A DNA stretch of 63,084 bases, counting the filler, from Rhabdomonas costata (taxonomy: Eukaryota), in the NCBI GenBank assembly GCA_019059605.1. It is 33 parts of 33 records of this genome, joined end to end, with 100 filler letters (N's around TTAATTAATTAA, not from the genome) between each part and the next. Parts side by side here need not be neighbours in the genome. Positions count along the whole stretch, not along the records: positions 49,791 to 51,604 come from JAHMHO010008675.1; positions 51,705 to 53,518 come from JAHMHO010008676.1; 31 more parts are not named here. One strand, written 5' to 3'. The position numbers and the translations under genes were made by a program. The notes beneath the pieces were generated by a model. The model ran no database searches and was not told the origin of the DNA. It worked only from the letters and a program-made list of their open reading frames with translations. Positions 1 to 63,084 of this stretch are shown here, piece after piece. Position 1 is the first letter of the stretch. Each line of letters starts with the position of its first letter.

Positions 1-70
1 GTGTTGGGTGTGTGGGGTCGGGAAGGGAGGGTGGGGGACGAGAGAAAGCAAAAGGGGAGGAAAGGCCCAC

Positions 71-1603
71 CAGATGTCCCAGCTCGGTTCCACGTTGTGG
101 CCCATGCCCGCCTCGGGAGGCATGTAGAACGGAGTCCCCTTGTGGCCTACCGTGGAGACGTCGGGGGAAATCGCCAGCCCGAAGTCCTTCGCGCACAAGG
201 GTCACATCACAGCAGTAAGCATGTGCTCTCTAGATGTGCACGCCTGTGTTGTTTCAGTTGCAGCGTATCCCAACAACCGTAATACAGTAGTGACAATGCA
301 TTGGCCTCACGGGCGGAACAAAAGTGCGGAAAAAAAAGCAAACATAAATTCACGCAAAGGCCTGGAACCCCCCCCCCTCCAATCCCCTCTTCTTCGCACC
401 ACAATCTTGACCACTTTCTGGTTGGTGAGCATGATGTTCGCGGGCTTGAGATCGCGGTGGACAAGCCTCACTGAGGGGAAGGAGAGCGCGGGTGGAGGGA
501 GGAGAAACCTTATCATGAAACCTTGCATTTGTTTCCACTATCAACGTGTCAAAATAACGTACGAGTCCACAATTTGCATCTCAAACTTTAAGTGTTCAAG
601 AGGATACAAGAACAATTATAAGAAAGCAGCGTTTAAACACCCCGAGCGTGGAACAAAGCGCACCCAACGCCATCAACCAACAAATGGGAAACGTCAGCAT
701 CAAACCGGGAATCCAGAAGACCTCAGGATACCTCAGATGAATTGAGATAAGATGATGCGCGAAAAGAGATATGAAAGCAAACCGGAACGATGGGAGAGAG
801 TGTGTGTGTGTGAGTTCCAAAACACGGACCCTCGGAGTGCAGGTAGTCCAGGCCGTCCAGGATCTGTCGCAGATACGTTTGGAGCTCCCCCATGGCAATT
901 CTCCCGGCAAAAGTCAGCACCTGCTGCAGGGAGTTGTGCAGGTGCTCCATTATAATCAGCACCCGCTGATTGTCCTCGCAGTATACCACGTCGTACAGCT
1001 GCACGATGTGCGGGTGGCCGGACTGAAGCTTCCTCAGAGTTTCGATCTGGTTTTCAAATGCAGAGCAGCAGAAACCAAAGCAGTTGAAGGGAAACACTCT
1101 CTCGCAATTGTAAACCGCTGAAACAATGAAAAAGTGCAGAGCACAGCCTGTAGAAAGGCATCGTCCACTGCGAGACAAGAGGTGCATAACTCATAAAACA
1201 GCCAGGGTTGAAGCTCCCGCAACCAGCCTCTCACGACATTGCTGCCCTACAGCATAGACACGACAATCGCAACTGGAGAGTGACGTGGCGTGGAAGGACG
1301 AAATGCATATAGGGTACGAAAGGGAAAATGAGGTGACGGTGTTGGGCGGTAGGAGGGCGGAAGGAAGGCGGCTTTCCGTACCTCATAGACCAACTCCAGG
1401 TTGGAGTCCCTCTCGATCTCCTTCATCGCGACCTGCCTTCCGGTGGACTCTTCCACAGACAGGTACACAACTCCAAAGCTGCCGCGGCCCAGCAGCTCCT
1501 TGCTCAGGTGGTAGAGTTGGCCCTTGTTGCCCTTGACTTGCCGGACTCCCTTCATCACAAGCGGCATGTAGGGCCCCCGATAGAGAGACGAGATATCGTC
1601 CAT
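71..1603 (-). CDS. Ser/Thr protein kinase, 5' part (exons 1603-1382, 1046-830, 470-400, 186-71)
   Basis: Spliced frame gives LGRGSFGVV (G-loop), VAMK, HPHIVQLYD, HRDLKPANI, DFG, GTPFYMPPE, WDIW. All introns are GT-AG with consistent phases. Confidence 0.95.
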
Positions 1604-1816
1604 CGTTTATTCTCGCTTGTTGTTGTTGTTGTCGAAAGTGACGAAGAAAGAGGGGTCACAAAAAGGAACCAGGTAATAGGGGAAGCAGGGGAGCGGGAAA
1701 GACAAAAAACGTAAAAGGAAAGAAAAGGGAAGGGAAGGAAAATCAACAGATGAAAATCTGAAAGTTGGAAGAAGAGAAGGAGGAGGAGGACGCGAGCCTG
1801 AACCCGTGGACCCACC

Positions 1817-1916
1817 NNNNNNNNNNNNNNNNNNNNNNNNNNNNNNNNNNNNNNNNNNNNTTAATTAATTAANNNNNNNNNNNNNNNNNNNNNNNNNNNN
1901 NNNNNNNNNNNNNNNN
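1817..1916. other. Artificial contig spacer (N44-TTAATTAATTAA-N44); recurs about every 1.9 kb, 32 times in the window
   Basis: Identical 100-nt N-padded six-frame-stop linker between contigs of near-identical length. Confidence 0.99.
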
Positions 1917-2001
1917 GGGTGGGTGGGAACAGGGAAAGGGACATGCGCTTCATCGGGTGACGGTGTCTTTTGATGTGAGTGTGTGTGCGTGGGTGTGGCA
2001 G

Positions 2002-3155
2002 CCCTTCGGCACGGTGGCGCTGGTCGCGGAGTCCACCTACACCAGTGCCCAGTCGAAGTTCGCCTTCCGCAGCGTGGGTATGATCACGGTTCCCGGGAAG
2101 AAGGCGGTGCTGCACGTCTTTGAGCCGCTGTACCGGATCCCAGCCCACCCCCTTCCTGCCTCGCCCACAACCGGGACAACCGTCTCCTTCCCCAGCACCT
2201 GCTCGGCCGGCTTCAGCAACCCCTTCCTGCGCGTTGCGAACACGAACCCAGCTATTCATATGGAGGAACCTCCCATAGGTCTGCTCGCAATGCGGGGATT
2301 CGCAGAGTGAGGTACAACGTTATGGGCTTCAGAAAGGTTGGGGTGGCAAATACGTTCGAACTAATGTGCACTTGGTCGAACCAGGGTGCAAATCTTTCCA
2401 GCGTGTGGGATGCGCCGCTTCCCGCATCTGCTGCCTACTGCTTCTCCACCTGCTTCCCTGCTAATCAGAAAGAAGGGGCCCTGTCATGTGATGCAAATAA
2501 CCCCAGGAGGTCGATCTCTTAGGCCACCTTTGATGATGCTGTGAGCTGGCTCGAGAAGAGGGGCAGCACAAACAAATTTTGCTCGAAATCATGATGATTG
2601 TATGTGAAGCAAAGCGTTCTGCATTGGTCGCTGGCCATTGTGGAGTTGGGGAGGGCTTGACGAAGGGCTGGTACTTTTTGGTGCTCATAGGATGTTGTGC
2701 CTGCTCACCCCCACCCCCACTGCTTCAGATGTGATGGTCCTCAACTCGTGGCGGACGGTCTCCAGGGGAACACTGCATGACCTGACAGAACTCTACGAGC
2801 GGGTATTGTTTTCGAGTGGATGTGGTGTATAATGGCGCGGGTCATGTCAAAAATGAGAATTGCAACTGAAATGTTAATACGGAAACCCCCGTTGTGAGCT
2901 GCTGGTGTTGACATGTTAAGAAATACGACGCGCAGAAGGGATGTGACCCTGGGAAACGGAACGCTACTGTTGGTGCAGGGGATGCGGCTGTACATTGGCG
3001 GAGCCCTTTCGAAGGCCGAGGAGGTGTTTGGGGAGGCCGCTGCGCTGTGCCCGGAGGATGGCCCCACCCGGCTCCTGCTGCGGCTGTGCCGTAGCAGTGG
3101 GAGGTGCCCGCGGGGCGAGACCTGGGATGGAGTAATTCACTTTGACCACAAGTGA
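2002..3155 (+). CDS. Class III adenylate/guanylate cyclase, C-terminal part (exons 2002-2129, 2691-2802, 2979-3155)
   Basis: FGTVALVAESTY...FAFRSVGMITVPGKKAVLHVFEPL matches the end of the cyclase catalytic domain. The tail A..F......PED.P....L..C......WDGVIHFDHK* is the TPR-like tail of this family. GT-AG phases are consistent. Confidence 0.8.
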
Positions 3156-3832
3156 GGGGTGCGTACGAAGTGCAAGGGAGAGAACATGAGAGCCGTGGCT
3201 AGATGATTGCCTTCGTCTGGGCGTGTTATATCCGCTCATTCCAGATTCCACAACAAAGGGTCAGTGAAGGTGTCAGCGGAGAGATACGAGAGCCTGCTGC
3301 TCGAGTTCCGGTGCTGTCTTCCCAGTTCCGCTTCTCACCCCCCACCCGTTCTGCCGTTTGCGTTCTGTTGCGCCTGATGTGTGCATCTTTTGGGGGCGAT
3401 GACTTTGCGGGTGAGTCGTTGGCGATTCCCCGCCAGATTTAAGCTATACCCCTCCGCGCGCGATAGCTCGCACACTCACACACCAGGGCGATGCATCCCT
3501 GCGTGCACTTTTTCTGTCATTGTGTGAATATGTGGGTGGGTGGTGTCCTGGCATAGATCTGCCAGCGACTCAGCGGTTTTCTTTGTTCTTTTGACAGTAG
3601 TTTGAACGGGTAGGGTAGCTGCACGGTCGTGTGGTTGTACATGGTGCGGTTGTGCGCCTTTTTTCTTCCGTTGGTTGCGCACCCTCTCACGCACCTTCTC
3701 CCCATCTCACCACAACCGCATAACCCCCACCCNNNNNNNNNNNNNNNNNNNNNNNNNNNNNNNNNNNNNNNNNNNNTTAATTAATTAANNNNNNNNNNNN
3801 NNNNNNNNNNNNNNNNNNNNNNNNNNNNNNNN

Positions 3833-5645
3833 TTTGTTGAGTCAGCTGCCCAGCCCTGTGCAAACTTTGTTGACTCGGTTTTTGAACCAAAAGAATGATT
3901 CCACCGACTTTTCATCATCACCTTTTCTCCGTCCTGTAGCATTTTTGCCTGCGTTTCAAGCGTCTCCTCGTGCCCTGACTGATCCGCACACCGTTTCTCC
4001 TGCTGTGGATGCCGCTTGGCGCCTGCTCAACCCCGCGGTAGTAGGGCCCTGCATTGAGCTTGTTCATACCAGAAAGAGGTGGTCTTATCTCGTTCCTCAT
4101 ATGTGTCAGGCTCTGCACCTAGCGCGGTACTCCGACGTACTTTCCGTGCTGCAGGTTTTGGCAGGAATGAGCGTAACAGGAGAGGAAGCGTTAGCCTCGG
4201 TTCTGGAGCTTCCACACTGGATGTTGCTGTGCAAAGCAGGGTTGAGAGCCGTTTCTGCAAATGGAGAATCTAGATGGTCCTTGGACGCTGATGAGGAATG
4301 GAGTGAAATCGTGCAGAATCTGATCAGCCAGGCCATTGCACCCTCCGTGGCACTTACGATCGAGTTACTTTCTGTGCTTTCAGCCGTGAAACGGAGCCTG
4401 AGGTTGTTTGTGCTGCCTTTCCCTTTCTTTCGTGTATCTCTTCTGTGAGCTCAAGCGGGTGCGGGTTCGCTCGGAATTCTGCGAGAAAGAAGTTTTCACA
4501 CTGTTTGCTCTTGTGGCTATAGGTCATATTGCACAGAGGCTGTCTGCTTGGAAGTCGATGGCGATCACCGGAAATTGTGTAGTTTTGTGGCAACGATACT
4601 TCAGCTGGACGAACTATGCAAGCCTTCAGACGCAGGTGTGCGCTGGGGCTTTGGTTCCCGTAATCTTTCTGCACATGTTGCGCTGCCTCATTTACACTTT
4701 TTTTTTTGCTTCTTGAAAATGTTACTGGTGAGGCGTCGGCGTGCAACCGTGTTCTTTTGCAGGCTATCAACTGGAAGAGATAGCTGAAGTGTTCATCGAT
4801 CTTTTGCGGCAACTCGGAAGCAGCCCGCCACCCCTTTTGCGGTGCATGTGCCGAGTGCTGTGCTTGTACGATTTTAGCGAGATTCTCTTCAACTGCTGTA
4901 CTGCTGTTATCCGATTCACGGGCAACGGGGCAGTGGAATGGCCAAATAAGGAGGAGGTTGACGCCCTGCCCCCACCTTTTGGCCTGCTCGACCGCGTGTG
5001 GATGCAACCTCGCAGTCCGGACGGCTCCGAGAGGGGATCCTGGGCAGGTCCAGAGTCCAACACCAAAGTCGTGCATAGCTTATACTGCCACTGCCTGGAG
5101 GTGCTGCATCAGAAGTGCCCAAGCCCACGTTTCGCATGGCTGCTTGCTGAACGGAGGGTTAGGGTGGGAAGTTATGGCCGAGCGCTTGCTTTGTACGCGG
5201 AAGCGATTGATCTGGAGTCCTGCGATCCTGAAGAGAGTTTGGTGTTGGCTAACCTTCTCAAGGTATCATCGGTTGCCGTTCATTTTGTCGTTATTTTTCG
5301 TGTGAAATATGCACGTTTGCCAAATCCTACGTTCTTTTGTTTGCCAGATGCCGCCATTTTGTTTGTTGCGAAATTTGGCTGCTGAGCCACCATTCGAAAT
5401 GAGAGTTATTTCGTTGTCCTCCTTCACTCCTCATTGTGAATTGCGCAATTGGACAATCACGCAGTGTTTTGTTCCCGTACGCCGAGGTCATTGTGAACTG
5501 TTTTCATTACCGTTTTAATTGCGTTCGCCTGCATCAAGCAATATCCTACGGGCCGATATTTTTGTGTTTGATTTCCATCCAGTGCTGCATCAAGACTCAT
5601 CACCTGGCTGATGCAGCCGTGCTGCATCAGTTTCTGCCCCCCACA
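3833..5645 (+). CDS. INTS8: Integrator complex subunit 8-like, C-terminal region (exons approx 3833-4390, 4763-5262, 5583-5645)
   Basis: PRFAWLLAERRVRVGSYGRALALYAEA and spliced LANLLK|CCIKTHHLADAAVLHQFL resemble the INTS8 C-terminal TPR region (..YSAALHYYLQA..; MIKCC..L..H..VAILCQFL). Confidence 0.6.
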
Positions 5646-6725
5646 CAANNNNNNNNNNNNNNNNNNNNNNNNNNNNNNNNNNNNNNNNNNNNTTAATTAA
5701 TTAANNNNNNNNNNNNNNNNNNNNNNNNNNNNNNNNNNNNNNNNNNNNTGTTTTGTGGAAATAGGTGCCCCTCCCGCATCCTGATCCTGCCCTCTTCGTG
5801 CCAAGTGTATCTCCCCGCCTCCCCCCTTGTCAAGGATACGGGGGGCGGGCTTGACCAACGACGAGGGACGGGAAGGTCAAAAAATGTTCATTTTTTCTTC
5901 ACAAAAAATGTGAGCCGGATGGTAAAGCTTTTAGCTGCAAAAAAATGAAATTGCTGGGATATGTCGAACTGGAGACTCATTATTCAACTCAGGACTCAGG
6001 TGAGAAGGACGGGCGTGGTGACACCCAGGGCTGCTATCTGAGCAACTATTCGACATTTACTGCATCCTTTAAAAGGCACCCAACTGTGATCCCCGCATGT
6101 GAGCCACCAATCACTCAACAATTGCTGCCCAAGCAGAAACGAAAACAGCTCCTTTCATAAAACCAGTCCCGTCGCGAAGAGTATATCGACGCGCGCCGCG
6201 CGCGCGCGCGCACACACGCACACACACACAGTATGTGCGCAGTTTTGATGTTGAAAGTTTCAATTCCTAACCGCTCGCCTTTTCCCACGTGTGAGAAGCT
6301 AGGCTCCTGGGTTCCAGTTTCCCTGCAGGTGGTGTATGGAAGGGCTTTGAGATGCTCCACTGGAGCGCGCACGCTGAGACTGTTCGTTTAGGGTGTCCCA
6401 CCCACATCCTCGGTGCACGATTGGAGCCTTCACTAATATTGGGAATTTCTACCCCCGCCGTGGGGAGCTCAGAGACTGCGGGCAGACATCTCCCCCTCTT
6501 TCCCAATATGCTCCCTTTCCCTCCTCTCTGTCTCAGCCAGAGTGCTAACGTGAAGGTCTTCTCCAGCCAGTGCCACGGCCTCGTTTGCTTACCCTCAATC
6601 CGAAGCTGCCCATCTTCTCTGAGCTGCTTTCATCCCCTCTGGTGTCAACTGAATCTCAGGTTGGGACCTGGGACCGTTGGACCGTTGGCACTATATGCCT
6701 TGCCACATGAAGGCATGCTCCTTCC

Positions 6726-7025
6726 TTATGGCGGCAGCAGCCACGTCCTCACAGTAGCGTCCATGCTGCTGCTGACCAGAAGGCTGCCGTGCGCCGCGCA
6801 GTGGGTGACGGGGTACGGGCGCCCGCGCAGGGTGGCCAGCACGGCCCCAGTGCGCAGCTCCCAGACCCTCAGCGTGGCATCATGGCTCGCGGTGACCACC
6901 CGCCGGCCCTCTCCCACAACCGTCGCGTGGAGCACCCAGTCGGAGTGCCCGGCCAGAGTTAGCCCAGGTTTCCCACTGCGAAGATCCCACAGCTTCGCGG
7001 TGTGATCGGCAGAGCCGGACAGCAC
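6726..7025 (-). CDS. WD40-repeat protein, terminal exon
   Basis: SGSADHTAKLWD, GHSDWV, TASHDATLRVWE, SSSMDATVRTW. CAG acceptor at 7028-7026 and TAA stop. Confidence 0.92.
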   Translation of the reverse strand: MLSGSADHTAKLWDLRSGKPGLTLAGHSDWVLHATVVGEGRRVVTASHDATLRVWELRTGAVLATLRGRPYPVTHCAAHGSLLVSSSMDATVRTWLLPP

Positions 7026-7664
7026 CTGAAGGAAGGGCAGGGCGCCCGGGAATTGATGATCCGATATGAACACTCCTCCAACATAACCGTGAAGGTGCAT
7101 TCCCGAAGGTGCATTGTGTGGTATAGACACAGATGGAAAATACCGTACAGAGCAGGAATGTCACGTGTTCAGCAGCGGAGAACGAAAAACACATGGAAAA
7201 AAGAATGGAGGCATCGGCGCAAAGGTACACCAGAGAGCGAGAGCAAAGAAATGGCATGGATCAGGCGGATTTTTCCATCGCCCGCTGTTCCTGTTTACCA
7301 ATGAGGGGAGTAGCACAGTGGTGCGAAGAAGCACAAAAACAACAGTGAAGCATAGTTTCGTCATTTCATGATTTGTTTCTTGGCGTCCCTTTCCACGTTT
7401 CGAGTTCTGGTTCGCACGTTTACTGTGAAGGGCAAATAACAGGGATCTCTGTAAAGGGAGAGAGAGAGAGAGAGAGAACAGCAGAGACAGAGACCACGAC
7501 GATTACAGGCAAATATGCAGAAAGTAGGAAAATCAGCGCAACACTGCGAGGTTACACCAACAAANNNNNNNNNNNNNNNNNNNNNNNNNNNNNNNNNNNN
7601 NNNNNNNNTTAATTAATTAANNNNNNNNNNNNNNNNNNNNNNNNNNNNNNNNNNNNNNNNNNNN

Positions 7665-7784
7665 TTGGGGCAACATTAATTCAGGACGAAGGCCAGCCGC
7701 CCCCCCCATGGCACGTCCCCGTCTCATCCGTCCGCTCTAGCTGCGACGGCTGCTGGCCTTCGTCCTGAATTAATGTTGCCCCAA
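7665..7784. repeat. Perfect 33-bp inverted repeat (7665-7697 / 7752-7784) at contig start
   Basis: ttggggcaacattaattcaggacgaaggccagc ... gctggccttcgtcctgaattaatgttgccccaa. Confidence 0.95.
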
Positions 7785-8315
7785 TCGATCTACCAAGTCC
7801 AAAACATTTAACGCCAGCAAACGTCAGAAACACGGTTAAACGTTTAACGACTCCCCCACTTCCCCAAAAAATAAACACAACTGTCCAAATACCTTGGGAC
7901 AGATGTGTTCGGGGAGTTGGAGTACACACTCGATCACTGCGTGTGTGTTCATTTCAAACAGAACGCAATGTATAAGAGACTCGTGGGCACATCACGTGTT
8001 CACTGCTCTGACATGCTGGTATTGCCCTCATATCATGAGGAGACCATTCAAATGTTTCCTCACCGGGATGGGTTTACACGGTGCAATGCCACACAGCTTT
8101 CATAGAGTGTCCACAAGCCCGAGACCGTGCTCCAACTGCAAAAGCACACCCTGTGCATCTATAGCTCACCGATCCTTTTGTTCGGTTGGTTATGAAGCAG
8201 AAGCCGAATTTATACTACATCCGCCTCACAGCTTGCCACGAGTCCTTGATGTTGTCCCTCTGTTGGTTGTGTGGTAAGCTGCGACTCAGTGAAAACCGAA
8301 CCCGTTCCCACCGAC

Positions 8316-9387
8316 CTGTGTTGCCGTTTTTGTCGCAGGGGTTCAGGGCAATTGCCAGCTTGCCCGTGACCTGCCCAAACACCGACAGCAGGGTGGTCTC
8401 CGCGCTGAACTCCACCATGTTGGCCAGCGCGTTGAGCCACACGTCGGACTCCCCGATGAGCTGGCTCTCCATGTCCACGAAGGGGTCCGCGCTGGGCTCG
8501 CGCTCGGGGGGCGCCGTGCCGTGGGTCTGGGCCTGGTTCCACTCCGTCCACAAGTTCACCATCTCCGCCAGTCTGTTCAACACCCCCCACCACCCACCCT
8601 CATCCGATTTGACCAAACTGATGTTGGGGTGGGGGGTGGGGGAAAGTGGCAACGGTTTCCAGTGTAAGAAAACTTTGTTTTTTTAAAACTTGCAAAAGGT
8701 TTGGTAACAGAAGCAAGCACATTCGGAATTAACTATGTCACTTGACCAAATGAGTTTTCTTTCCCCCAACGAAAATTACACAGCCAGGCAGGAGGCAGGA
8801 GGCAGGAGCGGATTTTGAGAGGCGTGGTACTGCTCGGTCAGTCCCCATGGAGAGCCCAGCTGGTCTCATTCTCCAAACCAATCCCCCGAACATGCAAGTG
8901 CAGCTCTCGCTTCATCCTAACCAGCCTTAGCACAAGAAAAAAAGAACAAACGCAGCCTCACAATCGCCATGATCCGGACAATTATCAGCAACTTCGAAGG
9001 AGACTTATCGTAAAGCAGCACCGTGCTCACACCATCACGCACTCAGGTAAGCGAACCCTCCCCCCACCCTCACACACGTCCCTTCCGTAGTTGGTTCACA
9101 CGCTTCCTGATTGGGTCCCAATTCTCCCTTTTAATGTAAAGCGGGCCATATTAAATGCATTCTGAGCATATTTTTCATCAGCTGGTCCCCTCACGAGCGT
9201 TGGGAAACAACAACCAATGGTTAAATCGCAGGAAAACTGAAAACTTACTCCCCCGGACACGAGCAATAGTGCAAGGGGCACGAAAAAGCCAAAAGAAGAT
9301 GGAGAAAAAGCCGCAGGACACCTCACAGTGAACTTCTCCCAGGGCCACACCAGGCTCTGCGAGCCGATCTGCACGTGGACCACCACA
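8316..9387 (-). CDS. Kinesin-3 family (KIF28/KLP6-like) stalk/tail fragment (exons 9387-9322, 8572-8316)
   Basis: Spliced WPWEKFTVR|LAEMVNLW...DPFVDMESQLIGESDVWLNALANMVEF...GQVTGKLAIALNPC matches the W..EKF..RL..M / DPF.....LIG...V.L..L / G.L.V...PC pattern of kinesin-3 tails. Confidence 0.65.
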
Positions 9388-9772
9388 CTGTTAAAAGAAG
9401 AAGAAGAAACCTCAGGGAACAAAAAAGCCATCCTGGATGTTCACGCCTCAGATACACCGCTTTAGAGTACCACACAAAACNNNNNNNNNNNNNNNNNNNN
9501 NNNNNNNNNNNNNNNNNNNNNNNNTTAATTAATTAANNNNNNNNNNNNNNNNNNNNNNNNNNNNNNNNNNNNNNNNNNNNTGTGGTGGGGTTTCTCGAGC
9601 CCGAAGAAAGAATCAAACGCACCAAAAAATCATCGCAGCGCCCTGCTCCAAGCCGTCGTTTTTTAATACACAACGCAGAAAAGGCAAAAAAAAGCTGGCA
9701 CGCGACGGCTTCAGCCTGCGTCAAGGTGATTTGGTTCTGTACCGAAGCGTCCGATCATCGAGCGAGCGAGCG

Positions 9773-9775
<3 letters not shown>

Positions 9776-9812
<37 letters not shown>
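9776..9812 (+). repeat. (GA)n microsatellite; similar tracts at 7459-7477 and 62944-62980, (GT)n at 14660-14686 and 43517-43538
   Basis: Direct inspection. Confidence 0.95.
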
Positions 9813-9818
<6 letters not shown>

Positions 9819-10401
9819 GGTGGACGGAGCGTCGCAAACGACATATAAGGGTTACTTGTCGCTTCTTTGTTGCTTATCCGTCGCATTGTATTTCTTACCT
9901 CAGTTTAGCGGTTGGATTCCCGCAAGGCAGAAATGGCCACCAGCCCCGGCTAGCTTCCATCATCTGGTTCCTCGTTCCCAACATGCTCGGGGCCGCAGCT
10001 TTTCATCAACCACTTTGGCGCCAGCATCAGACATACAACGGGAAATGGGCTTAACACTATGACCCACCGTGTTTGTCGCTGGATGACATAAAATTGGTAC
10101 GCCTACCCACCGTTACCATAAGGCTCGGTTTGATGCTATGCCCTATATGCCCTGACATGAGGCAGTGGTTGGGGCGCAATCCCTGCGAACAACACCACGG
10201 ACATGCCCACATCACACCACATGGCTTAAAAGGATACGACGCCTATACCCAAGATGTGATTACGGACATAACGCTGTGTCTACACCCCCTGCTACACCCT
10301 GCTACTCCATGTGTCCTTGATTCACCCCAAACAAACATTGAGCACCAAGAAAGATAAGATGGCTTCAACACGTGAGTCAGCACGCGTGCTCGTCGTATCG
10401 A

Positions 10402-10914
10402 GTTTTTTCAGGGTGAATTTCAAACGATGGTTTTTTAGGCGTTGGATATACTGTTTTTACCGTCAAACCGTGAGTTATTCTGCTTTTACCTGCTTTGCGA
10501 TAGTGCGCAGCGAAGTCTTTACTTTAGTGGCATGGTGGTGGCAGTGACAGGGTGCCCTCGTTTTCGACTCATTTCGAGGCTTTTTTGTAAGGGTTGCAAA
10601 ATCATTGGAATTTTTGGGTTCTGACGCAAAACCTGTATCACAAAAGGATACCTTGTGAGTGTGGCCTGGTTAACGAGACAAAGACTGAGAGTGCAGGGAA
10701 AGTCCATACATAACTCTATTAAATGTCAGCGCTGCACTTATTGGCTGCCTGTTGTACGATTTGAAATCGCTTGTCCAGAGGTTTCTTGAAAAAATGGACT
10801 CCCAGTGCTTTGTTCCATTTCCTGCAAATCAAGTAACAACCCAAAAGTTTTTCATGGTGATTTTCAAACGGTGGTCTTTTTCTGCGTGTGATATACTGTT
10901 TTCACCGTCAAACC
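10402..10914 (+). repeat. Imperfect direct repeat pair of about 70 bp (approx 10402-10470 and 10847-10914)
   Basis: gttttttcagggtgaatttcaaacgatgg...gatatactgtttttaccgtcaaacc vs gtttttcatggtgattttcaaacggtgg...gatatactgttttcaccgtcaaacc. Confidence 0.8.
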
Positions 10915-12090
10915 TCGTCAAACTTCTTACTTTACGGTGTCATTGCTTTTGGTAGTTTTGTGCCCCGGTGAGTGGAGACAGAGTGTCAATAATGTCAGCA
11001 TTACTTGGGAACCATTACTCTGTTACCTGTAGATTACAGTAATTTCCGCTAGCCATCACTGTATCACTGTGACTTGCTTTCAATCCTTCAAGCGCTTGGC
11101 TAAGCTGTTGATGTGTGCACTCAATCGCCACCTATCACACACCTAGACTTGGATTTAACTGACGAAGTCACTGTTGTCGAATACCTTCATTTCACCATCT
11201 CATCTTGGACATCCCCGAGGACGTGACGTTGTGAACAACGAGACGATTGGAAGCGCACGCAGGCCTCTCGACAAGCAGCCCCTCTAAGCCCACCCAACTC
11301 TGAGGCCAAGTTCCACACAACACTAAGTTCAAATGATACCGCCATGACCACCAGCTCCAAAATGCGGAAGCGATAAATACATCCAAAAATACCACCACAC
11401 NNNNNNNNNNNNNNNNNNNNNNNNNNNNNNNNNNNNNNNNNNNNTTAATTAATTAANNNNNNNNNNNNNNNNNNNNNNNNNNNNNNNNNNNNNNNNNNNN
11501 CCCTTTGGGTGCACAGCTGGGCCACAGAGGGTTTTCCCAGGGTCCCGCCGGAGACCTACAGGGTTACGGGAAGCACAGACAAACCTGATTTAGGTCTGCA
11601 TGGTGATCATGGTCGGTCATGTTTTATGAACGGTGTGAAGACGGTCTAGAAGTGAGAAGGCGCGCGATGGCGTTTCGAAGAATCTGAACTTTGGGGGAAC
11701 AGGTCGGACCGGTTTTGTATGGAGCCGAATTTCATGCGGAGGCTCAATAGCATACTAGTTTGCCCATTCCAAGCAGGAAACCGATTATTTCGGGACAATC
11801 ATGTCGCCTTCAGGTTAATGAGGAGATCTGGCAGGGGCCTCACTGCATCCCCCTGAGAAAAAATATCGTGTAAGCCTTACAAAGAAACAAAACAGGTAAA
11901 GGCATTACGATTGATAGGATTGAGGGAGGGGGCAGCGAATACAACGAAATACTGTTCCAGCCCTAAGTATGCTACCTCAGACTGAAAATAATGGGATATA
12001 AAGGGAATGCCTGGGAGTTTCTTCATCACTTCGTTCACGAACAATCGGTGGTACCCCAATAAGGGGGAAGGGGGAGGACTTCTCGTTTAC

Positions 12091-12350
12091 CTGCGAGAGC
12101 TGCGAGGCCGCTGCAAGGTCTTCATCGATCTCTCGAACCTCCGCCCGGAGCACGGCCCAGTGCGCGACAAGCACGCTCAGTACGGCGTTGGGGGGCAGCC
12201 CGGCGATGCTCTCTGGGGCCAGCACAGGGAGCTGCTCCGTCCCGTCACTGCCGCCCACCACCACCTGCCGGGCCAGCTCCCCGGGAGCAAAGCTGACCGG
12301 CATTGTTGCCACACCGACGCGGAGTACCCCCCAGCAGCGGAAGGGCAACC
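12091..12350 (-). CDS. Hypothetical protein exon
   Basis: GC-rich open frame (RCWGVLRVG...REIDEDLAAASQLSQ) ending at a strong CAG|GTAAA donor. No family recognised. Confidence 0.45.
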
Positions 12351-13539
12351 TCCCGTTAACCAACGTGGGGGGTGGTCGAGGAGCTTACCGGAAACAGCTC
12401 CGAAACAGAAGACATTCTCAAAAACAAAACTGAAATAAGGCGAAAGGAAAAGGAAAAGGATAGCCTACGAATCGGACGGAAGATGTTTCAGCGGCCGACC
12501 CCGAATCCTAAACCGGCCTCAGATATGCTTCGCGTCAGGTCAAAAGTGAGAACCCAGTCCAAGCCAAAAACATGCACGGAAAAGGCCCCTTTTTGAGCTG
12601 TTAGGCAGTGAAAAAGCATGGTTTTTAGACTTCTTTATCGCTATATTAATCTCAAATCGTAATTTGAATGTACAGCGAGCAAAATTCTCATTTTGAGGTG
12701 ACGCGGGCAATATATTCTCCAACATACGGGGTGTATGTTGTTGGTGGTGGTTGTGGGGTGGTGAGGTGCGCAATAAAACATTCGCTGGATTTCAGCTGCA
12801 GCACAACAATTCGGAAGGTCATGTGCCCTTCCCAGGATTGCAGGCTTGGCCCCTTTTCATGGAACAAAAAGGGCAGAGAAAATTTGCGTTTATAATTTGC
12901 GAGAGCAATTCGACGTAAGCTAAACTTCATCAAACAAAGCACAAAATACGCATCGACTATGCATTTCTTCTGAACTGGCGGCACTCGGGGACCACGCACG
13001 GATCAGGAAAACAGCGCATGCTACTTTCAACCTCCGGTAACCGCGCCGAAGCGAGGATATGCACATTGACACATTGAGGTGGGGACCCCACTTCCTCCAC
13101 AAGGTATCATCCAGCAAACGAAAAGGACCACAACTTCACGGGCATCCGCAAACAGCAACTCGAGTTCACATCACCTGTGTCGCTCTCCACCTTCGGATTG
13201 AGGTGAGGTGCTGGCACGATATTGGAAGTTGGGGAAAAAGGTGAAAACTCCTCGGTCAGTCCTAACGCCACACATCGCAGCGTCGACAAGCGCAGAAGCA
13301 GGTTTGGTAGGACAAANNNNNNNNNNNNNNNNNNNNNNNNNNNNNNNNNNNNNNNNNNNNTTAATTAATTAANNNNNNNNNNNNNNNNNNNNNNNNNNNN
13401 NNNNNNNNNNNNNNNNGGTGGGGTGTGCTCTGTTCCCTTACAAGTACTGATGATCCGGGAACCGAGATGTTTCTTCTCATCAGTTCGGTTCAGTTTTGGT
13501 TGTGTTTTGTGATTTTGTTTTTCTGGATGGACGGTTGCA

Positions 13540-13575
13540 TATGGATATGGATATGGATATGGATATGGATATGGA
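13540..13575 (+). repeat. (ATATGG)n hexamer tandem repeat, about 6 copies
   Basis: atggatatggatatggatatggatatggatatgga. Confidence 0.9.
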
Positions 13576-13913
13576 GGCATTCAAATTCCGAGGGACGCAT
13601 CGTTCCGTTGCTAAGAGGAGCTGTGAATTCTGCGTTTTGTGTGCATCGTGGTAGAGTTAGGGGTTGCCTCTGCCTTGTGCGACGCACTTTAAACACAAAA
13701 CTGCACATTATTCCCAAACGGTGTCGACACGGAATCCTGAATTCGCTTTAATTAATTGCTCCCCCTGCGTTGTAGGATTTAATCCATCCAGATCGACCTG
13801 CACTCTTCCTGGTTTTCTGGGTTACCATTAAACAGGCACCGGGAGACCAGTTTTAGGTTAAAGGGCTTCGAAACGAGATGCCTCACTCACCCGTGTTATT
13901 TTCCTGTCTGCAG

Positions 13914-14945
13914 GTTCCTTATACGGAAATTGACTGGAAGGCGTACATGGAGGAGGTGGCTGGCTTTTTGGCCGGGGAGAGGGATTACACCAAGCTTCGA
14001 GGTTGTCCTCCCTCCCACTTCCCTCGAATCTTATGGTTTTTGTATGGGCTGGGGGACCAGAGCGCGGCCCAAAGGGCAGGCTTCACTCTCGCCCCGCTCC
14101 TTTTTTCGCTGGGAATTCTGGGTGCTATGCACGTGAGCGCCTCCTGAGCTCACTTGACCGGCAAGCCGGACAACAGGGTTGGCCAGTTTCTCGATATGTT
14201 AATAAATATTTAAGAATCAGTAATTTTTTAATTTAGGGGTACCGAAAAACGAATTTTTTAATGATACCAATGGAATGGAAAACCGTCACCAGTTTTTTAT
14301 CGACATATTCCAGTGGGTTCCCCATTTTCCTTATTTTTTCTATTTTCGAGTCCAGTTTTCCTCGTATAGTAATGTCGAACGGGGCAACGTTATTGTATTG
14401 TAGGTGGCACCGGGCCCTTGGTATACCCCGCTGGGTTCGTGTACATCTACTCCGTGCTGTACTGGATCACCTCCAGTGGCGCGGACATCTTCCTCGCCCA
14501 AGTCATCTTCGCGGTATCTGGGTTGCTCTCAAAAAGAGAGAACTGCATTATCAAGGAAACTCGGCGGAATGTTTTTGGCTCTTCGGTTTGAGTGAGGTTG
14601 CAGATTGTTATCTTGGGGTTGCGCCCGTTGGCGGGAAAAACTCCAGGGGTGCCCAGTTCGTGTGTGTGTGTGTGTGTGTGTGTGTGTTGCTGTTGTTTTC
14701 CCCTTGTTTTGTGGGGAAACTTGAGCGTGGGTGGTTTCGGACCCGTTGTATTGTGTTTTTTCTGGTGAAAACCAGTGGTTGCTTCCTCCAATGTGTTTGC
14801 TCATGTGGATTGGTGGGTTGCAGGGGCTGTACCTCGCCTTCATCGCCGCTGTGGTTGCGATTTATATCCGTGTCCCCAAACCCTCCCCTGTGGCCATCAT
14901 CGCGCTATGCTTGTCGCGGCGCGTGCACAGCATCTTTATCCTCCG
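13914..14945 (+). CDS. ALG3: Dol-P-Man:Man5GlcNAc2-PP-Dol alpha-1,3-mannosyltransferase, partial (exons 13914-14001, 14404-14513, 14824-14945)
   Basis: Signature [22 protein letters not shown]...[16 protein letters not shown]...[14 protein letters not shown] phases consistent. Confidence 0.96.
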
Positions 14946-15108
14946 GTACTACTCAGGAGAGGCCCCACCCCCTCTTTTTGTATTGCTATGACGACGATAT
15001 TGTCGTGATGATGTCAAAGGGAGGTTCGCATCCTTACTAGCGAGTTGGCATCTGAAGGTGTTCTCTGCTGGAGTTCCTTGCATCACAGGGAGGTTTTTGA
15101 GTTTTCGA

Positions 15109-15229
15109 GTCTTTTGAAGTATTGCGCTGCACTGTGTGCATCACCATTACTTTCACGGATCATGCTGTGCTTTGATATTGGCTGGATGAAGGGGTGGAGC
15201 ACACAGTGCAGCGCAATACTTCAAAAGAC
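15109..15229. repeat. Perfect 31-bp inverted repeat (15109-15139 / 15199-15229) at contig end
   Basis: gtcttttgaagtattgcgctgcactgtgtgc ... gcacacagtgcagcgcaatacttcaaaagac. Confidence 0.95.
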
Positions 15230-15688
15230 CCAAAAACNNNNNNNNNNNNNNNNNNNNNNNNNNNNNNNNNNNNNNNNNNNNTTAATTAATTAANNNNNNN
15301 NNNNNNNNNNNNNNNNNNNNNNNNNNNNNNNNNNNNNGTGGGTGTGTCAAAAACCAAAAAAAAAAACGCGAGTAGAACTCGAAATACAAGCGGAGTGACC
15401 ACTTTCTTGAGTGTTCTTGTGTGTGGACCGGGGACAGAAACCTTCCTGCGCATGACAACGTGCTACTTCAAGCGAGTGCAGGTTTGTTTCACTGACGTAC
15501 CCCTTGGTTTTCTTGTCTTTGCACGCGCTTGCGTGTGTAAAAACTCGGAAGCAATCTCACGGCTCAGAAACATGGCTTACAAAGGTCAGCCAGAAGTCGT
15601 GAGAGTACGTATGCGCGTGCGTGAGAGATGAGAAAAGAGAGGGTGGGGTGCTGATGAGGGGTGACGGTGGAAGGTTGGGGAAAGGCAC

Positions 15689-17026
15689 CTTCGGCGGATC
15701 TCCGTGACCTGGGCCCGGTAGTACGCCAGGGCAACCAGGGAGCTGGGTCGCACCCCGCCCAGCAGCAGGAACCGGATCAGGTCCACACACATCTGGGCTT
15801 CCGGGGGGTTCACCAGGCTAGCCCCACCGGGCCCCAGTTGCTATCACAGAGCAGAGCAAATTGGAGGTGCGAAACAGAAAAACATGTGATGTGGAAAAGT
15901 AAAAGAAATCACAGCCATCAATATTAGGAAATGGATTGAAATCACCAGATTTCAGGGACTGAAGGCACTGGGTGTCGAAGTGAGAGGAAACACACACTTA
16001 CCTCTGGGTGATCGTGGGTCCAGAAAAACACCGACGAGGCCATCCCCGGGATCCCGGAGGGGGGCAGCAGCCCAACCGACGACCCCCCGCCCATCGCTGG
16101 GGGGCCCACCGCGAGGGTCCTTCCCACCACCACTGGGTCGTCGTAGAGGTGGTCATACACTGGCCGCAGCAGGGCGCTCACGGGCTCGGCCATCCTACGC
16201 TGCGTGCACAGCATCTGGCACCGCACGTCGTTGTTGCTCATCCGCTCAAACAGGGAGAGGTCGGAGCGGGCGGAGCGGGCTAAGGCGGGGTAGTGGGTTT
16301 GCGGTCGCATCTGCTGGTCATCCCCCAGCAGGATGATCTGGAGAACGAGAAAAAGGCGGGTCTATCGGGGCTCAGGACGGTGGAGACCAGTTTGAAGAAG
16401 GCAGAAAGGCAGCTGCAAAACCTTTTCCAGGATTCCATGACCGATCCTATGCCCTCGGTAACCTCACAGCCTTGCAGCGACTCTAGCTGTTAGGGAACAC
16501 TCACCAGTTGACGGTTTAACAGCTAGAGATGGCCAAAGCTTGGCCCAAGTCGTGAGGTCGAAGTGCAAAAACTAGCGCCGCGCGTTTTCACCACAAAAAG
16601 TGACAATGCAAACAAAACTCACAGTTTTCACATAGTTTTCGGGTCCCCTTGAGATTCTACGGAAAACATGACAAGCCAACTGGTAGAATGACGGCAGCGA
16701 AGTGTACATTTTCCAAGGGTGAACCCGCTTTTCGGGTTTCTCACCGCACCTTGATAAATTTGGTACGTAACACGGAATCTTTCTTGGATTCCTTGCCCCG
16801 TGCCTGTTTCTGGCCATGTAACAGCCAACAGCAAGAAGGGACAGCACTCGACCTGCTGCAGGGAAGTGCTCATTAGCGCGGGCAGGAGGCGACCCTCGGA
16901 GATCGTCGCGGCCTCCTCCACGATCAGCACCATGGGGTTCAGCTCCCGCACCACAGGCAGGAGCTCCGCACAGGCCCCCGCGGTAATCCCAATGACCTCG
17001 GCGCGCCGGAGCACGTCTAGCTTGAC
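15689..17026 (-). CDS. UPF1-like SF1 RNA helicase, ZNFX1-like, partial (exons 17026-16853, 16337-16002, 15840-15689)
   Basis: VIGITAGA, LIVEEAA (Walker B variant typical of ZNFX1), LLGDDQQMRP, SLFERM, L.TQRRM, VFFWTHDHPE, S..N..EA, YYRAQV. Confidence 0.85.
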
Positions 17027-17409
17027 CTAATTTTCCGGGAAAGAAAAAGAAGCGAGAGGCTCCCAGGAATGAGCGATTTTTTTCGGACGGGGAGGAGTTA
17101 AAGATATGGTGGGGATTGATTTTCCCTCTGTCCCGCTCCTCTCCCACACCACANNNNNNNNNNNNNNNNNNNNNNNNNNNNNNNNNNNNNNNNNNNNTTA
17201 ATTAATTAANNNNNNNNNNNNNNNNNNNNNNNNNNNNNNNNNNNNNNNNNNNNAGCTTCTTCAATGCTTCAATGCGACTAATCCTGAAGCCCTCAAAGGG
17301 ATATCTGGTTTTGTGCTAAAAAGCTCTCTCCCTATAATATATTCTCCATCCTGTCCACTTTGCCCCCTCCCTCCCTGCGGGTTCTCATTTTGCCCCCTTT
17401 ATCCGAAAG

Positions 17410-19024
17410 GTATTCATCATCCAATTGTGCATTATGGTGGGTATACTCAAGCTCAAGACCTCGTCGTTTCTTTCTCTGCCTCTCCTCATCAAAAGCATCA
17501 AAAATAAATAGGCGCGCTCGCGACAGCAAGCTTGCCAGCAGCCAAAAAGCAGAGATGCCATCTGACCGCTGACGACCCTTAGTTTACTTGGCTGCAACTG
17601 CAAGGAAGGACCTACTCAGCATACACCCACACGAAAACCTTTGGCTTGTGCAGCGGTCGAAAAGCTACACAAAAAAGAGCAAACGGGCGAGAGGGCGTGA
17701 AGGGTGGGGTGCAAAAACCTTCAGCTTGCTTAACTCCATGTTTACGATCCTATCCAGCTTCTTCTGCTCCACCTGGGCAGCATACGCCTTTTTCTGCAGC
17801 CTCTGAATATCCTGCAGTGAAGCAACGGAGGAGTTGAATCGGGGAAGGAAAGACAACCGATGGAAGCAAACCCTCCCCAACTGGGCGTGTTGTGCATACA
17901 GTCGGTTGGGGAAAATCCATCTTCCAGCATCCCAACATTTTCATTTTTTCCATTCGCATTTTTCGTATTTTTTCTGCTTTTTTTATTTGCAAAAATATGG
18001 GGATCCGCACACGCGCTTCTCTAACCACCGACTCCAACCAAGTGCAGTTGAATGACTGCCTGTAGCTTGCAGCCTGCAGTAGCAAGAAACGGAATTGGGA
18101 CATAAAGATGATATATATGTCTGGGTTCTTCTGCAAATCTTCGCTGGATTACCAAAAACAAGCTCTGGACACTGGAACTGTGCACCTCTCTCCTCCTTCT
18201 CTACTGTTGTCCGTGACCTTTTTTCACCTCACTACATTGTGCAATTTCCGTTGAACTATGGTGCGTATATGTATCGTACACATTGCCTTCACTTTTTAGC
18301 TTTTTTCTTCTTCAGAAAACCATGGCTCTGACACTTTGCTGGCAGAGATGCACAAATTGTTTTGCCCTTAAGATTTTGTTTGATGCGCTACTCTGCGTGT
18401 GAGGCGGCGCACCACTTCCTTGAGGTGAGCCTGCTTCTGGCTCTGCAGGACGTCCCTCCGGTGCCCAACCTCGTCGAGCTTGTCGCGTGAGGCCTCTGCA
18501 ACCGCTAGCTTGGCACGGATCGTGTTCTGCAGAAGCTCATCGATCTCGGTGTTTTTCTTGGCCTCCCGCGCCTCCCGGTTGGAAAGCTGACCAATGAGAA
18601 ACCTCCGGCACCTTCACCTTCATGTTACCCAAATGAAATCGAGCTAAATCTTTTTGAAATAATGCTATGAGACACTCTAAGAATCGGCATTTCTTGGAGA
18701 AATTGCAGGGGATGACTGCACCCAACATCGGGCCATCGCATAAGAAGTAAAAAATCTTTCATAGGTGCATACCCAATTTTCAAACTCTTGCTTTCGCTCT
18801 CGCTTCCACTCGACCAGCTTCTGCTCCCGGCTGGCTCTGAAGTCCTCGATCTTCTTGCGACGCTCTTCCAGAATCCGCTCCGCGTTGCTCACACATACTT
18901 TAACATGGAGCTCCGTCTGTCCACGAAGTTCTTCCTGATGCTGCAGCCGCCGCTGCTCTGCCAGCTGCAGTTGCAGCTTCTTTTCGGCGATTCTGTGAAC
19001 AAACGTCGTGCTCTCGATTTTCAA
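17410..19024 (-). CDS. Coiled-coil hypothetical protein, several exons (boundaries approximate)
   Basis: E/K/R/Q-rich helical frames (AEKKLQLQLAEQRR..., ERILEERRKKIEDF..., QKKAYAAQVEQKKLDR). Confidence 0.5.
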
Positions 19025-19362
19025 AAGTGACTGATTGCCACTTGCACATACAGTTCTAAAAACAAAAANNNNNNNNNNNNNNNNNNNNNNNNNNNNNNNN
19101 NNNNNNNNNNNNTTAATTAATTAANNNNNNNNNNNNNNNNNNNNNNNNNNNNNNNNNNNNNNNNNNNNGGTGTGGGGTCGTCTTTTTAGTCTATATTTGT
19201 GCCGGTGGTCCTTCGCGGCAATCTGTGGTGTGCCGTCGTTAAAAACTCTCAGTTTACAGTGTAGCCTGCCATACTTCTCGTGATATTGGCATGGGTCACG
19301 CACCTGAAGCCGCCCCGTGCCACAGCGCTTCGCGGCGTTCCAGTGGATTACCATGTACTCAC

Positions 19363-20185
19363 CCTCCAGCGCGGCTAGGGTACCGCTGTGGGTCACGATC
19401 ACGGGATGAACCTGGAATGAAAACAGTCTGACAAAATTGCTTATTCTTTCCAAAATGGAACTCAAAAAGGCCTCAGAAAGGCTCAGCAGCGACAATTCGC
19501 AAACATATAGCCCACTCCGGAGCCAGAGTTCAACCCTTGAGAATGCAAAGCTTAGCGACCGCAATGAAACAGAAGTTGTCATCAAGTAGATGCCGTTTGA
19601 GCGGCCCTAACATCCACTCCGAAGCAACCCAAAAACCGAACCAGCCATGCAAAAATGCAGTCCTCCTGTGCTAAAAGGCATATCTCCGGACGCAGGCCTG
19701 CGTAGGGGGTCAAAGAGTGCTATCTCAGCTTTGAAAATGCTGTCACCATGAAAGGCTGGGAGCCGACATTCTGCGTGTGAATGTGCAGTATGGATATTCA
19801 CATAACTCCAATGCCAATAATGATGTTACGGCTCCCCTCCCGATAATGCCCACACACCGCGGCGATCATCTCGTTGTACGCCCGAAGCGTCTTGCCTGGG
19901 TCAGAAGACAGCAAGCTGCAAAACTTGGGCAGCCGAAGCACCAACATGGTAACCTGAACACATACAAAAAAAAACGCACATGGAAGTTCCAGCACTGTGG
20001 CATTTATACACTGATGTTTTTCCTCTCTCTCTCTCTCGCTTTCCCACCAGTAACTGTTCTTTTTGTTGACACGTGTCACTGCCCTCTCGCCCGCCCCAGC
20101 ATTTTGTAGAACTATGAAGGGCGCCTTCCCGCCCGTTGCCCGTGGTGCTTCCGTGGTGCTGAGCTGTGGTGGTCTGTCTTGCCTT
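19363..20185 (-). CDS. Class III nucleotidyl cyclase-like domain, N-terminal half (exons 20185-20080, 19953-19858, 19411-19363)
   Basis: Spliced GERA|VTMLVLRLPKF......P......YNEMIAA|VHPVIVTHSGTLAALEG follows the beta1/alpha2/'G....GD' layout of class III cyclases. The first metal-binding Asp appears absent. Confidence 0.55.
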
Positions 20186-21369
20186 CTGGTTTGCCAGAAA
20201 AACGGAGGCTTCCGCAAGGAAACTTTGGCTTTGTTTAAAGAAGGCGGCGACCCTTACCTGTGGGTGTGGTGGATAGGGGGGCAGGGTTTCTTCCACGGAA
20301 TCGCCTACCTACGAGGACCTGCTCGGTGTTAATTTCGAGTAGGACGACGCGCGCGTGTTGGTGCAGACAAACAAAGGATAAAAAGGCAGTACTAACTTGT
20401 CTGGCGCATTGCATACCATGCATAAAACATCCATACGCCGACTGTCTGCAGATCATATTAGCTTTGAGGTACCCACAACTTGGTATTACATTTATGCAAA
20501 CCGTCGTATGACACCTTTTGCGGTTTTCCTAACAGAATCTACATAAAAACCACAGAAAAAGCACGCACCGGGCGCCTAAGCACATCCGGCTCAGCTGTGG
20601 AGCAGCCCGAGGACGAGACAAGCTTCCGAAGTTGAGTCGGGGTCCCCGTGACCTTCGGCGTGCTCGCCGGAGAGGTACACGCTGGAGTGTCTGCCTTCAC
20701 GATCGCCGTGCTGAAACGCTATTCAAAATCAAAGGGATAGCGCTGGCGAGGCAGTCAGACGGACACACACATATGAGACTGAAGTCTGGGGTGTGGCAAA
20801 GAAGACACACAGTGAGCTGGGTGTGAAGGGTAAACACTGGCACGGATACTATCAGGCCCCAAATCGGCTCGAATTCACATCGAGGTCTACACTGGTCTCG
20901 ATTAGGCGTTAGGCTGAAGGCAACTCTGGCCCAACCCCAACCAGGTCTTACCCTGCGGAACACGGCACCTGCTAGGGGACAAANNNNNNNNNNNNNNNNN
21001 NNNNNNNNNNNNNNNNNNNNNNNNNNNTTAATTAATTAANNNNNNNNNNNNNNNNNNNNNNNNNNNNNNNNNNNNNNNNNNNNTGTTTTGTGTCCAGGTC
21101 AGAGCTCCTTCATTCCAAACAGGTAAGCAAATGACGGTCATCCGAAAGAACGAGAGATGGAGGCGACAAGTAGAAGGCAATTGCCATTGGGTTAAGGGCG
21201 CGCGTCGACAGTACAGGAAAAATAGTGAGGTAAATCGTTGAGCCAAAGCGAACCGGAACCGGAACCGGAACCGAAGCTGAGAGCAAAGCAACCCGGTCTA
21301 GCGAAGTAACTGCTCCCCTAAGGAGTATCGAACAACATCGAAGAAAAAGGAATCCTCTCCGCTCTTCAG

Positions 21370-22210
21370 TGAGCAAGGAGGATGCCGCCGCGTCTCGGCC
21401 TGCCTCTGGTGGGGCTCCCGCGAAGGCCGGGGTGGACCCCCGGCAGCAGGCCCGGATGTTCCCACAGTTTGGGCGCCAGCACGCCGCTGGGTTGGGCAGC
21501 TCGGAGGGCCAGAACTGGCTCACCAGCCTGGAGTACGAGGTCGCACGCACCTGTTGTCGTAAAGGAAGGAATCCGATCAGGACCAGAACGCGAAAGAACT
21601 CGAAAAGAAAAACTCGAAAGCGAAGGTCCTCAGGGGTCCAGCCGTTGCTCGTTTCATTTCACCTATTCCCTTATCGTTGCAATCACATACCATGCAGTAA
21701 TATTTTGTTATTGCATTCTTTGCATTCTGGCTTGGTGTTTTGTGTTATGCTCTTGCTATCGAAAAAAAAACACCTTCAAAAAATCGCATCATTGCTCACC
21801 GCCGACCGCTGTTTCTGATTCGTTTCCCCCCCAGGGTCCCTTGTTGTTGGCTTCCACCCGCTCTTCCCTCGTCCTCCGTGAATAGTTGCCTCGCTGTATC
21901 AATGCTCCCCCGGTTGTGAACAGCCTGTGCCATTTCCATTGCTTTGACGATAGCGTTGTGGGTTTGTTTACCCGGTTGCCTGTTCTCTCTTACCTCCTCT
22001 TCTTCTGCTTCTTGGTATCTTCCGTGAGTGTATGTGACAGGGTGTTGGTTGGTGGGGTGTCCGCAGATCTGGGTCACGCTGAATCGGATGCGCACCGCCC
22101 CGCAGAGCTTCCTCGAGGTCCTCCGCAAGCAGCTCGCCACGGTGCATGGCCGGAGCTTCCGCGCAGTGGATCCCCACACGGGCGCCCCGGGCGCCTTCCG
22201 GATCTCTCAG
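21370..22210 (+). CDS. CAP/SCP-like domain protein fragment (exons 21370-21539, 22067-22210)
   Basis: Spliced WLTSLEYE|IWVTLNRMRTAPQSFLEVL resembles the 'E.ev..elN..R..P..y...l' start of protist CAP/SCP domains. Clean GT-AG junctions. Confidence 0.5.
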
Positions 22211-24929
22211 GTATCCCTTGCTCACCCCCACATCAGTACCCCTCTATATGTCTCCCTCTCTGGCCAATTCTGTAAGAAATTCGGCTGCTTATAGTCAAAA
22301 AGCATCAAAATGACATTTTTTCCGCCGCTCTTTGCCGACCTAAGTCTTATTGCCTTCCTCTTTTTGTGTGTGGATAAGCATATTTGCCCACTAATTCAAG
22401 CCCAAGTTACAGCCTGGATGGCCACCTCATTCACGCGCACACGCACACACTCATGCTTCATTTAAACGTGAAGACGCGAGGACCGGAGACTCCTGGACGT
22501 CACAGAGCTTGTGAACCGAGTTCTTCCGTTCTTGCATTGTGGGCCAGCACGTCCAACGGGTCCCTTACGCGCCCATTCACTTGCCGCATAAACTAACTTG
22601 AATTAGGATTGTGAAATTGTGAATTTTCACAATAATTTCGAAAAGATTCTGAAAAATCCATGTATTTCCAGATTTGGGTTGAATCTACCGGACACTTTTC
22701 CGCTACCGACATCTCGAGTGGCACCCTACTACCAAGTGCATCTGTCCGTCAGCAAGTGTCTGCTCCACTGCCTACCTCACACTCCGTACCTCACAAGCGC
22801 ACAAGGGGACCCAGACAGCAGCAGCCCCAAATCAGCCACCACGCTGTGCTAACCCTGAACCCTCTCAACACATTGCAGTATCTTGGGCACCACCAACCNN
22901 NNNNNNNNNNNNNNNNNNNNNNNNNNNNNNNNNNNNNNNNNNTTAATTAATTAANNNNNNNNNNNNNNNNNNNNNNNNNNNNNNNNNNNNNNNNNNNNGT
23001 GTTTGTGGAGCATGAGAGGACCTTTGAGGAACTTTGTGACGACCGTAGTGAGAGCCGAGCAAAGTCCATCTTCTAGAATCACTTATTCTATACGTGTCTC
23101 TTCACTCTCATGATGATCCCTGCCTATCGTCTGGGACCATCATGTTCGTTTCAACCGGCGTAGCCATGCGTGACTTCCCCAGTTTGGGTTCAACTTAATG
23201 CGTGGTTTACGCTTTACCACTTCACATTTCTACTGAGTGGTGAGTCTGAGGTTGAGTTTGGCGTCTCTAATGGCATCCTTTCACTCCAACGACAACAGGG
23301 GCCATGCATTACACACAGTGTACCAGGTGATGCATTTCCATTTCTGCATTCGTTGTGTCGGTCTGTGCTCATCGGCATCTACACCATCAGCATCCTCCGT
23401 AGACGTGTGAAATTCCACTTGGCATTACATTGCAATGTCCATGCAACGACACCCTACGTTGTGTTGACTGGTAGCCCAGGACACACCTTGTGATGACGTA
23501 AGGCTGTGGATGCGAAGCCATTTTCAGCAGGTCCTACGCCAACACAATTACCACACAGAAACACATGATAGGAATAGAGGGAATACACGCACACTATGCA
23601 TACCTTATGCCTACTGTGCTGATGGTGATGGTGGGTTGGGGTGGCCAGGCAGGACCATCATCACGACTGCCCATGACATCACCACCCTGGGTGGAGGAGC
23701 TAACACTACGGGTGTAGTGATACCATAGCAGCAGGCAACCAGTGCACTACCAACATGGGTTACACCACGACGTAGGGTTAGCATCCACAACCAGTCCATA
23801 ACCCACCATGTGACGTATGCTACTACTACCATGGCAACAAGGCCAATGGGTTGGTGTACATCGCCCTCATGTTGCTAGTGTGGTGTGTCCTACCACTGAA
23901 TGAGGCCATAACGCAGTGCCCACCTCATACCAACCATACATCATGTGGTAACTTAGTTCCTGAGCTACTGCACATACCCTATGTTCAACGCGGGGACTCC
24001 ACATCTACCACTAAGATACACAAGCGCGTGGTTCACCGTATGACCTATGCACACCCTACAGTAGTGAGCGGTGGCCTTATCCATGGTTTACCAGCGTGCG
24101 TTGCCAGGCGTAACTGATCTATCAATTTTGCATGTGGAATGTTCTACGCGTGTTACTGTGGCCTGAGCTTCTGTCTGTGATATCTGTGGAACTGTAGAGA
24201 GCGGTTTCTGGCAGTTTCTGTCATCTAGAGGAGTTATGTGGAAGCCGTAGACACGATCAAACGCATAGGGTCGATGCAACAATGGGTAAGAAAGGCATGG
24301 TTGACTGAAACACGACACAGCACAAACAGAGATACGCGCACAACCCATAGATACACGTCCAACACCACCCGAGATACACGCCCAACTCAATGCAACCGAC
24401 AGATTCACGCCCACCACTACCGCTTCGCCGACTCACCAACGCATCATGAACACCAAACCACTAAACAAGCCACATCTCACGAAAACCAGCGACATGGTTA
24501 ATCTTCCTACTAAATCCGTTCATCACTTTTTCGTGGGCCTGGGCGTTCCATCCCATATACCGGGTGATACTTCCGGCTGGGTTCGTGCGAATACGTGGTT
24601 GCCAGTGCCAAAGCTCATGACCAGGTTCACATAGCCATACCATGAATCGCCAGAAGCCCCCGAGGGGACCATTTTAGAGACAGGAGACCAAAGACATGAT
24701 AGCATACACAAATAGAGCATGTGTTCCAATGCCGAAAGCCGAACCCAAAGGCGAAACCCGAATGTAAACCCGAATGCGAAAACCAAAGACCAAGCCGAAA
24801 TTCCAACCCCAACNNNNNNNNNNNNNNNNNNNNNNNNNNNNNNNNNNNNNNNNNNNNTTAATTAATTAANNNNNNNNNNNNNNNNNNNNNNNNNNNNNNN
24901 NNNNNNNNNNNNNAAATAGTGCTCGAACA

Positions 24930-25180
24930 CTTCTTAGTGGGGTGATTAGCGAAGAGTGGAGGGGGGTGGGGGTTAAAGGGTCCAAGACCAGCACATCAGG
25001 ACGGCTATTGTTGTCGTCCCAACGACACCTGTGTGCTCCTTGCATGGTTCGTGAGTTGGCCTGCCTACCATAGCTTGGTATCACGTTGATTCTGTCTGTG
25101 TGGGAGCGTGATGGTTGTTGATGTGGGATTTGTAGGGAAACCCCCTGCAGTGGATCAGTGTGGAGGGCAACCCGATGCGA
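24930..25180 (-). mobile_element. Possible decayed non-LTR retrotransposon C-terminus (restriction-like endonuclease, CRE/R2-type)
   Basis: ...DDNNSRPDVLVLDP resembles the RPD motif of RLE endonucleases, preceded by a frameshifted His-containing segment. No introns. Confidence 0.35.
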
Positions 25181-26974
25181 GAATCCTACAAGAGATTTCT
25201 GCACGGCGGGGATACCTCTCCACTGCAAGCCAAGGCCACCCAGGGTATTCCGTAATCACACACACTCTCTGTCTTTTAGTCCGCTTTCTCTCTCATTCTT
25301 TCGCACATAACCCCCCACCTCAACCTCAGCCCCAGTGCATCCATCATCACGTCATCCCAAACCTTGTACACGCAGAACCCGAACCATCCTCCCATTTCAG
25401 ATGCGAAGCATCCCTCAAAAAGTCGACCTCCACCCCACAGTCCCAAAAGCCTGACGAAGAGCGTCGAAGGCAGGCGGAGATGGTGCCTTGCTGATGCTGA
25501 CTCAACCACTCCGCCAGGGTCGAAATGCCAGTCACTCCAGTAAGACATCAGATCGTTCAGCTGCTCAATCCAGAGTTCACCCCTTTCACCTAACTTACAC
25601 TCTCTTTTAGCCCCTCTTTTAGCTGCGCGACAAGGGCCCCGCAGGACAGAAGGGACATCAGGTTTTTTTTTCGAACAACACGTCATTCCTGCTCTAGGTC
25701 GCAACAAGGAAAACAAGAAAGCTAAGAAAAATACATCCTCCCTATGCCTGAGCAATGCTATGAGCAATGAAGGTGTGAAGGCGAAGAGCGCCATCAGAGT
25801 TATCACCCGAGGGAGGAGGAACAGAGGTTATGGGGCGAGTGGGCAGAGAGGTACGGTGGAGGAGTCGAATGGCAAGGACAAGCAACAAAGTCACGGGGTC
25901 GGAGAATCGCGCAAGGCTCCCGGTGCCAAAGAGCTCGATAGGCGAGGAGATAGGGAGAATCCCTCATTGGTTTTCGCACTCGTGCCTCTCCAGCTCTCAA
26001 ATTCCCCATAGGATGAGACCTGAAGGTAATGCACATACACAGCAACAGTTCCATTTATGATACTCCCTTAAACACCATCCCGCGCATCCTAGCCTCTGCG
26101 GAAAGTCCGCGCTGGTCCAAACGTGCTTTTTTCTTATGAGAAAAATTGAATCCACCAAAAGGAGCACCAGCTGGTGTTCTTGTCACAAGTGCCACCACGC
26201 CCAGCTTGGCAAGCACGCAAAAGAAGCGCGTACACGAACACGCGCTTCCCCAGGTGCCGGTACTGCACCGGATATCAGTGACATCGTCGCGGAGCCGGCT
26301 GACCCTCGCAGCTTGGCAACCTCCTCCCCTCCTCCTCTCGGTGCTTGCGCCTTTCGCTTCTGTATTGCTTTGCGTTGCCACCTCTGCACGGGAGTGGGAG
26401 GAGGGACCGTGGGCTTTATTTTTCTGAAATATTTTCCCTCATTCATCTTGTGTGTTAGGCACGACAGGCACACCGTAGAGGGTAGATTCCCAATCCGAGA
26501 AATGGCCTGGTATTGGGAGGATGTTTCGAGAAGTTCGAAAGCCTACTGGAGGAAGGAAATTCCTCCTGAACAAAAATGACTCGTACACGTGCCCGTTTGT
26601 GCGAATGCGTGTATCTTTTGACCCTTCAATTACGTATAAAGCACTGTTGCAAATGTCAAACGATTTGTGAAATATCTGTGTGTTTGCCCGCTTGCAAAGT
26701 TAAATCTAAAAAAGGCCGCACCACACAANNNNNNNNNNNNNNNNNNNNNNNNNNNNNNNNNNNNNNNNNNNNTTAATTAATTAANNNNNNNNNNNNNNNN
26801 NNNNNNNNNNNNNNNNNNNNNNNNNNNNGGTTTTTGGGTCCATCTCCACCGGTCAAGAGTCCGGCTGGTGACACCCACAATGCGAATAAGCTGCCCCTAG
26901 CTGCCGAGCCACTTTGCGGAGATAATAAAGATGAAGGTTTGAAAATCTGGGGGACCCTGGGGCATGGGGAAAGA

Positions 26975-28018
26975 TTAGCTGTCAGGTAGAACATGTTCGA
27001 TATCCTCCTCGCTGAGAGAGCAGGTGGTTGAGCTGGTTGTTACAAGCGGGCTTCACAACAGAACACGGCACGCTTCCCGCCGCTTCTGGGATGCGTCGCT
27101 GTTGTCCAAGGGAATGTACACGGTGGTATACCTGGTCCTTGAGGTATACGCAAAGCCGAAAGTCTGGTACAGTGCGGTCCGGTTACCTCGGGGGCCAGAT
27201 CGCATCTCCCTTCTCAGAAATAAAAGGAAAAGGTTTACTGTACGAAGTTCAGCGCACACACACACACACATACACTGCGAGCTGAATGCGGTATGGCCCC
27301 GTCCTGCTGAAACCAGACCTTTGAGAGGGGTACTCCTTGCTCCTCTATGCTGACCACCTGGTCCCGAATTAGGCACAGTTTCCGAGCGCCTGTGAATGTT
27401 ATTGGGCGCCCTCTTTTGGTAATGAAGAAGGGACCGAGAATTCCCTTGGACCAAACCCCGCAATATACAGTTATAGAGGGGCTTTGCCCTTCTTGTTTGT
27501 TAATGGCGTGGGGTCTCTCGGTCTCCCATATTCTGGCGTTCTGCTTGTTCACTGTTACATCCGAGCAGAACTGCGCCTCATTAGTCATGAGCAAGAAGTC
27601 AGAAGCCAGAAGACTTCCCTAGGCCCACCTGCAGAATTGCAACCGTTGGCATTGTCCCCACCCCCGCTGTCACTGTACCAACTGGAGTTTATACGCATAC
27701 AATCCCAATTGTTTACTTTAGATATTGTAAACTGCGCTTTGGGCTACGCTGTCCCATTCGAACAGCCAGACAATCGAGAGATCGAGAGATGAGGGTTGCG
27801 TGTCAAGGCCCGGCTTATGGCCCGTACCCTGGCGCAGGGCGTGGGAGCCCACAGGAACAACCATTCCGAGGGTTTGAAAACCTCGCACCCACCGCCGCAG
27901 CAGTCTCGCAGAAGGCACGCCCCTCCAGCCTGGTTCACGCCGCAAAGCGCGCTGCGTAAGGACTTGGAGCGCGGATATGCGCACACAGCCACAACCCTCT
28001 GTGGCGTTCTCAAACCAT
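26975..28018 (-). mobile_element. Tc1/mariner-superfamily transposase pseudogene, DD41D (rosa/Visitor)-like with DUF4817-type HTH
   Basis: TQRALRR...P....RRWVRGFQTLG; LGLYAYKLQLVQ; NEAQF....VNKQNARIW; VYCGVWSKGILGPFF; WFQQDGAIPH; WPPR*PD....DF....YLKDQVY; GG.IEHVL. Multiple stops and frameshifts. Confidence 0.9.
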
Positions 28019-28743
28019 CGTGTTTGGATTATTTTTCGGGGGGTGTTTTTGCAGCAAGAACACAAGGGGAGAAAAGCTAATCATAGCAGGTGGGTCTGTC
28101 ATGTAAAGAATCTCACAGGTGCCCACTTCGCACCAATGCGGACCTCAAAGGAACTACTCTACTGTTAAATTTTAATGCAAATTCATGTTGGGTCAAAAAC
28201 TCGTGGACGCACGTTAGCTCACTAACTCCGTGCAACTGGTCAGGAGTGAGTGCGTTTGCTTGTGGGTGTTCGGACCAGGTTACTCCATCGTCACGTTGAA
28301 GTTCTTCGGCAACCATCAGTTGTCGCTGTACTTCGTGCCCTCGCAGTACACCCGCAGCCTCCAAAGCCACATCCAGGGATGGTCGGGCCTCTTCTAAAAC
28401 AACTCACGCCTCGCCACCCTCAAAGTCCTTAGGCCGACAATTATTCGAATTCACCTTTCGCCGTCCAAGTGCCCTCAGTTAAGGTTACCATTCCCGTTCA
28501 CCATGATCATCCAACCACCCGATCCCACGCGCAGATAGCTACACTCCCTCCCTTTCAGCTTCTCAGCTCTTTACCGTGTCCTCGCAGTGAGTGTACCTCT
28601 GCCGTTGGACATCGTGGATCCCAGCTCCACTCCCCCCCAAACCNNNNNNNNNNNNNNNNNNNNNNNNNNNNNNNNNNNNNNNNNNNNTTAATTAATTAAN
28701 NNNNNNNNNNNNNNNNNNNNNNNNNNNNNNNNNNNNNNNNNNN

Positions 28744-30388
28744 TGTGTGGTGTGTTTGGTGTTTGTGGTGGGGTGTGGGGGTGGCAGTGTTTCCCCGAGC
28801 CCAGACATCGTGACCACGGCTGCGGTGACGCTGGGTCTGCGGTGTGCCACGGGTGCCTCCCTGCGAAGCGGCCCAGAATTAGGCCAAACTTCCTCCTGCT
28901 GCACCTCGGAGAACTTTGTGCGGTGTGTGATGGAAGTCCCCGGGCTGTGGGCCCGTCTGGAGCCGTCCCTGCGCGCTCCTGTGGTGCAGCTGTGCACGAC
29001 GGTGGCCGCACGTGTGGCGAAGCGGGAGATCCTTGTAACGGTGCGCGGAGAATACTTCTCCCTTTGGGCGGTTTCTTCCTCACTTTTCCACGGGAACAGA
29101 TCTCAGGACGGTGATTTTATGGCCCCGCGACTACCTGCTGCTATGATAGACTGCATATTGCAGCGGTGGGCTTCGTTGTTGTTTCGTTTGGTGGTTATGC
29201 TTCGCATGGAACTACTCCGTGATACATCATCGTTTTGTATGCGTCGCCACCAAGTACACAAACCGACCAAATCAACTCGAATTCTGCAGGGCGCCCGCCA
29301 AGGATAGGTTACGAATTCTCTGCGCTTCTTCATAGAACTCCGGCTCGGGCGAGAGCACGAGCTGGTTGTGGAAGTTCTTTCTCGGGAACTGGGTGGAGCT
29401 GCGGTCAGTCCAAGGGGCAACCCTGGGCGATGAGGTTTGCCATGCTCTCTATTTGGTGCTGATACGCACTGCATTTTGCATGAGACCGTTTTGGGGACTT
29501 TTTTTTGCACACCTTGGGACGTTACCACCCACTATTTGTGCGTATTTTCTCGAATGTGAATGGGTTGTGTTGAGTGGTCTATTTGGTTAAGGGTTGCATG
29601 GTCTTGACGATTTTGATTCTGGGTTTTGCTTATAATTGTGCGTGGAGGTGGGTGCTTCTCAGGAGTGGTTGCTTCCGCTGAAGGCTATGCTGGGGGTTCT
29701 CCCTCCCCGCGCCGTGGTGAAGGCCGCGCTGGAGGCGCACACCACTTTGGCTGCTCAGACAGCACTCCTGTGGGACGCTTCCACTCGCACCCGCCTTTTC
29801 GGGGGTCTTCTCACCTCGGTGCGCAGCGCACGGTTGGGTTGGTTGATGGCACTTTGCCGGGGAGCTGCATGCAGATATGATTTTTTCTGATACAAAGAAT
29901 CCACAGAATAGCTTTGATGTCACTGCTCCATGCTCTTCTGGGTAGCTGCTCACTTTGTGCGGAAGCAATCACGGCCAATATGTATATTCTGTTTTGCGCT
30001 CAATGTGCAATCCTCCTGAGCATGTATTCCGATGTGCAATCCCAAAATGGGAACGAATCCGCAGTGCGCCATCCGTACCGCGCGTTCATGCAGGGGTCTC
30101 AATCGGGCCCCTCTTCGCTGGCCGTGAAATCCGCGGCTGCCCCAGCGCCAGGCACGGAGCTTGCCAAGGTGAAGGCCGTTCTCCGCGAGAAAGCAGACCG
30201 CCTGCTCTCTTTGATTCACCGAATTACCTCAGACGACACTTCAGATGCCACGGCGAACAGCAGTAGTAGCAGCAGTAGCAGCAGCCGTGGCGCTGGCTAT
30301 GGAGCACCGGGGCAGGCCAAGCAGGGCTTCACTTTCGAGCCTCCGCCGTGGTTACTGGCCTGCGAGACGTATAACACCTTGCTGGAAG
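28744..30388 (+). CDS. Hypothetical multi-exon protein (helical; boundaries approximate)
   Basis: Several GC-rich open frames ending at GT donors (approx 29040, 29818, 30388). No family recognised. Confidence 0.45.
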
Positions 30389-30792
30389 GTGCTGCTCTAT
30401 GCTGTGAACTGCCACGAGTCTAATGAGTCTAATGATAAGTTGAATTTTTTGGAGGTTATTTGGAGTCGCATAAGCCGTACGGCATCAAGCATTCTGCTAA
30501 CCACATGGCTGTGGAAGTGCTGACCCACTATTTGTGAAGTGTGAAATGTGAAATCTCANNNNNNNNNNNNNNNNNNNNNNNNNNNNNNNNNNNNNNNNNN
30601 NNTTAATTAATTAANNNNNNNNNNNNNNNNNNNNNNNNNNNNNNNNNNNNNNNNNNNNGGGATGGTGATATAATGGAAACCCTCAGTGACCTGTATATAG
30701 GAGCATGGCACAACGCATGCCCTGATAAAAGCAAAGCTCAAAAGCACGTGCTGAAACCCCCAAGCCGGCCCCCACCCGCAACTGCGGTCAAG

Positions 30793-31963
30793 CTAGCGCG
30801 GGCAAGAGACAGCCTTCCGTTGCAGCCATCGGGTCCGCTCGTGGTTAGGTACGGAACCCTGGGTCATCATCGAAGCACGACAAGGGGAGACATGGGGGTA
30901 GTAGAGCACTGCACTGCCTGCACTGCACTGCACTGAAGGAACGTAAATGATGCGGAAAAACAATGAGCTTCGGGAGGAGGATGGAGAGAATGCTGTGAAA
31001 AATGAGCGAAGGAGGGATATGGGGAGGCAAGGGTGAAGACAATGGCATGGGAAGGGATGTCTCACGAATGCCTTAGCGGGCGAGACCCCGAAGCATGGCG
31101 TGGACTCGTTTCACTGCCCCCTTCAGGCGGGGGAGAAGGGGTCGTGGAGCTTTGCTTCCAGAGGGGTTCCTGAAAGACGAGAAAAGGCTTATAGCGAGAG
31201 GCCCGATTGAACCAACACGAAGGGGTAGATACACCGTCGCTAGCTGAGCGACAAGGGAAGTCTTCGACGCGTGAAGAAAGCACGTGTGCCTTTCTGATGT
31301 CCAAACTTACATGAAAAACAACATTCTCTCAAAAGACACCACGGCACACACAGTTCTTCCTCAGTGGACATGGGGTCCAGCAGGAAACGGAGGCCATTTG
31401 AACGGGACGGCAATTAATAGCCTCCTTAACATCTCAGATCCAAAATATAGTGTGTTGCCCTATCTAAAGACCCCCTTCGTTCGTGGGCACCCCCTAATTC
31501 AGATACAAGCATAGAGTGCAGTCTTAGTGATCTCGAGCGTCTCTCAAACAACACCAACGATCGAGCAGTAGTTCACGCGTTGAGCTCGGGGTGGGCTTGG
31601 CCATAATTTAAACTCACCCCGACGGGACCCATAGATCCCACAGTGTCTGTCTTCTACCCTAACGAGGAGGAGTCTTTGGGGGGCAGGCATCCTCTCTGCG
31701 GGTTTCCACAGCCTCTTCCTGCTGGCATTCTTCCCATTCCCGACACGTTCATCGACGCAACCTGGAAGGCCCTGGGCTTGAGGCGAGCTCCAGGCCGGGG
31801 TCAGGCAGCACAGGGACAGAGAACGTCACCCTCAGCCTCCGCCGCGTTGTGGGCGAGCACTTAGGCGAGGCCAAGCTGAGACTCGGGCGAGGACTGACCC
31901 GGCTGGAGACCGGTGACAGTCCAATGGCAGGGGAGAAGTCGCCCCCTTCAGGGGCCTGGTGCT
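30793..31963 (-). CDS. Possible Ser/Pro-rich hypothetical protein exons
   Basis: Short frames after polypyrimidine-AG acceptors (e.g. EPLWKQSSTTPSPPPEGGSETSPR). Confidence 0.3.
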
Positions 31964-32585
31964 GCTGTTTGAATGGTTAAAACGACTGGTAAACACATTG
32001 ACAAGGGCCCAAAAGCAAAGCTTTCTTCACGCCTTGTGTGAACGAGGGGAAAATCGAAGAGCGAAGTAGAAACGCACAAACGAGGTTCACCAGGTAAAAG
32101 GGGTGGGGGTCGGTCCACCTTTCCTTGTCAAGGGACGGAAAAAGCAAAAGCGTCTCACCTCCAATGTGAGGCTGGCGCAATGCGACAGAAACAATAGCCT
32201 TCACTATGGGATTCATGGATAAGACGACGAAGGCGACGACGGGGCTTTCTCACGATAGTAAACCTCATTCCGGGGGCTCGGCCCCAATGTTTTGATCCAT
32301 TAGTGTCAGACCAATAGGCGCAGAAGTACAGGACCAGTGCACGAGTCCACATGGTATTGCCTTAGGCGCACCTGAGAGGCCGAGCTGACCGCTGACACAT
32401 CCGTTGAAGACACCTAACTGCGCGTAACCATGCGTCTTTTTCCAACCGGGAGCTCGTACCCCCCCAACAANNNNNNNNNNNNNNNNNNNNNNNNNNNNNN
32501 NNNNNNNNNNNNNNTTAATTAATTAANNNNNNNNNNNNNNNNNNNNNNNNNNNNNNNNNNNNNNNNNNNNTGTGTTTTGATTCAG

Positions 32586-32982
32586 GATCGCCCTGTGCGG
32601 GGTGTTGATCCTGAATTCCGCGATGGTGGTGTACGTGCGGAGGACACTGTACTCGGAAACCCGCCGGCTGCACCTGGCGCACTCCAAGCAGCTCGCGGAC
32701 AACATGCTTGCTTCGGAGATTGCGAAGCGCATTGCGGTGCGATCTTTTTGCTCAATGACAATCAGCGCTCAATGCGATGAACTTGCGATGCTTTTGTTCC
32801 GCAGTTGCAGTTGCGCATGAATTTATTTAGGCGGCCGCAGGCCTGCAGCTGTCCAGCAAATCCGCCCCCCTTCTCACTCGGCATCGTACCGGTGCCTACC
32901 CACATTCTCGCAGGTGATGCAGTTGGATGACATCGACAAGCTTTTTATCAACGAGCACAGCCCTTTGGTGGGGGTGCTGCAG
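32586..32982 (+). CDS. Membrane protein fragment, possibly the juxtamembrane region of a receptor-type cyclase (exons 32586-32736, 32914-32982)
   Basis: TM-like IALCGVLILNSAMVVYV followed by a helical linker ASEIAKRIA|VMQLDDIDKLF...LVGVLQ. GT-AG phases consistent; family assignment tentative. Confidence 0.45.
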
Positions 32983-35061
32983 GTTAGTACTTCTTTTGCA
33001 ATGGAGGTCGAACTCATCACCTTTATTCTGATGTTGACTGCGGCATGCCTTGAGTGGGATGGGATGACCAATTTTCATGGCGACTGGGATGAGGTTGTCG
33101 ATTTGTCGCGGACCGCCTCGAAGATGTCGCCTTAAACCGCTGCCAAGGCTATTCGCATTTCCTCCTCAGTGCTACCCAAAAACGACGGGACCAGTAGTGG
33201 CAATGAACAGCGCGAGGGACGGGATGCAGGTGGCGGGGCCAAGTGGCTTTGAAACCCTCTTTTGAGCTTGAAGCCCGTGCTTTGCCATGGTCTGAGTTCC
33301 CTGCCCGTCTGGTTGGAGGATGCTCCTCTTTCCCCTGTGGACCTTCCCGCTGGGTCACTGCGCAAACGGCTGGCCTTTCCAATATGGGTGGATCCGAGAC
33401 GCCTCGGGAATCGCGAGGTAATACTTAGGCGGTATGGAGGTTTGATGCCTGTCGAAAGCAGAAACACAGCTCCCAGCCCAACTTCCGCCAACCCGCACCA
33501 AAAAGTTGCCCGCCACGCATCCATCTCCCACAGCAAAAGGTGCCGTCATAGCCGACCCCGAACTCTTCCAAGCGATCAAATCACAGTCGACAACCAACCA
33601 GAAAAGTGCTCTTGCTTAGTTTCTTGCTTGTTGGCGTTTTTGAGGAATGGCCCGGGGTGTGACTTCAGCATGCCACGCAACGAGTTCCGCGGAACCGGTC
33701 CGAGACAAACCAGTGGCGCACCCCAAGCCCCGAGAGACCCCGGTGACCGAACACAACGGAAGGCCCACATCAACGCACGCTTTCCGTGGACACAACCTTG
33801 ATAATTGATATACAGTGGGCCTCCGCTGGTATGCTGTCCACGGTTCTCCAATGTTATGGTTTTCTCATATTTTTTATTATTTTGGGGGGACAGTGAGGGC
33901 GAAAGAAGAAAGACAGAAAGTGACCGCAAAGTTGGAAAAGATGTTCCTAGCATACAACGCGATCTGCCTGGGTGCCCCCACGGAGATCCCCGTAATCCTG
34001 TTGTGAGCCACAGGGCACCGGTTCATCACACAGCAGGACAGGAATCTCCTCTTGTCATGCGGGTCCCAGGCACGTACAACGCGTACATGCCAAAATAACA
34101 AAAGAAACTCACCCGAAAACACACCCGGCCACCGGCAAGTGCAGCGGCTGCCTAAAAACCCGAAAAAGGAGACCTAGCAACCACCACCGGCGCACCCTAG
34201 CTCAAAGAACCAAAATGAGGTGGACGCCTGCCCCAACATTCAAACCCAACTCCCGATGACGGAGAAAAGGGAACGGTGCAGACACCCTGCGCACAACGTC
34301 CCACGAGGGGTGCCCTGCCCGAAGGCCATGTGGGGAGGACGCCGGACCGTCCACTCAGGCAACGGCTGAGCATACTACTCACAAANNNNNNNNNNNNNNN
34401 NNNNNNNNNNNNNNNNNNNNNNNNNNNNNTTAATTAATTAANNNNNNNNNNNNNNNNNNNNNNNNNNNNNNNNNNNNNNNNNNNNGGAAACTGGAGCAGG
34501 ACAACCAAATGTTGAAGTTCATAGGACATAAATCGTCTTCTTGGAGTTTGGAGAAAGGTGAAACTGATCGGCTCAGAACACAGGCAAAAGAAAAACGGAT
34601 CGGTGTCTTTTCAGCGAGTGCAACAGTGGAAGAAACTCAGCGAGTGCAGGATTATCGACCCGACACACAGGAAAAAGAGCAAAGGATCCCCATGCGACAA
34701 CAGTGAAGTAGAAAGCAGTGCCAGCAGCCGCAAGCGGATGCGAAAGCATGGAAAGGAGACCCACATGAACGACACACCGAGCTCAAAAGAACCGCCATGC
34801 AAAAACCCGACAGGAGGAAAAGGTATATCTCATCGGGTAATACGAACGAATGAAAAAAACGCAGAGGAAACAACACTGCGAGTGAGTGAAGTCAGGAGAG
34901 AATAGAGTAAGAAAGGGAAGCGACAACCCTTGACGCTAGGCGGTGGCGCGCCAGGGCAGGCTCTTTCCCGCTGGCATGGACGTGAAGACGTGTGGCGAAG
35001 TGCGAGTGTGCTCGTCTTCAGTGGTGGGAGATAAGGGAGGGAAGGCGGAATGGGAGACCCC

Positions 35062-35982
35062 TTAGATCCGAGGGGTGCTGGTGCCCAGGAACTGCTCGAT
35101 GACCTCCTCACGCTTGCAACAGAACCGGATGTTGGGGTTCTTCCGCTCGTACTGCTGCTTCAGGGACACCCCCGGAGGGCCCTCCGGCTGTGCGGCCTGC
35201 GGCGACTCCGTGGGCAGGGGCTCCGTGGTGGCGTGCCGTGGTAGCCCCCACACCAGCAGCGTGGGCGGGTAGAACCTACCCCCCACACACACATACCCTG
35301 CACCACATCCGCCTGCAAACGAAAGAGGGTATCGCAAATACAAGTGCACGGGTTGCATGGGCGTATTTGTAGATCTGTGCACAACCAACAACAGGTTCAG
35401 ACCCGGGCAGGAAGGTCGTCAAGGATCGGCCACGGCAACAAAAGCCCGGACAGGCAGGATACAAATGCCATGAGCCCCAAGAGTCACCGCGCAAACAAAA
35501 AACAAAGGGAGGCTGCAAAAGCGATCTTGAAGAGGAAGGAAAAGGGGATGATTAAGGGTGGAGGATTGGCCGATGCGGACATACACCTGTAAGAGCCCCA
35601 AATTCTTTTTGTCTGTAAAGGAAAGGCAACCGGAGCTGGGGCAATCGGCACGTGTGTGAAGGGTGTATGGGGAGTGTAGGGTTGCTTGAGGTACCCAAGT
35701 GTCCTGAAAAGCCTGAGCTCTGAGTGAGACGAAAGAGCAACAACGAAAGAGAAAGGAAAAAGACGATAATTCGTCGTGATCCTCTTTGAGGGCCGGGGGG
35801 GTTCATATGTCATACTCGGTGCAAAGATCGGCGTGGCGGTTCCAGAGAAACTGGATCAGCTGCTTGTGCAGCAGAGGGATCGACTTCCACTTCTCGTCCA
35901 CAAACAAGACTACCCACGACTGCATGAAGTCCCCGTTCTTGAGGCAGCTCTCGATCTCGCACATCTGATTGGTACGGTGCTG
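35062..35982 (-). CDS. Hypothetical protein exons
   Basis: Coding-like frames (CEIESCLKNGDFMQSWVVLFVDEKWKSIPLLHKQLIQFLW; SLKQQYERKNPNIRFCCKREEVIEQFLG*). Confidence 0.45.
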
Positions 35983-36404
35983 TAGAAATGAGAATGAAAA
36001 TGACCAAACCAGAAGTAAAGCAGACACAGAAAAAGTGCTGCGTGGGTCCCCTGAACCTTTGCTATCTGTCAAGCCTTTTCCACACAAAAAAGTCTAATTC
36101 CAGCTGCTCTCTCTCTCGCGCGTGCGCGGTTGATAAGCAGTGTTTGCGTTAACAGGTAAAACTGAAACCCTGAAAATCAACTCACCCTTGCGATCCCCCT
36201 CCACTCCCACGAATCCGCGCTGCAGTTAGCCGTCGCATGCAGAAAGAAAGAGGGAGTTCGGAGCAAAGTGTGGAAGAGTTGACAGCATACCAACACAAAN
36301 NNNNNNNNNNNNNNNNNNNNNNNNNNNNNNNNNNNNNNNNNNNTTAATTAATTAANNNNNNNNNNNNNNNNNNNNNNNNNNNNNNNNNNNNNNNNNNNNG
36401 TTGT

Positions 36405-37935
36405 GTTGGGGAAGGCACCTGCCATGGCCACGGTGGTCAGAGCGCGCTGGCGGCGCTTCCTCCGCAGCCACCTCTCCCGCGCGTGCGCCCGGTCCAGCTC
36501 CTCTGCCGCGTCGTCTTCGAGAGCCTCTGCCTCACGGATCTGACCGCAGCGAGAACAGGAAGCGGAGAGGTGGAGAGGTGAAGTACGGTGGCGTTGGGGA
36601 ATGACAGAAATTAGGCACACTGCAATAACACCATTACTATTTAGGAGGTTTTTTCTCATTTTTCTTCTTTTCAGAGTTGTCGAAAGCTCGAGGCAACGGG
36701 AACCGCTTCGATAGTATTCCATCGAAAGAGTAAGACACTTCAACAACCGGCAGCACTCACAGAATTTTTCAAAAGAAAGCACTGGCCGGAACACGGCGAG
36801 GATTGATTTCTGGTGGTACTCATCCCACAACTCCGCTTCTCATATTGCAAAAAGCAGCGAGAGGAAAGCGCCACCTCGTGGATAGGAGAAAAAAAGATAC
36901 TCTGAGAGCCAAGAACAGAGGTTTTCATGGCAGAAGCGCTGCACAGAAACCTCCATGAGGGTCTTGCGGTACTTCGTTTCCTTGAGCTGCGGGAGGTGCA
37001 GCTTGCGGAGGATGCGATTGAGAGTGCGGTAGGAGGTGTCGATCTTCTGCTTCAGCGCAAACAGCAGCCAGTAGAGCAGCAGGGCCAGAACCAGCACGTT
37101 GATGACCGCGATGAACCCCACAATGGCCCAGAAGCAGCCACTCGGAAGCCTCGCCTTATTCGGCCTTCCTGCAGCCGAGACCTTGTAACAGTTAGAGGTA
37201 GTGGGATGTGATGTGAAGCGAGAGACCATGCTTCCGTAAAGTCCAAATCCTGCCTCCCATGATTCTGCCGCCACCGCTGAGAGATTATCTCCAAGTGTGT
37301 TTTCTCGTTTTTACCATTCACGCATTACGGATTACTGTGGTGAAAGCAAGGTTGACCTGCACCCATGAAAAAAGTTTGATGGTGAACTTCTGCTGTCATG
37401 CTGGTGCGTGGTACACATCTTGGTTGGCGATTTGGAGATTCACCTTGAGGGTCACGAAAATTGCCCGAGAGGTTCCATGATCGCACTTGGCAGACGTGTC
37501 GTTTCAACTGCCATTTTCACTTTACGGTGACCCGGGTCAAGCCACCAATGTCCACAGGGTTGGCAGAAGGTTGCTATTAGGTCGGTTAAGCACAGCACTC
37601 AATCAAATCGCATTGTACTGCACGCAAATCACTGACCCTGTCGCCGCCGTACGGGAACAGCAGCATCAGGTTCGCCGTGATCACTAGAGTAGAAAGGGAT
37701 ATCTGCTCCAGGTATGCCACACGGGGCCAGGCATGGGGCCGCCCCCAGCTCTGTGCCACCAGAGCAAGCGTCAGAAGCCACGCCGCGGCGTACATCTGCA
37801 AGGTGAGGTTTGGGATGTACACGCCGATCAGCACCATCGCCAACTTGCGAGCCATCACCACGGCCTCCCAGAACCACATCTCCTCCCGGTAACCCACCAC
37901 CAAAAAGCTGAACACTCGGAAGGCCCGGCGCTTAC
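36405..37935 (-). CDS. TRP-like multi-pass membrane protein, C-terminal TM region (3 exons)
   Basis: FSFLVVGYREEMWFWEAVVMARK ... RP.....LE..SL ... INV motifs typical of TRP-like C-terminal TM domains of protist surface proteins. Confidence 0.75.
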
Positions 37936-38152
37936 CTAGGCAAACAAGCCGATAAGTCTATGTAGCGTTTAAAGGTTACCCTTCCTGTTAACATTGCAGT
38001 GTTGAAGTCAGCAGGGGTTAACAGAACGAATAGAGGTGTCATAATTCAGACAGACAACGGAATCCACTAATAAGAAATACCATTTCCGCTTAACGTTCGC
38101 ATTGAGCTCGTTGAGACTTTGGAGACAACTGGCTTGGAATCGGTCAGATTTC

Positions 38153-38210
38153 GGTCAACTAAGTCGACGGAATTTTCAGGGAGAAAAAAATTCCGTCGAC
38201 TTAGTTGACC
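38153..38210. repeat. Perfect 24-bp inverted repeat (38153-38176 / 38187-38210) at contig end
   Basis: ggtcaactaagtcgacggaatttt ... aaaattccgtcgacttagttgacc. Confidence 0.95.
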
Positions 38211-40002
38211 CAAANNNNNNNNNNNNNNNNNNNNNNNNNNNNNNNNNNNNNNNNNNNNTTAATTAATTAANNNNNNNNNNNNNNNNNNNNNNNNNNNNNN
38301 NNNNNNNNNNNNNNGGGTTTGTTGGGGGGACATAAATGCACTTATGCCTGTTGATGTTTTCTGTGTCTGTTGTTTGTGTCGGTGTGCAGGTTTGTGTTTT
38401 TTCCCAGTGCGTTCTATTCTATTATTCTTGTATGCTGTTGGCGACTTAATAGTTAATCGTGCGAACCCCTTCCGATTCCCGCTTTGTTGAATTTTACGTT
38501 ACTGCTTGCTGATCCTATCGTTGGTTGCCAGCACGCTGTAACCTGTCCCTCGCCCACCAGCACAGTGGTCTCCACTTCACGGCGTCTGCTGCCTGTGCCT
38601 ATCATGCCATTCTTTGCGAGAATGGGCAGCGGAGAAGAGCCTTTAACTATTATTCCAACACCCCTCAAGGGTTTAGAAAGTCCCCCACCCCCCGAACCAG
38701 CCATTTGCTCCTTGCTGATGCTTCCGCTGGGCCTCGGGGTGAGGCTTCCCGTTTCAGTATGCAGCATGGTTCTGAACGCTTTCGAAATCTGATTGGGTTG
38801 GCTAGAAATGGTGTCACTTGTCCTGACGATGTGCTGGCACTCACATGCTCGTTATGGTGTGGAACCCATTGCTTCATCCATGCTACTCTCTACCGAAGAA
38901 AACATGGGAACGATAGGCGGGACTCCCCCGAACCTGCTTCTTCCAAGTGGGGCGACTGCTGCGGAAGGAACGAAACGGCGGTCGAGACCACCACCGTTGG
39001 TGCGTACTTGGTGAGTTTTTGGTGGGTGCCCTTGGCTGGCTTAAAAGTGCAATAAGTCCAGGGTCTTGAGGGCCCGAGGTCCTGGCGAGCACCTGCATGT
39101 AGCATGTATTTCTACACTGTACCAATTTTTGTGGGCCCGCTTGCGCTTAGGTTGCTCTGATCTTTGCCCCGCTCGAACGGCGTGGGAGGCCCTGCTACCG
39201 CGTTCTACGCGAGGCTACCACACACCAGCGCGAAGGTGTTGGCACGGAAGGGGAAAGTGGGCTCCAGTCCTCAGCCAGATCCTGAGGAGGTCAGTGGAAT
39301 GTTTCCGTTTGTTTTAGTCCTTCCAACATCCCTCTTCCCACACTAGGAGTTCCCACCCAGTACTGAGACCAGCATTTGCGGTTGTGTCCGGAGCCACGAC
39401 AACATTGCCTCCGATGCGAAATACTTTGACATAGATTTTCACCCCCTTCCTCCAAATAAAACTGACTGTGCGGGCTTTCATGGAGAGAAGATGAGTTTTA
39501 TTTTCCCCCAAATGGCAAACGCGGCGTTGGAGTTTTTTGAAGCGCACTGTTTTCCAGGGCTTGCACTTAGGCACCCACTGCCTGTAGACAACCGGCAAAT
39601 GTGGTGAACTGCAATTCAGTGCAGCGCCAACTGTATATCGCACGTCGGCGCAAAGAACAGAAACGCCTAATGAAATGTTAATAAACGCAGTTTTCCGCTG
39701 CTGGTGGTGCTGCAGAGGAGCTACATGGGTGCCCAGTGAATCCTTCGTGCATGGAGGCGACCAACCCACCTTCCCTCCCGAAAGCTGTGCCCGGAGAAGG
39801 ACGAGGGCTGTGAACTTAACCAGCCAACCCTTCCGACGTGGTGAAACGTGTTGCAATTGTGCAACTACTAAATATATACATACGAATGAGACCGTGGTCT
39901 TCACATTCGGGCCGCCCCACTACCGCTTCTCGCTATTTCTGGGTTAGTTCCGGCCGCTCGTTCATTTTCCTTCTTTCCGACACGGCCCCTTTTGTCGCTG
40001 CA

Positions 40003-40125
40003 GAGGAGTGGATGTATACTTTGGCCGCCAGTGACCAGCGCAACACCCTGCCCGAGGGCTCGCGAGAGCAGCTGCTGACGGCGGTGTTCCAGGAGTGGCG
40101 GCGGGGCGGCGGGGCGGGCGTGCCA
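40003..40125 (+). CDS. Hypothetical protein exon (truncated by contig end)
   Basis: GC-rich frame EWMYTLAASDQRNTLPEGSREQLLTAVFQEWRR after a polypyrimidine-CAG acceptor. Confidence 0.35.
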
Positions 40126-40826
40126 CACANNNNNNNNNNNNNNNNNNNNNNNNNNNNNNNNNNNNNNNNNNNNTTAATTAATTAANNNNNNNNNNNNNNN
40201 NNNNNNNNNNNNNNNNNNNNNNNNNNNNNGTGGGGTGGGGTGGCGCCGTCTAGAGGATGATGCAAAACCAGGGCGCGCAGTTAGCTGGTGTGGGTGAGTA
40301 GGCCTTGTAGCCATGCCATGCCGGTGGCCATGCCTCTACAGGCAAGAACGGCAGCGGAGGACCGCCCGTTGCACAGGTGACCTGGGAAGAGTAACCCCAT
40401 TTATCGTCGTGTATCGAAGGTTGTATCGTTTTTTGTGGTATACTGGGTATCAATGATATGTGTATGATTTGGGTTGGGGTTCGTCAAGTATGAGGTTCCG
40501 TCTGTGCGCGTTTCAGATACATCCTTGAGGACGGGACTGCTTATTTTTGGGCTTCAATAAGCGTGGTCCGCAACAACGAACAACGCAGTATAGAATTTTA
40601 CTCCTACTGAAATCGGTGTTTGATGTATTTAAGTCGAACAAACGTAAGAAAGATGTCCGCATATGTGGATCACCAGATAAAAGTGTGCCTGGATCCATTA
40701 GTTCTGAATATGCGTGGCGGCCTGCCTCGCAAGTCACCCTCCACAAAACTCGCTGTAGTTCTTCTGCCTGTCTCTTGCAGACCGTTTTTTCTTTCTTCTC
40801 GGGTGAGAGTGCAACATGTCGTGCAG

Positions 40827-41974
40827 CTCGGTGGCCCCGGAGTGGGTCAAACCCTCAACCACTGGGCCTCACCCACCCATCGTCGAGAGCTGCTCCGCCG
40901 TGCTCTTGGGAGACTTTCTGGTGGTCTTCGGGGGTACGCTTGCCGTAAAAAAGGAAATAATGCATGGGACTTCTTTTCATATGATGAGATGATAGTTTTG
41001 CTCATGCGCGCAGGTAGTGTACGCTGTGCTGCAGAAGTGAGGATAAGAAGGACGGTGGTAAAGCTCAGTGGCTGCCCTTGCTTCAGGGCCTTTGGTTCTG
41101 CCTCTGAACCAAAAAACGTCCCGCAAACTTAGACCCGCCCTCACCATCGCGTAGGGTACGACGAAAACGAGCCCGAGGAAGAGGAGGAACGGGTAGTGCT
41201 CTACCGCTACCACATACCCAGCGAGTCCTGGGCGAAGCTGGTCACAGAAGAAGGTGCACGGGTCCCATCCCCACGTCCTTCATTCTCTCTCGCAAATCTG
41301 ATTGAATACGCGAGTTAGGTCCTCACACAGCAGAAGGCTCTGGCGTGACCACGCGTCGTTGAAAGCCCTGCTGCCCTATGGCTATGGCTTATGCGGAGAT
41401 CAAAGTTGCATGCGGCAGGTCAGTGAAAATGGAAATCGACTTGACTTCTTCTGCTTTCGGTGGTGTGTGCTCGGTTGTTTTTGAGAGGTCTTGACCAACA
41501 TCATTGCGCCACTTTACCCCCTTCTTTCTGTTCCGAAATTCTTTCTCAAATCCCTCAATGACGTCGCCCACCTTTCTCTTTATACCCTTCTCCCTCGCCC
41601 TCTTCCCTCTCTCCCTCCACTTTTTCCGTGCTCCTTCCCGCTCGGTTGAATAGACCTGTGTTCATTGCTTTTCCCAGTACCAAAGTGGGATTGATTTGTC
41701 CAAAAAAAAAGTACATTGTTTTTAACATGTTCCGTACTTTTAGTTTTTCTCCGCGTCCTTGACCTACCTTCACAAACCCCCAGACCTCGAACCTCTTCAC
41801 CGAACTGGCATACACCCTTCTCTCACTCTCCCTTCCACGCGCTGCTCACAGGGGTGAAGGTGGAAGGGCACTCCGGCTTTGCTCTGTCCAGCACTGTCAT
41901 GGCCGTCTTCGGGGGGATGGACCAGGACTACACCTTTCACAACTCTGTGTGCTCCGTGGACATCAGCATGCCTG
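40827..41974 (+). CDS. Kelch-repeat protein fragment (exons 40827-40933, 41155-41253, 41852-41974)
   Basis: Spliced W..PSTTGPHPP..ESCSAVLLGDFLVVFG|GYD...LYRYHIPSESW...EGHS.......MAVFGG...HNSVCSVD gives two Kelch repeats. Phases consistent. Confidence 0.85.
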
Positions 41975-42897
41975 GTGTGTCTGTTTATGTTTGCAATGCT
42001 GTCCACTTTCCGGGAAATCCCCATTTCCACCCCACCCACCACCCNNNNNNNNNNNNNNNNNNNNNNNNNNNNNNNNNNNNNNNNNNNNTTAATTAATTAA
42101 NNNNNNNNNNNNNNNNNNNNNNNNNNNNNNNNNNNNNNNNNNNNGGTGCATCCGAGGACATATAGGACTCCTTTCATGTGTTTCTCTTCATTTATGGTGT
42201 GGAACCTTGCGTGGTATTCGTTATCAGTTGTTTCTGGAAATCTGTTGAGGTCGCTGGAGCTTTGGGCTTAACTTCAACAATTCTGAAGTCGTCCCCATCG
42301 GAGCTTCTGAGGCTACGCTGCGCTCGCTTCCTACGGCGCTTCACACTGCATCTTTGCTCTCGGGAGGGTCTTTTGGGCGATGGTAAGGCCACCGAAGTTT
42401 CGCCCTTTGACGACCATGGCAAGTCCGAGGAACTGCTTTTAAAAGTGCTCTGCGGTAGTGAAGGAATCTTTCTTCAACTCCAGGGACGTAAGCTTGAGTG
42501 CCCGGATGCCCTCCGTGGAGCTGTGACAGATTCTTTGCAAATCACTGCTGTGCAGGCTCAATTGCAGGTGTGTGTCTCTGTAATCAGTGAGGTATACTCT
42601 AAGGGAGTAGGGCTCGTAGAAAGCATGCCGTTATGTGTGTTTGAACGACATCAACGGTTCTGTCTACTTCGGCCATTCTGAATCTCGTCTTAGCTTTCCC
42701 TTGTGCTTTAATTGGGTGCTGTCCGCTGGCACGGAGTCGTTTATTTTCTTGCTGTCCTTTAGGGCCGGTCTCGCGCCTTTGTTGCGTGTGGTGAGGTTAG
42801 TTCTGCTGCCCAACGTGAGCGTCACTGCAAGACCCTTTCAAAATGATGCTCTGTCCCATTTTCTGGGAACTTCTTCCTGCTAACTCCTTTTCCACAG

Positions 42898-43633
42898 GTA
42901 TTTTGCCTACTTCTCCACCGGCATCAGCACCTCGGGCCGCCTATCCCTGCACCACTTCTAGCTTTGGTCCTCAAGATCTGGCCTGGCCTGACGCTCGGCC
43001 TGCGTGAAGCTCCAGCGCGGGACGACTCACCCGCGCTGATGCAGTGGCTGCACCCCCGCCGTGTGAGTGTGGTGCGATGCTTCTTGGAAGAGGATGAACC
43101 CGCACTCCTTACAGTGTGGATGCTGCTGCTGCACTTCCGTGCCCGAAGCTTTTCCAGGGAAACGGCCCGGCTCTTGGGGGTTGCAGCGGAAGCTGAAGCG
43201 CAGTGGCAAGGCCATCTTCCGCAGGGGAAACGGGGCGCCACAGCGGAAAAGGCGCTGGAAGTGGTGTGGTGGTGGATTTGTCCTCATGGATTGTTGCTTG
43301 CCCTTGGTTCCTGCGTGGTGTTGTGGTGGCTGTTGAGTGTGGGTTTTTGTGGGGTTTTTTTGCATTTGTGCGATCCTTCTGTGCGTGGGACCTGAGGTTG
43401 GAGTGTGGGCGGCGTTACTGTTCGTGGCTTAGGGTGTGTCCTGGAGTGATGTGTGGTGTTGGGTTGCTTTGCCGTTCTTGCTCTTGGTGTCATGTGTGCT
43501 TTTCCTGCGATATTGGTGTGTGTGTGTGTGTGTGTGTGATTTCTCAGTGTGCATTTTTGCGTGGGGTTATGGTGCGTGTGTGTTCAGATGTCCCTGGTGA
43601 TGTCCAAACTGGAAGGCCGGAAAGACCTTGCAA
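42898..43633 (+). CDS. Hypothetical protein exons (42898-43260, approx 43588-43633)
   Basis: Long GC-rich frame between a CAG acceptor and a GT donor. No family recognised. Confidence 0.45.
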
Positions 43634-44670
43634 GTCGGTGGAGCTTTCTACCCCATAGAAAAGACCCTGGGCCTGGTTCGGGTGTCCTCGAACACTACCC
43701 CACAAATGCGGTGACGTTTCAAGCCGAAATGAAAGACCGTTTTCCTCTGATTTTCCACCGATTTCAGTTTAGTTATCCGATTTGCTGCTCGGCAGGGGAC
43801 ACAACCAACCGTAGAAACTTATTGTACGGTGCTTAAGGGAACCCCCACGTCGGTAGCCGTGGGATGACACCGTTGGTCAAATTAGTGATGCTGTGGTGAG
43901 TTCTTGGTTCCTGGCGTCCCAAGGTCTCTTTTCCCGTACTGCATCCACCACCCAAAACCNNNNNNNNNNNNNNNNNNNNNNNNNNNNNNNNNNNNNNNNN
44001 NNNTTAATTAATTAANNNNNNNNNNNNNNNNNNNNNNNNNNNNNNNNNNNNNNNNNNNNGGGGGGTGGTAGGCTAGCTGACGATCACGGATGTCGGTAAT
44101 CTCTTGTCTTCTGCCTTCTGAAGGGTCCCTTCCCCCCAGCAGGAGCGTCGTTTCCTTGGGCACAGAGTACCGCAGTTCAGAACTCTACGTATGGGCTCAG
44201 TGGTGGAAGGAAGGAAGGAAGGAAGGCAGGAAGGACATGGACAATGCAGTGCTCCAGGAAGCTGTTTTGGGACTTCATTGGGGAGAAAGAACAGAGAAAG
44301 GAGACAATTGTGTGAGGAAGGGGGGGGGGGTGCAGACGTTGGACGCCCCCATACAAAAATACGAATACTATAGCCCAGAGACAAGCATTCCCACTCCCTC
44401 CTCCCTTTTAAGCGCCGATTGGGAGGGGATAAACGATAAACGATTGCTAAACCACTTAACAGTAAGTGAGCCACTAATGCCGTTCTCGAATGGTGAGTTA
44501 CCCCTGCCCCGCACACGCGTCACGAAACTCCACAATTAACCAAAGACTTACGCTGCGGTGCACCGAACCCAGCGAGAGATTTGGCGCAACCCTTCAAAGG
44601 CGCCGGAAAAGAGTGCCCAGCAAAGCCCTCCAGATCGTTTAACAACGCTCCCTCCTTTAGAGGAAGGTAC

Positions 44671-45430
44671 CGAGTTCCGGGCTCTCGCCCTCGACCACCG
44701 CGGTGAGCACCATGCTGTGCAGCTCGGCGGGGCCCAGCCCGAAGTGGGTGACGGCCACAGCAGAGAGCAGCGCAGGGGTCAGCCCAGGCTGCCCCCGGGC
44801 TGCCCAGTGCGGCGCCGAGAGCCCAGTGGTGAGATAAAGCCGGAAACTCGGATGCACGGGCACAGCGCGTTCACCCACGACGATATTGAGCTGCCCGTTC
44901 TCCGTAAAAACCTGCGGGACCCACAAGGAAACCATGTAGAAACCTGCTTCCTCACTCACGCAATGACATCCCCCTTTCAGCCAACAGCAACGGCAGCGCC
45001 CATTCAAGGCAACGGAAAGGCTGGACAAAGTGAATTGCACACCCACTGGCCCGGTGGCGTGGGCAAGGGAGGCATGTGAGATTGGGGCATCGTTTTTGCG
45101 TATACTACTATTTTTTTTTGCGCGTGGGCAAAGAATCAGAAACCGCCCGTGGACACGACTGCTTGGTTTAAGTGGAGGGTTGCCGTTTCACGGATAAGAT
45201 TATTTTCTGGTTTGAGGACTCTGCTGGAGAGAAAGTGACTGGGACTGGAATTTCAACTCCAGTGCACAGGCAAACAAGGAGAGTGCTGGCTAAAAGACAT
45301 TCAGGCGGTAACCAGAGAAGAAGCACCTGACGCCGAAGCAACGGCAGCAGCACAGAGTCCAGGTTGGCCTCCTCCACGCCCTCCAGTAGCAGGGAGAAGC
45401 CCTGTGCCATGACGTACGAAGTGCACAATT
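44671..45430 (-). CDS. Dynein heavy chain AAA5 (AAA_9) region, divergent (exons approx 45430-45327, 44911-44671)
   Basis: G..LLLEGVEE..LDSVL.PLL.RQ|V......I.VG...V.VHPSFRLYLTT....PH ... V..F.....L...L...V..E.PEL. Confidence 0.85.
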
Positions 45431-45808
45431 CTCTCCCATACTGCTACTACGGTCCCTTCTGATATGCTCAGACAGGATAGTCTTTTGCATAAACCATGAG
45501 GCTCCCGAAATGGCCGGCCCTTGCATCTCAGGCCATAAACACCCGTGGATGCTTAAGTGTGCTTGTGAGTGCAGAATTACCGACGCTTGTGGGTGCGGAA
45601 GTACGACAGCACCGACAGCACCCGCACCCAAACCAGGTACGCATCAACGCGGCGAAGGGTGATTCCTGAATTCACCACCAGTTCACATCACTGACTGCAT
45701 GCAAAAATGCACGTGAGAAGATTAAAATAAAAATTCATAACAATGCAATGGATGCTCGGGATTCCGCCCATGCTGTATAGGAAAAGGTGATCAAAGAGAG
45801 GGAGCCCC

Positions 45809-45862
45809 GTGGTGGGAAACGTCTGTGTGTGAGGTACCTTTTGCACAGACGTTTCCCACCAC
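45809..45862. repeat. Perfect 19-bp inverted repeat (45809-45827 / 45844-45862) at contig end
   Basis: gtggtgggaaacgtctgtg ... cacagacgtttcccaccac. Confidence 0.95.
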
Positions 45863-46178
45863 NNNNNNNNNNNNNNNNNNNNNNNNNNNNNNNNNNNNNN
45901 NNNNNNTTAATTAATTAANNNNNNNNNNNNNNNNNNNNNNNNNNNNNNNNNNNNNNNNNNNNGGTTTTTTTGAAAGAAGAAACGCTCATATCCATGAACA
46001 TTGCGTTCCAGACACTTGCATTTCCACATATTTATCCCAGTACCAGATTTACCACAAATAAGGCGCAGTTAATATCTCTCGTCGTGCCGTCACTTCATCA
46101 AAAGTTAAAGTAAAGCTATTTGTAATATGAACCATGCTTCATATCACGATTGTTTTCTTGGCAGAATGAGTATGAAAA

Positions 46179-46470
46179 TCAGGCCGGGCATGGCGCAGTA
46201 TCCAGCTCAAGTTCAAGTTCAACCTCAAGCTCCTCATCATCGAGCTCAAGCATAGCATCAGGCCAAAGCTCATCCCAGGCACTGCAAATTTTCTTTTCTA
46301 TTGATGCTTGGTGTCAATTCTTCATATTTGTTGCCAACGCACCCATAGAGTCTTCAACAACAACTGCTTCCTCATGAAAGACACGCTCCAGAGGACGCCA
46401 GCGACCAATTCGGCTGTGAATCAACACTGTGAGGAGGAGTCGCTTAGAAGACGTCCAGCTCCTCCCAACC
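46179..46470 (-). pseudogene. Decayed coding remnant with acidic tail, possibly a hAT transposase C-terminus
   Basis: EAVVVEDSMGALATNMKN*HQASIEKKIC...ELDDEELEVELELELD with an internal stop; loosely resembles the hAT dimerisation region. Confidence 0.25.
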
Positions 46471-47876
46471 CCAAAAAGCTCAACGGTGTGGGTTGCAGCG
46501 GCACAGGTGCGTACAGTTTCCCCTCAAACGACTCAAGACTCGGCTCAAAGCGTCCTCTGTCTGGTCTTGGGTTGCGGAAGTGTAGAGGCACCACGAGGCA
46601 ACCGTCTGGTCAATACCAACAGCGGTGGCGCGGTGGTGACTCAGAAGCGCACACAGGGTCACGCTCGGCCGCCCGATCTCCCGATCTCGATAAAACCAGA
46701 GGTGGGGTTAGCAGCAGTTCTGTGATCACTGGGTTCAGCACCTGAGTTGTGTCCTGCCGGACAATGAGGACAAGCTACCTAGCTACCTACACTGTCACGC
46801 ACAAATCGGCACAGTCTGGAGAATTGGGGTGGGCTGCCTTGGCGAAGGCCTCGCGGAGGCGGCTGTCGGCGAGGCTCTGCGGCCTCCCCAGGGCGGCGCC
46901 ATGGCTCTCCGCCAGCGCATCAATCATCTGTGCGGCCTCCGCCAATGGTCCCACCCGAGTGAGATAGGCCGTCACCCCAAGGAAGTCCCGCGGAGAAGGC
47001 CTACAATAGGGAGTGAGGGAGTTACACAGACGAGCGTGTGTGCGTGCGCGCGCGCGGTTGCATCCGTAGATAGTGTGCAAAGTGACGGCTGTGTGACTGA
47101 CGAGTTGCTGAGGACAGCTTGATCGGTACGCCACCAGCACCCTGAGGGGAAGAGGGGGTATGCACACTTCCCAAAGGCAGCGCAACTCGAATAATTTCGC
47201 GTCCCTTGCGTGTTTTTCTTGAGCGTAGAATCGCCCAAGTCAAAAAAGTCAGGCAAACCGAACGCACGCAAAGATTTGCCTGGATGATCAAAAACAAAGC
47301 ACATGCACAGACACAAACATACACGCCTGTCTACGGTGCAAAGCAGTCTCCAGACCTCCTGTGAGAAAATGCAGGAACAACTCAGATCTGTATCACAGAT
47401 TATCTTGCGCTGAGTTTTTGATCCGTTACGGGGAAATCAAATCATCCCTGAAAGTGGGGCGTTACATCAATCAGCAGACCGACAAACTCCGTCAGGCCGG
47501 CCAACCTGCCAAGGTGACTGAGCAGATAAGATAAAGATGGGCTTTTCTAATCCGAGACCTATCGTGCCAGGGTCGTCCCTGGGACGCACCCCGGGATGGA
47601 CCCAGAGCAACCTTCCCTTTGGAAATTCCGGTTCACAGCCGCATCACCAAACGCCATCTTCCACCTCCTTCCGGCTGCATGTCAGGCCCCCCCCCCGCTT
47701 CTTTCCACCTCTCGGCGACCAATCCCTCTCCACTGATCCGCAAACGTGTCCGAGCACCACCCACCTCCCACCAACCNNNNNNNNNNNNNNNNNNNNNNNN
47801 NNNNNNNNNNNNNNNNNNNNTTAATTAATTAANNNNNNNNNNNNNNNNNNNNNNNNNNNNNNNNNNNNNNNNNNNN

Positions 47877-48849
47877 CAGCCGGGCCGGAAGGGTGCCCGA
47901 GCGGCTCAACGGGGAGTCATCGGGGACCAGCACGCAGTGGGGAATGTAGCCGTCCAGCTCCTGGCCTGCAGGGTGTGTTGACCAAAGGCATTGGCATATT
48001 CATGCACCGCACCGCACTCTTTCATTTTGGCAAAAAGCGTTTCCAACGCAAGGGACACTCACAAGCTCCCAAGTACCCAAATTCTTGTCGTCGGAGAACA
48101 GATGGGAACTTTCGTGGTACAAAAACTGCGCACCGGCTCCACCAGGGTTACCTATTTGACGTGACAAGCGAACAATGTATGCACCATTAACGCCGTCACA
48201 GAACGTAAATTCCACCAAAAGTCTTTCGGCTCCATATTCTTAAGCAGGCAGATTCACATTTTCAGAAGAAGAATTCGTAAGAACCACAAAACTAATAAGA
48301 GCGAAATTTCAGCAAAGCCGTAGGTCCTGAGTGCGACTCCGGTGGAATATTGAAAGAAAGAGAGGGACAGAGCAGGAGCTCGCGCGCAAACCCTCGGCCA
48401 GCATGAGGATAGAGCGCTCCGCGCTGCCCAAGTCCCCGTTGCTAACGTACGCCACCAAGACCTCAGGGAAGAGGTCCCCTACCCACACCCAGCGGTCCCG
48501 CTTCGCCCCGTCCAGGAAGACCCCAGGATGTGCCCCAGTGCATAGCTCCAGGGTGTTGACCCCCGCATACCATACCTGAGTCAGCTCAGGGTCGCTGCAC
48601 CGGAAGTTCCCGGGGTAGGGCTGCCCCAAGGGCACGTGCAGGCTAAGCTCGCTAAGTGCGGCGATGTGGTGCACGGTGAGGGCCCCGAAGTCCGCGGAGA
48701 GCACGGCGTAGCGAAAGGTTGTGGGAGCGAAGCGCAAGGTCGTACGTGTGGGGCCCACGTCGCAGAGCTGAGGGTACCACATGCAGCCCGCGACAGTGGC
48801 GTAGAAGGAGTCCCCGTGGATACAGCAGTCCTCGTACGCCTCACACAGT
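47877..48849 (-). CDS. Alpha-L-rhamnosidase (GH78) fragment (exons approx 48849-48392, 47965-47877)
   Basis: FRYA, GNFRCSDPELTQVWYAGVNTLELC, LDGAKRDRWVWVGDL, Q..DGYIP are GH78 signatures. GT-AG phase-1 intron. Confidence 0.9.
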
Positions 48850-49790
48850 CTTTTGCATTTGTGGACAAATCAGCCGGGGACTGGATACAGGTAAATTTTT
48901 CTGGGGAAGACTAAGGCGCTATTTCTATGGTGGCCCCTGCACACCATAGGGCACACGTGTGGCATTGATGCAAAACCCGATCCAGGAGCGTTGCGTACGG
49001 TGTATCGGGTGTGATGGTGTCTTGTGCGTGTGTGTAGGGCTATGTGTATGCGGTGCTATGCTATCTGTATCTCTTCTAACAGTATCTATGCGTGGAGTTG
49101 TGTGTGTGTGTGATGGTATCATGTGTGTATGTGCAGTATGATCTATGCGTGGTGCAGTGGGCTTGTACAGGAATGCAGGTGTGTATTGGGACTTGTAGTC
49201 CGTGGTGGCATCAGCGTAGGTGCCTCTCACATTTGGTGGTGCTGATGGGAGGGGCTGCGTATGAATTTCCGCGTGGAATTTCTCGCGTGGGGTTGCTGCT
49301 GGATTAGCCCACCACCATCACCACCACCACCACCAACACCAGGCAGCAGTCATGGCCCACATGAACTACACAAGTCGCCAGGGAGTTGAGTGCTATGACC
49401 ACCACCAGGTAGGACATCAACATTTTCACATAACACCACCACCTAAGGCTGGGCTACTCGACACCACTACCACACGCCCCATGGATATGCCCCACTATGT
49501 ACCAGGGTTAGCATGGTTGTTACACAACAACCAAATACATAGCTGGGCATACCGCTGTGTCGTAGTAATCCTTTACCAGTGGTAGCAAAAAGACATAACC
49601 CCCAAAAAGCGTTCTTATTTTCACGGATGTTCAAATGACGCCAACGCCCTCTGAACGATTCTAAGTGTACTTGGACATCCACAACCCACANNNNNNNNNN
49701 NNNNNNNNNNNNNNNNNNNNNNNNNNNNNNNNNNTTAATTAATTAANNNNNNNNNNNNNNNNNNNNNNNNNNNNNNNNNNNNNNNNNNNN

Positions 49791-51510
49791 CTACTCTGTC
49801 GTTCCCGCTGGGGCCACCTTTGTTGCTGTTTTCCGGGATCCCTTGCGGTCCTTGGTCTATCTTCGGCCACGGGTGGGTCCTTGGTATCTTCGGCCACGGG
49901 TGGGCCCCTACTCCATCGTGGACCCCGCCGAAGTCAAGAACATCCTCCACGAGCAAGGTCATCAGTTGACCAACATCCTCGGACTTCCAGGAGAGCGTCC
50001 TCACAGTGTTGCGGGCAATCTACCCCCTCAGCCAACAGAGGCCGCACCCACCGCAGGAAATCCCTCAACCGTCGTGCATTTGCCCGATAAAGACCATTTC
50101 CCCCAGTGGGACGGGCAACGGTCCCCATTGTTGGTTTGACTGCACCACACCGAACAGATTCGGAGCGCATAAGGGCTCAGCGTTGGGGTCGGAGGATGCG
50201 GCCACTTGAGGGCCGGGCAGTTGACACCTGGAGCCAGTTTGTCGCGATTCTGCGGGAGCGTTTCCCATGAATGAGTCTCTCAATCATGTGTGGTAGTGCC
50301 CACAACGAGAGGATGCTCTGAAGGAGAGGAATGAGATGAACATTTGCCAGATCTGCGAGTTTTGGTGGAAGAAGAGGCACCCTGACTTTGTGAGCCGTCC
50401 GATGAAGGACATGAGACACCATTTCACGATGTGTCCTCATGCCTGCCAGTGCACGATGCTTAGAGATCGTGTGACTCACACGGCGTTCGGATGCCGGTTC
50501 ATCACGGAGCATGATCTCGAGCAACTTCGCAAGGACTTGCTCTCCATGTCTCCAGAGGACCGAGAAGGCGCGAGGAATATGATGGATGGCACTTCTTGAG
50601 ACTCCGCCTTTGGCGAATCGTTTTGAGGGATTCGATGTACTCTGCTACCTCGCGTGCCAAATGGGTGGCATGCAAAACTCCCCCTCAGGATGTGGGTGGG
50701 GATAATTTGATCTCTCCCCTTGGTCGAGAAGCGAAAGAGATGAGGTCCACCCAGTACCGAAACGCTCGTGTGCATCCTATTTACGGTTCCCACTGTTTGC
50801 CAGGGGACCCGGCTCGTATTTGCTCATCCGATTGCCCACACCGTGTCCTACGGAGCGAAGTTCTCTAGCTCTTGAATGGACATTTTTCCACAAGAGTCTG
50901 GGCAATGTGCTTGCGCTAACGGCTGGAAGGCTGGGAGGCGTCGGCCTCTCGAACTGGTGGCGTGCCTTAAGAGGGGAGCCTCTTGATCAGACGTTCTCCA
51001 ACTATAGCGCTCTCGTGGACGAGGTGCCTCAGCATGCCTTAGTGACACTCCTTGAGGAGCACATTGAAAGCATTGAGTCTGGCCGCGAGATCTTTCGTCC
51101 CATGTGTCGGGCGCACCTCAAGATCGACAAGTTCTCGCGGAAGAAGCAGGACTCCAACACCTGGCGTCCAATCCAGGCTTCTGACGTGTTGAGCTTCATG
51201 CTCTTCAACCACGTCTTCGGGGAGTTCGTTGAGCTTGGTGAGTTGACCCACCCCCCAAGCGTGGTCCAGATGGATGCCCCGAAATGGGAGGAGCATATCG
51301 CTGGTGAGATGAACGCTGGTCTCGACTATTCCGACTATGACCAGACTGAGGCTGCCAATGGTCTCTATGCGACCATGCGATCACCGTCTCCACTGCTGGG
51401 AATGTTGGCTGCTCCGGGAGGATGGCTGTCTGCCTGGCCACCACGGCTGCCTACTACCTACTACACTCCAACTGCTAAATTATCACGAGAAATGCAGTTG
51501 ATGCTACCCA
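49791..51510 (+). other. Degenerate RNA-virus-derived cassette: protease-like remnant, Cys/His-rich segment, RdRp (motifs F and A); candidate endogenous viral element
   Basis: HLKIDKFSRKKQDSNTWRPIQASD (motif F) and GLDYSDYDQT (motif A) in ORF 50820-51521. Upstream frameshifted FDCTT..GAHKG. No introns; several frameshifts and stops. Confidence 0.8.
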
Positions 51511-51804
51511 CTGTTCTGTAACAAAGCTGAAACGGCTCGCCAAATCTAACCTAAACAAAATGGGAGTGCAACACTCACCAACCACAATCACACACCAAAA
51601 AAAANNNNNNNNNNNNNNNNNNNNNNNNNNNNNNNNNNNNNNNNNNNNTTAATTAATTAANNNNNNNNNNNNNNNNNNNNNNNNNNNNNNNNNNNNNNNN
51701 NNNNTTGTGTTGGGGTACGGTACCAAGAGAGAGGGCACTACGATCTTGGAAGGGGAGACGGGTTGGGACCCAGGAACTCTGCAAGCCGGGCCCACCCACC
51801 ACAC

Positions 51805-52886
51805 CTGGGTTCAGGAACGCCGGGAGGTTGTCCGGGTGCAGCACGTAGTCCCACAGTGAGAGGGTCTTGCTGGCCACATCGTAGGACACCCGCTCCCGCT
51901 CGCTATTCCCCAGGAAGGTACCGTAGAGCAGGGAGTGGTGCTCCTCCGCGAGAAGCTCCAGCAGCTCCGTGCTGAACTCGAACGCCGTGGGGTGCATCAG
52001 CAGAAGCTGATACACCGCCCACAGGAACTGCAGGAAGATCGGGCAGTACTCCGTGCTGAAGGAAGAGGGGCGCAGCCCCTCGACCTGCGTGCCGGGGGGG
52101 ACACATGCATGCAAAAGGGCCTTCACCGCCTGACCCGCCTGTTTCATCCCTGCGTCTGCGGTCACTCCTGTTTGCTCCGGTGTGCCAACCTGAACAGATG
52201 ATGTTTGTGTTATGCCGTCCTCACATGTCCCTTTTTTAATGAAATCAGTCACGGCAACAGCGAACAGAGTGTTTAGCGTCTTCGAAAAGGCAAGGCAATG
52301 TCTTGCAATGGTTAGCAAGAAGGAGAAAGACATGACCTGTTCCTTCAAAATACCTTGCACTTGTTCGTTGGTACGCTGTGGTTCCAGTTCATCCTTTGTC
52401 AACCAGCGCTCACGCTTCTGTCATATTCTTCCGCGCCAAAACATCTTTTGTAAATCTGGCATCTGAAAACCGTTTGCCTCAACCAACCTCGCAAAACATT
52501 GAATTCTTGCATATGAGCAAAAAGTGATAAAAAAGTGCTAAGGTGGGTTGGAGGTGAGAGGATATCTTTCAAACGCTCATTTCCCGACCCGACCCGAAGC
52601 ATGTGCAGCAGTATGTCATATCATGGAGGAAAACGACCTGATGGAAAAGGAGTGGCAAAATAGACCGTCGGAAAGGAATGAAGAGACTTCGGTGAAGGGA
52701 AAAGAAGTGCAGGGAGGATCTGAGTACCTCATTGCCACAGCGGTCCCCGAAGCGGTGGCCCATGCTTAGCCAGTCCTTCTCGATCAACGTGATCAGCCCG
52801 CGCACAGTTCGGTACTCTGGGTCCCGCAGAAGCTGCACTATGCTGCAGACCTGACTGGTGCGGTCCCAGCCATCCGTGCAGTGCAT
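51805..52886 (-). CDS. Myotubularin-family phosphoinositide phosphatase fragment (exons 52886-52728, 52084-51805)
   Basis: HCTDGWDRT active site, DP.YRT..G...[25 protein letters not shown]....[23 protein letters not shown]. Confidence 0.95.
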
Positions 52887-53868
52887 CTGTGCGGTGTCGC
52901 AGAGAGAGAGAGGGAGAGGAAGAGGGAGAGGCCCTTGGGAAGGCTGATGTTTTCGTCCTATTCGCAGCACATTGTTTTTTTTTTGCCGTTTGTCTGGTGC
53001 CTACCAGTACCCTTCCTGCCCCTCTGCGCAGAACCGTTGCCCATGGATCAATGACTTTTCAGTGAGGTGCTGCCTCAGCCATCCTTTTGGCTCCGGCGCC
53101 CCATGCCCGCAACCACAGAAGACACGGAGCGACTCCATAACCCTCTCCCAACTAATTCAGGTCCTCACCGTTGGTCTTTACCGCAGGCACGTCCTTTTTG
53201 TCCCAACTCCTCAACTCCTCCTTGGCACATACATGCTGACGGGCTGTTCGTGTTCTCTCCTCGTTGTTCTTCCGCTGTCCCTCCCACATCCACACTGTTT
53301 CAAGCCCATGCGCTTGTGTTGTGCCTCCTCCGGTTCTCCGAAGGAAGCAAATTGGGTGAAACGTCGTCGACGTCAGCAGGGATATCCGGAGGAATGAAGG
53401 AGGTATCAAGGGGTGTGCTTCACAAACGCGACCGAAAAAAAGTTCTGTGACCACTGCAAAATGAAAAAAAAAACGGCAGACGCCACTCCAGGCACGAGCC
53501 CGGACAGTGGTGTAAACGNNNNNNNNNNNNNNNNNNNNNNNNNNNNNNNNNNNNNNNNNNNNTTAATTAATTAANNNNNNNNNNNNNNNNNNNNNNNNNN
53601 NNNNNNNNNNNNNNNNNNGTGGGGTTGGCTTCCCAATGTCCAATGCACAATGGGAAGCCAACTCCAAGCCAACTCCTCAACCTCGATAACAAGAGTCAGA
53701 GTGACTGCGTTACAACCCCATAGTGATGATCCCAGAGTAGCTGGTCGAGAAAATCCAACTAGATCCACTTTCCAGTTTGCTCGGCACAGCGCTGGTAAAG
53801 CGACTGGCTGACCTAACAAAGATGGAGGCGGAAGACAAACAGAGATAGATAGATAGACAGAGAGAGAC

Positions 53869-55425
53869 CTTCGCGCTCGAACTGCGCGGCGAGGGTCTGG
53901 TGGGTCTTCGTGAGAAGCTCCTTGCGGTGCACGGACACCAGGCGGATCATGTCGTCGAATCTCCGGGCCTTCTTGTACATGTGGATGGCCAGGTCTGGGT
54001 CGTTGACCTTCACGTATAGCTCCTCAGCCTTCTTGAACTCACCGGCCTGGCGAAACCCCCCAAATTCTACACACTCCACAGAAAATCACACAGCATGTCG
54101 AGCAGTTCGGTGTCATGCTTACGCCGCTCGTGTAATACAGTAGAATCCTGGGATAGGTTATTTTTGCGCGAAGGCCAGCGCAGTGGCTGCCGAAGCCGAA
54201 GCGGGGTCGCCCGCGGAGTTGCCAGTCCGGCACTGCTTGAGTGAAACACCTGAGCGCCAGGCACGTTTCCCAGAGAAAATTGGCAGGGGTTTAGGCGGTG
54301 AAAGACGTCAGACGTCGCGAGTCGAATTCGCAGTAGCATTCGCTACTCCGGTTAAATAGTTAAGAAGGGGAGGGGTGTAGGAAATCGCCACTTCCAGTGC
54401 GATCACAAAACTCAGATCAGGACCACCGCAGGGCCCTGTGAAACCCGATAACCGTTCAAATGTGCAGCGTTTTGAAAGTGAAGTGGGTGAACGCCAGAGC
54501 ACTGCGCCTTCAATCCATGGGCGGAGGACTAAAAGCGATCGACCACGTTCAAATGATATATAGTGGGGGCAAAGCGAGGTTGCGGAGGCTGTCCCTTATC
54601 TTTTTCGATGGCCTCCGAAACAGCCAAACAAACTATATTAACTCAACGCGAGAGAGTGACCTCGCCGCCCCCTGTCCAGTTAATGGCTGGCCGCACCATT
54701 GGAGGACCAAAGCCAAGTTAGATGCAGAAGCGGTGAAGAACAAACGAACTCTAGCGGACCTCCTCCATCTGCTGGGCTTGGTTGATGTACAGGGACGCGA
54801 TCTCCTGCTCCGTCATGTACGTCCGGGCCACGCCCTGGGCCTGATCCCACATGTTGTTCCGGGTGTACATCTCCACCGCCTCACGCTGCAGGTCGGCCTA
54901 CAATTGTGTGTGAGAGTGTGTTTGTGCGTGATTGTTGAGCACACAGCGGGCTGGTTTTTGTCTGACTGATTGTTGGAGACCACTGCAGACTGACGGGCAC
55001 ACGCGCCGGTGACGAGAGGTGGCCACACGGGTGCTTGCGAGAGGTACCGTAGAAGCGAACGACACCGTGGGTACCGGCTCACCGCCGAACGTTCTACATA
55101 TCCCCACGAGTGTACCTCTGCCCATCTATGAAAGATTAAACGCCGCCCCAGCCGTCCTACGCTGTGGCTTTTCGTAACAATAGTGACCTTCAGGTGTGCA
55201 CGTGGACTTGTGCAGGTGGATTTGGATACGCTCTGTTCAGCGCAGTTCAAGCTGTACTCCAGGGTGAGTGGGTACCTTGATGTAGTACCGCTCCGCGTCG
55301 GGGTACTGCCGAAGGTCCTCGTAGTGGTTGGCGACCAGCTTGTAGAACTTCTTCGTGACCTCGTCGTTGGGATCCAGGGAGTCCACAATGCTCACCGCCT
55401 TCGTCCATTGCCTGCCCAGCACACC
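53869..55425 (-). CDS. IFT172: Intraflagellar transport protein 172 fragment (exons approx 55425-55276, 54897-54760, 54046-53869)
   Basis: RQW.KA..I......YY..VA.HY; EAVEMY....W.QA..VA.......LYI.QAQ.ME..G.FK.AE.LY..V..PDLAI.MYKK...DDMIRLV...TH..LA...E.EG. Confidence 0.92.
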
Positions 55426-55867
55426 CCCCCCCNNNNNNNNNNNNNNNNNNNNNNNNNNNNNNNNNNNNNNNNNNNNTTAATTAATTAANNNNNNNNNNNN
55501 NNNNNNNNNNNNNNNNNNNNNNNNNNNNNNNNTGAAGCCCTTGCGCCAGTGAAGGTATTTTGGGCAGGGGGTGGGGGGCATGGGTGCAGGGACATGCCCG
55601 TAGTGGGTAGTAGAGTCCTAATAGTACAGTTTGGTGCTTGTGGTTGCTCTGCTCAGGAGCTCTGTTCAGGAGATTCGCTTTCCGCGTCCAGGGCACAAAT
55701 GCAGCAAATTATTCAGTTCGAAGTATTCAGTCGTATTCAGTGATGTCTTGTGCTGGTCTTGGCTTGCCTTCCCAGAATCCCGCATCCACTTTGGCGGCCC
55801 GGAGATGTTTGGTGAGGCGCTGATTTCTTTGGTGATCGCAGACACGTGCCCTGCTCGCACCGTACAG

Positions 55868-56533
55868 GTCTTCGGGTACGTGCTGGACCGCAGCCTGCCC
55901 CGGCCCACTTTGCTGCGGCATCCCGAGCTGTACGCCTTCACTCAGGCTGAGCGCGGGCTGAACTGCCGGACCTTCGCGGGGTACGTGCTGCGGGGGATGA
56001 TCCAGGCCGTGCTCTGTATGGCCTTCACCTTTGCGGTACGCCGGGGGGGGGCACCCTCACCGTTGCTGAGTTTCGTTACTGGGCGGGACACAGTATTTGG
56101 AGAGAGCTGAATTGGTTCCATGAACGCAGGGAATGAGGGGAGTCGGGGGGATGAGGAGACTGAGGAAACATCTCAGTCGCGTGGAGAGGAGGCCGGGATT
56201 CTTTGAATGAGCACACCTACGTCCTGTCGCGCGCACGTTCACACGTCCTGTTTACTCGCTCAGTGACCCCATGAATGTGTGTCTTTATAAAAGATCATTT
56301 TATATCTCCTACTCAATCCCGCATCCACATAAATCAACCCATGCACGCAACCAACGTACCACTTACCAGCACACGCTTTTGTTGTGTAGTCGTACGGAGC
56401 TCAGTGGACGTACCGGGGCACTGGGCAGCCGATGGACATGGAGTCGATCTTCACTGTGACCTACAGCTCGCTGCTGTGCATCCAGACGGTGACCATCATC
56501 ATCGAGTCCCACACCATTACCTGGATTAACCAC
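55868..56533 (+). CDS. P4-type phospholipid-transporting ATPase, C-terminal TM region (exons 55868-56035, 56390-approx 56533)
   Basis: VLDR.L....LL.HPELY..TQ....LN..TF.......QA ... E.HT.TWINH. Confidence 0.85.
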
Positions 56534-58074
56534 GTACTGCGTGCTTGATGGGGCCACTAGGATTTTCTTTTCCGATCTGTTCCATTTCGACCCTTTGCGG
56601 GTAAAACTGCAGTAGGATCGGTCTGAATTTTCGTAACATTTTGCGGTAGATGTGAACAGCCGTGCGTCATGTATTCGGAAATTTGATTCTTTTCAGATGC
56701 TGGATTTGGTAGCCATCTTTCAATGTGAGGCGAATACACCAGTTTCGATGGTAGGTGTGTGTTTGCGTGTGATTTAGCACGGTACTTTCTCACCGACGAC
56801 GTGATTCCAGAGTTTGATCCCAATCCGCTTCTCCATCGTGTTGCACAAGCTGTGATGGAGAAGGGGGGGGCTGGGCTCAGGTCGCCATTTGGGGCACGTT
56901 CGTGTTCTACTGGGTGTGTATCCTGGTGTACAGCGCCATTCCCCCGTTCTCGTACTATGGAGTGGTGCTGCGTCACCTGGTTTGCTGTTTTGCACTGTGC
57001 CACACCTCTAGGCAGAGATTGCAAGATGCCCATCTTGATTATCTTTATTTACCGAAAACGCCTTCCACAGGGGTTCCTTTTTTTTCTGTTCGGCGTGCGC
57101 CGCCCCCACCTACACACACAACGCACGCAACCTCGAGGTAGAGGAGATTCAGCGGAAGAGGGCTGGAAGAGCCCGCAATGCACGCAAGCACATGCAGAAC
57201 CATTCAATACAGCAGACGTCTTGTTCGGTGTCAATTGTTCAGCAGCACAGAGCAAGAAAACAATGTACACACAGTAGTAGCAAAGCGCGCGGCAAAGAAA
57301 GCAATACAGGAAGGAAATAGTCCTACGTGGATAGAAAAAAACCCCCNNNNNNNNNNNNNNNNNNNNNNNNNNNNNNNNNNNNNNNNNNNNTTAATTAATT
57401 AANNNNNNNNNNNNNNNNNNNNNNNNNNNNNNNNNNNNNNNNNNNNTGTTTTTTGGTATCAGTGGACGGAAGGAGGCACTCTCTCTCCCTTCCGACCTAC
57501 TGGGCAGGCTGCCACAGCCCGTTTCCTGTGGCTTGGCTTGGCTCCTTCGCTGTCCCCTGCTTGATTTGCTTTGATTTGCTCTGCTTGCTTTGTTGTACCG
57601 TATGAAACAAGGCTCCTTGGGCCAGCAGCTTCCATCCGTGTCTGTCCCTCTCTTCAAGCCACCCGCCAACTCTCAGGGTGCCACAGCCCCCTGCTCCTGC
57701 CCTTTCCTTCTCTTTCTGAGGAATGTGTTTGCAGCCGTTGTTATGTGTATCCTTGTGATCCTTTGGAACCCGTTCTCTTCCTGCAATGGGAAAATTGCAG
57801 GGGTGTGAGCAGGGAGGAAGGCTTTGGCTCATCCACTCATGCAAACAAAACAGTGGGTGCATTCTCCCATTGTGCCAGCAGGCCCTCACCTCCCACCACC
57901 ACCTCCACCTCCACCGGGACGACCCTTGACCTCTGCAATTTCTGGGCTGCGATAGTTTCCAGTCCACTCTCTGACGGGTCGCGACTGAGCTTGGCGACGC
58001 TAGTGTCTTTGGTTCCGATCGTCTCGCACGAGAGTATTCCCCGTCAGGTTCATACGATGAAGTAGCCAACCTAC

Positions 58075-58320
58075 CCGCTGGGTGATTGATCACTAAAAAG
58101 GCCAGGGCGTGAAGAGGCGAGCAGATGCCCAGCACGGCGAACAGCAGCAGCGGCAGCCAGGTATAGTGGATACCCAGGCAAGCCGCCTTGCGGAAGTACA
58201 GGCTAGGGTTGTGGTTCGGTGCCTATCACCAAGTACAGGCTATGCAGGCACCAGTTGATCTTCAGGAACGAGATCACGGGGTGGAAGTAGCCACAGACAT
58301 ACACTGAGTTGGGGAGTAAA
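58075..58320 (-). pseudogene. Front-end (delta-5/6-type) fatty-acid desaturase-like fragment, interrupted at 58203-58236
   Basis: YFHPVISFLKINWCLHSLY ... LGIHYTW...ALAFLVINH resembles the FYFP..SF.RLSW..QS / L..HW.W / F.LNH region of front-end desaturases. The frame is broken unless a 34-nt intron is removed. Confidence 0.45.
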
Positions 58321-58531
58321 GAGTAAAGGCTTGGCAGGCACCGAAGTCTGCTCGAATCCATATCACAGTGTAGCACGCTGGATCTTCTTAAAAGCGGGAC
58401 AGATGGCGCTTCACCGCAGACCCCACGCCCGCACCCCTCAAGCCGCTGGTTCTTCGTTTCGTTTTTTGATTCAGTTTTGTGTGTTTTTGTGTTGCACACC
58501 CACCTGCACTCTACTCTGCCGGTTTTAAAAT

Positions 58532-58940
58532 ATGTCTTGGATCTGGGACTCAAAGAAGCCCGCACCCTCTGCGGGCTCTGCCGCCAGCGGCGCTGCGGCA
58601 GCAGAGGCTCAGCCCACTCCCCCAAAGAAGCCCGACGTGAGCTCCGTGTCCGACTATGGCATTTACGAAGATGACTTCACCGTGATCACAGCCAAAGGTC
58701 TTCGTGTGGGTTCTCCTCTTCAGGTGTTGATTTGAAGGGGCTGATTTTTTTGGAGGATCGGGATGGGGTTGCAAAATTCAATGAGAAAAAACCACTTTTT
58801 CGATGCTCGGGGTCTTCAGATGAGCTGGATATGCTTCACGCAATTATTTCCGCGAAGGATAAGGAGATCAGCAGCATGCAGGCGCAGCTGGCGTTGTTGC
58901 CCACCCGCCACAACTCCTCAGAACAGGCCCACCAGCAAGA
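58532..58940 (+). CDS. Hypothetical coiled-coil protein, 5' exons (58532-approx 58697, approx 58820-58940)
   Basis: ATG-initiated frame MSWIWDSKKP...VITAK with a GT donor, spliceable to DELDMLHAIISAKDKEISSMQAQL. Confidence 0.5.
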
Positions 58941-60491
58941 GGTTGCCTTCAAGGAGAGGTCTGCCTTCCCCCGCCTTCACACTCGCCTCCTGCTCTGGCC
59001 ACCTCGCCTCAGTCCTACGCCGAATCACAGCTGAGAGAAAAAAGCTGAAATCTGATATATGAAAGCTGAAATGAGATATGCGAAAGCAACATGCCTTCGG
59101 TCTGGTTCATTGTTTTTTTTTTGGGGGGGGGTAAACGTTTTGAACGTAATGGTGTACCTGCGCCGCACCGTCTTGTGCTGACGAATATAAAAGGATTTCT
59201 ACGCTTTTGCAGGGTTTTTTGGTGGTGCTGGTGGTAGGGGAGTCCCAAACACCNNNNNNNNNNNNNNNNNNNNNNNNNNNNNNNNNNNNNNNNNNNNTTA
59301 ATTAATTAANNNNNNNNNNNNNNNNNNNNNNNNNNNNNNNNNNNNNNNNNNNNCTTGGGGGGGGGGTGAATCTATTTATCTTTTTTCTCTGAAACTGAAA
59401 CGGTAATAATTTGGGTGTATAGGTAATCTGGTTTTATTTTGTCGCAGATAACCGTTACCCTTCCCCTCACTTCTATCCCCTCACTCCCATCTTTGGCTAC
59501 CATTGTCGGTGGAGGAGGTGTACCTTCGCGAGGTTGTGGGACTGGTTGCTGTTTTTTTCAGGGAGTCGCGGGACGCGAATCGAGGGTGGAACGCAGCACG
59601 TTTCCACTCCACCCAGTGTACCCTCTTGGGTGCAGGGCGGCGTCATTTTTGTTTTCGTTTTTTTTGCCCTAACCTTTCTCTGAGCGAGCTTCCTTGCGAA
59701 GGGAAAGAGCGTACAGTGCAAGTCAAGATGTTGCCGAGTGTGCAGCTTCGCTGCTGCGATGCGTGCGCTTTTTGGTGGCCGGTGCGTTGTGCGTCGGTGC
59801 AACGCTACTTTTTCCCCAACATTTTATATTGCCGTGTCTTCGGAAAGACGTTTTTTTTCAGCGGTGCATCTCTCCAGAGGGTCCCGCAACGGACACAAAC
59901 TCATGCGCGCTTTTGTTCAACGACGTCTGCAGACGGGGGTCACCGCCAAGCTCGTCCACCAAAGTGGTCTGTTGACTGTTCAAAGTGTCATCGCGACGCT
60001 TGAAATGCAAAAGGACAATGGTCACCTCTGAAATCGTGCTACGCGGCATGGAAAAGGAAGTCAAGATAGTGTGGAAGCTGGTGATTGATGTAGTGGCTGA
60101 GTGGTTGGAAAAAGGAAAGTGACTGTATGGAAGAGAGTGAGGGGGAGAAGGAGGCACGTGGGAAAGGGGACCGTCAGGGACATTCGCTTGGTCTTGGAAG
60201 CGGGGTGGTTTATATGCAAGTCACTACATGTACCGTCGTGAATCCCATTGTAAGTATTCTCAGAAACTTCCGAGGCAAGTGGGACCGTGTCTAGGGATTT
60301 TTGGTTTGTGCTTCTTCGTTTGCATGGATTTCAGAACACGGCTTGTTTGGTCTCATAGCAAGTTCTGCAGGTGTTGACTGTCCGATGGAAATTCAGTTTA
60401 TGAAGGCAGCCATTAGACGTGGCATGCAGCTTCCAGAAACGTGCACGTGTCTGTTACAGTACGAAGTGTCAATTGTTTTTGTTGACAAGCA

Positions 60492-60618
60492 GTCCGAAGA
60501 TGGCCTCCAATGGGACTCATTTTTTGTGGGGTTACATTGCGCTGGTCTCCCTGGGGCTGATGTACCTCCTGACCCACGACACGCTGCGCTACCTGTGGGA
60601 CAGCATCCGTCTGGAAAG
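60492..60618 (+). CDS. Hypothetical protein exon
   Basis: Codon-biased frame GYIALVSLGLMYLLTHDTLRYLWDSIRLE ending at a GTATGG donor. Confidence 0.4.
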
Positions 60619-61272
60619 TATGGCGCTGCACTTCCCTTTCCTATCAGCCGTGTGCCTGTGCCAGCTGTTTCAGACATGAAAGAATCCCCTTTTTGGCCGT
60701 TATGTAATCCTGTCCCCAGAATATCAGTGCCAGCTGTGTTATTCAAGTGAACGCGTGAGCTGAACTGAAGTTTCCCCCTCCCACACGCTCCTCTCCACAA
60801 GGACAACCGTTTGTCTGACTTGTCCCGTTGCTAGGTCTTGCGGGTGGCTGCATTCATTGACCTGCTGTTTGTTACGTGATTAAGGTGGTCAAACCAAAGT
60901 TTTCGAAGAGAACTGAATGCTGAGGTTCTGCAACAAGGCACGCAATATGAGGTTCTACACACCAACCAGCGGCAGTGGGCTTTCCGGGAACAAAGATATC
61001 CAGGCTGGTGTAACTGAATTATAGCATAAGATGAAGATTACGCGTGCGCAGATGCAGCCGAATTGTTGGACAGCCCCTGCAAGCGTGATTTTGTGCCTCC
61101 ACAGACCCCAACTGTTCCAGTGTCTCCTCTTGTGGGTCTCCTTCCCTGATCCTCGTTCACAACCCACNNNNNNNNNNNNNNNNNNNNNNNNNNNNNNNNN
61201 NNNNNNNNNNNTTAATTAATTAANNNNNNNNNNNNNNNNNNNNNNNNNNNNNNNNNNNNNNNNNNNNTTTGT

Positions 61273-61440
61273 TTTGTCATTCCCGGCAGCACCAACACTT
61301 GGTCGTCCACCATCGACTCCGCTGGGGAGGAGAACATGCTAACCCCTGAGATTCTCTCGGGGAACACGGTTATTGACACCAGCTTCTTTGACGATGAGAC
61401 CTTCCTGTGCCGGTTCAAAGTCCGCCTGTACTACGTCTGA
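61273..61440 (+). CDS. PDE6D: Phosphodiesterase-6 delta (prenyl-binding, ciliary trafficking), terminal exon; absent from the ORF track
   Basis: FVIPGSTNTWSSTIDSAGEENMLTPEILSGNTVIDTSFFDDETFLCRFKVRLYYV* matches the PDE6D C-terminus (FVIPNSTNTWQ...L.GNV.IETKFFDDD....S.VRLFYV). Confidence 0.93.
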   Translation, partial: FVIPGSTNTWSSTIDSAGEENMLTPEILSGNTVIDTSFFDDETFLCRFKVRLYYV

Positions 61441-62524
61441 GTGGGCCTCGTTCCCCTCTTCCTCTTCCAGCACACGCCAGTGCCTGCTCCTTCTTCTTCC
61501 CCATCCGTGACATCCGTGACGGTTTGCCTTCGTCGTGGTGTTCAGCTCGGCTGCCAGCTGCTTCACTGACTGTCGTGTCCCGGTAACCATTTGATCCGGG
61601 ACAAGTGTCCTCTGGACCTGTGTTTGTACAAATCTTTTTTTTGACGATCCTTCGCGCGCGCATGCGGTTCGTGATACTGTCTGTTCATAGAACCTATGAT
61701 AGCATTGTGTTTCACTTTTGCAGTCGGGAAACCCGGGTTGGATGTGAGAGAATACTTGATTTCCACCCTGCTGAAGTGAAGCGAAGCAATGCCAAAGGCA
61801 AAAAATAGGTAAAATTGAATTTTGCCTGAAATGATGCGTAAAGAAGTTGTGGACGCCATTAGCGATGCAAGGCAATTGCCCTGGGTTCCGCCGGTTTCCC
61901 AGCGTTATGTTCGCCCTCACGCACGAAGGCACAAGGGAAGAACACGAATAAGGTGCTGCAAAGTGTAGCCAAATGCCCAAATTGACCCCTTATTGCCCCT
62001 AAATGCCGGGCCATTGCGTCGGTGACCGGTGAAGGCCGCTCCTTGCTGAACGTGCACGTTCGCTTCAGCAGCAAACGGCGAACTCCTGTGGCTATTTGAT
62101 AAAATTGTGCACAGTGTTCCCTCATTCCTTCTTTCAATTTTTCCGACTCGGAATTATCGCTGCCAGTGTGGTGCCCGACTTTTGGAGCCCATGAAGCAAG
62201 TGATAGCCTTCTTTTTTCCCTTCGGGTGTAGGGTTCACAGACTTTAGGCTCTATTTCTGTTTTTTTTTGGTGTGTTTTGTCGCCACCGTCTTCGAAACAC
62301 TTTCCTCTGATGAAGGGCTTCCGTTCTTTCAGCCGGGCTTTGTTAGCCACCCAGTGTCGCAGCACCCCTTCAGGTGTGCTAGGGGGGGGGTCCCATTCCC
62401 TCCTGGGTGGGACTGTGCCCTTCCCAGATCTCGTGTGTGATGCCACTGTAACCCCGCGAATCTGGCAGTTGCGTAAACAGGCGGTAGGTGAGAGGTTTGC
62501 GCAGTATTTGTTGTCAAAAAACAG

Positions 62525-62838
62525 ATGTTTCGTTTCGTTTCGTTGATGGGTCCGCTTTTGTCCAAACCGCTTATCCTGCTCTTCATGCTTGACGCCCCCT
62601 CCGTTTCACCCGCTGTTGCTGTAACGTAGCGAGCAAATAAGGAAGGAAGGTATCGCCGAAGTCAGTGCCGCAGTTCTCGCTGCCGTTGCGTTGCTGTGCT
62701 CTTCTTTTAGTTCTGTGCTTTGCTGTGCACCCATGGTTAGGATGTTGGGCCCGGTGCTATGCTGACGCAAAGACCGCCGGCGATGACATCATCGGTATTG
62801 ACCTGGGCACCACGAACTCCTGCGTGGCCGTTGTGCAG
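62525..62838 (+). CDS. Hsp70, probably mitochondrial, 5' exons (62525-62549, 62741-approx 62838)
   Basis: Spliced MFRFVSLMG|CWARCYADAKTAGDDIIGIDLGTTNSCVAV: short basic presequence plus the GIDLGTTNSCVA signature of DnaK/mtHsp70. Confidence 0.88.
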
Positions 62839-62939
62839 GCTCGTTGCGCCCCTCTGTTTTTTTTTCATCACGGGAGGTCGCAGTCTTCATTTGCCCATTT
62901 CCCACTTTCCTTCGTACGGCTCACTTTCATGTCTTGTTT

Positions 62940-62983
<44 letters not shown>

Positions 62984-63084
62984 ACAACAGCTACAATCCC
63001 CTCCCCCTTCCTGCCTTTAACCTATGACTGGTGTCTTCTGGAAATTCCCAAGTGTGTGATCTTGAGTCAGGCTTTGAGCTTTCT

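What the first reader, a model, noticed from the sequence alone, without database searches (positions are those of the whole stretch)
49791..51604. Fossil positive-strand RNA virus (protease - Cys/His domain - RdRp) among the DNA contigs of a flagellated protist
Seen: an intron-less contig whose + strand encodes, in order, a protease-like stretch, a Cys/His-rich segment, and an RdRp palm/fingers region. The RdRp has motif F (LKIDKFSRKKQDSNTWRPIQASD) and motif A (GLDYSDYDQT). After a frameshift near 51380 it continues as a pre-motif-B-like segment (CLATTAAYYLLHSNC*IITRN), then gives way to non-viral-looking sequence before motifs B and C. Several frameshifts and stops break the polyprotein. Known: K..(E/D)...K......R.I...D plus D.S.(Y/F)D.T, with a chymotrypsin-like protease upstream, is the Pisuviricota layout (astro-/poty-/sobemo-like), and these viruses have no DNA stage. 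Inference: this is a non-retroviral endogenous viral element recording a divergent, possibly undescribed RNA virus lineage and linking it to a protist, probably euglenozoan, host.
Basis: partly seen in the sequence, partly recalled or inferred. Interest (0 to 1): 0.85.

Follow-up and report, generated by a model that had tools for sequence, protein, structure and literature searches.

The report
Decayed RNA-virus polymerase fossil in DNA contig
This 1.8-kb contig carries broken pieces of the polymerase gene and of a second gene of an unnamed picorna-like RNA virus, most likely an old viral insertion in a eukaryotic microbe's DNA, a known kind of fossil; the claimed protease and Cys/His parts are not supported.

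Summary
The core observation holds. Window 50689-51454 is the N-terminal half of a viral RdRp: best hit P0001, E 2.8e-39 among 1.84 billion proteins, and 8 of the 9 hits carry Pfam RdRP_1. Motifs F and A are present. A frameshift-aware alignment shows four frame changes and one in-frame TGA. Homology stops before motif B.

The proposed layout "protease - Cys/His - RdRp" is not supported. The contig's 5' end (49798-49920) matches ORF2, the gene that lies downstream of the RdRp in the exogenous relatives. It also holds a 27-nt tandem duplication. The 768 nt in between (X) match nothing, including the conserved protease domain of the relatives.

The contig is therefore a scrambled, decayed mosaic. 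The best reading is a non-retroviral endogenous viral element from an unnamed Pisuviricota clade known from metatranscriptome contigs (confidence 0.7).

DNA origin is supported only indirectly: an intron in the neighbouring contig and whole-genome-amplification primer remnants at contig ends. No reads or genome were available. The host taxon could not be checked. RNA-virus EVEs in protists are already known from dinoflagellates and trypanosomatids, so this is a new member of a known kind.

The parts
49798..49920 (+). Fragment of the viral ORF2 (the 3'-proximal ORF of the exogenous relatives, presumed structural). It corresponds to about residues 101-149 of a 516-522 aa protein. It is cut by the contig's 5' end.
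   Evidence: tblastx against L001/L002/L003 gives 53% over 34 aa at E 3.4e-9, and against L004 61% over 31 aa. phmmer gives E 1.3e-9. The DP alignment gives 19/38 (L001) and 19/30 (L004) identities, with core AVFRDPLRSLVYLRP at 49825-49869. The capsid function of ORF2 is not shown.
49847..49904 (+). In-frame tandem duplication (27-nt period, 2.1 copies) inside the ORF2 fragment. It repeats YLRPRVGP(W/Y).
   Evidence: TRF score 100 with 93% matches. The repeat finder family D2 gives 23 nt at 96%. The duplication is absent from L001 and L004.
49921..50688 (.). Segment X, 768 nt of unexplained origin.
   Evidence: There is no Pfam or NCBIfam hit on either strand. There is no match to any part of 20 related viral loci. 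DP alignment to the ORF1a C-termini scores at the level of shuffled DNA. ORF continuity is at background: cost 4 against a mean of 3.44 over 704 host windows. Composition is intermediate. Database and Atlas searches are blank.
50689..51454 (+). N-terminal half of a viral RdRp (P0001 residues 6-265) with motifs F and A. It is broken by four frame changes (near 50798, 50836-50839, 50978-50984, 51379-51388) and one in-frame TGA (50873-50875). It lacks four residues before motif A and lacks motifs B and C.
   Evidence: Supported. Identity is 129/251 to P0001 and 125/253 to the L001 RdRp.
51117..51185 (+). RdRp motif F (K..D.....K......R.I).
   Evidence: The residues fall on invariant columns K153, D155, K161 and R168 of the family.
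51318..51347 (+). RdRp motif A (D....D).
   Evidence: The residues fall on invariant columns G223, D225 and D230.
51455..51604 (.). Non-viral tail. A 7-nt unit CCTACTA occurs 2.1 times across the junction (51450-51464). GC drops to 0.425. The last 16 nt are A/C only, which looks like an amplification-primer remnant.
   Evidence: There is no homology. The repeat comes from TRF.

Best explanation
The contig is a non-functional fossil, that is, a non-retroviral endogenous viral element. It comes from a positive-strand RNA virus of an unnamed Pisuviricota clade. The exogenous members of that clade have 7-9 kb genomes of the form ORF1a (C-terminal protease-like domain) - in-frame stop - RdRp - ORF2.

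Inferred mechanism: viral RNA was copied into DNA by a cellular reverse transcriptase, with template switches that placed an ORF2 piece, an unrelated 768-nt stretch and the first half of the RdRp side by side. The product entered the DNA of a eukaryotic cell and then decayed neutrally through frame changes, a stop codon, a 27-nt duplication and a 4-codon loss. It encodes no working protein.

Shown here: the viral origin of two pieces, their scrambled order, and the disabling lesions. Inferred only: reverse transcription, chromosomal integration and the identity of the host.
For: 1. Viral origin. The RdRp half gives E 2.8e-39 with 55% identity to P0001. Of the 9 hits, 8 carry Pfam RdRP_1 above its curated cut-off. 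In the tree the contig sits inside a clade with 99% SH-aLRT support together with P0001, P0010-P0012 and L023. The ORF2 piece matches at E about 1e-9.

2. Decay. There are four frame changes and one in-frame stop in about 253 codons. They are not concentrated in long homopolymers: the longest runs nearby are 3, 3, 4 and 2 nt. A 27-nt tandem duplication is present. Four residues, including a nearly invariant T, are missing before motif A. The terminal branch is 0.71, against 0.24-0.33 for the exogenous clade members P0001, P0011 and P0012; the near-identical pair P0010 and L023 have 0 and 0.06.

3. Mosaic. ORF2 material lies upstream of the RdRp, whereas L001, L004 and L006 have the RdRp first and ORF2 after it. 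The RdRp is cut before motif B and is followed by sequence of different composition.

4. DNA context. The neighbouring contig holds two myotubularin exons about 670 nt apart, which implies an intron. Only 3 long ORFs occur in 63 kb. Of the 33 contigs, 21 start with a G/T-only run of at least 9 nt and 23 end with an A/C-only run of at least 9 nt. This matches the K10 part of a primer used for single-cell DNA amplification (PMC10781638, passage read).

5. Precedent. Fragmentary RdRp and capsid EVEs occur in dinoflagellates (PMC10235124, passages). A 119-codon RdRp N-terminal EVE with motif F occurs in a trypanosomatid (PMC11108086, passages).
Against: - No read-level or whole-genome evidence was available. 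Neither the lesions nor the three junctions are verified in raw data.
- No recognisable host gene or repeat lies on the contig. X and the tail match nothing in the other 32 contigs.
- No paralogous copy was found in the window or in earlier scan notes.
- The same primer core is also used to make cDNA from viral dsRNA (PMC10168098, passage), so primer remnants alone do not prove a DNA template.
- Amplification can create chimeras.
- The composition of X is intermediate between host and viral windows.
- The contig's own ORFs give no Pfam RdRp hit. The assignment rests on homologues.
Confidence: 0.7

Rival explanations
1. Amplification or assembly artefact. Nucleic acid of an exogenous virus infecting the cell or a neighbour was co-amplified and joined to unrelated fragments. 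The frame changes would then be errors of low-coverage amplified data.
For: Primer remnants show an amplified library. The same primer core is used for cDNA work. There are three junctions to unexplained sequence within 1.8 kb. No reads are available to check.
Against: The lesions number four frame changes, a stop, a 27-nt duplication and a 4-codon loss in under 900 nt of viral sequence. By contrast, the 109 myotubularin codons next door align to Pfam without a break. The frame changes are not homopolymer-type errors. Two pieces of one viral clade lie in the same orientation on one contig. Amplification of fragmented DNA should not copy RNA; this last point is an inference.
Confidence: 0.12
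2. The DNA is real, but it is not a chromosomal insertion of the flagellate. It could be an EVE of another eukaryote in the sample (prey, symbiont or contaminant), or an extrachromosomal viral DNA form made by a retroelement reverse transcriptase in an infected cell.
For: No host-specific sequence lies on the contig. The host taxon is unverified. The contig's GC of 0.552 is like that of both the other contigs (0.478-0.568) and the exogenous relatives (0.52-0.57).
Against: Nothing speaks directly against it. The degree of decay favours long residence in a genome over a fresh DNA form. The tail composition is host-like, but it is only 134 nt.
Confidence: 0.12
3. X would then be the decayed C-terminal part of the viral ORF1a (protease and a Cys/His domain), colinear with the RdRp, and only too diverged to recognise.
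For: X lies directly upstream of the RdRp. The 100-aa ORF ends in a TGA at 50597-50599, about 90-100 nt before RdRp homology starts. This resembles the 81 nt between the read-through TGA (4624-4626) and the start of homology (4708) in L001. Most of ORF1a is poorly conserved between L001 and L006. The composition of X is not clearly host-like.
Against: The last 200 or so residues of ORF1a are conserved among L001, L006 and P0005 (E 1e-11 to 1e-6), although their RdRps are less alike (P0001 shares 35% and 37% with those of L006 and P0005) than the contig's is to L001 (125/253). Frameshift-tolerant alignment of those domains to 49895-50700 scores 39-43, against 29-52 for shuffled DNA. ORF continuity of X equals background. 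No family hit was found. An ORF2 fragment at the 5' end breaks colinearity in any case.
Confidence: 0.12
4. It is a live viral gene expressed through programmed frameshifting or an altered genetic code.
For: Relatives use recoding between ORF1a and the RdRp, with an in-frame TGA or TAG. A recoded EVE exists in Blastocrithidia (PMC11108086, passage).
Against: The four frame changes lie inside the conserved RdRp core, where P0001 and L001 read straight through. Motifs B and C are absent. Gene order is scrambled.
Confidence: 0.01

Closest known systems
Unnamed exogenous clade: P0001 and P0010-P0012; IMG/VR contigs L001-L003; metagenome contig L023
   Same: The RdRp N-half is 54-57% identical and falls in the same 99%-supported clade. 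The ORF2 fragment is 50-63% identical to ORF2 of L001 and L004.
   Different: Those are intact genomes or genes: ORF1a, in-frame stop, RdRp of about 470-497 aa with motifs A-C, then ORF2. The contig has scrambled order, half an RdRp, four frame changes and a stop.
dinoRNAV (Sobelivirales-like) EVEs in Symbiodiniaceae genomes (PMC10235124; search listing and passages read)
   Same: They are fragments of the RdRp and capsid genes of a positive-strand RNA virus in protist DNA. They have internal stops, indels and low similarity to exogenous relatives, and retroelement-mediated integration has been proposed.
   Different: The viral lineage is different. I did not compare sequences with dinoRNAV. 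No relict dinoflagellate spliced leader was found in the window (the motif was recalled). There the RdRp and capsid ORFs were generally found in isolation on separate scaffolds. Here two fragments share one 1.8-kb contig.
Tombus-like virus EVEs of trypanosomatids: BtriTLV-EVE and LeppyrTLV-EVE (PMC11108086; search listing and passages read)
   Same: They are euglenozoan examples of a partial N-terminal RdRp ORF (119 codons) that retains motif F and is degraded. Capture by a transposon has been proposed.
   Different: Those are tombus-like, a different phylum-level branch by recalled taxonomy. Here the relatives carry Pfam RdRP_1. No transposon was recognised beside the present element.
Classified Pisuviricota RdRps (calici-, picorna-, poty-, astro- and sobemo-like)
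   Same: The palm-domain RdRp fold and motifs match. The family profile hits calicivirus polymerases at E 2.7e-13. Foldseek gives TM-scores of 0.6-0.7 to picorna-, poty-, astro- and calici-like RdRps. P0001 also matches Pfam RdRP_4 at E 1.1e-6.
   Different: Sequence identity to named viruses is only 12-19%. The genome plan of the relatives, with a single in-frame stop before the RdRp and a 7-9 kb genome, is not that of any family I could match here.

Membership tests
Viral RdRp of the picorna-like supergroup (Pfam RdRP_1, PF00680) | Significant match of the sequence itself to the family profile | tested here: not met
   Pfam hmmscan of 7 contig ORFs at E up to 10 gave no RdRp hit. The fragment lacks the part of the profile that scores best.
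Viral RdRp of the picorna-like supergroup (Pfam RdRP_1, PF00680) | Homology to proteins that are members | tested here: met
   There are 9 homologues with E up to 1e-3, the best at 2.8e-39. Of these, 8 of 9 score 24.6-69.4 bits on RdRP_1, whose cut-off is 23.9.
Viral RdRp of the picorna-like supergroup (Pfam RdRP_1, PF00680) | Motif F (K/R-rich fingers loop) and motif A (D-x4-D) | tested here: met
   They lie at 51117-51185 and 51318-51347 on invariant family columns.
Viral RdRp of the picorna-like supergroup (Pfam RdRP_1, PF00680) | Motif B (SG..T..N) and motif C (GDD) | tested here: not met
   Relatives have GGNPSGQ.LTS.LNS and GDD (invariant S284, G285, T289, N293, G326, D327, D328). In the contig, homology stops at P0001 residue 265. 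It is a gene fragment, not a polymerase.
Non-retroviral endogenous viral element (EVE) | Sequence derived from a virus without a DNA stage | tested here: met
   Shown by the RdRp and ORF2 homology.
Non-retroviral endogenous viral element (EVE) | Disabling lesions or truncation incompatible with a replicating genome | tested here: met
   The lesions are four frame changes, one in-frame stop, truncation before motif B and scrambled gene order.
Non-retroviral endogenous viral element (EVE) | Physical continuity with host chromosomal DNA | tested here: inconclusive
   The flanks (X and the tail) are non-viral by every search but match no identifiable host sequence. The tail composition is host-like, but the tail is short.
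Non-retroviral endogenous viral element (EVE) | Present in DNA (not RNA) reads, and heritable | not testable with these tools
There is only indirect support from an intron in the neighbouring contig and from DNA-amplification primer remnants.
   Relatives have a conserved C-terminal ORF1a domain. The contig upstream region does not match it above shuffled controls and has no Pfam protease hit.
Clade of P0001 / L001-L003 / L023 | Phylogenetic placement within the clade | tested here: met
   This comes from a quick IQ-TREE run on 19 rows with no rows dropped. The contig lies in a 6-row clade with SH-aLRT 99. There was no bootstrap, and the single outgroup, L013, is very long-branched.

The most novel reading that the evidence does not exclude
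This would be the first genomic fossil of an orphan clade of 7-9 kb stop-read-through Pisuviricota viruses so far seen only as metatranscriptome contigs. It would tie that clade to a flagellated protist host. Its scrambled ORF2 - X - RdRp order would record template switching by a host reverse transcriptase. Segment X may then be a remnant of the element that did the copying; a gag-like W..F...L...F string at about 50235-50270 is an unsupported hint.
Probability: 0.3. Interest if true: 0.6.

Novelty: new member of a known kind. Interest (0 to 1): 0.45.

Why it matters
Most RNA viruses found in metatranscriptomes have no known host. An EVE in a host genome is one of the few kinds of sequence evidence that can assign one and show that the association is old. 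If reads confirm that this locus sits in the protist's DNA, it gives a candidate host group for an unnamed Pisuviricota clade. It would also add to the short list of RNA-virus fossils in protists, currently dinoflagellates and trypanosomatids. It is also a caution for annotation: the longest ORF of the contig (271 aa) is not a gene, and part of it runs out of frame with the viral homology.

Tried and rejected
- Reverse-transcriptase/gag reading. I first considered that K..DK..RKK....WRPI plus DYSDYDQ was a retroelement RT and that DTWSQFVAILRERFP (50091-50270) was a gag. I rejected the RT idea after searches showed RdRp homologues. The gag idea has no Pfam support at E up to 10.
- Tombus/noda-like assignment. 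This came from the recalled motif GLDxSxFDQ. It is not supported, because the relatives hit RdRP_1 and RdRP_4.
- PDB search with the ORF alone gave 4 chance hits (E 0.09-0.18) and no RdRp.
- NCBIfam gave nothing relevant.
- Rfam found 0 families at gathering threshold on the whole window and 0 at E up to 1 on the contig. No tRNA was found.
- Repeats of the contig elsewhere in the window: only chance-level hits.
- Segment X was searched in several ways, all blank. These were word-indexed homologue searches of the 100-aa ORF and the 115-aa ORF (lengths 'longer', which the tool itself calls weak evidence), and ESM Atlas look-ups of the 100-aa ORF (best 0.84, below the lead threshold) and of the minus-strand 155-aa ORF.
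- The metagenome scan for closer relatives returned only 3 loci at 54-55%, two of them the same contigs as L001 and L002.
- ORF2 could not be shown to be a capsid. The AlphaFold model has mean pLDDT 34.6 and is unusable, so I ran no fold search on it. hhalign to the S-domain coat ORF of L006 gave probability 0.07%. The PDB profile search gave no meaningful hit. There is no Pfam family.
- A relict dinoflagellate spliced leader (recalled motif) gave 0 matches.
- Host taxon: no tool result bears on it.
- Earlier scan notes: nothing.
- A literature search for a described clade (Sobelivirales + readthrough + protist + metatranscriptom) found 0 papers. This single search does not show that the clade is unpublished.
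Full report
WHAT THE WINDOW IS

The 63,084-base window is not one locus. It is 33 contigs of 1,803-1,821 bases joined by N...ttaattaattaa...N spacers. The finding covers exactly one of them, 49791-51604.

Of the 33 contigs, 21 begin with a G/T-only run of at least 9 nt and 23 end with an A/C-only run of at least 9 nt. The commonest run length is 10. This fits the K10 part of the primer 5'-TGTGTTGGGTGTGTTTGG-K10-NN, which a passage of PMC10781638 describes for whole-genome amplification of heat-fragmented single-cell DNA. The same 18-mer with N12 is also used to prime cDNA from viral dsRNA (PMC10168098, passage).

Our contig ends in a 16-nt A/C-only run, so its terminal A-run is not a demonstrable poly(A) tail. 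Its 5' end has no primer-like run, so the contig simply breaks off there.

Only 3 stop-to-stop ORFs of at least 250 aa exist in the 63 kb. The next contig carries two exons of a myotubularin-type phosphatase on the minus strand. Pfam PF06602 positions 237-289 map to 52728-52886 and positions 296-351 map to 51890-52057. The exons are about 670 nt apart, which implies an intron. The assembly therefore holds unspliced genomic DNA of a eukaryote. I could not determine which eukaryote.

THE RdRp PART IS REAL

The contig's own ORFs hit no Pfam, NCBIfam or PDB family. However, a full HMMER scan of 1.84 billion representative proteins with ORF 50706-51518 found 9 proteins at E up to 1e-3. The best is P0001, at E 2.8e-39 and 55% identity. 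Of the 9, 8 carry Pfam RdRP_1 above its curated threshold.

A frameshift-tolerant protein-to-DNA alignment (my script) maps P0001 residues 6-265 onto 50698-51454 with 129/251 identities. It maps the L001 RdRp residues 28-290 onto 50689-51454 with 125/253 identities. The path needs four changes of frame, near 50798, 50836-50839, 50978-50984 and 51379-51388. It also crosses one in-frame TGA at 50873-50875.

The stretch read in the third frame (about 50840-50975...ANGWKAGRRRPLELVACLKR) was also found independently by tblastx. Hence the 271-aa ORF is partly out of register with the viral protein.

The frame changes are not at long homopolymers. Four residues before motif A, including a nearly invariant T, are missing.

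Homology ends at 51454 (...CLATTAAY), about 15 residues before motif B of the relatives. Motifs B and C are absent. A 7-nt unit, CCTACTA, is repeated across this junction. The following 134 nt have GC 0.425, against 0.56 for the viral part.

THE 5' END IS ORF2, NOT PROTEASE

Related loci were fetched from IMG/VR (20 loci). L001 (8,849 nt) has ORF1a at 34-4626, an in-frame TGA, the RdRp ORF at 4627-6120, and ORF2 at 6438-8006. L006 has the same plan with a TAG.

The contig's first codons (49792-49893) match L001 6759-6860, which lies inside ORF2. The match is 53% over 34 aa at E 3.4e-9 by tblastx and E 1.3e-9 by phmmer. In the DP alignment it is 19/38 to L001 and 19/30 to L004. The core is AVFRDPLRSLVYLRP.

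The match ends near 49920, within and just after an in-frame 27-nt tandem duplication at 49847-49904.

ORF2 is conserved between L001 and L004 (48% over 515 aa) and L008 (23%), and it has a basic N-terminus. Its capsid role is only presumed. It has no Pfam family, the AlphaFold model is unusable (pLDDT 34.6), and there is no profile link to the S-domain coat ORF of L006 or to PDB.

So a gene that follows the RdRp in the virus lies upstream of it here.

THE MIDDLE 768 nt (X, 49921-50688) IS UNEXPLAINED

The relatives do have a conserved protease-like domain at the C-terminus of ORF1a, immediately before the RdRp. L001 vs L006 gives 27% over 214 aa at E 1e-11. P0005 matches both.

Frameshift-tolerant alignment of these domains to 49895-50700 scores 39-43. 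Shuffled DNA scores 29-52 (5 shuffles each).

Pfam on ORFs of both strands gives nothing. Word-indexed searches and the ESM Atlas give nothing.

The number of stops or frame switches needed to read through X is 4. The mean over 704 windows of the other contigs is 3.44, and 81% of them need 4 or fewer. The appearance of a frameshifted polyprotein in X is therefore background.

The Cys/His density of ORF 50297-50599 is 11 per 50 aa. In the window, 8 of 332 ORFs of at least 80 aa reach 12 or more, so this is unremarkable.

A third-order Markov comparison puts the RdRp part among viral windows (+0.006 per nt), X in between (-0.006) and the tail on the host side (-0.064). Host windows score -0.024 ± 0.014 and viral windows +0.011 ± 0.011. 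This comparison is inconclusive for X.

WHICH VIRUS

In a quick maximum-likelihood tree of 19 rows (the contig read through with X at each break), the contig falls in a clade of six with SH-aLRT 99. The other five are P0001, P0010, P0011, P0012 and L023. The contig's terminal branch is 0.71, against 0.24-0.33 for P0001, P0011 and P0012; the near-identical pair P0010 and L023 have 0 and 0.06.

No closer relative turned up in JGI metagenomes: 3 loci at 54-55%.

The family profile finds calicivirus polymerases best among solved structures (E 2.7e-13). An AlphaFold model of P0001 (pLDDT 74.6) matches picorna-, poty-, astro- and calici-like RdRps in BFVD at TM-scores of 0.6-0.7, but at only 12-19% identity.

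It is not absent from public data.

INTERPRETATION

Two pieces of one viral clade lie in the same orientation but in the wrong order. They are separated and followed by non-viral sequence. They carry four frame changes, a stop, a duplication and a small deletion, and they sit among intron-bearing DNA contigs.

This is what a non-retroviral EVE looks like. It parallels the fragmentary RdRp and capsid EVEs of dinoflagellates (PMC10235124, passages). It also parallels the 119-codon RdRp N-terminal EVE with motif F in Blastocrithidia triatomae (PMC11108086, passages).

Reverse transcription by a cellular retroelement with template switching is the usual explanation. Here it is inferred, not shown. 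A rough argument suggests modest neutral decay: there are no further stops in about 253 codons but four indels. That estimate is mine, not a tool result.

The main rival is an amplification or assembly chimera of exogenous viral nucleic acid. I rate it at about 0.12, because the lesions are many and are not of the homopolymer type, while the neighbouring host exons are clean.

Whether the DNA belongs to the flagellate, and whether that flagellate is a euglenozoan, remains untested.

VERDICT

The element is a new member of a known kind. Its value is as a possible host anchor for an orphan viral clade, pending read-level confirmation.

Noticed in passing
window 1-63084 (all 33 contigs): The contigs are all about 1.8 kb. 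Of the 33, 21 start with a G/T-only run of at least 9 nt and 23 end with an A/C-only run of at least 9 nt (mode 10). One contig (28744) starts with a 41-nt G/T-only run. These look like untrimmed K10 parts of a whole-genome-amplification primer, so the terminal 10-12 nt of each contig are probably primer sequence, not genome sequence.
   Followed up: partly
window 51890-52057 and 52728-52886, minus strand: Two exons of a myotubularin-like phosphatase (Pfam PF06602 positions 296-351 and 237-289, including the [11 protein letters not shown] active-site stretch) lie about 670 nt apart. This indicates a spliceosomal intron and therefore genomic DNA.
   Followed up: partly
L001 4624-4626 (TGA); L006 4153-4155 (TAG): In the exogenous relatives, ORF1a and the RdRp ORF are in the same frame, separated by a single stop codon. 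This suggests the RdRp is expressed by stop-codon read-through. L007 and L008 instead have overlapping ORFs in different frames.
   Followed up: no
L001 ORF1a residues about 1327-1525; L006 ORF1a 1173-1379; P0005 1-88: A conserved C-terminal ORF1a domain carries a G(T/S)S(D/G)G.CGS string, which by recall looks like a chymotrypsin-like protease motif. It ends 5-35 residues before the read-through stop in L001 and L006. No Pfam family matches it.
   Followed up: no
P0008 (676 aa) and P0009 (1101 aa): In these distant members of the family the RdRp continues, in one ORF, into a long C-terminal extension with a K/R-rich linker. Part of the P0009 extension is weakly similar to ORF2 of L001 and L008 (E 0.005 and 3e-4). 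This may be an RdRp-structural protein fusion.
   Followed up: no
window 50115-50132, 50780-50797, 51498-51515: There are three imperfect copies (72-100% identical to the reference copy, the middle one) of an 18-nt string ending CCCA(C/T)TGTT. One lies in X, one at the first RdRp frame change and one in the tail. This is probably chance.
   Followed up: no
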